Positions 1-64,000 of a DNA stretch of 64,000 nucleotides are shown piece by piece; position 1 is the stretch's first letter; every line of letters begins with the position of its first letter. This DNA is from Patescibacteria group bacterium. Lineage in GTDB: Bacteria > Patescibacteriota > Patescibacteriia > Patescibacteriales > UBA12465. The notes beneath the pieces were generated by a model. The model saw only the letters and a program-made list of their open reading frames with translations, was not told the DNA's origin and searched no databases. Both the position numbers and the translations under genes were made by a program. The stretch lies in assembly GCA_041651095.1 (NCBI GenBank), contig JBAZJV010000001.1, forward strand, positions 19,835 to 83,834. Reading direction: 5' to 3'.

Positions 1-1624
1 GACGCAAGGTCTTGGCGATGATTTCTTCGGTCAAGCCGTCCGTCTTGGTGTCCAGCTGGATAGCGGTCAAGCCGCTGTCCGTGCCGGTAATCTTGAAATC
101 CATGCCGCCATCGCCGTCTTCCAGATCCTGAATATCGGTCAGGACCTCCCATTTGCTCATATCGGCGTTGGAAGCCAGTCCCATGGCGATGCCCGCCACC
201 GGTTTCTTGATTGGCACGCCGGCGTCCATCAGGGCCAGGGTGGAAGCGCAGGTGGAGGCCATGGAAGAAGATCCGTTGGAGCCCAGGGTCTCGCTGACGA
301 TGCGGACGGTGTATGGGAATTCGTCTTTATTCGGCACCATCGGCAGCAAAGCTTTCTCGGCTAAGGCGCCGTGGCCGATTTCCCGGCGGCCGGTGCCGCG
401 CAGCGGCGAAGTTTCGCCTACTGAATACGGCGGGAAATTATAATGATGCATGTAGCGTTTTTTGCTTTGTCCCTCCAAGCCTTCCAGCGATTGCTCCAGG
501 CCGGGCGCGCCCAGGGTCACGATGGACATGACTTGGGTTTCGCCACGGGAGAACAGGGAAGTCCCGTGATCGCGCGGCAGGACCGCGACGGCGGCCGACA
601 GCGGCCGGATCTCATCCAAAGCCCGGCCGTCCACGCGTTTTTTGTCCTCGGTAATCGCCCGGGTGATTTCGGCGTCAATGGCCGGGTCGACGATTTTTTT
701 TATAATCTGATAGCGCTGATCGCTATCTACTCCTTGTCCGGCCAGATATTCATTCAACTGGTCCTTGATGGCGGTTACCGCTAATTTACGTTCACCCTTG
801 GTGTAGTAAGTCTTGTCGAACAAGATTTTGTGTATGTTTTCTTTCAGCCAGTTTTCTCCGAGCGCCAAGAACCCGTTATGTTTCTGTTCCGCCGCGATCT
901 CTTCGGCACTTTCCGGTTTCTTGGGGACCAGCGGGCTCAGTTTCGGCGTGATATTCTGCTGTAGTTCCTTGATCAGATTGATCGCTTCCTGCATCTTTTC
1001 CTGGCCAGACATGATCGCTCGCAGCATGGCGTCTTCCGGTACCTCCTGGGCGCCCGCTTCGATCATGATGACTTTTTTCTCCGTTCCGGCGACGATGAGA
1101 TCCAAGCTGCTCTTAGCCTGCTCGGCATAAGTCGGATTGAAAACGAATTGCCCGTCGATTAAACCGACGCGTACGCCGCCGATCGGACCATGCCAGTCCA
1201 GGCCGGAAATGGCCAGGGCGGCGGAAGCGGCCACCAGGGAGACGATATCGTAATCATTTTCCTGGTCGACGGCCAGGACGGTGATGATGACCTGGACGTC
1301 GCGGTTATCGCCGCCGGCGAACAGGGGCCGGATTGACCGGTCGATCATCCGGCCGGTCAGGACGGATTGGTCGGTCGGACGGCCTTCGCGCTTGATCCAG
1401 CGCGAACCCTTGATGATGCCGGCGGCATAGAGTTTTTCTTCGAAATCCACCATGAGCGGGAAGAAATCGATGCCGATCCGCTCGGCGCGCGCCTGGACGA
1501 CCGTGGCTTGCACCACGGTTTCGCCGTATTGGACCCAGACGGCCGCGTCAGCCTGTTTGGCGACATGGCCGGTCCGGATAGTGAGAGGGCGGCCCAGCCA
1601 CTCCCGGGTAAAGGTTTTTTCCAT
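1..1624 (-). CDS. pnp: Polynucleotide phosphorylase (PNPase); the 3' part of the CDS runs off the left edge of the window
   Basis: It is absent from the ORF track because there is no in-window stop. Hand translation from the ATG at 1622-1624 gives MEKTFTREWLGRPLTIRTGHVAKQADAAVWVQYGETVV..FFPLMVDFEEKLYAAGIIKGSRWIKREGRPTDQSVLTGRMIDRSIRPLF. Near position 1 the same frame reads DMSKWEVLTDIQDLEDGDGGMDFKITGTDSGLTAIQLDTK, the classic PNPase PH-domain-2 motif. The + strand ORFs at 153-1714 are antisense artefacts. Confidence 0.9.
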   Translation of the reverse strand, partial: MEKTFTREWLGRPLTIRTGHVAKQADAAVWVQYGETVVQATVVQARAERIGIDFFPLMVDFEEKLYAAGIIKGSRWIKREGRPTDQSVLTGRMIDRSIRPLFAGGDNRDVQVIITVLAVDQENDYDIVSLVAASAALAISGLDWHGPIGGVRVGLIDGQFVFNPTYAEQAKSSLDLIVAGTEKKVIMIEAGAQEVPEDAMLRAIMSGQEKMQEAINLIKELQQNITPKLSPLVPKKPESAEEIAAEQKHNGFLALGENWLKENIHKILFDKTYYTKGERKLAVTAIKDQLNEYLAGQGVDSDQRYQIIKKIVDPAIDAEITRAITEDKKRVDGRALDEIRPLSAAVAVLPRDHGTSLFSRGETQVMSIVTLGAPGLEQSLEGLEGQSKKRYMHHYNFPPYSVGETSPLRGTGRREIGHGALAEKALLPMVPNKDEFPYTVRIVSETLGSNGSSSMASTCASTLALMDAGVPIKKPVAGIAMGLASNADMSKWEVLTDIQDLEDGDGGMDFKITGTDSGLTAIQLDTKTDGLTEEIIAKTLR

Positions 1625-1718
1625 AAGATTGTTTTCGGCTGGCCGCTAAATTACAGGACTGTATTCTTAAAGATACAGTGCTATCTATTTAACGGTCAGC
1701 TTTTGATTAGTTAATAAA

Positions 1719-2222
1719 TTATCGGTTGAAAATTAAGAATTTTTTGCTGCTGCCCAGATCGATAAAATCATCCGCCTCTTCAATCAGCTTGGAGGAGCAG
1801 GTTTTGCGGAACGCCATTATCTCGACCAGACAGCCTTTGGTGTTCTGGAGGTAGGAAACCAGCGGCAGATAATCGCCATCGCCGGAAACAATGACCAGCA
1901 CGTCCAGTTTTTCCGCCAGCTTGATGGCGTCGATGGCGATGCCGACATCCCAATCGGCCTTCTTGGCGCCGCCGGCGAACACCTGGAGATCTTTCATCTT
2001 CACTTCGAATCCCTGCTGCTCCAGGGCTTCGACGAACGGCGCTTCTTCCTTGTTTTCTGTCCGGATAGCATAAGCAGTGGCGCGGATCAATTTCCGACCA
2101 GCCACTGCTTTGAGCAAAATTTCTTTAAAATTGACCTTCTTGCCGTAGAGGTTTTTGGCGGAGTGATACATGTTAGAAACATCCACCAGGATGCCCACCC
2201 GTTGCTCTTTATGTTTGATCAT
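1719..2222 (-). CDS. NYN/LabA-like (PIN-related) domain protein, putative RNase
   Basis: 167 aa. The VGILVDVSNMY..WDVGIAIDA..VSGDGDYLPLV pattern is typical of NYN/LabA proteins. It starts 5 nt after the rpsO stop. Confidence 0.7.
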   Translation of the reverse strand: MIKHKEQRVGILVDVSNMYHSAKNLYGKKVNFKEILLKAVAGRKLIRATAYAIRTENKEEAPFVEALEQQGFEVKMKDLQVFAGGAKKADWDVGIAIDAIKLAEKLDVLVIVSGDGDYLPLVSYLQNTKGCLVEIMAFRKTCSSKLIEEADDFIDLGSSKKFLIFNR

Positions 2223-2227
2223 AATGA

Positions 2228-2605
2228 TTATTTGTCGTCTTCGGCGCCGCCCTCTTTATTTTCCAGATCATCCTCTTCGCTGTCGATGTATTTCTTTTCC
2301 TTCTTTTTTTCTTCTTCCTCTTCTTCCTGCAGCTTCTGGGCGATTTTCAATTTCAGCTTGTCGGCCAGTTCCTTGAATTGCTCGGCGCTTTCCTTTTGCA
2401 GGAATTTTAGGAGCTTGCGGCGCTCGCTGACTTTTTTCAGCAGGCCGCGGCGGGAAGAGAAATCATGCTTGTGCTGTTTCAAGTGCTCGGTCAGCTCCTT
2501 GATTTCTTCCGTCAGGATCGCGATCTGGACCTGCGGGGAGCCGGTATCGGTTTCATGGACGCGGAATTTTTTAATGATTCGCTCTTTGGCTTTTTTGTCT
2601 AACAT
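2228..2605 (-). CDS. rpsO: 30S ribosomal protein S15 with a ~38-aa E/K-rich C-terminal extension
   Basis: The first ~87 aa carry the S15 signature ([40 protein letters not shown]). The tail is [38 protein letters not shown]. Confidence 0.9.
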
Positions 2606-2696
2606 AGTTTTGGCGCTTATCCGAGTGGCGGCTCGGCCCCCGGTTTCAGGGCTTCAGTCTCCGTCACCAAGATAAGTACATTAATTATATATATGC

Positions 2697-2957
2697 CTAT
2701 TTCAAGGCATTAATTTTTTTCATTAAACGCGATTTCTTGCGGGCCGCGGTATTTTTCTTGATGACGCCTTTTTTGGCGGCCTTATCTATAGCCTGGACGG
2801 TTTTCGAATATTCGCTTTTGATCTTCAAATCATTGGCCTTGATTTGTTTTAGGCTTATTTTAGTTAAATTTTTGAGTTTATTGGAAACTTTCTTGTTGAC
2901 CGAGTTTCTCTTGGCGGCTTTTCGTAATTCTTTGGCCGCCGATTTCTTGTTGGGCAT
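2697..2957 (-). CDS. rpsT: 30S ribosomal protein S20
   Basis: 86 aa, very basic, with the MPNKKSAAKELRKAAKRN N-terminus and the AIDKAAKKGVIKKNTAARKKSRL motif. Confidence 0.85.
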   Translation of the reverse strand: MPNKKSAAKELRKAAKRNSVNKKVSNKLKNLTKISLKQIKANDLKIKSEYSKTVQAIDKAAKKGVIKKNTAARKKSRLMKKINALK

Positions 2958-3119
2958 ACGGAATGTCTAAAAAATAAGTTAATTAATAATGCCTGAATAC
3001 TAACACGATAGTAAATAAAAATCAAGTCTGGCTTAGCTGGAGGCGGCCCGGTTTCAGTCTGCCGCGTTGAATTGGCCGGGCCGTTACGAAATTTAGCATT
3101 TTATTATATACTAGTTAAT

Positions 3120-3887
3120 ATGAATAAGCTAACCGTGAAAACTAAGACCGCGCTGATTGTTGGAGCCACTATCGTTATGGTCGGTGGTGTTTATCTTAAC
3201 CGCGCTTATTCCCATATCTATAGCACTATCGGCGCCGCCGGCTTGCCGCCGGTGGAAACGCCTGGCCGTCATACGATCATTAATAATTCGGAGGCCGGCG
3301 AACCTTTGGTTTATGCCATTTTAGGCGATAGCTTGAGCGCCGGTGCCGGCGCCGAGCGTCCGGCCGATTCGTTGCCCCATCAATTGGCCGTCCGGCTGGC
3401 TGGTCCGGCACGCAATGCCATCTTATATAATGAATCGGTATCGAGCTATAAGACAGCCGACTTGCTGCCGATATTGCTGCCGGTCACTATCGCCGCCCAG
3501 CCGGACGTCGTCACCGTTCTGATCGGCGTCAACGATATCCATAACCAAGTATCTCTGCCGGATTTTCGGCGTAATTATGAGCAGATTCTGGAGCAGCTGA
3601 CAGCCGGGACCACGGCGCGCATTTATGCCGTCAGCATTCCATTTATCGGCGCCGACCGGCTGATGCGGCCGCCCTACCAGGCTTATTTCGATTATCAGAC
3701 CAGGCGGTTCAATGCCGTCATCCAGGAACTGGCCGTTAAATACGGAGTCAGCTATGTTGACCTGTATAGCCCAACCGTCAGCTTATTCAAGAAATCAGGC
3801 GGGCATTACTCCGCCGACTTATTTCATCCCTCCGCTACCGGGTATCAGATCTGGGCGGATTTAATTTATGATCGTATCCATCAGTAA
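3120..3887 (+). CDS. SGNH/GDSL-family hydrolase (esterase / O-acetyltransferase-type), N-terminal TM anchor
   Basis: Block I is ILGDSLSAGAG, block III is IGVNDI and block V is DLFHPS. The ATG at 3120 (MNKLTVK..) is preferred over the TTG at 3072 given in the track. Confidence 0.75.
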   Translation: MNKLTVKTKTALIVGATIVMVGGVYLNRAYSHIYSTIGAAGLPPVETPGRHTIINNSEAGEPLVYAILGDSLSAGAGAERPADSLPHQLAVRLAGPARNAILYNESVSSYKTADLLPILLPVTIAAQPDVVTVLIGVNDIHNQVSLPDFRRNYEQILEQLTAGTTARIYAVSIPFIGADRLMRPPYQAYFDYQTRRFNAVIQELAVKYGVSYVDLYSPTVSLFKKSGGHYSADLFHPSATGYQIWADLIYDRIHQ

Positions 3888-5001
3888 TCCGGTCTCAGCT
3901 ACCGTCATCTTCGCCCTGCTATTATTCATCGTCGTGGCACTGTTCAGCCATAAGCGTCCGATTCGGGAGTGGTTTTCCCCCGCACTGACTTCAGAGCTCA
4001 AGGGCTTAGCCATCTTGATGATCGTTTTGTCCCATATTGGCTATTTTTTGGTTGATGATCATCGTTTTTTGTGGCCGCTGTCGATTGCCGCCGGCGTCGG
4101 CGTTAATCTCTTCCTGCTCTTGTCCGGTTTCGGGTTGACGGCCAGCCAATTGCGAAAGGATTTATCGGTCTGGGAATTTTATAAGCGCCGTTTAAGTAAA
4201 ATTTATGCGCCGTTCTGGTTGGTCTTATCGGTTTTCTTTATCCTGGATTGGCTGGTCCGGCATATTGCTTATGGCTGGCCTTATGTCGTCCGCTCGTTTG
4301 CCGGATTGTTCCTCCACGCCGACTTATATCAGGATGTTAATTCGCCATTATGGTATCTGACTTTCATCCTGGGTTATTATTTGTTATTTCCTTGGGTATT
4401 TTCCAAAAGCCGGCCCTGGCTTTCGGCGTTTGTCCTGTATTTAGCCGGCTATTTGTTGGTTTATTTCCAGCCCCATTATTTTGATAATGTCATTTATCTG
4501 TATAAGGTTCATATCATCGCTTTTCCTTTGGGCGTCCTGGCAGCCTGGGCGGTCGCCAAGCTGGGGAAGGCCGATAAGCTGGAAGCTTGGTCACACGGCC
4601 GCCGGGCCATCGTTTACTATGGCGTCCTGGCGGCGCTCTTAGCATTATTCATTTATGCCAACATTAATTCGGGGATCGGCGGCAGCGCTAATTGGGAGCA
4701 ATGGATGAGCATCATTGCCGCCCTGGCTATCGTCGGAGCCTTCATGATGAAGAAAATAGAATTCCGGCTGTTATATTGGTTCGGGCTGTATTCTTATGAA
4801 ATCTATCTTTGGCATTGGCCGATAATGTACCGTTACGATTTTCTATATAAGTATCTGCCGGCTTGGCCCGGCTTGGCCACCGCCCTATATTTAGCCTTCT
4901 TCATCGGCCTCGGCTGGTTGGCGCAGCAGGCGGTAAGTCGGATTGATTTCCAGCCACGCCCGAATCCGGCAGCCGCACTGACCGATAAAAAAGCGACGTG
5001 A
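3868..5001 (+). CDS. Acyltransferase family 3 (AT3) integral membrane O-acyltransferase
   Basis: 377 aa and polytopic. It has the LKGLAILMIVLSHIG N-terminal motif typical of AT3/OatA-type acyltransferases and overlaps the SGNH gene by 20 nt. Confidence 0.7.
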   Translation: MIVSISNPVSATVIFALLLFIVVALFSHKRPIREWFSPALTSELKGLAILMIVLSHIGYFLVDDHRFLWPLSIAAGVGVNLFLLLSGFGLTASQLRKDLSVWEFYKRRLSKIYAPFWLVLSVFFILDWLVRHIAYGWPYVVRSFAGLFLHADLYQDVNSPLWYLTFILGYYLLFPWVFSKSRPWLSAFVLYLAGYLLVYFQPHYFDNVIYLYKVHIIAFPLGVLAAWAVAKLGKADKLEAWSHGRRAIVYYGVLAALLALFIYANINSGIGGSANWEQWMSIIAALAIVGAFMMKKIEFRLLYWFGLYSYEIYLWHWPIMYRYDFLYKYLPAWPGLATALYLAFFIGLGWLAQQAVSRIDFQPRPNPAAALTDKKAT

Positions 5002-5030
5002 ATCAATTGATCGTTCTAGTCCGCTAATTT

Positions 5031-5059
5031 AAAAACTCGCCAGGACGGCGAGTTTTTTG
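5031..5059. terminator. Bidirectional rho-independent terminator hairpin
   Basis: AAAAACTCGCC-aggac-GGCGAGTTTTTT: a 7-bp GC-rich stem flanked by an A-run and a T-run. It lies after the AT3 gene (+) and directly after the tRNA-Pro 3' end (-). Confidence 0.6.
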
Positions 5060-5134
5060 TCGGGGTGGAGAGATTTGAACTCTCGATCTTCTGGTCCCAA
5101 ACCAGACGCCTTAGACCAACTGGGCCACACCCCG
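5060..5134 (-). tRNA. tRNA-Pro (anticodon TGG)
   Basis: The minus strand reads CGGGGTG TG GCCC AGTTGGTCTA AGGC G TCTGG TTTGGGA CCAGA AGATC GAGAG TTCAAAT CTCTC CACCCCG A. This folds into a full cloverleaf. No CCA is encoded. Confidence 0.9.
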
Positions 5135-5135
5135 T

Positions 5136-5819
5136 TTATTTTAATTTTTCCTTCAAGCCGTCGATCCAGCCTATCAGACGGAAAAAATGGTTAACATCAT
5201 TTACTCTTAAATGGATCGTTCCATATTGTAGATTTTTATTTCGTTTTTGTAAACTAGACCGACTAATGGCTGAGCAGGTACGCATAAAATTACCTTTTGG
5301 CACCCCAGTCAGTCTATGCCAAAAATTTATTGATTTGTTAGCATCTTTCAGATTATGGATCATTAGTTGAATTTTTATTTGGTCTTTTTTTAGGTTTAAA
5401 AATTTAGTAAAAAATTTAACCATCAATTTAACCATATCCGGATCAGAATTAGCGAAGTCTAAACTCTTCCATTTACTGTTGGAAGCCCCTCTTTTGTATC
5501 CTTCAGCCCAATAGAGTGATGTGCCGGCCAAAAATAGTGGGTCTGACAGCATTTTTCTAGACTCATACTTGGCTGATTTGCGCATGTTATTATGTCTTTC
5601 AGAAGCAATGATGGTTTGATTTTTATTCCTGGCTATTAAGCTGGCTATAGCCAAAGAATTAGTCCGCGCCTGTATTTTACGGCGAGCTTTATTGGAGATA
5701 ACAAGATCTTTTAGCCAAACGCTCAAAGTGCTTTTAGGTATTTTAAGGGCTAGGCTGATTTGGCTGTAAGACTGTCCGGATTTTCTTAATTTAATAGCTA
5801 AGTCCCTATCGTTTCGCAT
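5136..5819 (-). CDS. HTH + LAGLIDADG-like putative free-standing homing endonuclease (AT-rich insert)
   Basis: 227 aa. The N-terminus is a resolvase-type HTH (SGQSYSQISLALKIPKSTLSVWLK). A single LAGLIDADG-like motif (PLFLAGTSLYWAEGYK) is followed by SLDFANSDPDMVKLMVKFF. The ORF is visibly AT-richer than its neighbours and is wedged between tRNA-Phe and tRNA-Pro. Confidence 0.45.
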   Translation of the reverse strand: MRNDRDLAIKLRKSGQSYSQISLALKIPKSTLSVWLKDLVISNKARRKIQARTNSLAIASLIARNKNQTIIASERHNNMRKSAKYESRKMLSDPLFLAGTSLYWAEGYKRGASNSKWKSLDFANSDPDMVKLMVKFFTKFLNLKKDQIKIQLMIHNLKDANKSINFWHRLTGVPKGNFMRTCSAISRSSLQKRNKNLQYGTIHLRVNDVNHFFRLIGWIDGLKEKLK

Positions 5820-5823
5820 AATA

Positions 5824-5870
5824 TAAAATTGAACCCACGGTAACAGTATTATACCATGGGTTCAATTTTA
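5824..5870 (-). terminator. Long hairpin between tRNA-Phe and the HEG-like ORF (terminator or insert boundary)
   Basis: TAAAATTGAACCCAcGG / CCaTGGGTTCAATTTTA: a 17-bp stem with one mismatch and a 13-nt loop, with A/T runs on both sides. Confidence 0.45.
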
Positions 5871-5879
5871 TATCTATTT

Positions 5880-6196
5880 TGGTGCCCCGGGTCAGAATCG
5901 AACTGACGACACAAGGATTTTCCTTGATGGTTGCTTAGGTTTTCCTAAGGATTGGACTATCTCATCTCCGCTTAAGATATAAGTACGGAGTCGGGCGCTC
6001 ACGGCGGGATTATTGTTGGGCTCACCCGCTAGTCTCTACACCTTCCTTAATCTTAATACCCGATTAAGGCTTGGCTCGGGATTACCATATTTATTGCTAA
6101 ACTTAGGTTTCCCCGAATTCACCCGATTTTCATCCCCATGTTACCATAGGGCGGACCGAAAATCAGTCCTTTGCTCTACCACTGAGCTACCGAGGC
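5880..6196 (-). tRNA. tRNA-Phe (anticodon GAA) interrupted by a group I intron; exons 6196-6165 and 5922-5880, CCA encoded
   Basis: The joined exons read GCCTCGG TA GCTC AGTGGTA GAGC A AAGGA CTGAAAA TCCTT GTGTC GTCAG TTCGATT CTGAC CCGGGGC A CCA. This is 75 nt and close to E. coli tRNA-Phe as I recall it. Confidence 0.85.
5923..6164 (-). ncRNA. Group I intron (IC3-like, Azoarcus / cyanobacterial tRNA-intron type), 242 nt, no internal ORF
   Basis: Core blocks are GGGGAAACCTAAG, TATGGTAATCCCGAGCCAAGCC, GGAAGGTGTAGAGACTAGCGGG and GATAGTCCAAT. P1 forms between exon GGACU and intron GGUCC with a U.G pair at the splice site. The intron ends in G before G34. Confidence 0.85.
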
Positions 6197-6215
6197 ATAT
6201 TCATTTGTAAAATAG

Positions 6216-6288
6216 TTGCGGGGGCCGGACTCGAACCGGCGACCTCTAGGTTATGGGCCTAGCGAGCTGCCAACTGCTCTACCCCGCG
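6216..6288 (-). tRNA. Initiator-type tRNA-Met (anticodon CAT) with an atypical anticodon arm
   Basis: CGCGGGG TA GAGC AGTTGGCA GCTC G CTAGG CCCATAA CCTAG AGGTC GCCGG TTCGAGT CCGGC CCCCGCA A. It has the C1xA72 mismatch and the A11:U24 pair that mark bacterial initiators. No CCA is encoded. Confidence 0.8.
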
Positions 6289-6302
6289 ATTATGGCTAAC
6301 AG

Positions 6303-6376
6303 TGGGCAATGGTGGACTCGAACCACCGACCTCAACATTATCAGTGTTGCGCTCTAACCAACTGAGCTAATTGCCC
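6303..6376 (-). tRNA. tRNA-Ile (anticodon GAT)
   Basis: GGGCAAT TA GCTC AGTTGGTTA GAGC G CAACA CTGATAA TGTTG AGGTC GGTGG TTCGAGT CCACC ATTGCCC A. Confidence 0.9.
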
Positions 6377-6454
6377 GTTTTTAACTGACAAGAATATAAC
6401 AAAGATTAAATGAAAAAGCAAGTCTGGCGACGGGTTGATTCGTCCGCTGTCCGC

Positions 6455-7423
6455 CTAGAGACCGGAAATCAGCAGAGTTAATTCCGTTTTCACGTCGCCG
6501 CTGCCGGTCTTGTTGCCAAAATCCAGGCGGAGCAAACGATCCAGATAATTTTTTAAACTGGCGGCGCTGAAATTCTTGGCTTGCAGCAGGCCCTTTTTGA
6601 CGACAAAGGGATGCAAGCGCAATTGGGCGGCCAGGTCAGTCGGCATTTTTGGCCCGTCCAGCGCCGTCCGGATCTGCAGCAATATCTTGAATTGGCGAAT
6701 AAGCATAGCAATCAGATATTCGTCGCTCAGTCCGGCCGCATATTGTTCGGCCAGCAGGCTGACCGCCATTTTTTTGTTCTTGGCGCTCAAAGCGTCAGTC
6801 AGGCCGAAGATATTCTCGTCATAAGATCCGGCCACAGTGTCCTGGACCAACTCGGTCGAGATGGATTTGTCGGTGCTGCCGAAAGCCAGTTTGCGCAGAT
6901 TGCCGGCGATCAGCCACAGGTCGCCGCCGGTCAGATTAAGCAGCAGAGAGGCGGCCGGCACGCCGATTTCTTTCTGGTAGGAGGCAGCTTCTTTCTTGAT
7001 GAAAGCCAGCAGCTGGCTGTCGGAGAGCGGCTTGAATTCCTGGGAATAGGGCTGTTTGGCCAGGTAGGCGAATAATTTTTTCGTTTCCGCTTTGAGCGGC
7101 GTCGCCTTGGTATTCAATTCTTCGTCGCGGAAGATAATCACGTCATTCTCGTCGCGCGCCACTTTTTTCAGATAGTCGGTCAGGGCGGCGAAGATCTTGT
7201 CTTTCTTGTTTTGGAAGATGTTTTCCACGACTACCAGGCGTTTTTTGACGAATAAGGAGCCGGTATTGATGCGTTCCGTGATATCTTTCAGGGTCGCGGC
7301 GCTGCCGTCAAGCACGCTCACACTGCTGGCGTCCGGATCGACATCGCGAGTGAATTTAAGTTGTAAGTCGCGGAGGAAGCGCCGGGAACGGAAAGTGTCG
7401 GCGCCGTATAAAAAGATGATCAT
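6455..7423 (-). CDS. holA: DNA polymerase III delta subunit
   Basis: 322 aa. It has the MIIFLYGADTFRSRRF N-terminus, and its length and helical C-terminal domain are typical of HolA. It shares a 4-nt ATGA overlap with murI. Confidence 0.7.
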   Translation of the reverse strand: MIIFLYGADTFRSRRFLRDLQLKFTRDVDPDASSVSVLDGSAATLKDITERINTGSLFVKKRLVVVENIFQNKKDKIFAALTDYLKKVARDENDVIIFRDEELNTKATPLKAETKKLFAYLAKQPYSQEFKPLSDSQLLAFIKKEAASYQKEIGVPAASLLLNLTGGDLWLIAGNLRKLAFGSTDKSISTELVQDTVAGSYDENIFGLTDALSAKNKKMAVSLLAEQYAAGLSDEYLIAMLIRQFKILLQIRTALDGPKMPTDLAAQLRLHPFVVKKGLLQAKNFSAASLKNYLDRLLRLDFGNKTGSGDVKTELTLLISGL

Positions 7424-8280
7424 ATCGTCAATTCGGTTATTTCAACGCGCTGGAGATTATCCAAGCGGCAACCTAAGAATTTTTCGCCTAAAACCCGGAA
7501 GCGCTGCGGATCATCGGTCGTGTAATATCGCCGGCTGGCCGGCCTGGCCGGCGTCAGACCTAATTCCGGATGGCGCCGCAGATAATCGGCTAAAGCACCG
7601 GCGATGACCGTACCGGGGTGAGGCAGGCTGACGCGCGCGCCCATGATTTGGCGGATTTCCCGGTACAGGAAAGGATAGTGGGTGCAGCCGAGGATCAGCG
7701 CGTCCACTTTTTTCATTTTGAGCGGTCGCAGATATTTTTTCAAGATCATTTTGGTTTCCGGCTTAGCCATCCAGCCCTCCTCGATCAGCGGGACCAGCAG
7801 CGGGGCGGCCGCTTGTTCCACTTTAAGCTCCGGCCGTAGTTTGTGCAATTCCAGCGGATAGGCCGCAGAATCGACAGTCGCTCTGGTGCCGATAATGCCG
7901 ACTGTTCGGATTTTCTCGTTGCCGGCGATTATTTCCGCTAGCGGGCGGATGACGCCCAGGACTCGGCGGTCCGGCCATTTGGCGGGCAGATATTCCTGTT
8001 GCAAGCGTCGCAAGGCTTGGCTGGAAGCGGTATTGCAAGCGATGATGACCAGGCGGCAGCCGGCTTGGAACAGGAAATCCACCGCTTCCCGGGCGTAGCG
8101 GTAAATGGTTTCCGGCGATTTTCCGCCATAAGGCAGCCGGGCCGTATCCCCCAGATAAACATAATGATATTCCGGTAATTCCTGCAGGAAATATTTTAAG
8201 ACGCTTAATCCGCCCAAACCGGAATCAAAGACGCCGATGCTGGGAGTTGTTGGATTATATTTAACGGTTTGATCGGGCAT
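7420..8280 (-). CDS. murI: Glutamate racemase
   Basis: IGVFDSGLGGLSVL, IIACNTAS and LGCTHYPF motifs are present. The start was reset to MPDQTVKYNP (ATG at 8278-8280). The 70-aa extension in the track overlaps murD and looks spurious. Confidence 0.85.
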   Translation of the reverse strand: MPDQTVKYNPTTPSIGVFDSGLGGLSVLKYFLQELPEYHYVYLGDTARLPYGGKSPETIYRYAREAVDFLFQAGCRLVIIACNTASSQALRRLQQEYLPAKWPDRRVLGVIRPLAEIIAGNEKIRTVGIIGTRATVDSAAYPLELHKLRPELKVEQAAAPLLVPLIEEGWMAKPETKMILKKYLRPLKMKKVDALILGCTHYPFLYREIRQIMGARVSLPHPGTVIAGALADYLRRHPELGLTPARPASRRYYTTDDPQRFRVLGEKFLGCRLDNLQRVEITELTI

Positions 8281-9604
8281 AATGTTTGAATTGGTCTCCC
8301 CGGTCTTTATAATTCTTGAATAAGCCGAAACTGGCGCAGGCCGCAGAGAGCAGGACGACGTCTCCTGAAACGCTGTGGCGGCGAGCCAGGGCGACGGCGT
8401 TCGCCATGCTCTTGGCGCCAGCCAGCCGGGCCGGCGGGAATCGCTTGGCCAAGACCGTTTGCCTGAGACGCGGCGTCGCCGAGCCTTCAAGCAGGATTAA
8501 GAATTTTACTTTGGCTCTAATTGTCGCGGCCAAGCGTCGGAAATCAGCGCCCTTGTCCGCCCCGCCGGCGATCAGAATAAGCGGCGCAGAAAAGGAATGG
8601 AGATCCAGGATAGTGCTTTCCGGCGTCGTGGCGAAACTATTATCAAAATATTTCACTCCTTTGATCTCGGCCGCCAATTCCAGGCGGTGTTCCAGGTTGC
8701 GGAAGGCGGCAATCGCTCGGCGGTAGATGGCCGGCCGGATGTCCAACCGGCGAGCGACTTCGACGGCCGCGCCGATATTTTCTCGGTTATAGGTTCCGGT
8801 CAGCCGGGTGGGCAGGGAACTGGCGCGAAAATAACTGATACGGCTTGGCAGCCGGGCCTTTGTTAATTTGATCCTTAAATCGGGGTTAGCTATCAGGTAG
8901 CGGTTAGATGATTGTCTGGCAATATTAAGCTTAGCTTTCCAGTAAGCGGCGACCGAAGCATGGAAATTTGGATTATGAGGATCCGCGGCCGCCAGGTGTT
9001 CCGGGAACAGATTGGTGATGACGGACAGCCGCGGCGAATAACGCAGATCTTCCAGCTGGAAACTGGACAATTCCAGAATGACATAATCGTGAGGCTTGAT
9101 TTTGTCGATAAAGGACAACGGCGGGATACCGATATTGCCGCCCAACCAAACCCGGCTCTTAGTCCGACGCTTGGCGGCGCGCAGAATCTGATAGATCAGG
9201 CTGGCCGTCGTCCCCTTGCCTTTGGTACCGGTTACGCCGATGATATTCTTAGTCGGCGCTAGCGAGAAAAACAGATTGATCGGACTAGTGATCATTGTCC
9301 GGCCCCGGCGTCGGGCAGCCAGAATGCCGGGGCAATTGAGCGGCCAGCCGGGTGATCGGAACAGAACATCGAATTTATCCAGACCGGTATTGGAAGCGGC
9401 GCCCAGCTGGTAGCCGACCGGCAGGTGTTTAGTCCGAACTGGCGGCAATTGTCGGCGGGAGCGGGCATCGCAGATCGTCACGGCGACGGGCAGCCGGGCT
9501 TTGTCCAATAAAGCCAGCAAGGCCTGATTATCTAAACCTAAGCCCAGCAAGGCGATCCGCCGGCCGCTCAGTTTTTTTAATTCAGCTATTTGCCGCTTAG
9601 TCAT
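8261..9604 (-). CDS. murD: UDP-N-acetylmuramoylalanine--D-glutamate ligase
   Basis: 447 aa with a Rossmann-like N-terminal domain, the P-loop GVTGTKGKGTT and a Mur ligase C-terminal domain. Confidence 0.85.
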   Translation of the reverse strand: MTKRQIAELKKLSGRRIALLGLGLDNQALLALLDKARLPVAVTICDARSRRQLPPVRTKHLPVGYQLGAASNTGLDKFDVLFRSPGWPLNCPGILAARRRGRTMITSPINLFFSLAPTKNIIGVTGTKGKGTTASLIYQILRAAKRRTKSRVWLGGNIGIPPLSFIDKIKPHDYVILELSSFQLEDLRYSPRLSVITNLFPEHLAAADPHNPNFHASVAAYWKAKLNIARQSSNRYLIANPDLRIKLTKARLPSRISYFRASSLPTRLTGTYNRENIGAAVEVARRLDIRPAIYRRAIAAFRNLEHRLELAAEIKGVKYFDNSFATTPESTILDLHSFSAPLILIAGGADKGADFRRLAATIRAKVKFLILLEGSATPRLRQTVLAKRFPPARLAGAKSMANAVALARRHSVSGDVVLLSAACASFGLFKNYKDRGDQFKHYARSNR

Positions 9605-9605
9605 G

Positions 9606-12392
9606 TTATTTCAGTTCGCCCCAATTATCGCCGCTGGCGCTATCGACGATAATCGGCACTTTTAGCTCTAAGACGCCCTCCATGATTTTTTTGATCGGCG
9701 GGATATATTTATTTATCACATCTTTTCTGATTTCAAAAATCAATTCGTCATGGACCTGCAACAGCAGGCGGATTTCGTTGTCCCGTCCCTGGATCAGTTC
9801 GGCCACCTTGACCATGGCCGCCTTGATGATGTCGGCCGCCGTGCCTTGCAGCGGCGTGTTAATCGCCATTCTTTCCGCGCCTTTGCGGACGACCGGAATG
9901 CTGGAATTGATTTCCGGCAGCGGCCGGCGCCGGCCGAACAGGGTCAGGGCGTATCCCCGCTTTCGCGCTTCTTGGATAAAGCCGTCAGTCATCCGCTTGA
10001 TACCGGGATAAGCGGCCAGGTATTTTGTGATGAACTCATGGGCTCGCCAGTAGGGGATGCCGGCGCTTTGGCTCAGCCCGTGCGGCCCCTGGCCGTAGAG
10101 GATGCCGAAATTTATGGCTTTGGCTTCGCGCCGCATATTCTTGGTGACTGCCCCGGCCGCCACTTCATTGATGGCCGCGGCGGTCGCCGTGTGGATATCT
10201 TCCTGTCGCCGGAAAGCTTTGATCATCTTCTGGTCGCCGGACATATGGGCGGCGAGACGGAGCTCGATTTGCGAATAATCGCAACTGACGAGCCGCCAGC
10301 CCCGCTCGGCCGTGAAAGCGCCGCGGATCCGTTCGCCTTCCGCGGTGCGGGTCGGAATATTCTGCAGATTCGGGTCGGTCGATGACAGGCGGCCGGTGGC
10401 GGCGATCGTCTGATTGAAATTGGTGTGGACCCGGCCGGTCCGCGGATTGATCAGGCCGGGCAGGGCGCTCAGGTAGGTCGTTTGTAATTTGTTCAGTTCC
10501 CGGTAATCCTGCAGCTTGGGGACGATCGGGTGCAGTTCGCGCAGCTTGATCAGCTCATCTTCCGCCGTGGAGAAGCCGGTTTTCGTCTTTTTTAAGCCGT
10601 CCGTCGGGATGGCCAATTTTTCAAAGAGGATTTCTTTCAGCTGTTTGGTGGAATTGATGTTGAATTTGGTCTGCGCCAGACGATAGATTTCTTTTTCCAG
10701 CTTAGCCACCTTTGCGCCCACTTCCCGGTTAAGCTTGGCGAGCGGAGCGGTTTCCAATTTAATACCATTGTTCTCCATCGCTCCCAGCACGGGGACCAGC
10801 GGCAGCTCTATCGAATCATTCAGCCGGTCCAATTTGTCCGCTTTCAGTTTAGCGCGCAAGGATTTAACCAGTCGGTTGGTAAAGTCAGCATCCTCGCAAG
10901 AATAGAGGCTGAGTTTTTCCGGGTCCAAGCTTTTAAAATCAATGGCTAATTGTCCGGGCTGGGTATCGGCCAAGTTCGTCTTGCTGATCTTTTCGAAGCC
11001 CAGTTCCGTAAAGACCAGCGCGTCCAGATTATGTTGGCGGCTAGCCGGGTTGATCAGATAAGAAGCGATCATCGTATCGAAGGCCAGGCCTTTAAGTTCG
11101 ACGCCATGATTTTTCAGCACCCGCCAGTCGAATTTCAGATTATGGCCGTATTTTTTGATCTTGTCATTCTCCAGAAGCGGCTTCAAGGCGGCTAAACGCG
11201 TCCGGTTCATCAGGACGAAATAAGCTTCGCTGGGCTTCCAGGCGAAACTCAAGCCAAGGAGTTCGGCTGTCAGGGTGTCCAGACCGGAAGTTTCGCTGTC
11301 CAAGGCAAAAGCTTTTTGTAATTTCAGTTTTTTGAAGAAAGCGGTAAATTTTTTGTCGTTGTCTATAAGCTGATACGTGAAATCCTTAGCGTTGCGTTCG
11401 AATTTTTTTTGGCCGGAGCTTTCGGACCGCTTGGCCGGCCCGGCTTCGTCAGGCTGATTCGCCGCCGGCCGGCTCTGATCATGCGCTTTATTTATTTTAT
11501 CGCGCAGTTCCTTGACTTTATTTAAGAGTGATTTAAATTCCAGTTCGCTGAATAAGGATAAGACCCGATCCAATTGAAAATTAGAGAATTCAATGTCAGC
11601 CAAAGAAAATTTTATCGGCGCCCGGGTATCGATCCGAGCCAGTTTCTGGCTCAGATAGGCGTTAGCCTTATTGATTTGAAGCAATTCCTTGGTGCGTGGC
11701 GTTATTTTAGCGCTATTTTTGGCGACGGCGGCATAGACGCCGTCCAGATCGCGGAAATTTACCAGCAGCTCGCTGGCCGTCTTTTCGCCGATGCCTTTTA
11801 CGCCCGGAATATTGTCGCTCGGGTCGCCGCGCAGCGCCTTATAATCGATAATCTGATCGGGGCTAAGGCGATATCGTTCTTTGACCTGCTCGGCGCCATA
11901 CAAGACGCTGTCTGATAAACCGCGGCTCATGGTGTAGACCTTGGTTTTATCGTCTATCAGTTGCAGAGTATCAAGATCGCCGGTGATGATTATTTTTTCC
12001 AGATTTTTGGTATCGGCCGATTTGGCGCAAATAGTGCCGATCAGATCATCCGCTTCATAGCCGTCCACTTCGAAAATCGGAATGTTGAAAGCCTCGGCCA
12101 CCTTTTTGACCAGCGGAATCTGTTCATATAATTCATCCGGCGCTTTGACGCGCGTCGCTTTATAGTCGGCATAGGCGGCGTGCCGGAAAGTCGGGCCTTT
12201 CTTGTCCAGCGTGAGCACGACGTATTCCGGATGGAATTCATTCAAGGCCTTGAGCAGGAAGGAAGTAAAGCCATAGACGGCGTTGACCAGCAAGCCTTTT
12301 TTGGTGCGCAAAGTCGGCGGCAGGGCGTGGAAACTGCGATGGATTAGGGCGTTACCGTCGATGATAATCAGTTTTGGCTTGGTCTTGGACAT
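9606..12392 (-). CDS. polA: DNA polymerase I
   Basis: 928 aa. It has a 5'-nuclease domain (LIIIDGNALIHRSFHA), a 3'-5' exo-like domain and a family A polymerase domain (DYSQIELRLAAH, QVHDELIFE). Confidence 0.95.
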   Translation of the reverse strand: MSKTKPKLIIIDGNALIHRSFHALPPTLRTKKGLLVNAVYGFTSFLLKALNEFHPEYVVLTLDKKGPTFRHAAYADYKATRVKAPDELYEQIPLVKKVAEAFNIPIFEVDGYEADDLIGTICAKSADTKNLEKIIITGDLDTLQLIDDKTKVYTMSRGLSDSVLYGAEQVKERYRLSPDQIIDYKALRGDPSDNIPGVKGIGEKTASELLVNFRDLDGVYAAVAKNSAKITPRTKELLQINKANAYLSQKLARIDTRAPIKFSLADIEFSNFQLDRVLSLFSELEFKSLLNKVKELRDKINKAHDQSRPAANQPDEAGPAKRSESSGQKKFERNAKDFTYQLIDNDKKFTAFFKKLKLQKAFALDSETSGLDTLTAELLGLSFAWKPSEAYFVLMNRTRLAALKPLLENDKIKKYGHNLKFDWRVLKNHGVELKGLAFDTMIASYLINPASRQHNLDALVFTELGFEKISKTNLADTQPGQLAIDFKSLDPEKLSLYSCEDADFTNRLVKSLRAKLKADKLDRLNDSIELPLVPVLGAMENNGIKLETAPLAKLNREVGAKVAKLEKEIYRLAQTKFNINSTKQLKEILFEKLAIPTDGLKKTKTGFSTAEDELIKLRELHPIVPKLQDYRELNKLQTTYLSALPGLINPRTGRVHTNFNQTIAATGRLSSTDPNLQNIPTRTAEGERIRGAFTAERGWRLVSCDYSQIELRLAAHMSGDQKMIKAFRRQEDIHTATAAAINEVAAGAVTKNMRREAKAINFGILYGQGPHGLSQSAGIPYWRAHEFITKYLAAYPGIKRMTDGFIQEARKRGYALTLFGRRRPLPEINSSIPVVRKGAERMAINTPLQGTAADIIKAAMVKVAELIQGRDNEIRLLLQVHDELIFEIRKDVINKYIPPIKKIMEGVLELKVPIIVDSASGDNWGELK

Positions 12393-12445
12393 GGCTTAAT
12401 TTTACCATTTTTAGGCGGGTCGAGCAAAAAGCCAAAATCAGCGCC

Positions 12446-12488
12446 AAAATAAAAAAATAGCCTCCGACCAAAAATGCATCGGAGACTA
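12446..12488 (-). terminator. Rho-independent terminator for a minus-strand transcript
   Basis: The minus strand reads TAGTCTCCGA-tgcatttttgg-TCGGAGGCTA followed by TTTTTTTATTTT. The mismatch becomes a G.U pair only on the minus-strand RNA. Confidence 0.6.
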
Positions 12489-13034
12489 TTTCGAGGGGGT
12501 CACGTGAAAAAAATTATATGGAAACAATAATTGGCCCGTCTCGAAGAAACCCTTAATGGCCCACCGCATTAGCCCGAGCTTAATGGCTATTCCTAGGATA
12601 CGCTATATTATTGAAATGTATCCAGGCGATGGACCTTTCGTTAAACGAAAGCGGAATCCTTTGGGAAAACAGTTTCCCCCGATATTTTTCCCTCTTGGCT
12701 TACAGGGGTTATGGGGGCAAGGGCGACGCTCTCTCTAACGAAGATTAACGCTGTAATGAACGACGATATCAAATATAACTTCATACTGATCCTCTCTTCG
12801 TTAATGAAAGTTTATTTGATTCTGGCGCGCCGATCAAAATTGCTGTTGTTGACCAAGGGCAATATGCCTAATGAGCTATCTCGCTCGACTTGGTTTGGTG
12901 TTGCCTGATTAGCAATATTGAAAGGGGCCGACTGCCGATAAAGGGAAAGAGTATTGTACCCAAGCACGCTCTGGTGCGATTTATCTCCTATGGGAGACAT
13001 TTATTTACGGGCCGTCTGTAATTCCCTTTATATA
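12489..13034 (-). ncRNA. Candidate structured non-coding RNA of unknown class (promoter-to-terminator unit without a credible ORF)
   Basis: The stretch is ORF-poor and bracketed by a sigma70-like promoter and a terminator. It contains perfect 10-bp (13022-13031 / 12938-12947) and 9-bp (12795-12803 / 12736-12744) helices, a UCGG-capped hairpin and a possible pseudoknot. Confidence 0.3.
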
Positions 13035-13040
13035 TCCTGT

Positions 13041-13068
13041 ATATTACTCGTTTAGTTTGAAAAGTCAA
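13041..13068 (-). promoter_or_regulatory. Sigma70-like promoter TTGACT-16-TAATAT
   Basis: The -35 box is at 13063-13068 and the -10 box at 13041-13046, both read on the minus strand. Confidence 0.4.
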
Positions 13069-13133
13069 GGCCTGTTGGTTTGATTTGTGGAAAAGCCGGT
13101 TTTCTAGTAAAATTATAGAGAAACTGCTATTTT

Positions 13134-13880
13134 ATGCCCATGGAAAAGAAAACCATTATTATTGGCAGCCGGGCGGTAAGCTATTTGGTCAGCCCAAATT
13201 TACGACTTGATCAAGCCGTCGTTTTTTTGCCGGGCTGGCAATCGCCGGCGGATTTGTTTTGTTCGGTGATGGGAGACCAACCCGATCTATTAGCGGTTAA
13301 TTTTCCGGGCTGGCCGGGCAGCGAAGCGCCGCAGGAAACCTGGGGTCTGGCGGAATATGCTGATTTCCTTAAGATATTTTTGGAGCGGTTGTCTATCCAG
13401 CCGGCGGTCTTAATCGGCCATAGCATCGGCGCGGCGATTGCCGTGGAATATCTGAGCCGCGGCCATCAAGCCGGCAAGCTAATCATGATTGACGGAGCGA
13501 TTATCCGGGAAAAGACCTTGCGAGTCAAAACCTGGTCGTTGGGAGCTAAGCTGGGCGGCTGGTTTCTGCCTTTGTTGGGCAACAAGGCGCGGCAAGGTCT
13601 GCGCACCAGATTTACTAGCCCCGATGACCGGCAGGCCGGCGCGCTCCGGCCCACTTATCGCCGCCTGATTACTGAAGACCGCCAGGCGGCTTTCCGGTCT
13701 CTGCGTTTGCCAATCACCTTGATTTGGGGCCAGGATGATCCGGATACGCCGCTTAGCCAGGCCAAACGGTTGCAGCTGTTGCATCCGGACGCGGAGTTGC
13801 AGGTGATTCCGCAAGCCGGACATTATTGCTTCCTGGACCAGCCGGCCGTTTTCAAAGACATCATGGCTAAATTATTATGA
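13134..13880 (+). CDS. Alpha/beta-fold hydrolase
   Basis: 248 aa with the nucleophile elbow GHSIGAAIA, a late GQDDPDTP motif and AGHYCFLDQP (catalytic His region). Confidence 0.7.
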   Translation: MPMEKKTIIIGSRAVSYLVSPNLRLDQAVVFLPGWQSPADLFCSVMGDQPDLLAVNFPGWPGSEAPQETWGLAEYADFLKIFLERLSIQPAVLIGHSIGAAIAVEYLSRGHQAGKLIMIDGAIIREKTLRVKTWSLGAKLGGWFLPLLGNKARQGLRTRFTSPDDRQAGALRPTYRRLITEDRQAAFRSLRLPITLIWGQDDPDTPLSQAKRLQLLHPDAELQVIPQAGHYCFLDQPAVFKDIMAKLL

Positions 13881-15247
13881 AGATTATCCGAGGATTGATT
13901 TATATTCTGCAGCGGGAATCCTACGATGCCCGGCGGTTCCTGGCTTTTGTCTATGGCGATTACCGCTGGTGGGCGCTTGAGAGGAGGCAGGCCATTGATT
14001 GGACCAATAAGGCCAAAGCTTTATATATAACGGTTTGGGGAGTCATTACCATCTTAGCGGCTGTTTTGATTTATTATTTAAACTGGTGGACGATTTTGGC
14101 GCTGACCATTCTCTTGCCGCTGTTGCCGTTGCTCATTATCTTGTCTCTCGGTTTGCTTTGGCCGCTTGATCATTATTTGAAACAATGCCGGGTCGCGGCC
14201 GCGCGGCAGGCTTTAAAAACCATGTCGACGACGGTTATCGGCATTACCGGCAGCTACGGCAAAACCAGCTTGAAAGAAATTTTGTTAGCGGTGCTGCAAG
14301 CGAATCGTCCGGTCATCGCGACGCCGGATAATGTCAACACCGATCTGGGTATCGCAGAATTCATCTTGAAGAACCGTGATAAAATCGCCGCCGCCGCTTT
14401 TTTTATCGTAGAAATGGGCGCTTATCAAAGAGGCGATATTGCCCGGATCTGCGACCTGGTCCAGCCGGCCTATTCTTTGTTGACCGGCATCAACGAAGCG
14501 CATCTGGAAAGATTCGGCAGCCTGGAGAAGACGGTGCAAGCGAAGTTCGAGTTGGCCGAACGGACCGCTAAGCAAGTTATTTTGAATTTGACCGATGATA
14601 ATGTCCGGGCTAATTACGCTCGATTCCGCCTGCCGGCGGTGGAGGGGGTAGATTATTCGGCTGTCACGGATCTGGCGGCTAAGCCGGATTTTGGCGGCTG
14701 GTCCTTCCGTTACCGGGGGTACGATTTTACAACCCGGCTGTTAGCCAAGCATAATATCATCCTGATTGCCATGGCCCTCAGGCTGGCGGAAAGACTAGGC
14801 TTGGACTTAAGTCTGGCCGCGGCTCCTTTGGTCGCCATGCCTTTCGTGAAGCACCGTTTGGAACCGATTTATAATCAGCAATCCCGGCTATTAGTCATCG
14901 ATGACAGCTATAACGGCAATTTCCAGGGCTTTATCAGCGGTTTGGATGTGCTCAGCCGGGCGTCCGGCCGGAAATTGGTTATCACGCCCGGCCTGGTGGA
15001 ACTGGGAGTTAAGAAGGAAATCCGGCATCGGGAAATCGCCCGCCTGTATGCTGATCAACGCCTGGATCTGGTCCTGCTGGTGGAAAATAGCGCGACGCGC
15101 TATATTATTGATGAGTTCAAGCAAATAGGTTTTGTCAATTATCAGGTCTATCCGTCCGCCGCCGCGGCCCATCAGGCGCTGGCTACAGTCCTAAAACCGG
15201 GCGACACCATTATTTTTCAGAATGATTGGCCGGATAACTACAAATAA
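13877..15247 (+). CDS. murF: Mur ligase, MurF-like (UDP-MurNAc-tripeptide--D-Ala-D-Ala ligase) with an N-terminal membrane segment
   Basis: The P-loop ITGSYGKTSLKEIL lies near residue 125, followed by Mur ligase middle and C-terminal domains. It is translationally coupled to ddl. The first ~110 aa are hydrophobic (ITVWGVITILAAVLIYYLNWWTILALTILLPLLPLLIILSLGLLWPL). Confidence 0.7.
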   Translation: MKIIRGLIYILQRESYDARRFLAFVYGDYRWWALERRQAIDWTNKAKALYITVWGVITILAAVLIYYLNWWTILALTILLPLLPLLIILSLGLLWPLDHYLKQCRVAAARQALKTMSTTVIGITGSYGKTSLKEILLAVLQANRPVIATPDNVNTDLGIAEFILKNRDKIAAAAFFIVEMGAYQRGDIARICDLVQPAYSLLTGINEAHLERFGSLEKTVQAKFELAERTAKQVILNLTDDNVRANYARFRLPAVEGVDYSAVTDLAAKPDFGGWSFRYRGYDFTTRLLAKHNIILIAMALRLAERLGLDLSLAAAPLVAMPFVKHRLEPIYNQQSRLLVIDDSYNGNFQGFISGLDVLSRASGRKLVITPGLVELGVKKEIRHREIARLYADQRLDLVLLVENSATRYIIDEFKQIGFVNYQVYPSAAAAHQALATVLKPGDTIIFQNDWPDNYK

Positions 15248-15248
15248 T

Positions 15249-16430
15249 ATGGATAATATCAAGAACATCGGCGTCTGGTTCGGCGGCAAGAGTCCGGAAC
15301 ATGACATCTCCGTCATCACCGGTCAGCTGATTATCGCCGAACTCAGAAAGATGCCGGAGTATCAGGTCGTGCCGGTTTATTTGAGCAAGGAGGAAAAATT
15401 TTTTATCGGCGACGAGCTGGGTCATCTGGATTTTTTCAGCGCCGACGATTATCAGGCCCGGCTGGCCGATTACGGCGGCTACCGGCTTGACCTGGACGCT
15501 TCCGCCGGCCGGTTGCGTTTCGTGAAGCAGCGCCATTTGAAAAAGCAAGAAGTGATTATTGATCTGGTACTCCCCGCTTTTCACGGCAATCTGGGCGAAG
15601 ACGGCGCCATGCAGGGCTTATGGGAAGTTTTCGGCGTACCTTATGCCGGCTGCGAAGTCGCCGCTTCCAGCGTGGCGATGGATAAAGTGCTGACCAAGAC
15701 TTTTTATCGGGGTTTAGGCGTACCGACGACGAAATTTTTATCCTATAGCCGCCAGGAGTGGACGGCAGGTAAAAATCGGATCCTTGAGGAAATAAAAGAT
15801 ATTTTAAAGTGGCCGGTTTTCGTCAAACCGCCCCATCTCGGTTCATCCATCGGTATCACCAAAGTTAAAGTTTTTGCCGAGTTGGAGCAAGCTTGCGAAG
15901 TCGCTCTCCATTACGATGAGAAATTATTGGTGGAAGAGGGAGTAGAACATCTGGTCGACCTGACCTGCGCCGTGCGCGGCTATCATGAGCCGCAGGCCTC
16001 CTTGCTGCAGGAGTCTTCTTTCGCTACCGATTTATTCAGCTATGAAGACAAATATCTGAGCGACGGCGGCGCGCAGTTAGGCCGGGCAGAACAAAAATTA
16101 ACCATTCCGGCCAACATCGATCCGGCTACGACCGCGGCCATTCAAGCCGCTTCCCGACGGATATTCACGGCTCTGGGCTGTGTCGGCATCGCCCGTTTCG
16201 ATTTCCTGTACAACAGCGCGACCAAGGAGTATTTCGCCAATGAAATAAATCCGTTGCCCGGCACTTTATACCACCATTTATGGCAGCAGAGCGGCGTCGA
16301 GATCGGCGAGCTCATCCGCGGCCTGATCACCGACGCCTTAGCCAGGCATCAGGAAAAGGCGGCGACTGCCCGCATTTTCTCGTCCGAAGTATTGGGCCGT
16401 TTAAAGGGCCTGAAATTGATCCGTAAATAG
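15249..16430 (+). CDS. ddl: D-alanine--D-alanine ligase
   Basis: FGGKSPEHDISV, HGNLGEDGAMQG and an ATP-grasp core ending in EINPLPG. The start was reset to MDNIKNIGV (ATG at 15249), 1 nt after the murF stop. Confidence 0.9.
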   Translation: MDNIKNIGVWFGGKSPEHDISVITGQLIIAELRKMPEYQVVPVYLSKEEKFFIGDELGHLDFFSADDYQARLADYGGYRLDLDASAGRLRFVKQRHLKKQEVIIDLVLPAFHGNLGEDGAMQGLWEVFGVPYAGCEVAASSVAMDKVLTKTFYRGLGVPTTKFLSYSRQEWTAGKNRILEEIKDILKWPVFVKPPHLGSSIGITKVKVFAELEQACEVALHYDEKLLVEEGVEHLVDLTCAVRGYHEPQASLLQESSFATDLFSYEDKYLSDGGAQLGRAEQKLTIPANIDPATTAAIQAASRRIFTALGCVGIARFDFLYNSATKEYFANEINPLPGTLYHHLWQQSGVEIGELIRGLITDALARHQEKAATARIFSSEVLGRLKGLKLIRK

Positions 16431-16454
16431 ATTCACAATAACGGTCAGCTTGAT

Positions 16455-16495
16455 AAAAAACCCGGCCTGGTTTGGCCGGGTTCTTTTATTTTTCA
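16455..16495. terminator. Bidirectional rho-independent terminator
   Basis: AAAAAACCCGGCC-tggttt-GGCCGGGTTCTTTTATTTTT, lying between the convergent ddl and SDR genes. Confidence 0.65.
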
Positions 16496-16554
16496 GTTTT
16501 AGAGGAAATCGTACCGGCGCGAATCGCGCTCATTCGCGGATTTACGCCGCCCGT

Positions 16555-17295
16555 CTATTGAATCGTCCAGCCCCCGTCTACCACCAAGGTCTGGCCGGTA
16601 ATGTAAGAGGCATTATCGGAAGCTAAGAAGGCCACAGCCTGGCCGATATCTTCCGGCAAGCCATAGCGGCGCGCCGGGATATTGGCCGTCATTTGTTGCT
16701 TGGTTTTTTCGTCCACTGCGCCGGTCGCGCCGGGAGTATCTATCGCCCCGGGAGCGATAGCGTTGACGTTGATATTTTTCGGAGCGAGTTCCAGGGCCAG
16801 GGCGCGGGTGAAGGAATTCACGCCGCCCTTGGACGCGCAGTAATGGGTGAGACCGTTGAATCCGACCAAAGCGGCGATGGAGGAAATATTAATGATCTTG
16901 GCGCCGGCCGCCATTACTTTGACCGCGGCTTTGGTGCACAAGAAAATACTTTTCAGATTGACATCCATCACCTCATTCCAATCGTCCACGGTCATCTGGT
17001 CAAACGGTACGAAGGGGAAGATCCCGGCGTTATTGACCAGGATGTCTAAGTGCCCAAATTTTTGGACGGCGGCCGCGATCATCTGGTCTACTTCCGCTGG
17101 CTGCGTTACATCGCATTTGACGGCCAGTCCTTCACCGCCGCTTTGCTTGATTTCCGAGAGGGCCGCTTCGCTACCGGCCAGGTCGAGATCGGCTAACACC
17201 ACCCGGCAGCCGGCTTGCGCCAGGACTTTGGCGATGCCCAGGCCGATGCCTTGCTTAGCCCCCGTGATAATCGCCACTTTATTGGTTAATGTCAT
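16555..17295 (-). CDS. Short-chain dehydrogenase/reductase (FabG-like)
   Basis: TGAKQGIGLGIA cofactor motif, NNAG, catalytic YCASKGG, 246 aa. Confidence 0.85.
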   Translation of the reverse strand: MTLTNKVAIITGAKQGIGLGIAKVLAQAGCRVVLADLDLAGSEAALSEIKQSGGEGLAVKCDVTQPAEVDQMIAAAVQKFGHLDILVNNAGIFPFVPFDQMTVDDWNEVMDVNLKSIFLCTKAAVKVMAAGAKIINISSIAALVGFNGLTHYCASKGGVNSFTRALALELAPKNINVNAIAPGAIDTPGATGAVDEKTKQQMTANIPARRYGLPEDIGQAVAFLASDNASYITGQTLVVDGGWTIQ

Positions 17296-17324
17296 ATATT
17301 TTGAATTATTTTATTTATGTTGTA

Positions 17325-17333
17325 ATTATATCA
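17325..17333 (-). promoter_or_regulatory. Extended -10 promoter element TGaTATAAT for the SDR gene
   Basis: The minus strand reads TGATATAAT about 30 nt upstream of the ATG at 17295. Confidence 0.35.
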
Positions 17334-17367
17334 TATGCGGCGGGAAACAAATACCTCCCCAAAATTA

Positions 17368-17655
17368 TTATTCCCATTGGAATTTTACTTGGTTGGTTTC
17401 TTCCAGGATTTCAATTGTTGCTTTTACGGAAGGATTGTCGGTATTTTTTAAGAATAAGTTATTTTGATATTTTTGTTGTAACGGCGACAGGAACTCATCT
17501 CCCCAGGAGGGAGAAAATGTAGTAACCTCTAAAAAATCAATAATAATTTTTTCGGTATTTTCTTTTGGAAGTCGGGGGGCCAAAGCCGCCAGCGCCTCTT
17601 TTCCCAGTTGTCGAGAAATTAATAAGTTGCCAAATTTTTTTAATTCAATAATCAT
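17368..17655 (-). CDS. STAS-like small protein (DUF4325-type, anti-sigma-antagonist fold)
   Basis: 95 aa. The pattern LLISRQLGKEA..KIIIDFLEVTTFSPSWGDEFLSPL matches the SR..a...(v)DF.gV...s.sF.DEf signature I recall for DUF4325. It starts 4 nt after the upstream stop. Confidence 0.55.
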   Translation of the reverse strand: MIIELKKFGNLLISRQLGKEALAALAPRLPKENTEKIIIDFLEVTTFSPSWGDEFLSPLQQKYQNNLFLKNTDNPSVKATIEILEETNQVKFQWE

Positions 17656-17659
17656 ATTG

Positions 17660-18406
17660 TTAAAAATTAATCAAAGCCAAACAACCCCTAAAGGGAGCGT
17701 CAGCTTGCCCGATTATTAGACTAATCGTTTTATCATCTAAGATAGTAAAAGCATCCCCGGATTGGAAATACAGTTTTAATGGTATATCCTTTTTTATGTC
17801 TACTAATACTTTTTTGACATATTTCAACCCATTCCCCCGGTTCTCTGGGGCGCGCCCAGAAACCTTTTCCGTAAACGCAGTCAATAAAGCCTCGCTGTCA
17901 TTCGTTAAAGCCGGGCGCACTCTTTTAAGAGTAGTGAGAATTCCTTGCCCCCTATCTGCCAGAACAATTTGTCCCTTATTTAAATCGTAGGCGAAGAACA
18001 TTCCCCTAATATCGGGCCATGACCCCAGATTGTGATCAAAGGAATTGTTGCCGATTTCCCCGACCACCGAACTAATAAAAGAAAAATTCTTTTCGAGTTT
18101 GGGTATTTTTTGTAAGGCTATTTCTAAACGATGGAGCCTGGTCTGAAAAGTCGGTGCATCAGGGCAAAAAAACTGGTCATCCGGCTCGGCCGCTATTGAT
18201 TCGAGAACCCATTTTTTGGCCAAAGCAAAAATATCTTTTGTTATCAGCCGGATATCCGAAAGTTTATAGTAACGGTAACCATTAGGGTTAATCCGGGTAG
18301 GCTTAAGCCGACCAGATTGGTCCCAACGTCGCAAAGTCTGCATATTAACGCCAAGTATTTTTGCGGCTTCGCTGATTTTTATTAATTTATTTTCGTTATT
18401 TAACAT
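17660..18406 (-). CDS. MerR-family HTH fused to a GHKL (SpoIIAB/RsbW-like) ATPase/kinase domain
   Basis: The N-terminus is IKISEAAKILGVNMQTLRRWDQSGRL..GYRYY (MerR HTH). It is followed by an N-box (EIGNNSFDH), a G1 box (LADRGQGI) and a G2 box (NRGNGLKYV). The gene is AT-rich. Confidence 0.65.
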   Translation of the reverse strand: MLNNENKLIKISEAAKILGVNMQTLRRWDQSGRLKPTRINPNGYRYYKLSDIRLITKDIFALAKKWVLESIAAEPDDQFFCPDAPTFQTRLHRLEIALQKIPKLEKNFSFISSVVGEIGNNSFDHNLGSWPDIRGMFFAYDLNKGQIVLADRGQGILTTLKRVRPALTNDSEALLTAFTEKVSGRAPENRGNGLKYVKKVLVDIKKDIPLKLYFQSGDAFTILDDKTISLIIGQADAPFRGCLALINF

Positions 18407-18409
18407 AAG

Positions 18410-18452
18410 TATACAAATATCATTAAATTATACAAATATATACATTTGTATA
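18410..18452. promoter_or_regulatory. Putative operator: direct repeat TATACAAATAT (x2) plus the palindrome TATACAAAT-atatac-ATTTGTATA
   Basis: The copies lie at 18410-18420 and 18429-18439. The inverted arms lie at 18429-18437 and 18444-18452. All sit between the promoter and the ATG of the MerR::GHKL gene. Confidence 0.4.
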
Positions 18453-18463
18453 TCAATATATAC

Positions 18464-18491
18464 ATTATATTATAGATCGTAGAAATGTCAA
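18464..18491 (-). promoter_or_regulatory. Consensus sigma70-like promoter TTGACA-16-TATAAT
   Basis: Read on the minus strand, the -35 box is at 18486-18491 and the -10 box at 18464-18469. Confidence 0.5.
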
Positions 18492-18580
18492 TACAATAAA
18501 TACAAACTCTTATTTTTATTTGGTTTTATTAGCTAATAAATCGTACATTGTTCAGAATTTTTAATTTCTTGTCCGGCTCA

Positions 18581-18610
18581 ACATAAACAAAAATCCCCCC
18601 AAAAGGAGAG
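18581..18610 (-). terminator. Possible terminator after tRNA-Ala
   Basis: The minus strand reads TCTCC-tttt-GGGGGGA followed by TTTTTGTTTATG. The stem is short. Confidence 0.35.
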
Positions 18611-18618
18611 ATGTTTGA

Positions 18619-18695
18619 TGGTGGACCCTAAGGGATTCGAACCCTTGACCCCCTGCTTGCAAAGCAGGTGCTCTGACCAGCTGAGCTAAGGGCCC
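18619..18695 (-). tRNA. tRNA-Ala (anticodon TGC), CCA encoded
   Basis: GGGCCCT TA GCTC AGCTGGTCA GAGC A CCTGC TTTGCAA GCAGG GGGTC AAGGG TTCGAAT CCCTT AGGGTCC A CCA. The G3:U70 identity pair is present. Confidence 0.9.
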
Positions 18696-18702
18696 GTTTT
18701 GA

Positions 18703-18957
18703 CTATTGCGGTTGGCTATATTTCAGAAGCGGACTCAGGAGCCAGCGCACGAAAGCCTCGCCGCTGCCGGTCATCAGGATGATGCCGACAAAGAGGCAGA
18801 TTGTGCCGATGAGCTTATAGCCGAGACGGGAGCCGCCGTCTGAGCCCATTTTTTCTTCGAACCAGGCCAGCCGTCCGAAATTATTAATAAACCATTCGGT
18901 CTTGATAACCAGGATGGCGCCGGCGGCCGTAGCTATGATGCCGATGACTATCATCAT
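18703..18957 (-). CDS. Small membrane protein (2 predicted TM helices), unknown function
   Basis: 84 aa with hydrophobic segments MMIVIGIIATAAGAILVI and LIGTICLFVGIILMTG. It starts 5 nt after the upstream stop. Confidence 0.4.
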   Translation of the reverse strand: MMIVIGIIATAAGAILVIKTEWFINNFGRLAWFEEKMGSDGGSRLGYKLIGTICLFVGIILMTGSGEAFVRWLLSPLLKYSQPQ

Positions 18958-18962
18958 ATTTT

Positions 18963-20210
18963 TTATCTGACGTAATTAAGCGGATTGTAGCGGGCGCCGT
19001 TTATCAGTATCTCGAAATGGAGATGCGATCCGGAAGAGCGTCCGGTCGAACCCATCGCGGCGATATTTTCGCCCTTCTTGACCTCATCCCCTACTTTAAC
19101 AAAAAGCTTGGAGGCGTGTCCATAGCGGGTCTTTTTCCCGCCGCCATGGTTGATAACGATGGTGTTGCCATAACCGCCATTCCAGCCTCCTCTGGCGATT
19201 TCCACCACGCCGGCATCCGCCGCGTAGATCGGCGTGCCGACTTTATCCGCGATATCTATCCCCGTATGGCGCCAGGAGAAATATTGAGTAATCCGATGCC
19301 CGGGCGTCGGCCACACCATGCTGCCACCGGTAGACTTGGCGGGCGGGGTCTTCAACAGATTGCTGATGACCGAGAGGCCGCTCCGGCTGCTGCTGGTGCG
19401 GACGGCGGGGGTCGCCTCGGATATCTTTCGGGCACCGGGCAAGACGATTTTCTGGCCGATTTGCAATCCGGCCGCCAGGTCGTTGCGACTGAGTATGTCA
19501 TCAGCGTCAATGCCGTATTTGGCGGCGATTCGGGAGAGCGTATCGCCCGATTTAACCGTGTAAAGAACGCCGCTGTAGGGGAGGATGGTCAGGCGGTCGC
19601 CCGGCCGGATCAGGGAATAAGCGCCTAGGTTGTTCGCCCACAGGATGGTATTGACCGTGATGTTGAAACGGTTGGCGATAGAACTCGCAGTATCGCCGTT
19701 TTGGACCGTATAATAGATGATTTCCGTGCGCTGGGCCGGCAAATTATTTGCCGTCTGGCTCGCCTGCCCGGTAATGAGCGGTTTAAAAATTACGTCATTT
19801 CCGGTGTTAAAGGTCAGAAAATTGTTCTGGTCGATGTTTTCTTCCGGCAGCAGGTCGGTCTGTTTGTCCGCGGTGTAGGAAATATCCACATATTTTTCCT
19901 GTTTAGCTGTCAGCCGGCCGGGCGTGGCGCTTTCCTCGATCAATTCTTCGCTCGGCGGGGCATCGAATTCCGCGATCACCAGCTGGGCCATGGTCGTTTT
20001 CGCTATCGCCGCTTCCAGCGCCCCCGGCTCGTTCTGGTTAGTCAGGTTAGCCAGGATAAATCCGGCAATCAAGATGAAGATTAGCCAATACGCGGCCTGG
20101 TTATCCAGGATTTCCCGGATGGCCTTACGGGTTAGTTCATTATTTTTCAGGCGGAAGATTCTATAATATATTTTAACTAATATTGTGTAAAAGAATCGTC
20201 CAAAGAGCAA
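18963..20210 (-). CDS. LysM-repeat M23 family metallopeptidase (murein endopeptidase)
   Basis: Two LysM motifs (YTVQNGDTASSIANRF.., YTVKSGDTLSRIAAKY..). The M23 core is HTGIDIA..GYGNTIVINHGGG..TRYGH..GSTGRSSGSHLHFEI. The start is the TTG given in the track, but the frame stays open upstream to about 20330 without a canonical start. Confidence 0.85.
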   Translation of the reverse strand: MLFGRFFYTILVKIYYRIFRLKNNELTRKAIREILDNQAAYWLIFILIAGFILANLTNQNEPGALEAAIAKTTMAQLVIAEFDAPPSEELIEESATPGRLTAKQEKYVDISYTADKQTDLLPEENIDQNNFLTFNTGNDVIFKPLITGQASQTANNLPAQRTEIIYYTVQNGDTASSIANRFNITVNTILWANNLGAYSLIRPGDRLTILPYSGVLYTVKSGDTLSRIAAKYGIDADDILSRNDLAAGLQIGQKIVLPGARKISEATPAVRTSSSRSGLSVISNLLKTPPAKSTGGSMVWPTPGHRITQYFSWRHTGIDIADKVGTPIYAADAGVVEIARGGWNGGYGNTIVINHGGGKKTRYGHASKLFVKVGDEVKKGENIAAMGSTGRSSGSHLHFEILINGARYNPLNYVR

Positions 20211-20397
20211 ACGAAAAAAACCGGCGATTACCCGGAATAATTTTCTTATCAGGCGGCCGGCTAAACGCAGAGTCTTGATGCCGGCCAGGCCGGCCTCAAT
20301 CTTGAATTTTTTAAGTTGTACCTTGATAGCAGGGCTGATATGGTTGTAGCTAGACTAATACTTATACTATCATTTTTAAACTTTTATCGTCAATTTA

Positions 20398-20406
20398 TGG
20401 TATAAT
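20398..20406 (+). promoter_or_regulatory. Extended -10 promoter element TGgTATAAT for gpmA
   Basis: It lies 34 nt upstream of the ATG at 20440. Confidence 0.35.
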
Positions 20407-20439
20407 TAAATAAAGTAACCTATATTATTTAATTATTTT

Positions 20440-21192
20440 ATGTATAAAATCGTTTTTTTGCGCCACGGTGAAAGTACTTGGAATCAGAAAGGCCTATTTA
20501 CCGGTTGGACCGATGTCGGCTTGACCGCCAGGGGCGAAGCGGAGGCTCGCTGCGCCGGCCGGGCCCTGAAACAGCGCGGTCTGGCTTTTGATTTGGCTTA
20601 TACTTCATGGTTAAGACGGGCGACTCGGACCTTAAGGATCGTCCTGAATGTTCTTAAAGAAGAAAATATCCCCATTCGGGCCGATTGGCGTTTGAATGAA
20701 CGGCACTATGGAAATTTGCAAGGTTTAAGCAAAAAAGCTACGGCTAAAAAATTCGGAGAACAGCAAGTGCTTATTTGGCGCCGCAGTTATGATGTCCGCC
20801 CGCCCAAAATAAGCGATCATAATAGGTACAATCAGAAATATGCCGCCAAATATCGCGGCCTAGCCGTACCGGAAACGGAAAGCCTTAAGGATGTGGTGCA
20901 TCGCGTCTTGCCCTTATGGCAAAAGGAGATTGTGCCGCTTATAAAATCCAAAAAAAGGATAATTGTCGCCGCCAGCGGCAATAGCCTGCGGGCTATTGTG
21001 AAATATCTGGATAAGCTGTCGCCGCGGGAAGTCGTTAACCTGAATATTCCTACCGGCATTCCTTTCGTCTATGAATTGGATCGGCGTCTGCGCCCGATTA
21101 AACATTATTATCTCGCCGACGAGCGGACGGTGCGGCAGGCGCTGGACCAGGTCAAAAACCAGGGGAAGATAAAAAAAGAGAAGAAAAAATAA
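20440..21192 (+). CDS. gpmA: 2,3-bisphosphoglycerate-dependent phosphoglycerate mutase
   Basis: LRHGESTWN, RHYG and a lysine-rich C-terminal tail; 250 aa. Confidence 0.9.
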   Translation: MYKIVFLRHGESTWNQKGLFTGWTDVGLTARGEAEARCAGRALKQRGLAFDLAYTSWLRRATRTLRIVLNVLKEENIPIRADWRLNERHYGNLQGLSKKATAKKFGEQQVLIWRRSYDVRPPKISDHNRYNQKYAAKYRGLAVPETESLKDVVHRVLPLWQKEIVPLIKSKKRIIVAASGNSLRAIVKYLDKLSPREVVNLNIPTGIPFVYELDRRLRPIKHYYLADERTVRQALDQVKNQGKIKKEKKK

Positions 21193-21219
21193 AAGAAGAT
21201 AAAATAAGAGATTTATAAA

Positions 21220-21252
21220 ATCACCGGCGGTTTACCGTCGGCGATTTTTTTA
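21220..21252 (+). terminator. Rho-independent terminator after gpmA
   Basis: ATCACCGGCGG-ttta-CCGTCGGCGAT followed by TTTTTTT. The stem is imperfect. Confidence 0.5.
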
Positions 21253-22164
21253 TTTAACAATAATCGGGAAGGGTTGTTTCCGGCCATAAGGCCGGGGTCC
21301 GGACTTCAGGCAGTACTCAGTTATGCCTTTTTTAAAATGGGGTGGCTTAATCGCCTGAATCAAGCCGACAATGTAATAACTGGCCGACAGAACAGCGCCA
21401 TAATCGGCTGTCGCCGGGACTTTGATATCCCAGCGCTGTTTAACGGGTCCGAAGAATTCATTCCGGCCGAAAGTGATCACCAGCTCCCGCGGCGATTGGC
21501 AGATAAATTTGGCGTGCCGAGCATTTCCCTCGGAATAGGCGCGCAGGCTGGAATAGGGGCCGAACAATTCATCATCCTTGACGTTGATCATATCCACGAT
21601 CGGCCGATAGCAATCCGGCAAGATAAAAGTGAAATAATCATAACGGCGGAAATCCTTGGGCAGCCGGATGGTTTTCAGCCAGCGTTTGATGACGGCGGGG
21701 TTTTCTCCGGTCAATCCCAAGAGCAGACCGAGATAAGTGGAAAAATTATAGGAATAAGGTTCCGGCGATTTGAGCGAAACCAGGCAACGGTCAGCCAGGC
21801 GAGCGCCGGTCGAGTCCGCCGTGCAGGTCAGCAAAGTCGTTTTTAGTCCGGCCCGCTTAGCTGCTTTGATTTCCCAAATCGCGTCTTTTTCGCCGGAAGC
21901 GGAAACGATAACCGCTTCTTTGATAGTCCGATTTTTGATGAGCGGTCGGTATATCTTTAATTGTTCGGAGAAGTTTCCTTCATCGGCGAACCAAGCAGCT
22001 TGGCCGCTAAAGAGCATCCGGCCCGTATGGTAAGCATTGACGCTCCCGACCACGAAACGGCTGACTGATTTATTGAATTTCAATGGTCGGACTTTGTTTT
22101 TCATAAAAAACTCCAAACCGGCCAGCACACTTTCGTTGAGATTAGGTAAATTAACGGTTTTCAT
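21250..22164 (-). CDS. SIS-domain sugar-phosphate isomerase-like protein (possibly an archaeal-type bifunctional PGI/PMI)
   Basis: 304 aa. AVIVSASGEKDAIWEIKAAKRAGLKTTLLTCTADS resembles the SIS S-x-S-G-x-T/AK..G motif. The size fits PGI/PMI, but the assignment is tentative. Confidence 0.4.
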   Translation of the reverse strand: MKTVNLPNLNESVLAGLEFFMKNKVRPLKFNKSVSRFVVGSVNAYHTGRMLFSGQAAWFADEGNFSEQLKIYRPLIKNRTIKEAVIVSASGEKDAIWEIKAAKRAGLKTTLLTCTADSTGARLADRCLVSLKSPEPYSYNFSTYLGLLLGLTGENPAVIKRWLKTIRLPKDFRRYDYFTFILPDCYRPIVDMINVKDDELFGPYSSLRAYSEGNARHAKFICQSPRELVITFGRNEFFGPVKQRWDIKVPATADYGAVLSASYYIVGLIQAIKPPHFKKGITEYCLKSGPRPYGRKQPFPIIVK

Positions 22165-22285
22165 AAATTTTGCTTTATTTTACAGATATTTTTATTATAA
22201 TTCATCTTGATTTTTATTTCAATTTTTGCTAGGATAGAAGCATAATGCCGGGTTAGTCTTATAATTTTAAGCATTGAGCAGTTTT

Positions 22286-23005
22286 ATGTCCGGACACTCC
22301 AAATGGGCGACCACGCATCGCCAGAAAGAATTGGTAGACGCCAAACGCGGCGCCGTTTTTACCAAATTGGCCAACGTGATAACAATGGCCGCCAAGAAAG
22401 GCGGCGATCCGAACAGCAATCCGTCATTACGGGCGGCCATTGACCGAGCTCGCGATGCCAGCATGCCGAAAGATAATATTGAACGGGCGATCAAGAAGGG
22501 AACCGGCGAGCTGGCCGGAGACCAGATGGAAGAATTATACTATGAAGGGATCGTGCCGCCGGGCGTACAAATAGTAGTGAAGTGCGTCACCGACAACAAG
22601 AATCGCTCCGGTTCCACCGTCCGTCACAGCTTTACCAAGAATGGCGGTTCTTTCGGCGCCGTGCTGTGGAATTTTTCCCAATTGGGGGTCATTCGCATCG
22701 CCAGCGAGGAAGTTAAGGCTCATAAATTGAATAATGAGGAGCTGGAACTGGAATTGATCGATCACGGCATCGCCGATTTCCGGAAAGAAGCGGAAGGGAT
22801 CACAGTCTATACCGAAGTGAAGGACCTAAACACTATCCGCGAATTCCTGGAGAGCAAAGATTTAAAACTAGCGGGAGCGGAAATCGAATATGTGGCTAAA
22901 GACAAACTGGCGCTATCGCCGGCCGATCAGGAAAAGATCGATAAATTACTGGAAGAACTGGAAGATAATGAAGATGTGAGCGATTATTATACTAATTTAT
23001 CATAA
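22286..23005 (+). CDS. YebC/PmpR family DNA-binding regulator
   Basis: The MSGHSKWATTHRQKELVDAKRGAVFTKL N-terminus is diagnostic. The start was reset to the ATG at 22286. Confidence 0.85.
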   Translation: MSGHSKWATTHRQKELVDAKRGAVFTKLANVITMAAKKGGDPNSNPSLRAAIDRARDASMPKDNIERAIKKGTGELAGDQMEELYYEGIVPPGVQIVVKCVTDNKNRSGSTVRHSFTKNGGSFGAVLWNFSQLGVIRIASEEVKAHKLNNEELELELIDHGIADFRKEAEGITVYTEVKDLNTIREFLESKDLKLAGAEIEYVAKDKLALSPADQEKIDKLLEELEDNEDVSDYYTNLS

Positions 23006-23487
23006 TGGTGAAGATTATCTTAGGACTTGATCCGGGTATTGCTGATACCGGTTACGGCGTGGTCAGGGCGGACGGAGCGAAACTCGCTTGCCTGGCTTAT
23101 GGCTCTATCAAGACTAAGCCAGCGGATAGCCTGACGACCCGTTTGGAGATCCTGCACCGCGAGTTAAGCCGGATCATCAAGAAATACCGGCCGGACGCCG
23201 CCGCGGTTGAGTCCTTATTTTTTAATAAGAACGTCAGGACCGCTCTGACGGTCGGTCAAGCGCGCGGCGTCGTGCTGCTGACCTTAAGTCAGCATAAATT
23301 AGCCGTTAGCGACGTGACGCCTTCCCAGGTCAAACAGGCCGTCGCCGCTTACGGCCAAGCTTCCAAACTGCAGGTTCAGAAGATGGTCAAGCTTATCCTG
23401 CAGCTGAAAGAATTGCCGCGCCCGGATGACGCCGCCGACGCTTTAGCCGTCGCGATCTGTGCTTTAAATACCGCCCGCTATGCCTAA
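23005..23487 (+). CDS. ruvC: Crossover junction endodeoxyribonuclease RuvC
   Basis: ILGLDPGIADTGYGVV..AAVESLFF..DAADALAVAIC; 160 aa. Confidence 0.85.
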   Translation: MVKIILGLDPGIADTGYGVVRADGAKLACLAYGSIKTKPADSLTTRLEILHRELSRIIKKYRPDAAAVESLFFNKNVRTALTVGQARGVVLLTLSQHKLAVSDVTPSQVKQAVAAYGQASKLQVQKMVKLILQLKELPRPDDAADALAVAICALNTARYA

Positions 23488-24952
23488 AAGACTGAAAATC
23501 GTCCATATCGCCTCGGAAGTCGCACCTTTTTCCAAGACCGGCGGCTTGGGCAGCGTCGCCCGCAGTCTGCCCAAAGCGCTCAGCCGCCTGGGGCAGGAGG
23601 TAATAATCATCACGCCGCTTTATGAGAAACTGATCGATAAAAAAGCTTTCAAGCTGAAGCCGATCTTTTCCGGCATCAATTTGCGTTTGAATTCCGAAGA
23701 GAAAATCCGGGTCAGCTATTGGCGCGGTTATTTATTGCCCAATTTGCCGGTCTATTTTGTCGAGTGTAAGAAGTTTTTTTCCAAGCACCGCCGGTTATAC
23801 GGATCATCGCGCGAGAACGCGCGGTTTTTAGTATTCAATGTCGCCACCCTGAAATTGCTATCGCTGCTGAAATTCTCCGCGGACATCATTCAATGCCACG
23901 ACTGGCAGACCGGGCTGATCCCGTATTACCTGAAGACTGATTTTCGTTATTCCAAGACTTTGAAAAAGGCCAAGACGATCTTTACTATTCATAACCTGGC
24001 TTTCCAGCTCGGCCATGATTGGTGGGAAATACCGCCAGCGCTTAAAGATTACGGCCGGGGCAAGCTGCCTCATTTAAACGATCCGAGGCTGGAAAATATT
24101 AATTTCGCCAAGCGGGGAATTTTAGCCGCGGATTTTATCAATACGGTCAGCGAACAGTATCGGGATGAAATCATGACCAAGAAATTCGGTCAGAATCTGC
24201 ACCGGATATTGCATAATCGCGCCGACCGCTTGGTCGGAATCGTTAACGGCATCGACTATAATATTTATAATCCGGAACAGGATCCGGGGCTTTACCGGCA
24301 TTATAGCTTCAAGTCGCCGGCCGATCGCTTGCCCAACAAAGGATATCTGCAAAAACTGTTCGATCTGCCGGAGCGTCCGGCAGCGCCGATTTTCTGCATG
24401 ACTTCCCGGGTCACTTTCCAGAAGGGCTTCGGTCTGATCATCGCCGCCTTGCCGCGGCTGTTGGAACTGGACGCCCAGTTTATTATCATCGGCACTGGCG
24501 AGCGGGAATATATCAAGGAATTGCAGAAAATGGCGCGTCATTATCCGGAGAAGCTGGCGGTTCTGCCGACGCATGAGGCTAATCAGAAATACGAAACCCA
24601 GGTTTATGCCGGCGCTGATTTTTTCCTTCTCACCTCCAATCACGAGCCGTGCGGCATCAACCAATTGATCGCCATGCGCTACGGCTGCGTGCCGATAGTT
24701 CGGGCGACCGGCGGCCTGTCCGATACGGTTGAGGATTTTTCCGCTTTGCGGCGGAGCGGCACCGGCTTCATGTTCAAGAATGAGGGGGTCGATGACCTGG
24801 TCGGCGCTATCGGCCGGGCAATCAAGGTTTACCGCCGCCCGAAAGTCTGGGCGACCCTGGTCAAAAGAGCGATGCAGCAATCCAACGGCTGGGAGATTCC
24901 GGCCAAGAAATATCTGGCTCTGTATTATAAAGTTTTGGAGGATAAACGCTAA
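23480..24952 (+). CDS. glgA: Glycogen/starch synthase (GT5)
   Basis: IASEVAPFSKTGGLGSV (K-T-GGL motif), with SNHEPCGINQL in the C-terminal half. Confidence 0.85.
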   Translation: MPKRLKIVHIASEVAPFSKTGGLGSVARSLPKALSRLGQEVIIITPLYEKLIDKKAFKLKPIFSGINLRLNSEEKIRVSYWRGYLLPNLPVYFVECKKFFSKHRRLYGSSRENARFLVFNVATLKLLSLLKFSADIIQCHDWQTGLIPYYLKTDFRYSKTLKKAKTIFTIHNLAFQLGHDWWEIPPALKDYGRGKLPHLNDPRLENINFAKRGILAADFINTVSEQYRDEIMTKKFGQNLHRILHNRADRLVGIVNGIDYNIYNPEQDPGLYRHYSFKSPADRLPNKGYLQKLFDLPERPAAPIFCMTSRVTFQKGFGLIIAALPRLLELDAQFIIIGTGEREYIKELQKMARHYPEKLAVLPTHEANQKYETQVYAGADFFLLTSNHEPCGINQLIAMRYGCVPIVRATGGLSDTVEDFSALRRSGTGFMFKNEGVDDLVGAIGRAIKVYRRPKVWATLVKRAMQQSNGWEIPAKKYLALYYKVLEDKR

Positions 24953-24972
24953 CAAAAGCCAATAGTAATAAT

Positions 24973-26157
24973 ATGCTTTGGATTAATTTTTTACATCTTT
25001 ATCAGCCGGCGAACGTCGAATATTATAATATCCGCAAAGCCCTGGACAAGAGCTATTGGCGCTTGTTGCGCCTGATGGAGGAGCATCCCGGCTTGCGGAT
25101 GACCTGGAACGTGAGCGGCTGTCTGTTGGAGCGCCTGGAATTGGAAAAGGAAAAGAATTTTTTGGCTCAATTGAAATTCTTAGTCAAGAAAGGCCGCCTG
25201 GAATTGACCGGTTCGGCCGCTTACCATGGCTTCTTGCCGTTATTGCCGGAGGATGAAGTAGTCAGGCAGATCAAGGCCAATGAAAAGATCTTGCGGCGTT
25301 TTTTCGGCCGCGCTTTTAAGCCGCGCGGCTTTTTTCTGCCGGAGATGGCTTATTCGCCGGCCGTAGCCAAGATCGTCAAGCGCCTGGGTTATGATTGGCT
25401 CATCTTGGGCGAGCCGGCGTATAACGGCGGCCAGCCGCGGGTCGGCCGTCCGGACCCGGACCGGTATTATCTGGATGCGGCGAGCGGCTTGAAGGTCGTT
25501 TTCCGCAATCGGGAATTCTCCAATGCTTATCCGCCGGATAAGCTGTGGCCGCTGTTCAAGCAAGCGGCCGCCGGGACTTATATCACCGCCACCGACGCCG
25601 AGCTTTACGGCCTGCGCCATGAGGATCCGACCGCGGAACTGGAAAAGATAGTCAAGCTAAAAAGTCTGCAGACCATGACGGTTTCCCAATTCATCAGGCG
25701 CGCCGGTCGTCGGCCGGCGGCGACGATCAAGGTCTGGCCCTCCTCCTGGGAATCGAGCGCGGAGGAGATCAGGTCCGGTCGGCCATATCAGCTTTGGCTG
25801 GATAAGCAGAATAAGATCCAGATCGCCTTATGGCAGCTGGCCAATCTGGCTCTGGACCTGGGGCGCAAATACAAGAACGACAAGAATTATTATTGGCACC
25901 GCTGGCATTTGTCGCGCGGACTGGCCAGTTGTACTTTTTGGTGGGCCAGCGCCCGGGACTTTTCCAAAGTTTACGGTCCTTACGCCTGGAGTCCGGACGA
26001 CATCGTGCGCGGCCTGGAAGACCTTATTCGCGCCGTCCGCTCCTTCGCCGACCCCAAGACCAAAAAGCCTAAATTGGCGGCGGAAAAATATTATCTGCGG
26101 GCCCAGAAGCTCGTCTGGGAAAAGCATTGGAAAAAACATTGGCAGAAGATCATATGA
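24973..26157 (+). CDS. Glycoside hydrolase family 57-like protein
   Basis: LHLYQP N-terminal motif, FFLPEMAYS (candidate nucleophile Glu region) and ATDAELYG (DGE-like region); 394 aa. Confidence 0.6.
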   Translation: MLWINFLHLYQPANVEYYNIRKALDKSYWRLLRLMEEHPGLRMTWNVSGCLLERLELEKEKNFLAQLKFLVKKGRLELTGSAAYHGFLPLLPEDEVVRQIKANEKILRRFFGRAFKPRGFFLPEMAYSPAVAKIVKRLGYDWLILGEPAYNGGQPRVGRPDPDRYYLDAASGLKVVFRNREFSNAYPPDKLWPLFKQAAAGTYITATDAELYGLRHEDPTAELEKIVKLKSLQTMTVSQFIRRAGRRPAATIKVWPSSWESSAEEIRSGRPYQLWLDKQNKIQIALWQLANLALDLGRKYKNDKNYYWHRWHLSRGLASCTFWWASARDFSKVYGPYAWSPDDIVRGLEDLIRAVRSFADPKTKKPKLAAEKYYLRAQKLVWEKHWKKHWQKII

Positions 26158-27179
26158 ACAAGATCTTATCGTTATTCGACGAATCTTTCGTCAGCGACCT
26201 GTTCACCAAGGAGGTTTTGCCGCATTATCCCGCTTTCAAATCCATCAGCCGGGTTAAGATCAAGGGCTATAAGAACCTGATCTGGGAAACCACCTATCAT
26301 GTGGTGATCGGTTTCAGCACTTATTTCCTGAAGGCCAACGGCGAAGAGGTTAAGATCCCGATTTTCTGTTCCGCCCACAGCGAAGAAACCAGAGATAATG
26401 TCTATCAGGCGCTTCAATACCTATGGCGGGCGCATTTTCCGACCAAATTCATCGATATCCCGGACCCTTTGTTCTATTCTGATTATTTTCAGGGCACTTT
26501 TTATCGCGGCTTGCGCGGCCATAACTTGCTTTACTATATTAAGCAGCAGGATTTCCGGGCCGTTAAGCAATTGGTGCCGCCGGCCGCCAAACTCTTCGCC
26601 CGGCTGCATAGCCTACCGACCGCCGAAGCGGCCAATTTTAATCCCCTTAATTCTCGGATTGCGACCGTTGTGCCGGGTGTCAATCGGATCCAGGAAGAGG
26701 TTTTGGCGCGCTACCACGGCAAATATCAATCGATTTTGCAGCAGTTTTACGATTATTTTATCGCCCGGGAAGAGAAGTATTTCGTGGATGGCGGCGCGGT
26801 AGCCCTGATTCACGGCGACGCGCATCCGGAAAACATCTTGATCACCGGCGTCAAACGCCTGGGCCTCATAGATTTCACCGATATGTGCCTGGGCGATCCA
26901 GCCCGCGACGTGGGCAGTTTCCTGCAGCAATTGGACTATAAGATCATCGGCAAGACCGGCGAAGTCGGCCAAGCCAAAGCCGTCAAGAAATTATTTTTGG
27001 ATACTTACCTGAGCGCGGCCAAGCAAGAACTTACCCCGGAGTTCCAGGCACGCCTAGATCTCTATTATAATTGGACGACCCTGCGGACGGCGATCTTCTG
27101 GCTGCTGAAATTTGAGCACGATGAAGCGCGGGCGCAGGTCCTGCTGGAACAGATTAAAAATAATCTCCAGATTCAATAA
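26154..27179 (+). CDS. Aminoglycoside/choline-kinase-fold phosphotransferase (possible sugar kinase)
   Basis: LIHGDAHPENILI catalytic loop and IDFTDMCLGDPARDVG. The start was reset to the ATG at 26154 (ATGA overlap with the GH57 gene). Confidence 0.6.
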   Translation: MNKILSLFDESFVSDLFTKEVLPHYPAFKSISRVKIKGYKNLIWETTYHVVIGFSTYFLKANGEEVKIPIFCSAHSEETRDNVYQALQYLWRAHFPTKFIDIPDPLFYSDYFQGTFYRGLRGHNLLYYIKQQDFRAVKQLVPPAAKLFARLHSLPTAEAANFNPLNSRIATVVPGVNRIQEEVLARYHGKYQSILQQFYDYFIAREEKYFVDGGAVALIHGDAHPENILITGVKRLGLIDFTDMCLGDPARDVGSFLQQLDYKIIGKTGEVGQAKAVKKLFLDTYLSAAKQELTPEFQARLDLYYNWTTLRTAIFWLLKFEHDEARAQVLLEQIKNNLQIQ

Positions 27180-27183
27180 TCAT

Positions 27184-27750
27184 ATGGCGCATCATTTAAT
27201 TTTTGAAGGAGCGGAACTAAGCGGCAAAAGTTGGGTGATAGCGCAGATTTATTCGGAATTAGAACCGAAATATGCGGCCAGCTCTAATGTGCTTGACGGT
27301 TGTTATTGGTTAAATTGTGATTTAGGTTTTTTCGGAACCGACTTAGCCGCGCCGATGATCGAAAATTATTTGGAAATCTTTAGAACCTTGCGCGAGAAGA
27401 ACATGCTGATAGAAAAATTCAGCCTCTCGGCCGCCGTTTATAACATTATTTACGGCACCGGCGCCATAGATCGCCAGATCGTTGATCAGGCCCTGGCTAT
27501 GCTCGGTTTTAAGATCGTCCTTTTAACCTTTCCGGAAGATCGGCAATTAATCCAGCGTCGCCTTGATGATCGCTTGAGGTTATATCCGAATTATGGCCGG
27601 ATCGCCAAGCGGCCGGATTTTTATATTAAACAGCAGAGACTGTATCAGAAATTAATTGCCCAGAGCCCGTTGCCTTATTTGATGGTGCAGGCTGAAAAGT
27701 TTCCGGATGACGGAGTGGTCGAACAGATTAGGACCTGGATAGGCTGTTAA
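27184..27750 (+). CDS. P-loop kinase-like protein (dTMP kinase / dNK fold, degenerate Walker A)
   Basis: LIFEGAELSGKSW resembles the Tmk motif FEGxDGxGKS. The start was reset to MAHHLIFEG (ATG at 27184). Confidence 0.5.
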   Translation: MAHHLIFEGAELSGKSWVIAQIYSELEPKYAASSNVLDGCYWLNCDLGFFGTDLAAPMIENYLEIFRTLREKNMLIEKFSLSAAVYNIIYGTGAIDRQIVDQALAMLGFKIVLLTFPEDRQLIQRRLDDRLRLYPNYGRIAKRPDFYIKQQRLYQKLIAQSPLPYLMVQAEKFPDDGVVEQIRTWIGC

Positions 27751-27781
27751 GCGTTAAAAATAATAGGCATTCATTTGATTT

Positions 27782-28804
27782 ATGATCAGTCAGTCTAAAA
27801 ATACCGCCGGCGTTGCCGGCCTCCTGCCGGTCATCGCGGCCTTCACCGGCAATGTTTTAGTCTTTACCGCCAAACTGGCCGGCTTCGCGCTGACCGGTTC
27901 CGGCGCCATGTTTGCGGAATCGGTACACAGTTTGGCCGACACGGCGAATCAGTCGCTGCTCATCATCGGCGTCCGCAAGTCAATCAAGAAGCCGGACGAA
28001 GAATTTCCCTACGGCTACGGCCGGGAACGTTTCATCTGGGCGCTCATTTCCGCCTGCGGCATCTTCTTTATCGGCTGCGGCGTGACGGTCTACCGTGGCG
28101 TCGTTTCTTTATTCCATCCGGAAGCCGTACATGCCAGCCCGGTTTCCTTATACATCCTGGCCGCCGCCTTCATCATCGAGTCCTTTACGCTTTACCTGGC
28201 GATCCGCGATATCAGAAAGCATTTTCCCGATTCTCGTCTAAGAAAAATAATGGCGGAAGCCGATCCGACGACCCTGGCCGTGGTTTATGAAGACGGCTTG
28301 GCCGTCATCGGCGTCCTGATCGCATTTGCCAGCATTATCCTTAGCAAACTGACGGGCCAGATCTATTGGGATGTCGCCGGTTCCATCATCATCGGCTTGC
28401 TGTTGGGGGTTATTGCCGTCATGCTGATAGCCAAGAACCGCAATTACCTGATTACCAAATCAATTCCCAAGGAAACCGAAGAGCTGATTCGGGAGATCAT
28501 GCAGGCTGATCCGACCATCGAAAAAGTGCTGGATTTCAAATCCGCCATCATCGATGTCGATAAGTATCTGATCAAGTGCGACGTGGAATTCAACGCCGCC
28601 TCGCTCATCAAAGCTCTGTCGCAGCATCATTTCTTGGAGCATGAGTATGAGGAAGCCAGGGAAAGCTATGCAAACTTCATGAAGTTCTCAGTCGATTATA
28701 TGGATCGGGTCCCGCGCCTAGTCGGGAAGAAAATAGATGAATTGGAAAAAAAGATCCGGACGCAGGTGCCGGAAGCGATCTTCATTGATATCGAAATCAA
28801 TTGA
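27782..28804 (+). CDS. Cation diffusion facilitator (CDF) family transporter
   Basis: Six TM segments, SVHSLADTANQ in TM2, and a C-terminal cytoplasmic domain. Confidence 0.8.
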   Translation: MISQSKNTAGVAGLLPVIAAFTGNVLVFTAKLAGFALTGSGAMFAESVHSLADTANQSLLIIGVRKSIKKPDEEFPYGYGRERFIWALISACGIFFIGCGVTVYRGVVSLFHPEAVHASPVSLYILAAAFIIESFTLYLAIRDIRKHFPDSRLRKIMAEADPTTLAVVYEDGLAVIGVLIAFASIILSKLTGQIYWDVAGSIIIGLLLGVIAVMLIAKNRNYLITKSIPKETEELIREIMQADPTIEKVLDFKSAIIDVDKYLIKCDVEFNAASLIKALSQHHFLEHEYEEARESYANFMKFSVDYMDRVPRLVGKKIDELEKKIRTQVPEAIFIDIEIN

Positions 28805-28899
28805 TTATTCGGCTAATTATGACTGAATCGGCCGTCGATACCGCTTTTGTCCCCTGGGCGGCTGTGGTATAATTAAAGCTGGCTTAATAATCTTATAAT

Positions 28900-31527
28900 A
28901 TGTCTCGTCGGAAAAAGAACCACAACCCCTTGGATTACCTTGCTTTGCCCGAATTCAATTTGGACGAAAAGGCTAAGCGCAGCATCCTGATCGTCGTCCT
29001 GCTGCTCTTCGGCCTGATCAGCCTGCTCGGCCTGTTCAACCTGTCCGGGCATTTCGGTCTGTTCTTGTCCAAGTGGCTGACGCTCATTTTCGGTTTCGGC
29101 AAATGGCTGGTGCCATTTATCTTCTTATATTGGGCCCTGGTCTTGGTCCGCAAAGCCAAGCGGCCGTTGCGTTTTACAGATTCTTTAGGACTTGGCTTGC
29201 TGTTCATTTCCTATCAGACTTTATTTCATTTCTTTCTAGCGCCGGCTGACTGGGAAACGGCAGTGGCGGCCGGCACGGGCGGCGGCTATATCGGCTGGTA
29301 TTTGAGCCGACTATTCTTCTATGTTTTCGGTTTCTGGGGCGGCGTCTTGGTGCTGGCCGCTTGTCTGTTGATTTCTCTGGTCCTGGTATTTAATACCTCC
29401 TTGTCCCGCCTGATCGGCCAGGATAGCATTTTCGCTAAGATGTTCCGACCTTTTGTCTGGTTCTTCCGCGGCTTGTTCGGCAGCGCATCCGAAGAGGGAA
29501 TAGAGAATGACGGGCAACGATACGTCGATGAAGCCAGGGAAGAAATTCTGGACGCCTGGCAGAAGAAAGAAGTCCCGGCCAGCCTGGAGATAACCGAGGA
29601 AGAAACAATAGAAGAGCCGGTAAGTCCGGCCGCCCTGAAGAAAGATAAGCCGAAAGTCCAGGAGAAGATCGTCTGGCCGAAACGTTCCATCAAGATCGAT
29701 CTGCCAATGGAATTGCTCAATAATAAGGCCGGCAAGGCGATTGGCGGCGACACGGAATTAAATGCTCAGAAAATCCAGAAGACCCTGGAGAAGTTCGGCA
29801 TCAACGTGGAAATGGGCGAGACCAAGGTCGGTCCGACCGTGACCCAATATACTTTCCGTCCGGCCGAAGGCGTCAAACTTTCGCGCATTACCACTTTAAA
29901 TAACGATTTGTCTCTGGCTTTGGCGGCGCACCCGATTCGCATCGAAGCGCCGATTCCCGGCAAGTCCCTGGTCGGCGTAGAAGTGCCGAACCGGGCCAAA
30001 GCTATCGTCGGCCTGAGGGAAATTTTGGAAGATAACGCTTTTAAAGGCCGGAAGAACAATCTGTTCGTAGCGCTCGGCAAGGACGTGGCGGGGACGGCCT
30101 GGCTCTATGACCTGACCAAGATGCCTCATTTGCTCGTCGCCGGCGCGACCAATTCCGGCAAGTCGGTCTGCCTGAACGCGATCATCGTCAGCCTGCTCTA
30201 TCAGAACAATCCGGACGATTTGCGTTTCATCATGGTTGATCCGAAACGGGTGGAGTTGCCGACCTATAACGGTATTCCGCATCTCTTGACGCCGGTCATT
30301 ACCGACGTCAATAAGACTATAAATGCCCTGAAATGGTGTTTGAACGAAATGGAACGGCGCTATGACGTCCTGAACAAGGCCGGCAAGCGCAATATTCAAT
30401 CATATAACGCGGTTAGCAAGGAAAAATTGCCCTATATCGTCTTTATTATCGACGAATTGGCTGATTTCATGATGACTTCCGGCAAGGATATGGAAGCGGC
30501 GATTATCCGTCTGGCTCAGATGTCCCGAGCTATTGGCATCCACCTTATTCTGGCCACCCAGCGGCCGAGCGTGGATGTCATTACCGGCTTGATCAAGGCC
30601 AACGTGCCGACCCGCATCGCTTTTTCGGTCGCGTCTTTGGTTGATTCCAAGACGATCTTGGATTCTTCCGGCGCGGAAAAATTATTGGGCCAGGGCGACA
30701 TGCTGTTTATGTGCGCGGAATTCGCCAAGCCGAAGCGGATCCAGGGCGCTTATTTAAGCGACAGCGAGATCAACGACGTGGTGAACTATATTAAGGATAA
30801 GAGCGGACCGGCCGAATATTTGGAGGGGGTCACCGACCGCCAGAAAGTCGGCGGCAACGCCGGCGTCGGCTTGGACGGCAATCACGGCGACGAGGATGAA
30901 TTATTTGAAGAGGCTAAAGCGATCATCGTCAAGGCCGGACGCGGCTCCACTTCCATGCTCCAGCGCCGTTTGTCTATCGGTTACGGCCGCGCCGCTAAGA
31001 TTTTGGATATGCTGGAAGAGGCGGGGATCATCGGCCCTTCTAACGGCGCTAAGCCGCGCGAGGTCCTGATCAGTCAGGAGCAATATGAAGCCATGGGCGC
31101 GAGTCCGATAAGCGCTATGCCTGTTCGTAATCGGTCCGAATCCGAAGCCCCGGATAATTATTTAGGCGACGAGGATGAAGAAGGGGACGATGGATCTATA
31201 GTCTTTACCGGAGAGGGATCGGCGGCCACGGAGACGGCATTTGGCAATGACGCCGCAGACGACGAAACCCCGGATGAGGAAGACGGGGGTGACGACTTGC
31301 CAAACGCTGATGATCAGCCCGCCGATCAGGAGGAAATTGAGAAAGAATTGTCTTTGACCCAACAGGAAGAAGATGAGGCGATTAATGACGAGGATGAGAT
31401 CTTGGAAGATATCCGGAAAGATCGGGCAAGTTCGGCAACAGCCGGTTCAGCCGTCGAGAAGAAATCGGCTTCTGCCGCCAAACACAACCCGTTAGACGAT
31501 GATGATGAGATGTTTTTTGCCCGATAG
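28900..31527 (+). CDS. ftsK: DNA translocase FtsK/SpoIIIE with a long acidic C-terminal tail
   Basis: N-terminal TM segments, Walker A GATNSGKS, Walker B FIIDELAD, and a gamma WH domain (MLQRRLSIGYGRAAKILDMLEEAGIIGP) followed by ~140 acidic residues. Confidence 0.9.
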   Translation: MSRRKKNHNPLDYLALPEFNLDEKAKRSILIVVLLLFGLISLLGLFNLSGHFGLFLSKWLTLIFGFGKWLVPFIFLYWALVLVRKAKRPLRFTDSLGLGLLFISYQTLFHFFLAPADWETAVAAGTGGGYIGWYLSRLFFYVFGFWGGVLVLAACLLISLVLVFNTSLSRLIGQDSIFAKMFRPFVWFFRGLFGSASEEGIENDGQRYVDEAREEILDAWQKKEVPASLEITEEETIEEPVSPAALKKDKPKVQEKIVWPKRSIKIDLPMELLNNKAGKAIGGDTELNAQKIQKTLEKFGINVEMGETKVGPTVTQYTFRPAEGVKLSRITTLNNDLSLALAAHPIRIEAPIPGKSLVGVEVPNRAKAIVGLREILEDNAFKGRKNNLFVALGKDVAGTAWLYDLTKMPHLLVAGATNSGKSVCLNAIIVSLLYQNNPDDLRFIMVDPKRVELPTYNGIPHLLTPVITDVNKTINALKWCLNEMERRYDVLNKAGKRNIQSYNAVSKEKLPYIVFIIDELADFMMTSGKDMEAAIIRLAQMSRAIGIHLILATQRPSVDVITGLIKANVPTRIAFSVASLVDSKTILDSSGAEKLLGQGDMLFMCAEFAKPKRIQGAYLSDSEINDVVNYIKDKSGPAEYLEGVTDRQKVGGNAGVGLDGNHGDEDELFEEAKAIIVKAGRGSTSMLQRRLSIGYGRAAKILDMLEEAGIIGPSNGAKPREVLISQEQYEAMGASPISAMPVRNRSESEAPDNYLGDEDEEGDDGSIVFTGEGSAATETAFGNDAADDETPDEEDGGDDLPNADDQPADQEEIEKELSLTQQEEDEAINDEDEILEDIRKDRASSATAGSAVEKKSASAAKHNPLDDDDEMFFAR

Positions 31528-31545
31528 TCCAGTAAGACTATTTGT

Positions 31546-31574
31546 TTGACAGGGTATTATTTTGATGATATTTT
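31546..31574 (+). promoter_or_regulatory. Sigma70-like promoter TTGACA-17-TATTTT
   Basis: The -35 box is at 31546-31551 and the -10 box at 31569-31574, upstream of the small orphan ORF. Confidence 0.35.
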
Positions 31575-31647
31575 AATTGGTTAGTCGGTACTCGGTACTT
31601 TATAAAATTGATAAAATAGTAAATCAACTAAACCAATCGGAGCAGTC

Positions 31648-31968
31648 ATGGACAAGACGCAATTTGAAGTTAAGGCCAAAAAATCCGACGGCAATAATAC
31701 TAATGATTGCGCGATTAAAATTCGCGGATCAGCATCGGATATATTTGTCGGCGAATTAGGCGGCAAAGAAGTGAAGGTAATTATGGAACTCCATGGCCCG
31801 CAATTACATTTAAAGAGCGCCAAATTTACCTATATTGTACTAGCGAGTCAGAACAGTTTTATTAATCTGCAGGACCTGCATGATTCTATCTTGGCTGCCA
31901 GTCGGGTGCACAGAGTAAGGCTGCACCATCAGACCAATCGCCGCCAGTCACACGGATATTGGTGGTGA
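31648..31968 (+). CDS. Hypothetical small protein (orphan, AT-rich)
   Basis: 106 aa. A GGAG lies 8 nt upstream of the ATG, and the ORF has its own promoter-like element and terminator. I recognise no motif. Confidence 0.35.
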   Translation: MDKTQFEVKAKKSDGNNTNDCAIKIRGSASDIFVGELGGKEVKVIMELHGPQLHLKSAKFTYIVLASQNSFINLQDLHDSILAASRVHRVRLHHQTNRRQSHGYWW

Positions 31969-31986
31969 GGAGTTAGTATTTAACAA

Positions 31987-32019
31987 AACGGCATTTTTCT
32001 CAATGTCGTTTTTTATTTG
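31987..32019 (+). terminator. Rho-independent terminator
   Basis: AACGGCAT-ttttctca-ATGTCGTT (8 bp including one G.U) followed by TTTTATTT. Confidence 0.5.
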
Positions 32020-32035
32020 TTGTTCTGATGTATTT

Positions 32036-32064
32036 TTGCCAGCCGGTCCGTCTTAGGCTATAAT
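32036..32064 (+). promoter_or_regulatory. Near-consensus promoter TTGCCA-17-TATAAT placed for a leaderless mRNA
   Basis: The -10 box ends at 32064 and the ATG of the MurE-like gene is at 32072. Confidence 0.45.
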
Positions 32065-32071
32065 AGTGATT

Positions 32072-33514
32072 ATGCTGGAACGTCTCAAAAAATTCATTCC
32101 CCTGCGCCTGTTCAAGTTATTGCAGCCGCCTTATCATTTCCTACTGGCCTGGCTGGCTGCTTTGTTTTATGGTTTTCCCAGCCGAAAACTGGCCGTGATC
32201 GGAGTCACCGGAACGGCCGGTAAGACTTCAGTCGTCTATCTGATCGCCCGGATGCTGAGCGAGGCCGGCTATAAGACCGGATTCACTTCTACCGCCGCTT
32301 TGTCCGACGGCCAGCGGGAATGGCTCAACGACAAGAAGATGACCATGCCCGGACGTTTCTTCATCCAAAAATTGTTGCGGGACATGGTCAAGAACCATTG
32401 CTGCTATGCCGTAGTGGAAACGACTTCCGAGGGCATCAAGCAATTCCGTCACCGTTTTATCAATTACGACGTGCTGGTCTTTACCGGTCTGTATCCGGAA
32501 CACATCGAAGCGCACGGCTCCTTTGACCGTTATAAAGAAACCAAGGGGCGCTTGTTCGCGCACTTGAAACGGACGGCCACCAAATACCTCGATGCCCAGC
32601 GCCGCGTCGTCGAACCGCGAAGCGAACTGCGGAAGTTGGATCTGACGCGCGTCGCCAAGACCATTATCGTTAACGGCGATGACGAGCAGGCCGGCTATTT
32701 TCTTAATTTTTGGAGCGAAGCCAAACTGGCCTGTTCCTTCCAGGAAGCGGCGACGCCGGCGGCATTTTTGAAAAAATTGAATAGTGAGACGATAGTCAAG
32801 GATTTCGCCGTGATTCACGGCGCCGGAGTGCTGGCCGGAGAAAATGGCACGGTTTTGAATATTGAGGGCCAGCGGATCAACCTGAAATTGCTGGGCGAAT
32901 TCAATGCGGTTAATGCCTTGCTGGCCGCTGCGCTTGGCCTTAACCAGGGTTTGAATCTGTCGCAGGTCAAGGCGGGACTGGAAGAAGTCCGCGGCCTGGC
33001 CGGCAAGCTGGAAAGGATCGAGGCCGGCCAGGATTTTACCGTTATCGTCGACTATTCTTTCGAGCCGAAAGCTTTGGAAAAACTATATCAGACCATTGAT
33101 CTTATCCCGCATAAACGGCTGATCCATTTATTGGGTTCGGCTGGCGGCGGCCGGGATAAGGCTCGCCGGCCAATTTTAGGGCGTTTGGCAGCGGAAGCAG
33201 CGGCAGTCGTTATAGTGACCAACGAAGATCCTTATGACGATGATCCCACCGCCATCATCAATCAGGTCGCCGCTGGCGCGGAAATGGCCGGAAAACAGAT
33301 AAACGTTGATTTATTCAAAATATTGGATCGCCGGGAAGCGATAAGAAAAGCTCTATCTTTAGCTAAAAAAGAAGATTTAGTGCTGTTTACCGGCAAGGGG
33401 GCGGAGCAGTCGATCTGCCTGGCTCAAGGCACGAAAATGCCTTGGGACGAACGCCAGGTAGTCAGGGAAGAATTGGAAGAATTGATGCATATTGACAAGC
33501 CGGCGGACTTATAA
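32072..33514 (+). CDS. Mur ligase family protein, MurE-like, lacking the canonical N-terminal domain
   Basis: LFYGFPSRKLAVIGVTGTAGKTS (P-loop near residue 45), Mur middle and C-terminal domains, and TNEDPYDDDPTAII where MurE has DNPR. The ATG at 32072 is preferred over the GTG at 32066. Confidence 0.65.
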   Translation: MLERLKKFIPLRLFKLLQPPYHFLLAWLAALFYGFPSRKLAVIGVTGTAGKTSVVYLIARMLSEAGYKTGFTSTAALSDGQREWLNDKKMTMPGRFFIQKLLRDMVKNHCCYAVVETTSEGIKQFRHRFINYDVLVFTGLYPEHIEAHGSFDRYKETKGRLFAHLKRTATKYLDAQRRVVEPRSELRKLDLTRVAKTIIVNGDDEQAGYFLNFWSEAKLACSFQEAATPAAFLKKLNSETIVKDFAVIHGAGVLAGENGTVLNIEGQRINLKLLGEFNAVNALLAAALGLNQGLNLSQVKAGLEEVRGLAGKLERIEAGQDFTVIVDYSFEPKALEKLYQTIDLIPHKRLIHLLGSAGGGRDKARRPILGRLAAEAAAVVIVTNEDPYDDDPTAIINQVAAGAEMAGKQINVDLFKILDRREAIRKALSLAKKEDLVLFTGKGAEQSICLAQGTKMPWDERQVVREELEELMHIDKPADL

Positions 33515-33797
33515 TATACTCAAAATTAGCTTAACACTTTTTTATTTAAAAAAGTGATTTATCAAAAAATAAATTAATTTAATAAAATTGAAACTCAAAC
33601 CAAGTTGGGATTGGGATTTTTTTGTTAAATTAGCTACATTAGGGCTTGCTAGAGAGTTTTTAAAACTATTGTCCGGACAGCGCCTAAATTATTCCGGACC
33701 TGCTTTCTGCTCTCAGACCGGCCACTCTTAAAATATAATCTAGATTTCCGCTTTCCGCTTTTTTGTTGTCCGGAAAGACGGCAATGCCCATTTGCTT

Positions 33798-37097
<3,300 letters not shown>

Positions 37098-37119
37098 TCA
37101 CCATAAATTTTAAATATCT

Positions 37120-41052
<3,933 letters not shown>

Positions 41053-41076
41053 GGATCATTACGAACCGGAAAAAGA

Positions 41077-41107
41077 GCTGGCCCTAATCGGGCCGGCCCT
41101 TTTTTTA
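41077..41107 (+). terminator. Rho-independent terminator after rpoC
   Basis: GCTGGCC-ctaatcg-GGCCGGC followed by CCTTTTTTT. Confidence 0.5.
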
Positions 41108-41140
41108 TTATCGGAAATACAGTAAAATGTAAGTATCTTT

Positions 41141-42637
41141 ATGCTTAGACTGCGTTGGCGACAACGGTCATTTTTGTTTAAACTGCGCTTATTTTTAGGC
41201 TTGCTAATCATCCTGCTGGCGGCATTTTTTTTGTATTTGAAAATTTTGCCTGGCGGCCGGATTACTTACGAAAAATCCTGGCCGGCCGGTTTAAGGTCGG
41301 GGAAGGGATTCATCAGCGGTTTCCAGCCGGCCGAACGGTTCGACGACAGCCAATTCCTGCGGATCGTCGCTGATCCGGTTTATTTCTATTTGTTTACGCC
41401 GCGGGCCTTTAATCAGGCCACGGTGACCGTGACTTATCGCGACCGATTGGGTCCGGACGCGCCGCTGGTAGAAATCGGCGTCTTACAGGATAAGCTGACC
41501 GAACGCTATGAATTGCAGCCGTTGCAAAACCGGGTCGTGGATGATCTGCGTTTCCGTTGGTTGCGCTTGGAAGACAGCGCGGATCGGCTGGTATTGCAGG
41601 CGGAGCGGCATTATGATTCCGCGACGGAGTTTTTCCGAGATTTGCGGGCCGGTTATCTCCGGGACTGCCCCGGCGGACCGACCGCCTGCCTGGCGGTTTA
41701 TAATTATGAGCCGGATTTTAATTATCGCCTGCCGGACTATGCGCCGCTTCGTTCCTTGACTATTGATCAGCCGCTCCGCGGTCCGCACCGCTTTTATCTT
41801 TATTTGAAGGATGAACCTTGGCAGCTAAGTTTAGATTTTGTCGATTTAAATCAGGATAAAGCTCAGGATCCGATTACGGTTCAGGTGTCCTGCGGCAATC
41901 GGATCATCGCCAGCCAAACCATCGCCGACCATAATCCGACGCCGAATGACGGCCGTCTGGAAGATAAACATCTGGTTCTAAGCGGCGCGGGCCAGCCGGC
42001 CGGAGCTTGTCTGGCTGATGTCCGCATCAGCTCGGATGTCGTGATGGCCAAGATCGTCAGTTCTTCCGACAAACTGGCTTTCATCGGGCGGGTTTGGCCG
42101 GTCTCCGGCACCGGCTCCTTGCGGCTGTTTACCGATGCGTCTTATCTGACGGCCAGCACGGCCAATCCGGCCAGCTTGGGCGAAATCCACTTTGCCGGCC
42201 GCTCTTTCGCTCTGTCGCAGACTGACGAGCAATTCGTTTTTACGGCCGGAGAAGGCAGCAAGGAAATCGTTGTCGCTAAGGACGATATCATCCTGTCCAA
42301 TAACGGCGTTTTCGCCCTGGCCCGATCCAGCCTGTTCAATCCGGCGTTTTGGAAAGCTGACCGGCCTTGGTCCGCGACCAGCAGCCTGAAATACTTGATT
42401 GCCGATTATGCGCCGCCCCGGGAGGAGGCCGGCTGGAAAACCGCCACGGCTCGGTTATCACTAGCCGGCGCGGCTCGGGAAAACGGCCGATACCGTTTCT
42501 TGCTCTCCATACCGGGGCTGCAGGGACAGCCCGGCGCGGCGGCCGATCTGGAAATCAGAGATCTGCGGATCACTTTAAACGGTTTGACCCTAGGGCAGAA
42601 AATCGCCAATATGTTTAGAAATTTATGGCCGTACTAA
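41141..42637 (+). CDS. Hypothetical membrane-anchored protein
   Basis: 498 aa with an N-terminal TM segment (FLGLLIILLAAFFLYL). Codon usage resembles its neighbours. I recognise no motif. Confidence 0.5.
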   Translation: MLRLRWRQRSFLFKLRLFLGLLIILLAAFFLYLKILPGGRITYEKSWPAGLRSGKGFISGFQPAERFDDSQFLRIVADPVYFYLFTPRAFNQATVTVTYRDRLGPDAPLVEIGVLQDKLTERYELQPLQNRVVDDLRFRWLRLEDSADRLVLQAERHYDSATEFFRDLRAGYLRDCPGGPTACLAVYNYEPDFNYRLPDYAPLRSLTIDQPLRGPHRFYLYLKDEPWQLSLDFVDLNQDKAQDPITVQVSCGNRIIASQTIADHNPTPNDGRLEDKHLVLSGAGQPAGACLADVRISSDVVMAKIVSSSDKLAFIGRVWPVSGTGSLRLFTDASYLTASTANPASLGEIHFAGRSFALSQTDEQFVFTAGEGSKEIVVAKDDIILSNNGVFALARSSLFNPAFWKADRPWSATSSLKYLIADYAPPREEAGWKTATARLSLAGAARENGRYRFLLSIPGLQGQPGAAADLEIRDLRITLNGLTLGQKIANMFRNLWPY

Positions 42638-42840
42638 CCCGGCCGGCGCTGGATCGCGCCGCCATTATCAAGCGGGAAATCTTTTATTTTTTCACGGGCT
42701 TAGCCGTGACTTTGGTGGTCCTGGAAACGCTTTGGCCCGATATCATCCTGGTTTATTTCAATCTGAATTGGCTCTGGCTGCTCTGGCTGCTCAGCGCTTT
42801 AAGCTTATTAATTAAAAAATCACGCCCGAATAAAGAGTAG
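42625..42840 (+). CDS. Small membrane protein, hypothetical
   Basis: 71 aa with two hydrophobic segments. It overlaps the upstream gene by 13 nt. Confidence 0.35.
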   Translation: MAVLTRPALDRAAIIKREIFYFFTGLAVTLVVLETLWPDIILVYFNLNWLWLLWLLSALSLLIKKSRPNKE

Positions 42841-42890
42841 GGTAATAATTAAGCAGGGCCGGCGCTCCGGCGGCCGGCACCATCAAGCCT

Positions 42891-44876
42891 ATGTCTCTTA
42901 AAAATTTTTTTAACCCGCGGTCGGTAGCCGTCGTCGGCGCCTCCAATAATCCGGAAAAATTAGGCCGGCAAATTCTGGACAATCTGCGCGCCGGCGGCTT
43001 TCGCGGCGCGATTTATCCGATTAACCTGAAAGAAAAGAAAATCGCCGGCCAGCGGGCTTATCCTTGCCTGGATAAGGTGCCCGCCGCCGGTCGGCGCGGT
43101 TTACTGGTGGTCATTGCTATCCCGGCGGCTCTGGTGCCGGCCGAAGTGCAGCGTTGCGGCCGCCTGGGAATAAAAGATCTCGTTATCATTACGGCCGGCT
43201 TCAAAGAAAGCGGCGGCGACGGGGCGGCGCTGGAGCAGCAGATCGCGGCTTTAGCCGCGCGCTACCGCCTGAACATCCTGGGGCCGAATTGCCTGGGGCT
43301 GATCAATACCTGGCACGGATTGAACGCGACTTTTGCTAACGCGGACCGGGATACCGGCAACAGCGCCTTGCTGTCGCAATCGGGGGCGATCGGCGCCGCT
43401 TCCTTAGATTGGCTCAAGACCAAAGATTTCAATTTCGGCTATTTCATCAGTCTCGGCAACAAGGCCGTGCTGGACGAGAATCGGATCATGCAGTATCTGG
43501 CGGCGGATAAGCGGATCGATTTAGTGACCGCTTATCTGGAGGAAATCAAGGACGGCCGGCGCTTCATGGCGACTGTTTCCCGTCTGGCCAAGCGCAAGCC
43601 GGTCGCCGTATTGAAAGCCGGCATCAGCGCGGCCGGCGGCGCCCTGGCCAAATCGCATACTGGTTCTTTGGCCGGTTCGGCGGCGGCGGTCCGCGTCGGC
43701 GTGGAACGGTCCGGCGCGATCTGGCTGGATAACCTGGAAGACCTGTTCAACCTGCTGTTGCTATTCCGGAAAGAATCCTGGCATAACCAAGGATCGCCGG
43801 ATTTGCATATCATTACCAATGCCGGCGGCGTCGCGGTAATCACGGTAGATGAAATCAGCCGGCAAAAACTGCCTTTCGGCCGCAGCTTAGATCTCTTGGG
43901 CGACGCGGACGCGGCGCGCTATGAAGCGGCGCTGCGTAAATTACTGGCTGATCCCAAAGTCAATAACCTGCTGGTCTTATTGACGCCGCAGACCTCGACG
44001 GAACCGCTCCAGACCGCTCAGGCGCTGGTCGCGGCAGCCAAAAAATATCCGCGCAAGCTGGTGATGGCCAGTTTCGTCGGGGGTGAAAACGTCAAGACGG
44101 CGCGCGCCCTGTTTGCCAAACACGGCTTGCCCTCCTTTGACTATCCGGAAGAGGCGGTCCGCAGTTTCAAGAAGCTGATCGCTTATAAGCAGTCTCTGCT
44201 CCGCCTGCGACCCTATCAGGTTTCCGTCCGGCGTCCCGCTCCTCGTCCGGCCAATCCGGATTATCTGGCCGCTTTCCGTTTGTTGCGGCAATATGGCATC
44301 CCGGTAGCCAAAATTTCTCGTTATGACGAGAGCCGTCTATCATCTTACGCTTATCCGGCCGTCCTGAAGACGGTCGGTCCGGATTTTTTGCATAAGACGG
44401 ACACCGGCGGCGTCATTGTTAATCTGCGTACGCCGGCTGAGCTGCGCGCGGCGGCTAACGGCCTGCAGCGCCGGCAGGCCCGATCTTTCCGCCGGCCGGA
44501 TAATTATCTGGTCGTCCAGGCCCAGGTCGATCATTTCCAGGAAATCATCCTGGGTTTTAAGCGAGACGAGAGCTTCGGGCCGATCATGATGGTCGGACAA
44601 GGAGGCATTTATACGGAAATTTTCAAGGATTTTAAATTAGCGGTCAGCGATTTGAACCTGGCCGAAGCTCGGCGCTTGATCAGCGAATTGAAGATTTACC
44701 CGATTTTAAACGGCGCCCGCGGTCAGAAAAAATACGATCTCGATGCGCTGGCCCGAACCCTGGTCAAGCTGGCGAGATTAGCCAACGAGCATCCGGAAAT
44801 CAGCGAATTGGATATTAATCCGCTTTTCCTGTTCCGGCGCGGGGTAGCGGCCGGCGATATCCGAATTATTCTGTAG
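42891..44876 (+). CDS. ADP-forming acetyl-CoA synthetase / acetate--CoA ligase (fused alpha-beta)
   Basis: [20 protein letters not shown] CoA-binding N-terminus, a succinyl-CoA-synthetase-like middle region and a C-terminal ATP-grasp domain; 661 aa. Confidence 0.8.
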
Positions 44877-44881
44877 CTTAT

Positions 44882-45595
44882 ATGTATAACGGCCAAAAAA
44901 TCATCGTCGTCCTGCCGGCCTATAATGCCGCCCGGACCCTGGAGCGGACCGTCCGGGATCTGCCAGCTTCGGTTGATGAAATAATTCTGGTCGACGATCA
45001 AAGCGGCGACGAAACGCTGGCGGTCGCCCGCCGCCTCGGCTTATTCGTTTTTGCCCGCGAACGCAACGGCGGCTACGGCGCCAACCAGAAGACTTGCTAC
45101 CGGCTGGCCTTGGAACACGGGGCGGACATTATCGTGATGATCCATCCTGATTATCAATACGATCCGAAATTGGTCAGGTATTTTGCCGCCTTCATCGCCG
45201 ACGATTATTTTGACGTGATGCTCGGGACGCGGATCCGCAGCCGGCGGGAAACGCTCGCCGGCGGCATGCCGCGCTATAAGTATCTGGCTAACCGGCTACT
45301 GACGATTTTCGAGAACCTGGTTAGCGGCCAGAATCTGTCCGAATGGCATACTGGTTTGCGGGCGTATAGGCGGGAAGTCCTGGAACATATCGACTGGCCG
45401 GCCAATTCCGACGACTTTGTCTTTGACAGCCAGGTATTGTTCCAGATCGTCGCCCGCCATTACCGGATCGGCGAGATTCCGGTGCCGGTCCGCTATTTTC
45501 CGGAAGCCTCCTCGATCAATTTTTGGCGCAGCTGCCGTTACGGCCTGGGCACCGTCGCTACCGCTTTAAAATACTTAATCGGCGGCTTCAAATAA
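44882..45595 (+). CDS. Glycosyltransferase family 2 (polyprenyl-phosphate sugar synthase-like)
   Basis: [21 protein letters not shown]..the DxD region. Confidence 0.8.
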
Positions 45596-45613
45596 TATTT
45601 TAATCTCCATGGT

Positions 45614-47212
45614 ATGGTTAAAACGGCAGGTCCGATAACCGCTAACGACCACCGGCTCCCGGGCCGGTGGCCCTATTTGATTATTTTGATTTTAGGCCTG
45701 TTGTTATACGGCCGGACCATGTTTTTTGATTTTGTTTACCTGGATGATAACGCCTTGATTCTGGAAAACTATCCGATCATCAGCCGCGTCCAGAACATCG
45801 GCCTGATCTTCGGCCACGACGTCTTTCTTTCCAGTGACCGTTTTTACTACCGGCCTCTTCTGAATTTGTCCTTCATGGCGGACGCGGCCGTGGCCGGTCC
45901 TTTGCCGGTGATTTTCCATCTGACCAATATTCTGCTGCATGTCCTGGCCGCCGGCTTATTGTTTTATTTATTGGTCAAATGGCGGCTTAGCCGCTCTTTG
46001 GCCTTGTGGCTGTCCTTGGTCTTTTTGGCGCACCCGGTTTTGACGCAGGCGGTAGCCTGGATTCCCGGGCGGAACGACTCGCTGCTTGCCGTTTTCGTCC
46101 TGGCCGCCTTCCTGTCTTTCCTCGCTTTCAGCACCCGGCCGCGCCTGCTTTCTTATATCGCTTATCTGGGATTTTTATTCTGCGCCCTGCTGACCAAAGA
46201 AAGCGCGGTTTTCCTGCCGGTTCTGGTTATTTTTTATGCCTGTTTCGTCGAACCGGATCGCGTTGCGCCAAGAGACCGCTGGCTGCTTGCCGCCGGTTCG
46301 GCGGCCGTCGGCGCCCTGTGGTTCGTCATGCGCCATTTGGCTTTGGGCGGCGAAACCACTTCTTATGCGGCCGCTTTCCTGGATATCGGACAGAACGCGC
46401 CGGCGCTGCTGATTTATCTCGGCAAATTGTTATGGCCGTTTAATCTGGCAGTCTTTCCGATATTAGCCGATTCCCGTTTGTGGCCCGGTTGCATCGTCCT
46501 GTTGTTATTAGGAGCGGCCGCCTGGCAATCGCGTCCGCGGCGCAACCGTTATTTCCTGTTCAGCCTGCTCTGGTTCCTGCTATTTTTGTTGCCTTCCTTC
46601 ATTCGCGTCAACGGCTTGCCGGATTTCCTGGAACATCGGCTGTATTTATCATTCATCGGTTTTTTGCTGTTCCTGGCTGAATTGCCGTGGATCAGGTCGC
46701 TAGACTTTAACCGGAAAAATGTTAAGATGATAGGCGTGGCGATTCTGTTAATCTTGGCGGCCTTGACTTGGCAGCATAGCGCCGCGTTCAGCGACCGCCT
46801 GACATTTTGGCAGGCGGCGGCCCAGGCTTCGCCGCATTCGCCGCTCGCCCAGAAGAACCTGGGTGTCATGTATTACCTGGACGGAGATTTTTCGGCCGCC
46901 GAACAGTATTATCAGCGAGCCCTGGCGTTAAACCCCCAGGAGTCGATGGTCCACAACAATCTTGGAGTAATCGATTTATCCCGGCATGATTATGCTTCGG
47001 CCGAGCAAGAATTCCGCCGGGAATTAATAGTCAATCCGCGCTATGATAAAGCCTTATTCAATCTCGGCGACTTGGCTTATCGCCAGCGGCGCTATGACGC
47101 CGCGGCCGATTTCTGGTCGCAAGCCTTAGCCAGCAATCCGTTTTATCAGGAGGCTTATCAGCGCTTGCGCTCGCTGCCCGGCCGGGAGCAATGGCCGCGC
47201 CGGGAACAATGA
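45614..47212 (+). CDS. Polytopic GT-C-like (PMT/ArnT-type) membrane protein with C-terminal TPR repeats
   Basis: About 10 TM segments, an early-loop YLDDNALILEN motif and a C-terminal TPR region (AEQYYQRALALNPQ.., YDKALFNLGDLAY). Confidence 0.55.
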   Translation: MVKTAGPITANDHRLPGRWPYLIILILGLLLYGRTMFFDFVYLDDNALILENYPIISRVQNIGLIFGHDVFLSSDRFYYRPLLNLSFMADAAVAGPLPVIFHLTNILLHVLAAGLLFYLLVKWRLSRSLALWLSLVFLAHPVLTQAVAWIPGRNDSLLAVFVLAAFLSFLAFSTRPRLLSYIAYLGFLFCALLTKESAVFLPVLVIFYACFVEPDRVAPRDRWLLAAGSAAVGALWFVMRHLALGGETTSYAAAFLDIGQNAPALLIYLGKLLWPFNLAVFPILADSRLWPGCIVLLLLGAAAWQSRPRRNRYFLFSLLWFLLFLLPSFIRVNGLPDFLEHRLYLSFIGFLLFLAELPWIRSLDFNRKNVKMIGVAILLILAALTWQHSAAFSDRLTFWQAAAQASPHSPLAQKNLGVMYYLDGDFSAAEQYYQRALALNPQESMVHNNLGVIDLSRHDYASAEQEFRRELIVNPRYDKALFNLGDLAYRQRRYDAAADFWSQALASNPFYQEAYQRLRSLPGREQWPRREQ

Positions 47213-47216
47213 TATT

Positions 47217-48872
47217 ATGATCAAATTACGCGACATCTTCAAACGGCAGATTAACAGCATCACCGCCGCCGCCCTGCTGGTAGCCCTGTCTTCTCTGGCT
47301 TCGCGTTTCTTGGGCGTCATCCGCGATCGTATCTTAGCCGGACAATTCGGCGCCAGCCAGACCCTGGATATTTATTATGCCGCCTTCCGGGTGCCGGATC
47401 TGGTATATAACCTCGTCGTCTTGGGCGCTTTATCATCCGGATTTATTCCGATCTTTACTTCCTTGGTCAAGGATTTCTCGGCCTCCAGGAGCGAACCAGA
47501 TCAGGGCGCCGGCCGCCCCAATCAGGCGGCTTGGGAATTAGCTAATAATGTCTTGAATTATTTATTCCTGGGTCTAAGCATCTTGGCGCTCTTAGGCATA
47601 GTTTTCGCCGACGGCCTGATGCATCTCATTACGCCCGGCTTCGCGCTGGCGGAGCAGGCGGCGACAGCGGCTTTGACCAGGATTATGTTCTTATCGCCCC
47701 TGTTTTTGGGTATTTCCGGTATTTTAGGCGGCATTTTGCAATCCTTCAAACGTTTTGTCGTCTATTCGCTGGCGCCGGTTTTCTATAATCTCGGGATTAT
47801 CGTCGGCGCCGTATTGTTCGTGCCTTGGTTCGGGGTCTACGGCTTGGCTTGGGGCGTCGTCCTGGGTGCTTTTTTGCATATGGCGATTCAGATTCCGGCG
47901 GTCCGCCACCTGGGCTTCCGTTACCGCTTCCAGATCCGCCGCCGCGATCCGGCGACCAGGCAGATCGGCCAGATGATGGTCCCGCGCACCCTGAGCCTGG
48001 CGATTTCCCAGATTAATTTAGTGGTCGTGACCGCCATCGCCTCCAGTTTGGCCGGCGGGTCGCTCGCTGTTTTTAATTTTGCCAATAATTTGCAGTCATT
48101 TCCGATCGGCATTTTCGGCATTTCTTTCGCCATCGCCGCCTTTCCCTCGCTGGCTGCCGCCGCTTTTAATAAGGATGAATTAACCGCGCATTTTTCCCAG
48201 AGTTTCCGGCAGATCCTCTTTTTTATCATTCCTTCGACCGTGCTCATCATCGCCCTCCGAGCTCAGATCATTCGGGTCGTCCTGGGCACCGGGAGCTTTG
48301 ACTGGCAAGACACGATCCTGACCATGAATACTTTGGGCCTTTTCGCCCTGAGCTTGTTCGCCCAGGCGACGATTCCGCTCCTGGTCCGGGTATTTTATGC
48401 TCGCCATAATTCGGCGACCCCGTTCTATATCGGCCTGTTCACGGTCGCCGTCAATACCGCGCTGGCTATTTGGCTGGCGCCGCGCTTCGGCGTGGCCGGC
48501 CTGGCTTTAGCTTATTCCATTGATAATATCCTTAACTTTTTACTGTTGTGGATCTGGCTGTCAATCAAGGTCGGAAATTTGGATCTTGGCAATATTATCC
48601 GTTCAGTGTTAAAATTTACTCTCAGCGCGGTGGCCGCCGGCGGTGCCGCCCAGATCATGAAAGTCCTGATCTGGCCCTATATCGATATGAGCAGATTCAG
48701 CGGCGTCTTTATTCAACTAGTGGTTTCCTCGACTGTCGGCTTAGTAGTTTACGGCGCTTTTTGCTATCTGTTGAAAAGCGAGGAATTTTTCAATCTGATT
48801 ACGGCGATCGGCCGCCGTTGGCCCTTTAAGAAAGTCGGTCTGGACGACCAGGGCGAAGCTAGAGGAGTCTAA
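47217..48872 (+). CDS. murJ: Lipid II flippase MurJ
   Basis: SRFLGVIRDRILAGQFGAS..DIYYAAFRVPDL N-terminal signature; 551 aa and polytopic. Confidence 0.85.
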   Translation: MIKLRDIFKRQINSITAAALLVALSSLASRFLGVIRDRILAGQFGASQTLDIYYAAFRVPDLVYNLVVLGALSSGFIPIFTSLVKDFSASRSEPDQGAGRPNQAAWELANNVLNYLFLGLSILALLGIVFADGLMHLITPGFALAEQAATAALTRIMFLSPLFLGISGILGGILQSFKRFVVYSLAPVFYNLGIIVGAVLFVPWFGVYGLAWGVVLGAFLHMAIQIPAVRHLGFRYRFQIRRRDPATRQIGQMMVPRTLSLAISQINLVVVTAIASSLAGGSLAVFNFANNLQSFPIGIFGISFAIAAFPSLAAAAFNKDELTAHFSQSFRQILFFIIPSTVLIIALRAQIIRVVLGTGSFDWQDTILTMNTLGLFALSLFAQATIPLLVRVFYARHNSATPFYIGLFTVAVNTALAIWLAPRFGVAGLALAYSIDNILNFLLLWIWLSIKVGNLDLGNIIRSVLKFTLSAVAAGGAAQIMKVLIWPYIDMSRFSGVFIQLVVSSTVGLVVYGAFCYLLKSEEFFNLITAIGRRWPFKKVGLDDQGEARGV

Positions 48873-48882
48873 TTATCACATT

Positions 48883-50712
48883 ATGTCAGGAAAAACCGAT
48901 AAAATAAGAAATTTTTGTATCATCGCCCACGTCGATCACGGCAAGTCGACGCTGGCCGACCGGATGCTGGAGATTACCGGCACCGTGGAAAAGCGCAAGA
49001 TGAAGGATCAGATCTTGGACGGCATGGATATCGAGCGGGAGCGGGGCATCACCATCAAGCTGCAGCCGGTGACCATGGATTATCAGGGTTATCGTTTGAA
49101 TCTTATAGATACGCCGGGCCACGTTGATTTTTCTTACGAAGTATCGCGTTCGCTGGCGGCGGTCGAAACCGCCATCTTATTGGTCGATTGCACGCAGGGT
49201 ATCCAGGCCCAGACCCTGGCCAACCTTTATCTGGCTTTAGAGCAGGATTTGACGATCATTCCGGTGGTGAATAAGATTGATTTGCCGGCGGCCGACGTGG
49301 CCAAGACCAAGCGGGAGATTGTTGATTTGCTGGGTTGCCGGCCGGAAGAAATTCTGGCCGCTTCGGGCAAGACCGGCGCCGGCGTCGCCGAAATTCTGGC
49401 GGCCGTGATCAAGCATGGGCCGGCACCACAGCCGTCATCGCCGCCTGCCGCGTTTGAAGATTTTCCGCGCGCCTTGGTCTTTGATTCCAAATATGACATC
49501 TATCGCGGCGTCGTCGCTTATGTCCGGGTCTTTGACGGGACTCTAAATAAGGGGGATAAGATCAAGCTCTTGTCGACCGGCGTAGTCAGTGAGATCCTGG
49601 ACTGCGGCCTGTTCAAGCCGGACTATTTTTCCACCGGCACTTTGGACGCCGGCGCTATCGGCTACGTTGTTACCGGCTTTCGGGCGGTTGCCGATTGTCG
49701 CGTCGGCGATACGCTCACGGCTCGGCAGGGCGTAGCCGAGGCCGCATCCGTTGAGCCCTTGGCCGGTTATAAGGAAGTGAGGCCGATGGTCTTCGCCGGC
49801 ATTTTTCCCCGCGAGGGCAATGATTTCAAGGAGTTGCGCGAAGCGATGGAGAAATTAAAATTGAATGACGCGGCCCTGGCTTATGAACCGGAGCGCTCGG
49901 ACGCGCTGGGCTTCGGTTTCCGTTGTGGTTTCTTAGGCCTCTTGCATCTGGAAGTCTTTCAGGAGAGGTTGCGGCGGGAATACGGTCTGGATCTGATTGT
50001 CACGGTGCCCAGCGTCGCCTATAAAGTCAGGAAATCCGACGGGGAAGAGGTCATCATCCGGACGCCGCAGCGCTTGCCGGAACCGAACCAGGTCGAAACG
50101 ATCGAAGAACCTTGGGTCAAGCTGGATATTGTTACGCCGAAATCATATCTCGGGAATGTCATGCAGCTGGCGCAGGAAAAGCGCGGTATTTATAAAAATA
50201 CAGAATATTTGTCATCCGAAGGCGAAGATAGCCGGACGCTGCTCCACTATGAGATGCCTTTATCCGCTATCTTGACGGATTTCTATGATAAGATCAAAAG
50301 CATTTCCGCCGGCTATGCTTCCATTAACTACGACTATCTGGATTATCGGCCGGCGGACGTGGTCAAGCTGGATATCCTGGTAGCGGAAGACATCGTCGAG
50401 GCTCTGGCGACTATTGTTTATCGCGATGACGCCTATCGCCAGGGACGGCAGATCGTCGAAATTTTGAAAGATAATTTGCCCAAGCAGCTGTTCGCCGTGA
50501 AAATCCAAGCGGCGCTCGGCGGCAAAGTGATCGCCGCCGAAAAACTCTCCGCGTTGCGCAAGGATGTGACGGCCAAGCTCTATGGCGGCGATGTCAGCCG
50601 CAAGCGCAAGCTCCTGGAAAAGCAGAAAAAAGGCAAGAAGAAGATGGCCACCGCCGGCAAGGGTAGCGTCGAGATTCCGCCCGATACCTTCGTTAAAATT
50701 TTAAAAAGATAA
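48883..50712 (+). CDS. lepA: Elongation factor 4
   Basis: IRNFCIIAHVDHGKSTLADR, DTPGHVDF, NKIDL and the LepA C-terminal domain (KLYGGDVSRKRKLLEKQKKGKK). Confidence 0.95.
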   Translation: MSGKTDKIRNFCIIAHVDHGKSTLADRMLEITGTVEKRKMKDQILDGMDIERERGITIKLQPVTMDYQGYRLNLIDTPGHVDFSYEVSRSLAAVETAILLVDCTQGIQAQTLANLYLALEQDLTIIPVVNKIDLPAADVAKTKREIVDLLGCRPEEILAASGKTGAGVAEILAAVIKHGPAPQPSSPPAAFEDFPRALVFDSKYDIYRGVVAYVRVFDGTLNKGDKIKLLSTGVVSEILDCGLFKPDYFSTGTLDAGAIGYVVTGFRAVADCRVGDTLTARQGVAEAASVEPLAGYKEVRPMVFAGIFPREGNDFKELREAMEKLKLNDAALAYEPERSDALGFGFRCGFLGLLHLEVFQERLRREYGLDLIVTVPSVAYKVRKSDGEEVIIRTPQRLPEPNQVETIEEPWVKLDIVTPKSYLGNVMQLAQEKRGIYKNTEYLSSEGEDSRTLLHYEMPLSAILTDFYDKIKSISAGYASINYDYLDYRPADVVKLDILVAEDIVEALATIVYRDDAYRQGRQIVEILKDNLPKQLFAVKIQAALGGKVIAAEKLSALRKDVTAKLYGGDVSRKRKLLEKQKKGKKKMATAGKGSVEIPPDTFVKILKR

Positions 50713-50715
50713 TTT

Positions 50716-50817
50716 ATGAAGAGACGCAAAGTGATTAAGATCATTTGGATTATTCTGTCCTTCCTGGTCGTGGTTTCCATGGTGGCCTGGACGGCGATGG
50801 TCGGCTTTATCAGTTAA
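50716..50817 (+). CDS. Possible 33-aa single-TM micro-protein (below the ORF-track cutoff)
   Basis: Hand translation gives MKRRKVIKIIWIILSFLVVVSMVAWTAMVGFIS*. It fills the lepA-recJ gap exactly and has a basic N-terminus followed by one TM helix. Confidence 0.3.
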   Translation: MKRRKVIKIIWIILSFLVVVSMVAWTAMVGFIS

Positions 50818-50828
50818 TTTATCCTGTC

Positions 50829-52625
50829 ATGAAACAATGGCAAGTCGTTTCGCAGCTTTCAGCCGAGCAGTATCGGCAGCACCCGGACATAGAACCGGTG
50901 CTTTTGCAGTTGCTTTATAACCGCGGCCTGTCCACGCCAGCCGATATCGAGGCTTTTTTTGCCGACGGCGCTTACCATGACCCCTTCCTGTTCCGGGACA
51001 TGGCCGCCGCCGCTGATCTGATCATCAGCCATATCAAAGCCGGCGACAAGATCATCGTCTACGGCGATTACGATGCCGACGGCGTCACCGCCTCGGTCAT
51101 CCTATTGGAGACTTTACAGATTCTTCAGGCTAAAGCCGAAGTCTACCTGCCGGATCGGGTGTCCGAGGGCTATGGTCTGAATCGCAGCGCTATTGACCAG
51201 ATTGCCGCGCAGGGCGGCAAGCTGATCGTTACGGTCGATAATGGCATCCGTAACCGGGAGGAAGTCATTTATGCGCAAAGTTTAGGATTAGATATCATTA
51301 TTACCGACCACCATGTCTTGCCGGAAGATGAAGCGGATCTGCCGCCTTGTTTGTATATTGACCCCGCCGATCCCCATGATCACTACCCTTGGAAGTATCT
51401 GGCCGGCGTCGGCGTATCGTTCAAGCTGGTGAGCGCCCTCTTGGCTAAATCCACGTTGTCGGATAAGCAGAAGCAATTAATCAGCGCCAAATGCTTGGAT
51501 CTGGTAGCGATTGGAACCGTGACCGATCTGGTCAGCCTGCTGGGCGAAAACCGCCAGTTGGTTAAAGACGGCCTGGAGGTATTGAACCAGCATCGGCGCC
51601 TGGGGCTTGATGAATTGATTCGGGAAGCGAAAATAAACAGCGGCCGCAAATTAGAGGCTTGGAATATCGGTTGGCAAATCGGACCGCGCCTGAATGCCGC
51701 CAGCCGCTTGGCGCATGCTAATAGCGCTTTCGCTCTGCTGACAACCACCGATCCGGCGGAGGCCAGGGAATTGGCCGCCGAACTTAATCGACGCAATTCC
51801 CGGCGGCAGCAGATCACGGAAGAGATCATGGCCGCCGTGGAGGCGCAGATCGATCCGGCTAATCTGCCCCTGGTCATTTTTGCCGTCGCCGGTGCGGCAC
51901 AGGTTTGGAATGAAGGAGTCGTCGGCCTGGTCGCCGGCCGCATCGCGGAAAAATATTATCGTCCGACTTTGATCGTTTCCCGCCTGAGCGAGGAGAGCGA
52001 AACGGACGGGGCAGCGGGCCAGGCGGCAGTGGTGGGCCAGGCGGCAGCGGCCTTTAAAGGATCCGGCCGCTCGGTCGAGGAATTCAACCTGATCGCCGCC
52101 GTAGAAACCGGCGCCGCTTTTTTGGATAAATACGGCGGGCATCCGATGGCTTGCGGGTTTTCCGTGAAAGGCGAAGAGAATTTGCGCCGTTTCCAGGCTC
52201 AGTTGGCGGCGGCGGCCGCCAGTCTGGATCCAGCCCGGCTCGTACCGAAATTAAAGATCGAAGCGGAGCTTTCTTTGGCCCAGATCAATCTGCGTTTGGC
52301 GGAAACCATCAATTCCTTAGCGCCTTTCGGACAGAATAATCCGCAACCCCGTTTCGCCAGCTATGATTTGCGGATAGACGATATCGTGACCATGGGCGCC
52401 GATAATCAACACGTCAAGCTGCGCCTGTCCGGCGGCGTTACCGGAGCGGCCGCGGCGGTTTGGGCCATCGCCTTCGGCGCCGCGGCGGACTATCAAAGAT
52501 TCCGGATTGGCGACCGCATTGATCTCGCCTATTATTTGGAAATCAATGAATTCAACGGCCGGCGGGAGCCGCAACTAAAAATCATCGATCTCCGTTCGCG
52601 CCAGGATCAAGATTTAAAAAATTAA
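50829..52625 (+). CDS. recJ: Single-stranded-DNA-specific exonuclease RecJ
   Basis: DHH motifs (IVYGDYDADGVTA, ITDHH) and a DHHA1 region. The start was reset to MKQWQVVS (ATG at 50829). Confidence 0.85.
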   Translation: MKQWQVVSQLSAEQYRQHPDIEPVLLQLLYNRGLSTPADIEAFFADGAYHDPFLFRDMAAAADLIISHIKAGDKIIVYGDYDADGVTASVILLETLQILQAKAEVYLPDRVSEGYGLNRSAIDQIAAQGGKLIVTVDNGIRNREEVIYAQSLGLDIIITDHHVLPEDEADLPPCLYIDPADPHDHYPWKYLAGVGVSFKLVSALLAKSTLSDKQKQLISAKCLDLVAIGTVTDLVSLLGENRQLVKDGLEVLNQHRRLGLDELIREAKINSGRKLEAWNIGWQIGPRLNAASRLAHANSAFALLTTTDPAEARELAAELNRRNSRRQQITEEIMAAVEAQIDPANLPLVIFAVAGAAQVWNEGVVGLVAGRIAEKYYRPTLIVSRLSEESETDGAAGQAAVVGQAAAAFKGSGRSVEEFNLIAAVETGAAFLDKYGGHPMACGFSVKGEENLRRFQAQLAAAAASLDPARLVPKLKIEAELSLAQINLRLAETINSLAPFGQNNPQPRFASYDLRIDDIVTMGADNQHVKLRLSGGVTGAAAAVWAIAFGAAADYQRFRIGDRIDLAYYLEINEFNGRREPQLKIIDLRSRQDQDLKN

Positions 52626-52628
52626 AAT

Positions 52629-53030
52629 ATGAAATTAAGCATCTACACGGACGGCGGCGCGCGCGGCAATCCCGGGCCGGCCGGCATCGGCGTGGCCATT
52701 TATGACGAAAGCGGCCGCCTGATCAAAGAAATTTCCGAGTATCTGGGCATCACGACCAATAACCAAGCCGAATACCGGGCCTTGATTAAAGCTTTAGAAC
52801 AGGCCAGGGAACTGGGCGCCCGGGAGCTAGACTGCTTTTTGGACAGCGAATTAGTCGTCCGGCAGCTGAACCATGAATATAAAGTAAAAAACAAAGACTT
52901 AGCGCCTTTGTTTTTAACCGTGCATAATCTGGCTTTGAATTTTTCTAAAATTACCTATACTCTCATTCCCCGCGAGCGTAACGCCGCGGCAGATAAGCTG
53001 GCCAACGAGGCGATGGATCGGGCCGCCTAG
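52629..53030 (+). CDS. rnhA: Ribonuclease H (type 1)
   Basis: IYTDGGARGNPGPAGIGV..NNQAEYRALI..ERNAAADKLAN (DEDD residues). Confidence 0.8.
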   Translation: MKLSIYTDGGARGNPGPAGIGVAIYDESGRLIKEISEYLGITTNNQAEYRALIKALEQARELGARELDCFLDSELVVRQLNHEYKVKNKDLAPLFLTVHNLALNFSKITYTLIPRERNAAADKLANEAMDRAA

Positions 53031-54340
53031 CGGACATGCAGGTGGCCGCCGGTCGCATAGTCGGTTTTAACGCCGGAGCAGCTGATATATTCATTCAGCA
53101 CTCGTAAGCCGGCATTCTGTAGCACGGTGATTAGCTTATTGACATTGGAGCAGTCTAAATTGCCGGTCAAGGCCAGATCAGCGCACATGCCGTTATAATG
53201 GCAGGTGCTCTTATGTTCGGAGGAGGGGGGATAAGCCTCTGTGACGCGCCAGGCAATGCCGTTTGAGCCCGCCCAAGCGTTTTTTAATTTGTCGTTTAGG
53301 TCTTTATTGATCTGGCGGCCGTTTTTAGCCGGGATTTGTGAGTCTAAAGTAACGCAGTTTTCACAAGTCCGTGAATTATTCGGATTTCCGGCGTTAGAAA
53401 CCGGCTCCAGATCCAATTCCTTGACCGTACCGATGCTAATCGGCTTAAGCTTGATCAGGTCGGGATTAATTTGGATTAAAATGATGTAGGAAGAAAAAAG
53501 AATTATCAGGCCGGTAATGCTACCGGCAATAAGCTCTTTTGCCTGGGTAATTCGGGAAGCGTCGCCGCCGGAAATGAGCCAGAGGAGGCCGCCGCCGATC
53601 AGCACGAGCGCCGCCAGGATGCCGGCGACACTCAGGCCGTAATTATAGATGGCCTGGATGTATTCGGCTAGCCAGGGGATAGACACTTTATAGCTGCCAT
53701 CTTCATTCGGGGTGTAGCTGATGGAGCTGGATGGCGTCAGGTTCAATCCCGGGAGAGAAACTTGCAACTCCGGCATGGTAAATTTTGGAGGCTCCGGAGC
53801 CTGGGGAACAGTCGGTAGCTTGGTGGTCGTTTTGGTGCAGCAACAGCCCGGCTGGATCGGCTCATTATGAATTATTTTAGCGGCTGGCTTTTCGCCGGTG
53901 CACTGGCTGCCGTCAGCCAAAGTTTCGCCGTTCTGGCAGGCGCCGGCGGATCGCCAAGTGCAACCCTCGTAGGCATTTTTAGGGACGCAGCGGTTGTCCT
54001 GGGCCGTGAAGTCTTGGTAGAAGACCGTGGCGGCATAGGGGATTGACCGGCAAGCTTCGCCGGTCATATTTTCTGCCGTCACTTCGTTTCGGTCATTAGT
54101 CTTTTCGCAACAGCCCAAGACATCGCCGCTGGCGCAGCAGCATTTAACCGTTTCGCCGTTCGGTTTGACCGTGGCTTGGCAATAGCTGGCGTTGGTCGAT
54201 TCAGTCCAGGCATTGGTCTTCCCGATATCGCCGCAATTGGCATTCAAGGTCCACATGCAATTAGCCTTAGCCGCGAGCGGCGATAACATCAGTCCGATCG
54301 CCGCCAGCCAGACAAATATTAATAATTTGGCGTCCTTCAT
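53027..54340 (-). CDS. Secreted cysteine-rich protein with a 2-TM pilin-like (TrbC/VirB2-type) core and a C-terminal LAS/M15-like zinc peptidase domain
   Basis: Signal peptide (..LSPLAAKA|N) and 16 Cys in residues 28-168, including three CCC/CC clusters. The core is AIYNYGLSVAGILAALVLIGGGLLWLISGGDASRITQAKELIAGSITGLIILFSSYIILIQINPDL. The C-terminus carries SEHKSTCHYNGMCAD..GGHLHV. An ATGA overlap links it to the porB stop. Confidence 0.6.
   Translation of the reverse strand: MKDAKLLIFVWLAAIGLMLSPLAAKANCMWTLNANCGDIGKTNAWTESTNASYCQATVKPNGETVKCCCASGDVLGCCEKTNDRNEVTAENMTGEACRSIPYAATVFYQDFTAQDNRCVPKNAYEGCTWRSAGACQNGETLADGSQCTGEKPAAKIIHNEPIQPGCCCTKTTTKLPTVPQAPEPPKFTMPELQVSLPGLNLTPSSSISYTPNEDGSYKVSIPWLAEYIQAIYNYGLSVAGILAALVLIGGGLLWLISGGDASRITQAKELIAGSITGLIILFSSYIILIQINPDLIKLKPISIGTVKELDLEPVSNAGNPNNSRTCENCVTLDSQIPAKNGRQINKDLNDKLKNAWAGSNGIAWRVTEAYPPSSEHKSTCHYNGMCADLALTGNLDCSNVNKLITVLQNAGLRVLNEYISCSGVKTDYATGGHLHVR
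53447..53674 (-). repeat. Copy A of the duplicated 2-TM pilin-like core module
   Basis: Residues ~223-298 of the 53027-54340 protein. By eye about three quarters of positions are identical to copy B at both the amino-acid and nucleotide level. Confidence 0.7.
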
Positions 54341-55209
54341 ATCTTATAGCGTTTAATATTATCTTCGGCCGCCTGTTGGATGACGGCGATTTCCGTTTCT
54401 TTCAGATGTTTGAAGCGTCCTTGTTTCTTCAGATATTCGGCGACCGGCTTGGCTTGGAAATTGTTGTTGATGCTGGAGCCGGTCAACTTGCCGTTTTGAT
54501 ATTCCAGCAGCGGATACAGGCCGGTCTGGACGGCTAATCTGCCCATCATCACCGCTTCGTCACTATTGATTTTCCAGCCCGGGATGCAGGGAGAGAGGAT
54601 CTGGAGATAGCTCGGCCCATTGGTCGCGAGCGCCCGCTTGACCTTAACCGTGATATCGTCAGGGAATCCGGCGGTTGATTGGGCAACATATTTTACACCG
54701 TGGGCCAAAGCAATGGCGAGCATATCCTTCTTGGCTTGGGTCGAACCGATAGCGCTAGTGCCATCGGGGGTCGTAGTCGTGCTGGCGCCATAAGGCGTGG
54801 CGCCGGAAGCCTGGATGCCGGTATTAGAATACGCTTCGGTATCATAGCAGATATATAGGATATTTTCGCCTCTTTCCCACATGCCGCTGATCAGTCCGAT
54901 GCCGATGTCATAAGTACCGCCGTCGCCGCCTTGAGCGACTACCTTGGTCCGCTTATCGCCCTTTTGCGCCAAAGCGGCGCTGATGCCGGAAGCGACGGCC
55001 GCCGCGTTCTCGAACAGGGAATGGATCCAGGGCAAGCCCCAGGCGCTTTGCGGATAGGCGGTGGTCGTCACCTCCAAACAGCCGGTCGCATTGGCGATAA
55101 TCGTGTTTTCGTCTAAGCCGCGCATAACGGCCTGGACCGCGACCAGTTGGCCGCAACCGGCGCAGGCGTTGTGGCCGGGCGCGAAGCGGAATTTAGGTTG
55201 ATTGGCCAT
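54337..55209 (-). CDS. porB: 2-oxoacid:ferredoxin oxidoreductase beta subunit (TPP-binding)
   Basis: RFAPGHNACAGCGQ, GGDGGTYDIGIG and GPSYLQILSPC. The start MANQPKF (55209) is preferred; the track's 55245 start would overlap the upstream gene by 29 nt. Confidence 0.85.
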   Translation of the reverse strand: MANQPKFRFAPGHNACAGCGQLVAVQAVMRGLDENTIIANATGCLEVTTTAYPQSAWGLPWIHSLFENAAAVASGISAALAQKGDKRTKVVAQGGDGGTYDIGIGLISGMWERGENILYICYDTEAYSNTGIQASGATPYGASTTTTPDGTSAIGSTQAKKDMLAIALAHGVKYVAQSTAGFPDDITVKVKRALATNGPSYLQILSPCIPGWKINSDEAVMMGRLAVQTGLYPLLEYQNGKLTGSSINNNFQAKPVAEYLKKQGRFKHLKETEIAVIQQAAEDNIKRYKI

Positions 55210-55216
55210 TCTTAAT

Positions 55217-56401
55217 TTATTTACATTTACATTCGACATAAACACTGTTTAGATCTATACCAAAAATCCAATCCGCGACAACTAAAGGCACAATCGGCGT
55301 TAGGTTATTCTCGTCATTGCAGGCTATTACCGAGGACTCTATGCTGCCTAAAGCTTCTGTGAAAAAATTACCGTCCCTCGGGCTGGCATTGCAATCGCCG
55401 CCCTGATATTTATCATTATCCTTTCCGTTAGGCTTGCCGGTGCCGCATAATCCTTGCTGATTCGCACATTCATAATCTTGGGTGTTCGCCGCGCACAAGT
55501 TTCCGGTTTGACTGCAAGGCACACATTTGATTTTGTTAACACCGTTAGGGTCCTTAAATGTTTTGCAGTAGCCATTGGTGCCCTTGAATTCGCAGCTGCT
55601 ATGTTCCGGCAAGGGTTTGGCGGCGTTGTTTAAGCAAGCGATCATGCTGGCCGCTTCATCTTCCGAAGCTTTCACCTCATTGCGGCAGCAGCAGTCATAT
55701 AGTTTGCCTGTCGAGCAAGCCGTTGCCGGCACGCCGCCGATCAGGGAATTACAAACGCCTTGGTTAGTGCTGCGCCAGGGACTGGTGGCTGCTATCGTGT
55801 CATGGCCGCCCCCGCCTTCACATTTGCTGCCTACGTCAATACATTTCCATTCGCAAGCGATCTGTGACTTGGCTGGCGGAATGACCTGGGTAGTAATTAC
55901 TTTCATTTTCAGCAGATCCGGGTTGATGGTGTTCAGGATGATCCAGGAACAGAACAGGATCACTAAGCCGGTGATGCTGCCGGCGATGAGTTCCTTGGCC
56001 TGCGTGATGCGCGATTCATTGCCGCCGGAAATCAGCCATAAGACGCCGCCGCCCATCAGGACGAGCGTGGCTAAAATGCCGGCGACGGCCAGGCCGTAAT
56101 CATATATCGCCTTGACATAGCGAGCCAATAAACTGCTGGTCATCACGCCGTCTTTATAGCTGCCGACAGTCGTAGACGCCTGGTCCAAGCCCGAGCCGGT
56201 TACCGGCAAAGGGACGGAGGGATAATAATCCAAGGGTGTGTATTTTTGGTCGGTTGGAGCCGTCTGTTCGAAATCGAATCGGATTGCAGGCTTGGTGTCA
56301 GCTTGAGCCTGGGCTGGCGTCGCTGATCCGATGGTGTTACCGCATAAGCTTAGAAATACCGCCGCGGTTAAGACCAATTTTAGAATTTTAGGCTTGATCA
56401 T
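55217..56401 (-). CDS. Secreted cysteine-rich protein with a 2-TM pilin-like core (paralog), Cys-rich domain C-terminal
   Basis: It has a signal peptide. The core is AIYDYGLAVAGILATLVLMGGGVLWLISGGNESRITQAKELIAGSITGLVILFCSWIILNTINPDL. There are 20 Cys in residues 183-393, including a CCC cluster. The start overlaps the porA stop (ATGA). Confidence 0.6.
   Translation of the reverse strand: MIKPKILKLVLTAAVFLSLCGNTIGSATPAQAQADTKPAIRFDFEQTAPTDQKYTPLDYYPSVPLPVTGSGLDQASTTVGSYKDGVMTSSLLARYVKAIYDYGLAVAGILATLVLMGGGVLWLISGGNESRITQAKELIAGSITGLVILFCSWIILNTINPDLLKMKVITTQVIPPAKSQIACEWKCIDVGSKCEGGGGHDTIAATSPWRSTNQGVCNSLIGGVPATACSTGKLYDCCCRNEVKASEDEAASMIACLNNAAKPLPEHSSCEFKGTNGYCKTFKDPNGVNKIKCVPCSQTGNLCAANTQDYECANQQGLCGTGKPNGKDNDKYQGGDCNASPRDGNFFTEALGSIESSVIACNDENNLTPIVPLVVADWIFGIDLNSVYVECKCK
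55901..56131 (-). repeat. Copy B of the duplicated 2-TM pilin-like core module
   Basis: Residues ~91-167 of the 55217-56401 protein. Confidence 0.7.
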
Positions 56402-57570
56402 ATCTGTCCGATGAATTTTAAATAGGCGTTATGTTTCGGCACGTCCCGGATTATCCGGTCTGCCATTTTTTCCGTGACGTCGCGTCCGCCCAGGCCGACG
56501 ATATAATCCTTCAGCCGGATTTTTTGGCACCCACCCGCCGCCGCCAACGCGGCGGCGATGTCGGAGTATAGGGGGCCGGCTTGTCCGAGGCTGACGGCTT
56601 TTTCGATGACCGCGACATTTTTTGCCCGTCCCAGCACGGCAACGACCGCCGCGGCCGGGAAAGGGCGGTAGGTTTTTATCTTTAACAACCCAGTCGTCTT
56701 ATGTCGGCGCAAGGCAGCTTGTATGGTGCCGGTCACGGAGCCTAAAGCCACCAGAACGGCGGTCGGTTTTGGCGGTCCGCTATATTCCAATAGGCCGTTG
56801 TCTATCGGCTCGGCCGGCTTGATATTGAAGACCTGCCGGAGCCGCCGATTTTCCCGTTCGATAACTTTTAAGCTGGCGACCAGGTCTGATTGCAGCTGTT
56901 CCCTGGTTTCCATATAATGCTGCGGACCGAAGAAAGCGCCCAGCGTCACCGGCCGCCGAGGATCGAGATAAGTGCCGACGTTCGGCCGGTAAGGCGGCAA
57001 ATAACGCTTGACCAAAGTCGCCGCCGGAATGATTATTGGTTCATAAGAATGGGTGAGAATGAAGCCGTCCACATTGACCATGACCGGCAAATGCAATGAT
57101 TCGGCCAGGCGATAGGCCAGGAGATGCTGATAGACTGCTTCCTGGTTGGTGCCGGCGAACAACTGGATCCAGCCGGCATCGCGTATGCTCATGACATCGC
57201 TATGATCGTTCCAAATATTTATGGGTGAAGAAACAGACCGATTGGCGCAAGTCATGACTACGGGCAAGCGCATGCCCGCGATATTATAAATGACTTCGGT
57301 CATCAGCAGGAGGCCCTGTGAACTGGTAGCGCTGTAGACCCGGACGCCGGTCGCGCTGGCGCCCAGGATAATCGACGCCGCGGCGAATTCGCTTTCCGCT
57401 CTGAGGTATGCGAATTTCGCCTCGCCTTGAGCCTTCATCTTGGCCAGGTCTTCCACGATGTGCGTCTGGGGCGTAATCGGATAAGCGGAAACGACCGCCG
57501 GATCGATCAGCCGGACGATGCGGGCGATAGCCTGCGAACCCTCCAGAATTTGTCGAGACTGATTATTCAT
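56398..57570 (-). CDS. porA: 2-oxoacid:ferredoxin oxidoreductase alpha subunit
   Basis: LEGSQAIARIV..VSAYPITPQT..ASATGVRVYSATSSQGLLLM; 390 aa. Confidence 0.85.
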   Translation of the reverse strand: MNNQSRQILEGSQAIARIVRLIDPAVVSAYPITPQTHIVEDLAKMKAQGEAKFAYLRAESEFAAASIILGASATGVRVYSATSSQGLLLMTEVIYNIAGMRLPVVMTCANRSVSSPINIWNDHSDVMSIRDAGWIQLFAGTNQEAVYQHLLAYRLAESLHLPVMVNVDGFILTHSYEPIIIPAATLVKRYLPPYRPNVGTYLDPRRPVTLGAFFGPQHYMETREQLQSDLVASLKVIERENRRLRQVFNIKPAEPIDNGLLEYSGPPKPTAVLVALGSVTGTIQAALRRHKTTGLLKIKTYRPFPAAAVVAVLGRAKNVAVIEKAVSLGQAGPLYSDIAAALAAAGGCQKIRLKDYIVGLGGRDVTEKMADRIIRDVPKHNAYLKFIGQI

Positions 57571-57571
57571 A

Positions 57572-57844
57572 TTAATAATCGTTTTTCATACTGATCGCTT
57601 CGACCGGACATTCGTGCGCGCACAGCGCGCAGCCTTTGCAGTAGTCCAGGTCGGTGATCGGTTTTAGTTTCGGCGAACCGGCCCCGGGCGCCATGCGGAT
57701 ACAGGCCTCCGGACAGAGCTTGGCGCACAGCGCGCAGCCGATACAGACCGACAGGTCGGTGACCGGTTTCTTAGTCCGCCAGGCCCCGGTCTTATTGGCT
57801 AAACTGCTGTTGGGTGCCGTTGCTAATATCGGTTTGCTGTTCAT
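57572..57844 (-). CDS. porD: 2-oxoacid:ferredoxin oxidoreductase delta subunit (2x[4Fe-4S] ferredoxin)
   Basis: CIGCALCAKLCP and CKGCALCAHECP motifs; 90 aa. Confidence 0.85.
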   Translation of the reverse strand: MNSKPILATAPNSSLANKTGAWRTKKPVTDLSVCIGCALCAKLCPEACIRMAPGAGSPKLKPITDLDYCKGCALCAHECPVEAISMKNDY

Positions 57845-57847
57845 AGC

Positions 57848-58387
57848 TTATTGTTCGTAATCGCGGGTAACGGCCGCAATATTTTTAGCGATGATCGCCT
57901 CGCCCTTATTCGCGAATTTTTGATTAATGGCTTTCCTTAGGGCGGCCAGGCTGACTAAGCCGGTGTGCTTGGCAAAAGCGCCGAGGATGACCGTGTTGAC
58001 TATATTGCGTCCGAAGATTTCCAGAGCGATCTCGGTGGCCGGCGTGAAATAGGGATGCTTGAACCGGGCGCTGAGTTCCGGCCAGTTGTTTTTAGGAGCA
58101 TTGATGATGACCGCAGTATTCCGGGTCGCGCCGCTAAAGATGTCGACCGTGCCGATAAGCGTCGCATCCTGGATGATCAGGATGTCCGGCCGGTAGACCT
58201 GTTCGCGGGTGATGATCGGCTGGTCGGCGATGCGGGCATAGGCCTGGATAGGCGCGCCGGTCCGTTCCACGCCGAAATTAGGGAAGGCTTGCGCTTCATG
58301 CCCCTCGTAGAAAGCCGCAATGGCGATAAGTTCGGCGGCCGTGACGACGCCCTGGCCGCCGCGGCCGTGGATGCGAATATTATGCAT
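57848..58387 (-). CDS. porG: 2-oxoacid:ferredoxin oxidoreductase gamma subunit
   Basis: IRIHGRGGQGVVTAAELIA..FGVERTGAP; 179 aa. Confidence 0.85.
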   Translation of the reverse strand: MHNIRIHGRGGQGVVTAAELIAIAAFYEGHEAQAFPNFGVERTGAPIQAYARIADQPIITREQVYRPDILIIQDATLIGTVDIFSGATRNTAVIINAPKNNWPELSARFKHPYFTPATEIALEIFGRNIVNTVILGAFAKHTGLVSLAALRKAINQKFANKGEAIIAKNIAAVTRDYEQ

Positions 58388-58388
58388 G

Positions 58389-59147
58389 TTATTTGGTTAT
58401 GCCGCTGATCAGTTCGCGGAATTTCTGTTCGTTCAGAGCGCCGTAAAGATAAAAATTATTGACGAACCAACTGGGCGTGCCGACGATTTGCAGGCTGTTG
58501 CCGTCATCATAGTCTTTGCGGATCGGATTCAGGTATTTGCGGTCGCTGAGGCAGGCGCTGAATCGTGCGGTATCCAGCTGCAGGCTTTCGGCCAGCGCTG
58601 CCAGTTTGCCCGGCCGGGCGCTGTCATTAGTCGTGAGCTCATCCTGATGGTCGAAGAGCAGATCGTGCATGTCCCAGAACTTGCCCTGTTCGCCGGCGCA
58701 GCGGGCGGCCATCGCCAGATCGATAGAATCGCTGTTGCGCAAGTAATCGCGCCAGACCACTTTCAATTTGTCGTTGTATTCCAAGGCTAATTTTTTGATG
58801 ACCGGCGCCGACTCCTTGGAATAGGGGCAGGCGAAATCGCCAAATTCCACGATGGTCGCCTGGGGCGTCCGGCGGCCCAGATAATAATTCGTACCGTCGC
58901 CGTTTATCGCCGCCAAATAAGCGGTTCGTTCTTCGGCGCTCATCGCCCGACCCTGTCCGGCCAGGATTTGTTGGGCGGTTTTGACGACGTAGATGCTGGC
59001 TAAGGCCAGGAGGAGCAAAATCAGTCCGGCTAAAACCAGAATTAGGCGGCCCCACCATTTCTTATACCAGGGCAAGAGTATCCGCCGGTGGCGGGCCTTC
59101 ATAGCCGCGAATTTTAACCGTTCGTTCAGGCTGGTATCCAGGCTCAT
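58389..59147 (-). CDS. Membrane-anchored DsbA-family thioredoxin-fold protein with a CPYS (CxxS) active site
   Basis: TM anchor (LILVLAGLILLLLALASIYVV), FGDFACPYSKE where the family has C-P-x-C, and a later GTPSWFVNN (cis-Pro loop region). The codons at 58818-58829 read TGC CCC TAT TCC. Confidence 0.7.
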   Translation of the reverse strand: MSLDTSLNERLKFAAMKARHRRILLPWYKKWWGRLILVLAGLILLLLALASIYVVKTAQQILAGQGRAMSAEERTAYLAAINGDGTNYYLGRRTPQATIVEFGDFACPYSKESAPVIKKLALEYNDKLKVVWRDYLRNSDSIDLAMAARCAGEQGKFWDMHDLLFDHQDELTTNDSARPGKLAALAESLQLDTARFSACLSDRKYLNPIRKDYDDGNSLQIVGTPSWFVNNFYLYGALNEQKFRELISGITK

Positions 59148-59151
59148 AAAA

Positions 59152-59180
59152 TTGAAAAATCGGTTAATTTAAACTATACT
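59152..59180 (+). promoter_or_regulatory. Sigma70-like promoter TTGAAA-17-TATACT for xth
   Basis: The -35 box is at 59152-59157 and the -10 box at 59175-59180, in the divergent 50-bp intergenic region. Confidence 0.35.
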
Positions 59181-59182
59181 CT

Positions 59183-59191
59183 ATTATATCA
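59183..59191 (-). promoter_or_regulatory. Extended -10 element TGaTATAAT upstream of the DsbA-like/por operon
   Basis: The minus strand reads TGATATAAT, 36 nt upstream of the ATG at 59147. Confidence 0.35.
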
Positions 59192-59197
59192 TAAGAT

Positions 59198-59962
59198 ATG
59201 AAAATAATCTCTTGGAACGTGAACGGCATCCGGGCGGCGATTCGTAAAGGTTTCGGCGAATTCCTGGTTACGGAACGGCCGGACATCCTTTGCTTGCAGG
59301 AAATCAAGATTTCCGCGGCCGCCCAGGCGGCTACGGAATTTGATTTTCGCGGTTATGACGAATATTGGAATTCCGCTCTCCGGCCCGGTTACAGCGGTAC
59401 GGCCATATTGGTCCGGACCGGCTTAACCGGCATCAAGTCCGTCACCAAAGGATTGGGAGTTGAGAAATTCGACCGGGAAGGCCGGGTCCAGGTTTTAGAA
59501 GCCGCCCGTTTTTATCTATTGAATGTTTATTTCCCTAACGCCAATCATGAATTATCCCGCCTAGGTTATAAGACGGAATTCAATGATGCTTTATTCAAAT
59601 TCGTCCGCAAACTGGAACGGCGCAAGCCGGTCATCGTGACCGGCGATTTCAATGTCGCTCATACCGAACTTGATTTGGCGCGGCCCAAGGAGAACGAAGG
59701 CAATGCCGGTTTTACGGTCGAGGAACGAGCGTGGATGACCAAATTCCTAGCCTCCGGATTTGTCGATACCTTCCGGGCCAAGCATGGCCGCCGGGTGCAA
59801 TATTCCTGGTGGAGCTTCCGGGCCGGCGCCCGGGCCAGGAATGTCGGCTGGCGCATTGACTATTTCTGCGTCTCGGCTAAACTGGAAAGATTGGTCAAGC
59901 AAGCTTTTATCCTGGACCAGGTCGGCGGGTCCGACCACGCCCCGGTCGGTCTGGAAATATAG
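59198..59962 (+). CDS. xth: Exodeoxyribonuclease III
   Basis: MKIISWNVNGIRA, LCLQEIK and SDHAPV motifs; 254 aa. Confidence 0.9.
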   Translation: MKIISWNVNGIRAAIRKGFGEFLVTERPDILCLQEIKISAAAQAATEFDFRGYDEYWNSALRPGYSGTAILVRTGLTGIKSVTKGLGVEKFDREGRVQVLEAARFYLLNVYFPNANHELSRLGYKTEFNDALFKFVRKLERRKPVIVTGDFNVAHTELDLARPKENEGNAGFTVEERAWMTKFLASGFVDTFRAKHGRRVQYSWWSFRAGARARNVGWRIDYFCVSAKLERLVKQAFILDQVGGSDHAPVGLEI

Positions 59963-60022
59963 CGTTTTCCAAGCCGGTCGCCTCCAGCAGGCGTCGCGAT
60001 AAATATTTAAGCCTTATCATAT

Positions 60023-62455
60023 ATGTATGATCATCGGAGCATAGAACGCAAATGGCAGGAGAATTGGCGTGCCGCTAATTTATACCGGACTGGCGCGGAT
60101 CCGGCTAAGCCCAAATATTACATCTTGGACATGTTTCCTTATCCTTCGGGCGCTGGTTTGCATGTCGGCCACCCAAAGGGCTATATCGCGACCGATATCG
60201 TCGCCCGGCTGCGCCTGATGCAGGGCTATAACGTCCTGCATCCGATGGGCTGGGATGCCTTCGGCCTGCCGGCCGAAAATTACGCGATCAAGAATAAGCT
60301 GCATCCGCGGGTCGCGACCGAAGCCAATATCGCGACCTTCAAGCGGCAGCTGGGGATATTAGGGTTGTCATACGATTGGGAACGGGAAATCAATACGACC
60401 GATCCGCGGTATTATAAATGGACGCAATGGATTTTTCTCCAGATGTGGAAGCGCGGTTTGGCCTTTGAGTCTTATGAGCCGATCAATTGGTGTCCGTCCT
60501 GCCAGACCGGCTTGGCCAACGAAGATCTGGAAGACGGCAAATGCGAACGCTGCGGCAGTGCCGTCGAGCAGCGGCCGATGCGCCAATGGGTCCTGAAGAT
60601 TACCGATTATGCCGACCGGCTCTTGACCGATTTGGAAAGATTGCCAGGCTGGGAAGAACCGATCAAGGAAATGCAGCGCAACTGGATCGGCCGCAGCGAA
60701 GGAGCGGAAATCGAGTTCAAGATCCAAGATACGGATCAGGCCGTTAAAGTCTTCACCACCCGGATAGACACTATCTTCGGCTGCACTTATGTCGTTTTGG
60801 CGCCGGAGCATCCGCTAGTGGCCGGTTTACAAGCGCGGATCAAGAACTGGCCGGCGGTTGAGTCCTATTTAGCCGCCGTCAAGAATAAGACGGATTTGCA
60901 GCGGACCGATCTGAATAAAGAGAAGACCGGCGTGGCGCTGGCGGGACTGGCCGCGATCAATCCCTTCAACGGCAAAGCCGTACCGATTTTCATTGCTGAT
61001 TATGTCCTTAATTCCTACGGTACCGGCGCCGTCATGGCCGTCCCGGCGCATGACGAGCGGGATTTTGAATTTGCCGAAAAATATGATTGCCCGATCCGCA
61101 AATCAGTGGCCGATCCGGCCGATCCGGACAATAAGGTTTTCGGCGGCTGTTATACGGCCGACGGCGTGCTGGTCAATTCCGGAGAGTTTTCCGGTTTGGC
61201 CTCGGCGGCGGCCCGGCGGAAGATGATCGCCTGGCTGGAACAGAGCCGGCTGGGCGTCAAGCGGGTTAATTATAAGATCAAGGATTGGGTCTATTCCCGC
61301 CAGCGGTATTGGGGCGAACCGATTCCGCTCATCCATTGCGCCAACTGCGGCGTCGTGCCGGTACCGGAAGACGAATTGCCGGTCGTCTTGCCGGAAGTAG
61401 AAAGCTATGAGCCGACCGGCACCGGCGAATCGCCGCTAGCCGCTATCGCCGACTGGGTCAACGTCAAATGCCCGGCTTGCGGCGGAGAGGCCAAGCGGGA
61501 AACCAACACCATGCCGCAATGGGGCGGGTCTTGCTGGTACTATTTGCGGTATATGGATCCGGATAATGAACGGGTCTTGGTTGATAAGCAGAAAGAAGCT
61601 TATTGGTCGCCGGTCGATTTTTACGTCGGTGGCGCCGAACATGCGACGCGGCACCTGATTTACGCCCGGTTCTGGCATAAGTTCTTATACGATATCGGCG
61701 CCGTGCATTATGACGAGCCGTTTACCAAACTGAAGCATGTCGGTCTGATCATGGGCGAAGACGGGCGCAAGATGAGCAAGCGTTGGGGCAACGTGATCAA
61801 TCCGGACGAGATGGTTGATAAGTTCGGCGCGGACGCGCTCCGGGTTTACGAAATGTTCATGGGTCCTTTCGAGCAGGCAGCTAACTGGAATACGAACGGT
61901 CTAGTCGGTACGCGTAAATTTTTAGAGAAAGCCGAGCAGTTGCTCGCCAAGCCGCTGCCGGTCCGGCCGGATAAACGGCTTTTATCCCTATTGCATAAGA
62001 CGATCAGGAAGGTCGGGTTGGATATTGATAATTTCCGCCTGAATACCGCCGTCTCCGCCCTGATGATTCTGGTCAATGAACTGACCGACTATAAACAAGC
62101 CGCTCAAGCCTGGCCCTTCGGTTCGGCTGAATTCGCGGTTTTCCTCCAACTGCTCGCACCTTTCGCGCCGCACCTGAGCGAAGAGCTTTGGGAACGGCTC
62201 GGCCGCCCGGACAGCATTTTCCAATCAGCCTGGCCGGCCTATGACCCCGCCCTGGTTAAAGATGAGAATATCAATCTGGTCATTTCTATCAATGGTAAAC
62301 TGCGGGCGACTTTAGTCGTGCCGGCTGATATCTCGGAAGCGGCGGCGGTCAAGCTAGCGCAGGATACTGCCGCCATTCAGAAATGGCTGGCCGGGAAACA
62401 AGTGATAAAGACTGTTTTTGTTCCCGGGAAATTGCTCAATCTGGTTATTAAATAA
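60023..62455 (+). CDS. leuS: Leucine--tRNA ligase
   Basis: PYPSGAGLHVGH (HIGH), KMSKRWGN (KMSKS) and a CP1 editing domain; 810 aa. Confidence 0.97.
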   Translation: MYDHRSIERKWQENWRAANLYRTGADPAKPKYYILDMFPYPSGAGLHVGHPKGYIATDIVARLRLMQGYNVLHPMGWDAFGLPAENYAIKNKLHPRVATEANIATFKRQLGILGLSYDWEREINTTDPRYYKWTQWIFLQMWKRGLAFESYEPINWCPSCQTGLANEDLEDGKCERCGSAVEQRPMRQWVLKITDYADRLLTDLERLPGWEEPIKEMQRNWIGRSEGAEIEFKIQDTDQAVKVFTTRIDTIFGCTYVVLAPEHPLVAGLQARIKNWPAVESYLAAVKNKTDLQRTDLNKEKTGVALAGLAAINPFNGKAVPIFIADYVLNSYGTGAVMAVPAHDERDFEFAEKYDCPIRKSVADPADPDNKVFGGCYTADGVLVNSGEFSGLASAAARRKMIAWLEQSRLGVKRVNYKIKDWVYSRQRYWGEPIPLIHCANCGVVPVPEDELPVVLPEVESYEPTGTGESPLAAIADWVNVKCPACGGEAKRETNTMPQWGGSCWYYLRYMDPDNERVLVDKQKEAYWSPVDFYVGGAEHATRHLIYARFWHKFLYDIGAVHYDEPFTKLKHVGLIMGEDGRKMSKRWGNVINPDEMVDKFGADALRVYEMFMGPFEQAANWNTNGLVGTRKFLEKAEQLLAKPLPVRPDKRLLSLLHKTIRKVGLDIDNFRLNTAVSALMILVNELTDYKQAAQAWPFGSAEFAVFLQLLAPFAPHLSEELWERLGRPDSIFQSAWPAYDPALVKDENINLVISINGKLRATLVVPADISEAAAVKLAQDTAAIQKWLAGKQVIKTVFVPGKLLNLVIK

Positions 62456-62465
62456 GCTGGGCTTC

Positions 62466-63338
62466 ATGGCTGATTTATTAGCTAAAACTAGAGAAATATG
62501 TCGGATGTTTGAAATCCGTCCCGCTCGTTCGAAAGGGCAGAATTTTTTGATTAATGAGCGGATTTATGAGGATATTATTCGAGCGGCCGAATTGCAGCCT
62601 GATGATATCGTCTTGGAGGTCGGTCCGGGCTTAGGTTTCCTGACCGCCCGTCTCGCGCCGCTCGTGAATAAGGTTATCGCCGTAGAATTGGATGATCGCT
62701 TAGCCGGCTATTTACAAACCGGCATCGCGGCGCAAGGCGTCACTAACGTCGAGATCATTAATGCCGATATCCTGCATTTCGATATTGCTCGCCACTTGCC
62801 GGCCGGCCGGCGCCGCTACCAGATAGTGGCTAATTTGCCTTATAATATTACTTCTTTTTTCTTGCGCCGATTTCTGGGAGGCGAACCGCGACCGGACCGG
62901 CTGGTCTTGATGTTGCAGCAGGAGGTAGCGCAACGCCTGGTCGCCCGGCCGCCGGACATGAGCCTACTGGCCGTTTCCGTGCAATATTATGCCCGGCCGG
63001 AAATTATCCGGACAGTCAAGGCCGGAAATTTTTGGCCGGAACCGGCGGTTGACAGCGCGATCGTCAGGATCGACCGGCCATCGGCCGCTACTGATCCGGC
63101 CGGTGCGGCTCCGGAGAGCCGGGAGACGGACCGGCAGTTTTTCCGTTTAGTCAGAATCGGTTTCAGCGCCAAGCGTAAAATGCTGAAAAACAATCTGGCG
63201 GCCGGCCTGCATTTAGCCCCGTCGATTATCGCTGCCGAGCTACAAAAGGAGGGATTTGATCCGAAAGTCCGGGCGGAAGATTTATCCGTCCAAGATTGGC
63301 GAAAATTATTTGCGGCTTTACGGTCGTTTATGGTATAA
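62466..63338 (+). CDS. rsmA: 16S rRNA (adenine1518/1519-N6)-dimethyltransferase
   Basis: KGQNFL, VLEVGPGLGFLT and NLPYNIT motifs. The start was reset to MADLLAK (ATG at 62466). Confidence 0.9.
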   Translation: MADLLAKTREICRMFEIRPARSKGQNFLINERIYEDIIRAAELQPDDIVLEVGPGLGFLTARLAPLVNKVIAVELDDRLAGYLQTGIAAQGVTNVEIINADILHFDIARHLPAGRRRYQIVANLPYNITSFFLRRFLGGEPRPDRLVLMLQQEVAQRLVARPPDMSLLAVSVQYYARPEIIRTVKAGNFWPEPAVDSAIVRIDRPSAATDPAGAAPESRETDRQFFRLVRIGFSAKRKMLKNNLAAGLHLAPSIIAAELQKEGFDPKVRAEDLSVQDWRKLFAALRSFMV

Positions 63339-63369
63339 TAAAATCAATTAAAACTATTATTTTTTAGCC

Positions 63370-63981
63370 ATGCGTGATTCCAGCGCTGATCCGGGCCGCC
63401 TGCCGCGTGCCCAGAAAATAGTCGTCATTATCCTGGCCGTTTTAGCCGTGGCGATCATCGTTTTTTGGGTTTGGCAGATCCGGATGCAAGTCAACCAGCC
63501 TTTTGCCGAGCGGACACCCGACACCAAGGGCAGCATCGCCAGCTCAACTGATCTGGCTGCCGTCCTGAAGGGCCGGGACACGGATAGCGACGGCTTATCC
63601 GATTACGACGAAATTTATACCTACCGAACCTCGCCTTATCTGGAAGATACGGACAGCGACGGTTTATCCGATCAGCAGGAAGTAGACCAGGGGACCGATC
63701 CGAATTGCCCGCAGGGACAGGATTGCAGCGTGAGCGCGCCGGTAGAGCCGAGCAGCCCGACAGTCGCGACGACTACTATGCCGGCCGCCGATCTGAACGC
63801 GGCCGGCGCCGATGCGGCCGCCTTGCAAAATGCTTTAAGCGGTCAGGTGGATGCGGCCGCCTTGCGAGCGCTCTTGATTTCCGCCGGGGCTGATCCGACC
63901 GATTTAGAGAAGATCAGCGATGCCGATCTGATGGCCAGCTATCAGGCTACTTTAAATAAGCAGAATCAAAATCAACAATAA
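63370..63981 (+). CDS. Membrane-anchored protein with thrombospondin type-3-like calcium-binding repeats
   Basis: One TM segment (IVVIILAVLAVAIIVFWVW) and two DTDSDGLSD(Y/Q) repeats; 203 aa. Confidence 0.5.
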   Translation: MRDSSADPGRLPRAQKIVVIILAVLAVAIIVFWVWQIRMQVNQPFAERTPDTKGSIASSTDLAAVLKGRDTDSDGLSDYDEIYTYRTSPYLEDTDSDGLSDQQEVDQGTDPNCPQGQDCSVSAPVEPSSPTVATTTMPAADLNAAGADAAALQNALSGQVDAAALRALLISAGADPTDLEKISDADLMASYQATLNKQNQNQQ

Positions 63982-64000
63982 AATGTCTTCTTTCTTAGGG

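Follow-up and report, generated by a model that had tools for sequence, protein, structure and literature searches.

The window, which is the whole stretch of DNA that was analysed (64,000 nucleotides), carries a tRNA-Ile-Met-Phe array in which the tRNA-Phe(GAA) gene is split by an insertion of 242 nt (5923..6164). The split gene and all the features described below lie on the minus strand. The 5' exon (6165..6196, 32 nt) comprises tRNA positions 1-33, with position 17 absent; it is near-identical among 10 orthologues and terminates in U33, the U of the splice site. The 3' exon (5880..5922, 43 nt) runs from G34 to A73 and on through an encoded CCA (5882..5880). When the two exons were joined in silico (6196-6165 plus 5922-5880) the resultant 75-mer was folded by ARAGORN into a canonical tRNA-Phe(GAA) cloverleaf, with a junction that reads GGACU joined to GAAAAUCC.

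The default mode of ARAGORN did not detect the split tRNA-Phe gene in the window. The intron-aware mode, a check proposed in an earlier reading of this DNA made from its letters (the sequence-only reading), recovers it as a tRNA-Phe (gaa) with a 242-nt intron, reported as c[5880,6196] (gaa) i(34,242). Because the same G stands at both junctions the program shifts the intron by one base, to a site following G34. Either placement leads to an identical mature tRNA, and the 33/34 placement is favoured because of the rules that govern group I introns, by which the U.G pair has its U at position -1 and P10 runs from G34. All of the sequence strings and coordinates given in the sequence-only reading were found in the window, and its central proposal, that a tRNA-Phe(GAA) gene is interrupted after U33 by an intron with an omega-G and a U.G pair within P1, is confirmed. 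It had also held that this was the only tRNA-Phe visible, and indeed neither an Rfam search nor intron-aware ARAGORN found another within the 64-kb window; the latter found no further split tRNA anywhere in the window.

That the insertion is a group I intron is clear from the Rfam model RF00028 (Intron_gpI), the other search that had been proposed. The significant match, at 5933..6173, covers model positions 1-253 of 253 with a score of 82.2 bits and E=2.3e-19; the gathering score of the family is 50 bits, and a match of this score is far beyond chance. Together, Rfam, covariation, RNAalifold and homologues describe the 242 nt as an IA-like group I intron of the "Phe.2Ug" type. The four core motifs listed in the sequence-only reading are present in the order that it gave, and its P1 (GGACU/GGUCC, with U33.G), P7 (GACUA/UAGUC), P9 (CUUAGG/CCUAAG) and omega-G all agree with the structure described here.

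The internal guide of the intron addresses both strands of the anticodon arm. P1 (6153..6169) is formed between the exon sequence GGACU (6169..6165) and intron nt 8-12, GGUCC (6157..6153), with the U33.G8 wobble pair at the 5' splice site. This U.G pair is present in 11/11 orthologues and in 97/97 sequences of a wider set, and elsewhere in P1 there are compensatory changes from C32-G to U-A and from A31-U to G-C. The guide part of P10 (6158..6164) consists of intron nt 1-7, GAUUUUC, which are complementary to G34-C40 of exon 2, GAAAAUC (5922..5916); there are 7 contiguous pairs in the window, and in the alignment of 11 orthologues 96% of cells are paired and one pair is compensatory. Furthermore, intron nt 2 follows tRNA position 39 (A-U, G-U or G-C) in 96/97 sequences, and both P1 and P10 track the change of the tRNA 31:39 pair from A-U to G-C; the guide and the anticodon stem have evolved in concert. 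The final nucleotide of the intron, omega-G (5923), is a G in 11/11 orthologues and in 113/113 metagenomic copies, where it was not imposed by the search pattern.

To test the structure, 11 orthologous copies of the split tRNA-Phe gene were aligned. In this alignment 97.0% of cells are paired, compared to 30-51% when the partners are slid, and 40 pairs are changed on both sides, a number reached by 0/500 shuffles; every variable helix is backed by covariation. RNAalifold independently finds P1, P2, P3, P4, P5, P5a, P6a, P7.1, P8, P9 and the tRNA arms. Covariation supports the core helices P3, P4, P5, P6a, P8 and P9. P2 (6134..6151) is a hairpin, CCCUAUG/CAUGGGG, with a GUAA tetraloop, in which 7/7 pairs covary; L2 is a GNRA loop in 105/106 relatives. 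The 5' strand of P3, UCGGGUG (6120..6126), pairs with its 3' strand, CGCCCGA (5997..5991), as seen both in the Rfam alignment and by RNAalifold; across the orthologues P3 is 100% paired and has 2 compensatory pairs. P4 (UCGGGG/UCCCGA), P5 and P5a, the last with a GCAA tetraloop, occupy 6076..6116 and are likewise found in the Rfam alignment, by covariation (4/5 pairs of P5a covary among the orthologues) and by RNAalifold. They are followed by P6 and the P6a hairpin (6040..6075); 7/7 pairs of P6a covary, and the loop nucleotides G136-G138 (6061..6059) make up one strand of the P11 interaction discussed below.

The guanosine-binding helix P7 is composed of a 5' strand, G(A)GACUA (6030..6036), and a 3' strand, UAGUCC (5959..5954), and can be drawn crossing P3 as a pseudoknot. 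Both strands are invariant among the orthologues (11/11 for the 5' strand), so that P7 is consistent with the structure but uninformative for covariation; all of the metagenomic copies (113/113) contain GAGACTA and ATAGTCC. P8 (CUCCG..CUUA/UAAG..CGGAG, 5966..5990) is a hairpin in the Rfam alignment and the RNAalifold structure, with 6/9 pairs covarying, and P9 (CUUAGG/CCUAAG, 5934..5949) is seen in the covariation test and by RNAalifold. The loop of P9 is GAAA, a GNRA loop, in most relatives and AAAA in the window and 3 other relatives, a change that could weaken a tertiary contact. Among 106 distinct relatives 133 columns reach a conservation of 95% or more, and at these columns the window copy has 0 deviations.

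From established group I chemistry a splicing pathway can be proposed. The tRNA-Ile-Met-Phe array would be transcribed, and in the precursor G29-U33, the 5' half of the anticodon arm, would pair with intron nt 8-12 as P1, replacing the anticodon stem. A free guanosine bound at P7 would then attack after U33. Next, omega-G (5923) would displace this guanosine, with intron nt 1-7 holding G34-C40 as P10; attack by the 3'-OH of U33 would ligate the exons, and the freed anticodon arm would refold. It may be that a genuine group I intron of this kind needs a host protein, such as a chaperone or a tRNA-binding factor, in order to splice in vivo. Many group I introns do need protein help in vivo, and the peripheral contacts here are modest, with L9 being AAAA in the window; however, the family retains the GNRA loop at L2, P11 and a long P10, which would stabilise a fold made by RNA alone. 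Dependence on a protein, an explanation that overlaps with the preferred one, seems rather unlikely.

A further hairpin of 26 nt, GCGGG/CCCGC (6004..6029), separates the 5' strand of P7 from the 3' strand of P3. The sequence-only reading had drawn this as P8, but its position makes it a P7.1-type hairpin, and the real P8 is the CUCCG...CGGAG element described above. The 16-nt loop, UGAGCCCAACAAUAAU, is conserved and the stem covaries, appearing as CGGG/CCCG, UAGG/CCUA, CAGG/CCUG and UGGG/CCCA. Within the loop C177-C179 (6020..6018) are the second strand of P11 and pair with G136-G138 of L6a. Complementarity over at least 3 nt is found in 88/91 relatives, with at least 7 distinct pair combinations, and minority variants are compensated in 20/22 cases, whereas shuffling gave 7.5 on average and 15 at most. 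This pairing between L6a and L7.1 was considered as a new tertiary contact and the idea rejected; it corresponds to P11, an established feature of subgroup IA, defined as the tertiary pairing of a P7 extension with an extended P6 stem-loop (PMC12088405). An extension between P7 and P3' is a trait used in assigning introns to IA2 (PMC3428280), and in the window this place is taken by one helix only, as against the P7.1 and P7.2 of textbook IA2 introns. Judged from the letters and their conservation, the predicted architecture of the intron is that of subgroup IA, that is P1-P10 together with a P7.1-type hairpin that forms P11 with L6a.

This assignment departs from the sequence-only reading, in which the intron was of IC3 type. 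It was right that the P4-P6/P7 core resembles that of the IC3 tRNA-Leu intron: the core strings of P4-P6 and P7, GGGGAAACCU, AAUCCCGAGCCAAGCC, GGAAGGUGUAGAGACUA and AUAGUCCAA, are closely similar in IC3-labelled tRNA-Leu and tRNA-fMet introns, and IC3-labelled introns align at 71-79% over the common core. An intron of the Azoarcus tRNA-Ile or cyanobacterial tRNA-Leu class could in principle have entered a tRNA and a site that were both new to it. However, the covarying hairpin between P7 and P3', with a loop that forms P11, is a trait of IA, and the P3 (UCGGGUG/CGCCCGA) is common to IA-labelled tRNA-Asn introns and not to IC3. In a panel of 16 sequences compared by global alignment, a crude measure that nevertheless gives a consistent ranking, every IA1/IA2-labelled member (45-64) scores above every IC3-labelled one (24-36). 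Furthermore, no IC introns were found among the tRNA introns of Patescibacteria, nearly all of which are IA (Nakagawa et al. 2026, PMC13011429), and both the tRNA-Phe host and the 33/34 site were already known. On the strength of the hairpin, P11 and the higher-scoring IA-labelled relatives IC3 membership was rejected, and an IC3 intron in a new host is regarded as improbable.

Introns of the Phe.2Ug type form a family, with members in 9 species-representative genomes and a minimum of 113 copies from metagenomes; at 6/9 of the genome loci the split Phe gene stands in the same Ile-Met-Phe array. Around 39/49 genome matches to the common P7-P7.1 motif are of the tRNA-Asn type. The metagenome-assembled genomes of relatives are labelled Patescibacteria, Falkowbacteria and Uhrbacteria, and the best-matching relative is approximately 85-91% identical over the tRNA array only, with flanks at most 81% identical. 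Vertical inheritance, together with the tRNA array, appears to account for the intron in an ABY1/Falkowbacteria-like Patescibacteria lineage. No homing endonuclease was found in the window intron or in the largest members of the family, which reach 451 nt and have their extra length in peripheral helices. For the complete Doudnabacteria genome three tRNA finders agree on exactly one tRNA-Phe, which is the split one (PMC13011429).

It could be argued that the window holds a decayed intron in a dead tRNA pseudogene, with tRNA-Phe made from an uninterrupted copy elsewhere, since no more than 64 kb of the genome is in view and L9 is not a GNRA loop, but this is very improbable: no near-invariant position deviates, every helix has been preserved, with compensatory changes, in at least 100 lineages, the cloverleaf built from the exons is perfect and its CCA is encoded, a split gene is the sole tRNA-Phe of one complete genome with published tRNA counts (PMC13011429), and the co-evolution of the guide with the anticodon stem requires selection for splicing. 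The locus is, with high probability, a functional tRNA-Phe(GAA) gene with a 242-nt Phe.2Ug group I intron of IA architecture between U33 and G34.

A further suggestion concerns what such an intron might do for its host. It is conceivable, if doubtful, that it is long domesticated rather than parasitic, and that guanosine-dependent splicing acts as a checkpoint coupling the supply of tRNA-Phe to nucleotide status; a regulatory idea of this kind has been raised in general terms (Nakagawa et al. 2026, PMC13011429). The suggestion draws on the lack of an endonuclease, on what is possibly the sole tRNA-Phe gene of a lineage with at least 100 distinct copies, and on a guide that changes in step with the two strands of the anticodon stem.

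The sequence-only reading knew of no bacterial group I intron in tRNA-Phe or at position 33/34, and on both points it was mistaken. The classical tRNA-fMet intron is located at 33/34 (fMet.2Ug). For tRNA-Phe there are two clear homologues: Mba55.Phe.2Ug, in the seed alignment gpI.sto of Williams 2020 (bioRxiv 10.1101/2020.01.27.920355), in whose nomenclature the index 2 denotes insertion at 33/34, and the 33/34 intron in the tRNA-Phe(GAA) of Doudnabacteria GCA_016699995.1 (Nakagawa et al. 2026, mSystems, PMC13011429, Tables 1 and S3). These are the two top-scoring of the 16 panel sequences. The window element has the same tRNA-Phe(GAA) host, 33/34 site, U at -1 and omega-G and a homologous intron, as expected of a Phe.2Ug member. 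A group I intron at 33/34 of tRNA-Phe in Patescibacteria/CPR, bacteria of very small genome, was thus already catalogued in 2020 and 2026, and the window is a solid, ordinary example. Current understanding is unchanged, because the type and its phylum-level distribution have been published; the proper record of the element is as a subgroup IA, Phe.2Ug-type intron and not as a new host or site of IC3. Default tRNA finders miss the gene, and therefore such a genome would wrongly seem to be without tRNA-Phe. The family is abundant, its guide and anticodon stem show a three-way co-evolution and its P7.1/P11 module is minimal, features that would make it a convenient small model for the architecture of IA introns.

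Compared to its closest described relatives, the window intron shares with Mba55.Phe.2Ug the tRNA-Phe host, the 33/34 site, the U at -1 and omega-G, with 86% identity over 198 aligned nt, as well as P3 (CUGGGUG...AGCGCCCAG), the P4/P6/P7 core and the hairpin between P7 and P3' with the loop UGAG(U)CCCAACAAUAAU. The two differ in genome and in the sequence and length of P2, P5, P8 and P9, the P9 of Mba55 being much shorter. With the Doudnabacteria Phe intron it shares the tRNA, the position and the P7.1 loop (79% identity over 203 nt). That intron, however, is of 211 nt, is without the P9 hairpin and comes from another class of Patescibacteria, and its P1 and P10 are compensated for its own, differing anticodon stem; the window copy, by comparison, lies in an Ile-Met-Phe array and encodes CCA. 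The tRNA-Asn(GUU) 35/36 intron of GCA_016700035.1 is of the same lineage, with an identical P7.1 loop (GUGAGCCCAACAAUAAUC), P3/P3' and J3/4 and 79% identity over 210 nt; it differs in its host tRNA and in its site, 35/36 as opposed to 33/34, and therefore has a different internal guide sequence. Precise self-splicing in vitro has been reported for 35/36 introns, and the GCA_016700035.1 tRNA-Asn sequence is in the table of splicing assays (Nakagawa et al. 2026, PMC13011429).

The classical IC3 tRNA introns, in the tRNA-Leu(UAA) of Anabaena/Nostoc (34/35), cyanobacterial tRNA-fMet (33/34, the site also used in the window) and Azoarcus tRNA-Ile, have in common with the window intron an insertion in the anticodon loop, a small size, no ORF, a P1 to which the anticodon arm contributes its 5' half and a similar P4-P6/P7 core. 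In these introns, however, P7 runs straight to P3' and there is no P11, and P3 and the 3' domain (P9/P9.0) are also different. IA introns with a P7 extension and P11 are reportedly the subject of Jaeger, Westhof and Michel 1991. As in such introns, for example that of the Candida albicans mtLSU (PMC12088405), the loop of the P7 extension in the window pairs with an extended P6 stem-loop and would staple two domains together; those introns, however, are large and organellar or from phage, often with P7.1 and P7.2, P9.1 and ORFs, whereas the window intron, at 242 nt and inside a bacterial tRNA gene, is a minimal form.

The split tRNA-Phe gene lies on the minus strand, and reading that strand and extracting the pieces bore out every string and coordinate of the sequence-only reading: exon 1, the 5′ part of the tRNA (GCCTCGGTAGCTCAGTGGTAGAGCAAAGGACT), occupies 6196..6165, the 242-nt intervening segment 6164..5923 and exon 2, the 3′ part (GAAAATCCTTGTGTCGTCAGTTCGATTCTGACCCGGGGCACCA), 5922..5880. 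As had been proposed, the joined exons form a 75-mer that ARAGORN folds as tRNA-Phe(GAA), with a 7-bp acceptor stem that includes one U.G pair, A73 and an encoded CCA (5880-5882). In the 7 orthologues checked, CAA or CAG follows the discriminator base instead. The T-loop of the window's tRNA-Phe is of the usual kind (UUCGAUU, 5894-5900); UCCGAUU, in which tRNA position 55 is C where U is near-universal, is found in at least 13 of 106 relatives (including loci L017, L040, L046, L050 and L056). With default settings ARAGORN reports only tRNA-Pro, tRNA-Met, tRNA-Ile and tRNA-Ala in the window and misses tRNA-Phe; its intron mode returns tRNA-Phe at c[5880,6196] with a 242-nt intron, and no further split tRNA in the window. 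Rfam Intron_gpI (RF00028) matches end to end at 5933..6173 on the minus strand, with 82.2 bits against a gathering score of 50 (E=2.3e-19). It is clear that the split gene and its group I intron are real, well past chance. As had also been noted, this is the sole tRNA-Phe in the 64-kb window; in the complete Doudnabacteria genome (GCA_016699995.1) each of three tRNA finders gives one tRNA-Phe, the split gene (Nakagawa et al. 2026, PMC13011429). The family is worth noting for annotation because default tools overlook such a gene.

A G is duplicated at both exon-intron junctions (...GGACU/G...CAAG/GAAAA...) and ARAGORN therefore places the intron one base later; the mature tRNA-Phe is identical under either placement. 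The site chosen by group I rules is 33/34, after U33 as originally claimed: P1 (GGACU/GGUCC) ends in a U.G pair between U33 and intron G8, and the last nucleotide of the intron is G (omega-G). P10 comprises 7 bp and directly adjoins P1, intron nt 1-7 (GAUUUUC) being fully complementary to G34-C40 (GAAAAUC). Among the metagenomic matches listed, the splice-site U.G is kept in 97/97 sequences, and C32-G9 is replaced by U-A in 6 of the 97 compared. Where tRNA pair 31:39 changes from A-U to G-C in the same listed set, intron nt 10 in P1 changes from U to C alongside, and intron nt 2 in P10 from A to G in 5/6 cases; the guide sequence therefore tracks both strands of the anticodon stem.

The splicing route that we infer is that of established group I chemistry. 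P1 would sequester G29-U33 and free guanosine would attack after U33; omega-G would then take the place of the free guanosine, exon ligation guided by P10 would follow, and the anticodon arm would refold last. A variant in which proteins assist splicing is compatible with a functional intron, and we regard it as unlikely.

An alignment of the window, nine genome loci and the published Doudnabacteria gene was given an explicit structure (tRNA acceptor, D and T arms, P1, P10, P2-P5, P5a, P6, P6a, P7, the hairpin between P7 and P3′, P8 and P9). Standard pairs fill 97.0% of cells; sliding the 3′ partners by 1-3 columns lowers this to 30-51%. Changes on both sides are seen at 40 pairs, a number reached by 0/500 shuffles. 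Covariation is seen at 7/7 pairs of P2, 7/7 of P6a, 6/9 of P8, 4/5 of P5a and 3/6 of P9, and at 2 pairs each in P1, P3 and the post-P7 hairpin. Covariation is uninformative for P7, which does not vary. RNAalifold, for which pseudoknots are beyond what it can draw, independently recovers P1, P2, P3, P4, P5, P5a, P6a, the post-P7 hairpin, P8, P9 and the tRNA arms. At none of the 133 columns with at least 95% conservation among 106 distinct relatives does the window copy depart from the consensus. Its only oddity is L9 (5940-5943), which reads AAAA, as in 3 other relatives; in most of the family this loop is of GNRA type (GAAA, in a few GUAA), and the AAAA could weaken a tetraloop-receptor contact.

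All relatives were drawn from genomes other than the window's own. The motif AGACTAGNNNGTGAGCCYAACAATAATC, which runs from P7 into the loop of the hairpin after it and occurs once in the window, is present in 49 species-representative genomes, nearly all Patescibacteria MAGs. Intron-aware ARAGORN finds split tRNA-Phe(GAA) at 9 of these loci (L005, L012, L017, L022, L032, L034, L038, L040 and L046, the last being the complete Falkowbacteria chromosome CP066698.1), and the window's tRNA-Ile(GAU)-tRNA-Met(CAU)-tRNA-Phe array recurs at 6/9. All but one of the other 40 matches are tRNA-Asn(GUU) 35/36 introns, some labelled Thr(UGU) by ARAGORN, a known mis-call of these split genes (Nakagawa et al. 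2026, PMC13011429). Contigs with Patescibacteria-type split tRNA genes in MAGs labelled Gammaproteobacteria (L017, L038), Omnitrophota (L032) and Limnocylindrales (L049, with a tRNA-Asn-type split gene) are probably mis-binned and not cross-phylum occurrences. A second, independent pattern, exon 1 plus the first 8 intron nt alone, matched at least 119 metagenomic stretches, of which 113 hold a complete split tRNA-Phe (97 distinct sequences, introns of 202-451 nt). Among the matches listed, omega-G, though outside the search pattern, is present in 113/113 copies, as are the P7 and P3′ motifs. The longest member (L052, Ga0066637_10007489) has a 451-nt intron in which two hairpins separate P7 from P3′ and P2/P5/P8 are greatly extended, without an endonuclease-sized ORF.

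The intron had been taken for an IC3 type, and at the level of sequence the P4-P6/P7 core does resemble the Anabaena and Azoarcus introns; the subgroup assignment did not hold. The GCGGG/CCCGC hairpin (6029..6004), which had been drawn as P8, comes after the 5′ strand of P7 and before the 3′ strand of P3; in the Rfam alignment both P3′ (GCGCCCGA) and the true P8 (CUCCG...CGGAG) lie downstream of this hairpin. Helices in this position (P7.1/P7.2) are a trait for assigning subgroup IA (PMC3428280). The 16-nt loop of the hairpin is highly conserved and was therefore screened for pairing partners: its positions 177-179 share mutual information with the P6a loop, and an alignment-free count finds at least 3 complementary nt between the two loops in 88/91 sequences. 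The combinations observed are GGG/CCC, AGG/CCU, GGCA/UGCC, GAGU/ACUC, GGUA/UACC, GGGU/ACCC, GAC/GUC and GAU/AUC, and complementarity is retained in 20/22 minority variants (shuffled mean 7.5, maximum 15). This pairing, absent from the earlier drawing, is the P11 pseudoknot already known from subgroup IA introns, where it is described as fastening the extension of P7 to the lengthened P6 stem (PMC12088405, citing Jaeger, Westhof & Michel 1991); in the window, GGG of the P6a loop (6059-6061) faces CCC of the post-P7 loop (6018-6020) on the minus strand, within 3-4 bp that covary across the family. In a labelled panel compiled from supplementary data of Nakagawa et al., the window intron scores highest with Mba55.Phe.2Ug (a seed-alignment tRNA-Phe intron), followed by the Doudnabacteria Phe intron, the tRNA-Asn 35/36 intron of the splicing assay and the IA1/IA2-labelled introns; every IC3-labelled intron in that panel scores below these last. 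Furthermore, none of the Patescibacteria tRNA introns is reported as IC (Nakagawa et al. 2026, PMC13011429). Because of the extra hairpin separating P7 from P3′, and of P11, the IC3 assignment fails on a defining feature and was rejected; we consider it very improbable.

No endonuclease ORF was found in family members, and this, together with the conserved tRNA array and the co-evolution of guide and tRNA, points to vertical inheritance under selection for splicing. Judged from sequence, the tRNA-Phe gene is very probably live and its group I intron functional and of IA-like Phe.2Ug type; that the locus is dead is scarcely credible.

Directly 3′ of tRNA-Phe is a perfect 17-bp inverted repeat (5821-5873, minus; ATATAAAATTGAACCCA ... 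TGGGTTCAATTTTATAT), extending to about 20 bp. Its loop carries TGGTATAAT, which resembles an extended -10 element (promoter-like site 5876..5848), and tRNA-Phe is followed by a comparable hairpin in L046 and L057. The repeat may act as terminator for the tRNA array, as promoter for the ORF that comes next, or in both roles. That ORF (227 aa, 5136-5819, minus), between tRNA-Phe and tRNA-Pro, shows at its N-terminus only a weak resemblance to a helix-turn-helix domain: Pfam HTH_SB reaches 27.7 bits, below the cut-off of 43. Its region is ~77-81% conserved in the DNA of metagenomic relatives L064, L099, L150 and L158 and is therefore not a recent insertion; in L034 tRNA-Pro directly follows tRNA-Phe.

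The statements that no such intron was known in tRNA-Phe or at 33/34 are out of date, because both are on record. Williams 2020 (bioRxiv 10.1101/2020.01.27.920355) gives four classical tRNA intron types, including fMet.2Ug at 33/34, expands them to 21 and includes Mba55.Phe.2Ug in its seed alignment. Nakagawa et al. 2026 (mSystems, PMC13011429) describe 33/34 as a common tRNA intron site and report the Doudnabacteria tRNA-Phe(GAA) 33/34 intron (Table 1, sequence in Table S3); they also list an Elusimicrobiota tRNA-Phe 31/32 intron labelled IA3. The family, with its clean P11 and clear co-evolution of guide and anticodon stem, is useful as a compact IA model. The window intron is a further member of the already catalogued Phe.2Ug type, and shares P3, the core and the loop of the post-P7 hairpin with Mba55.Phe.2Ug.
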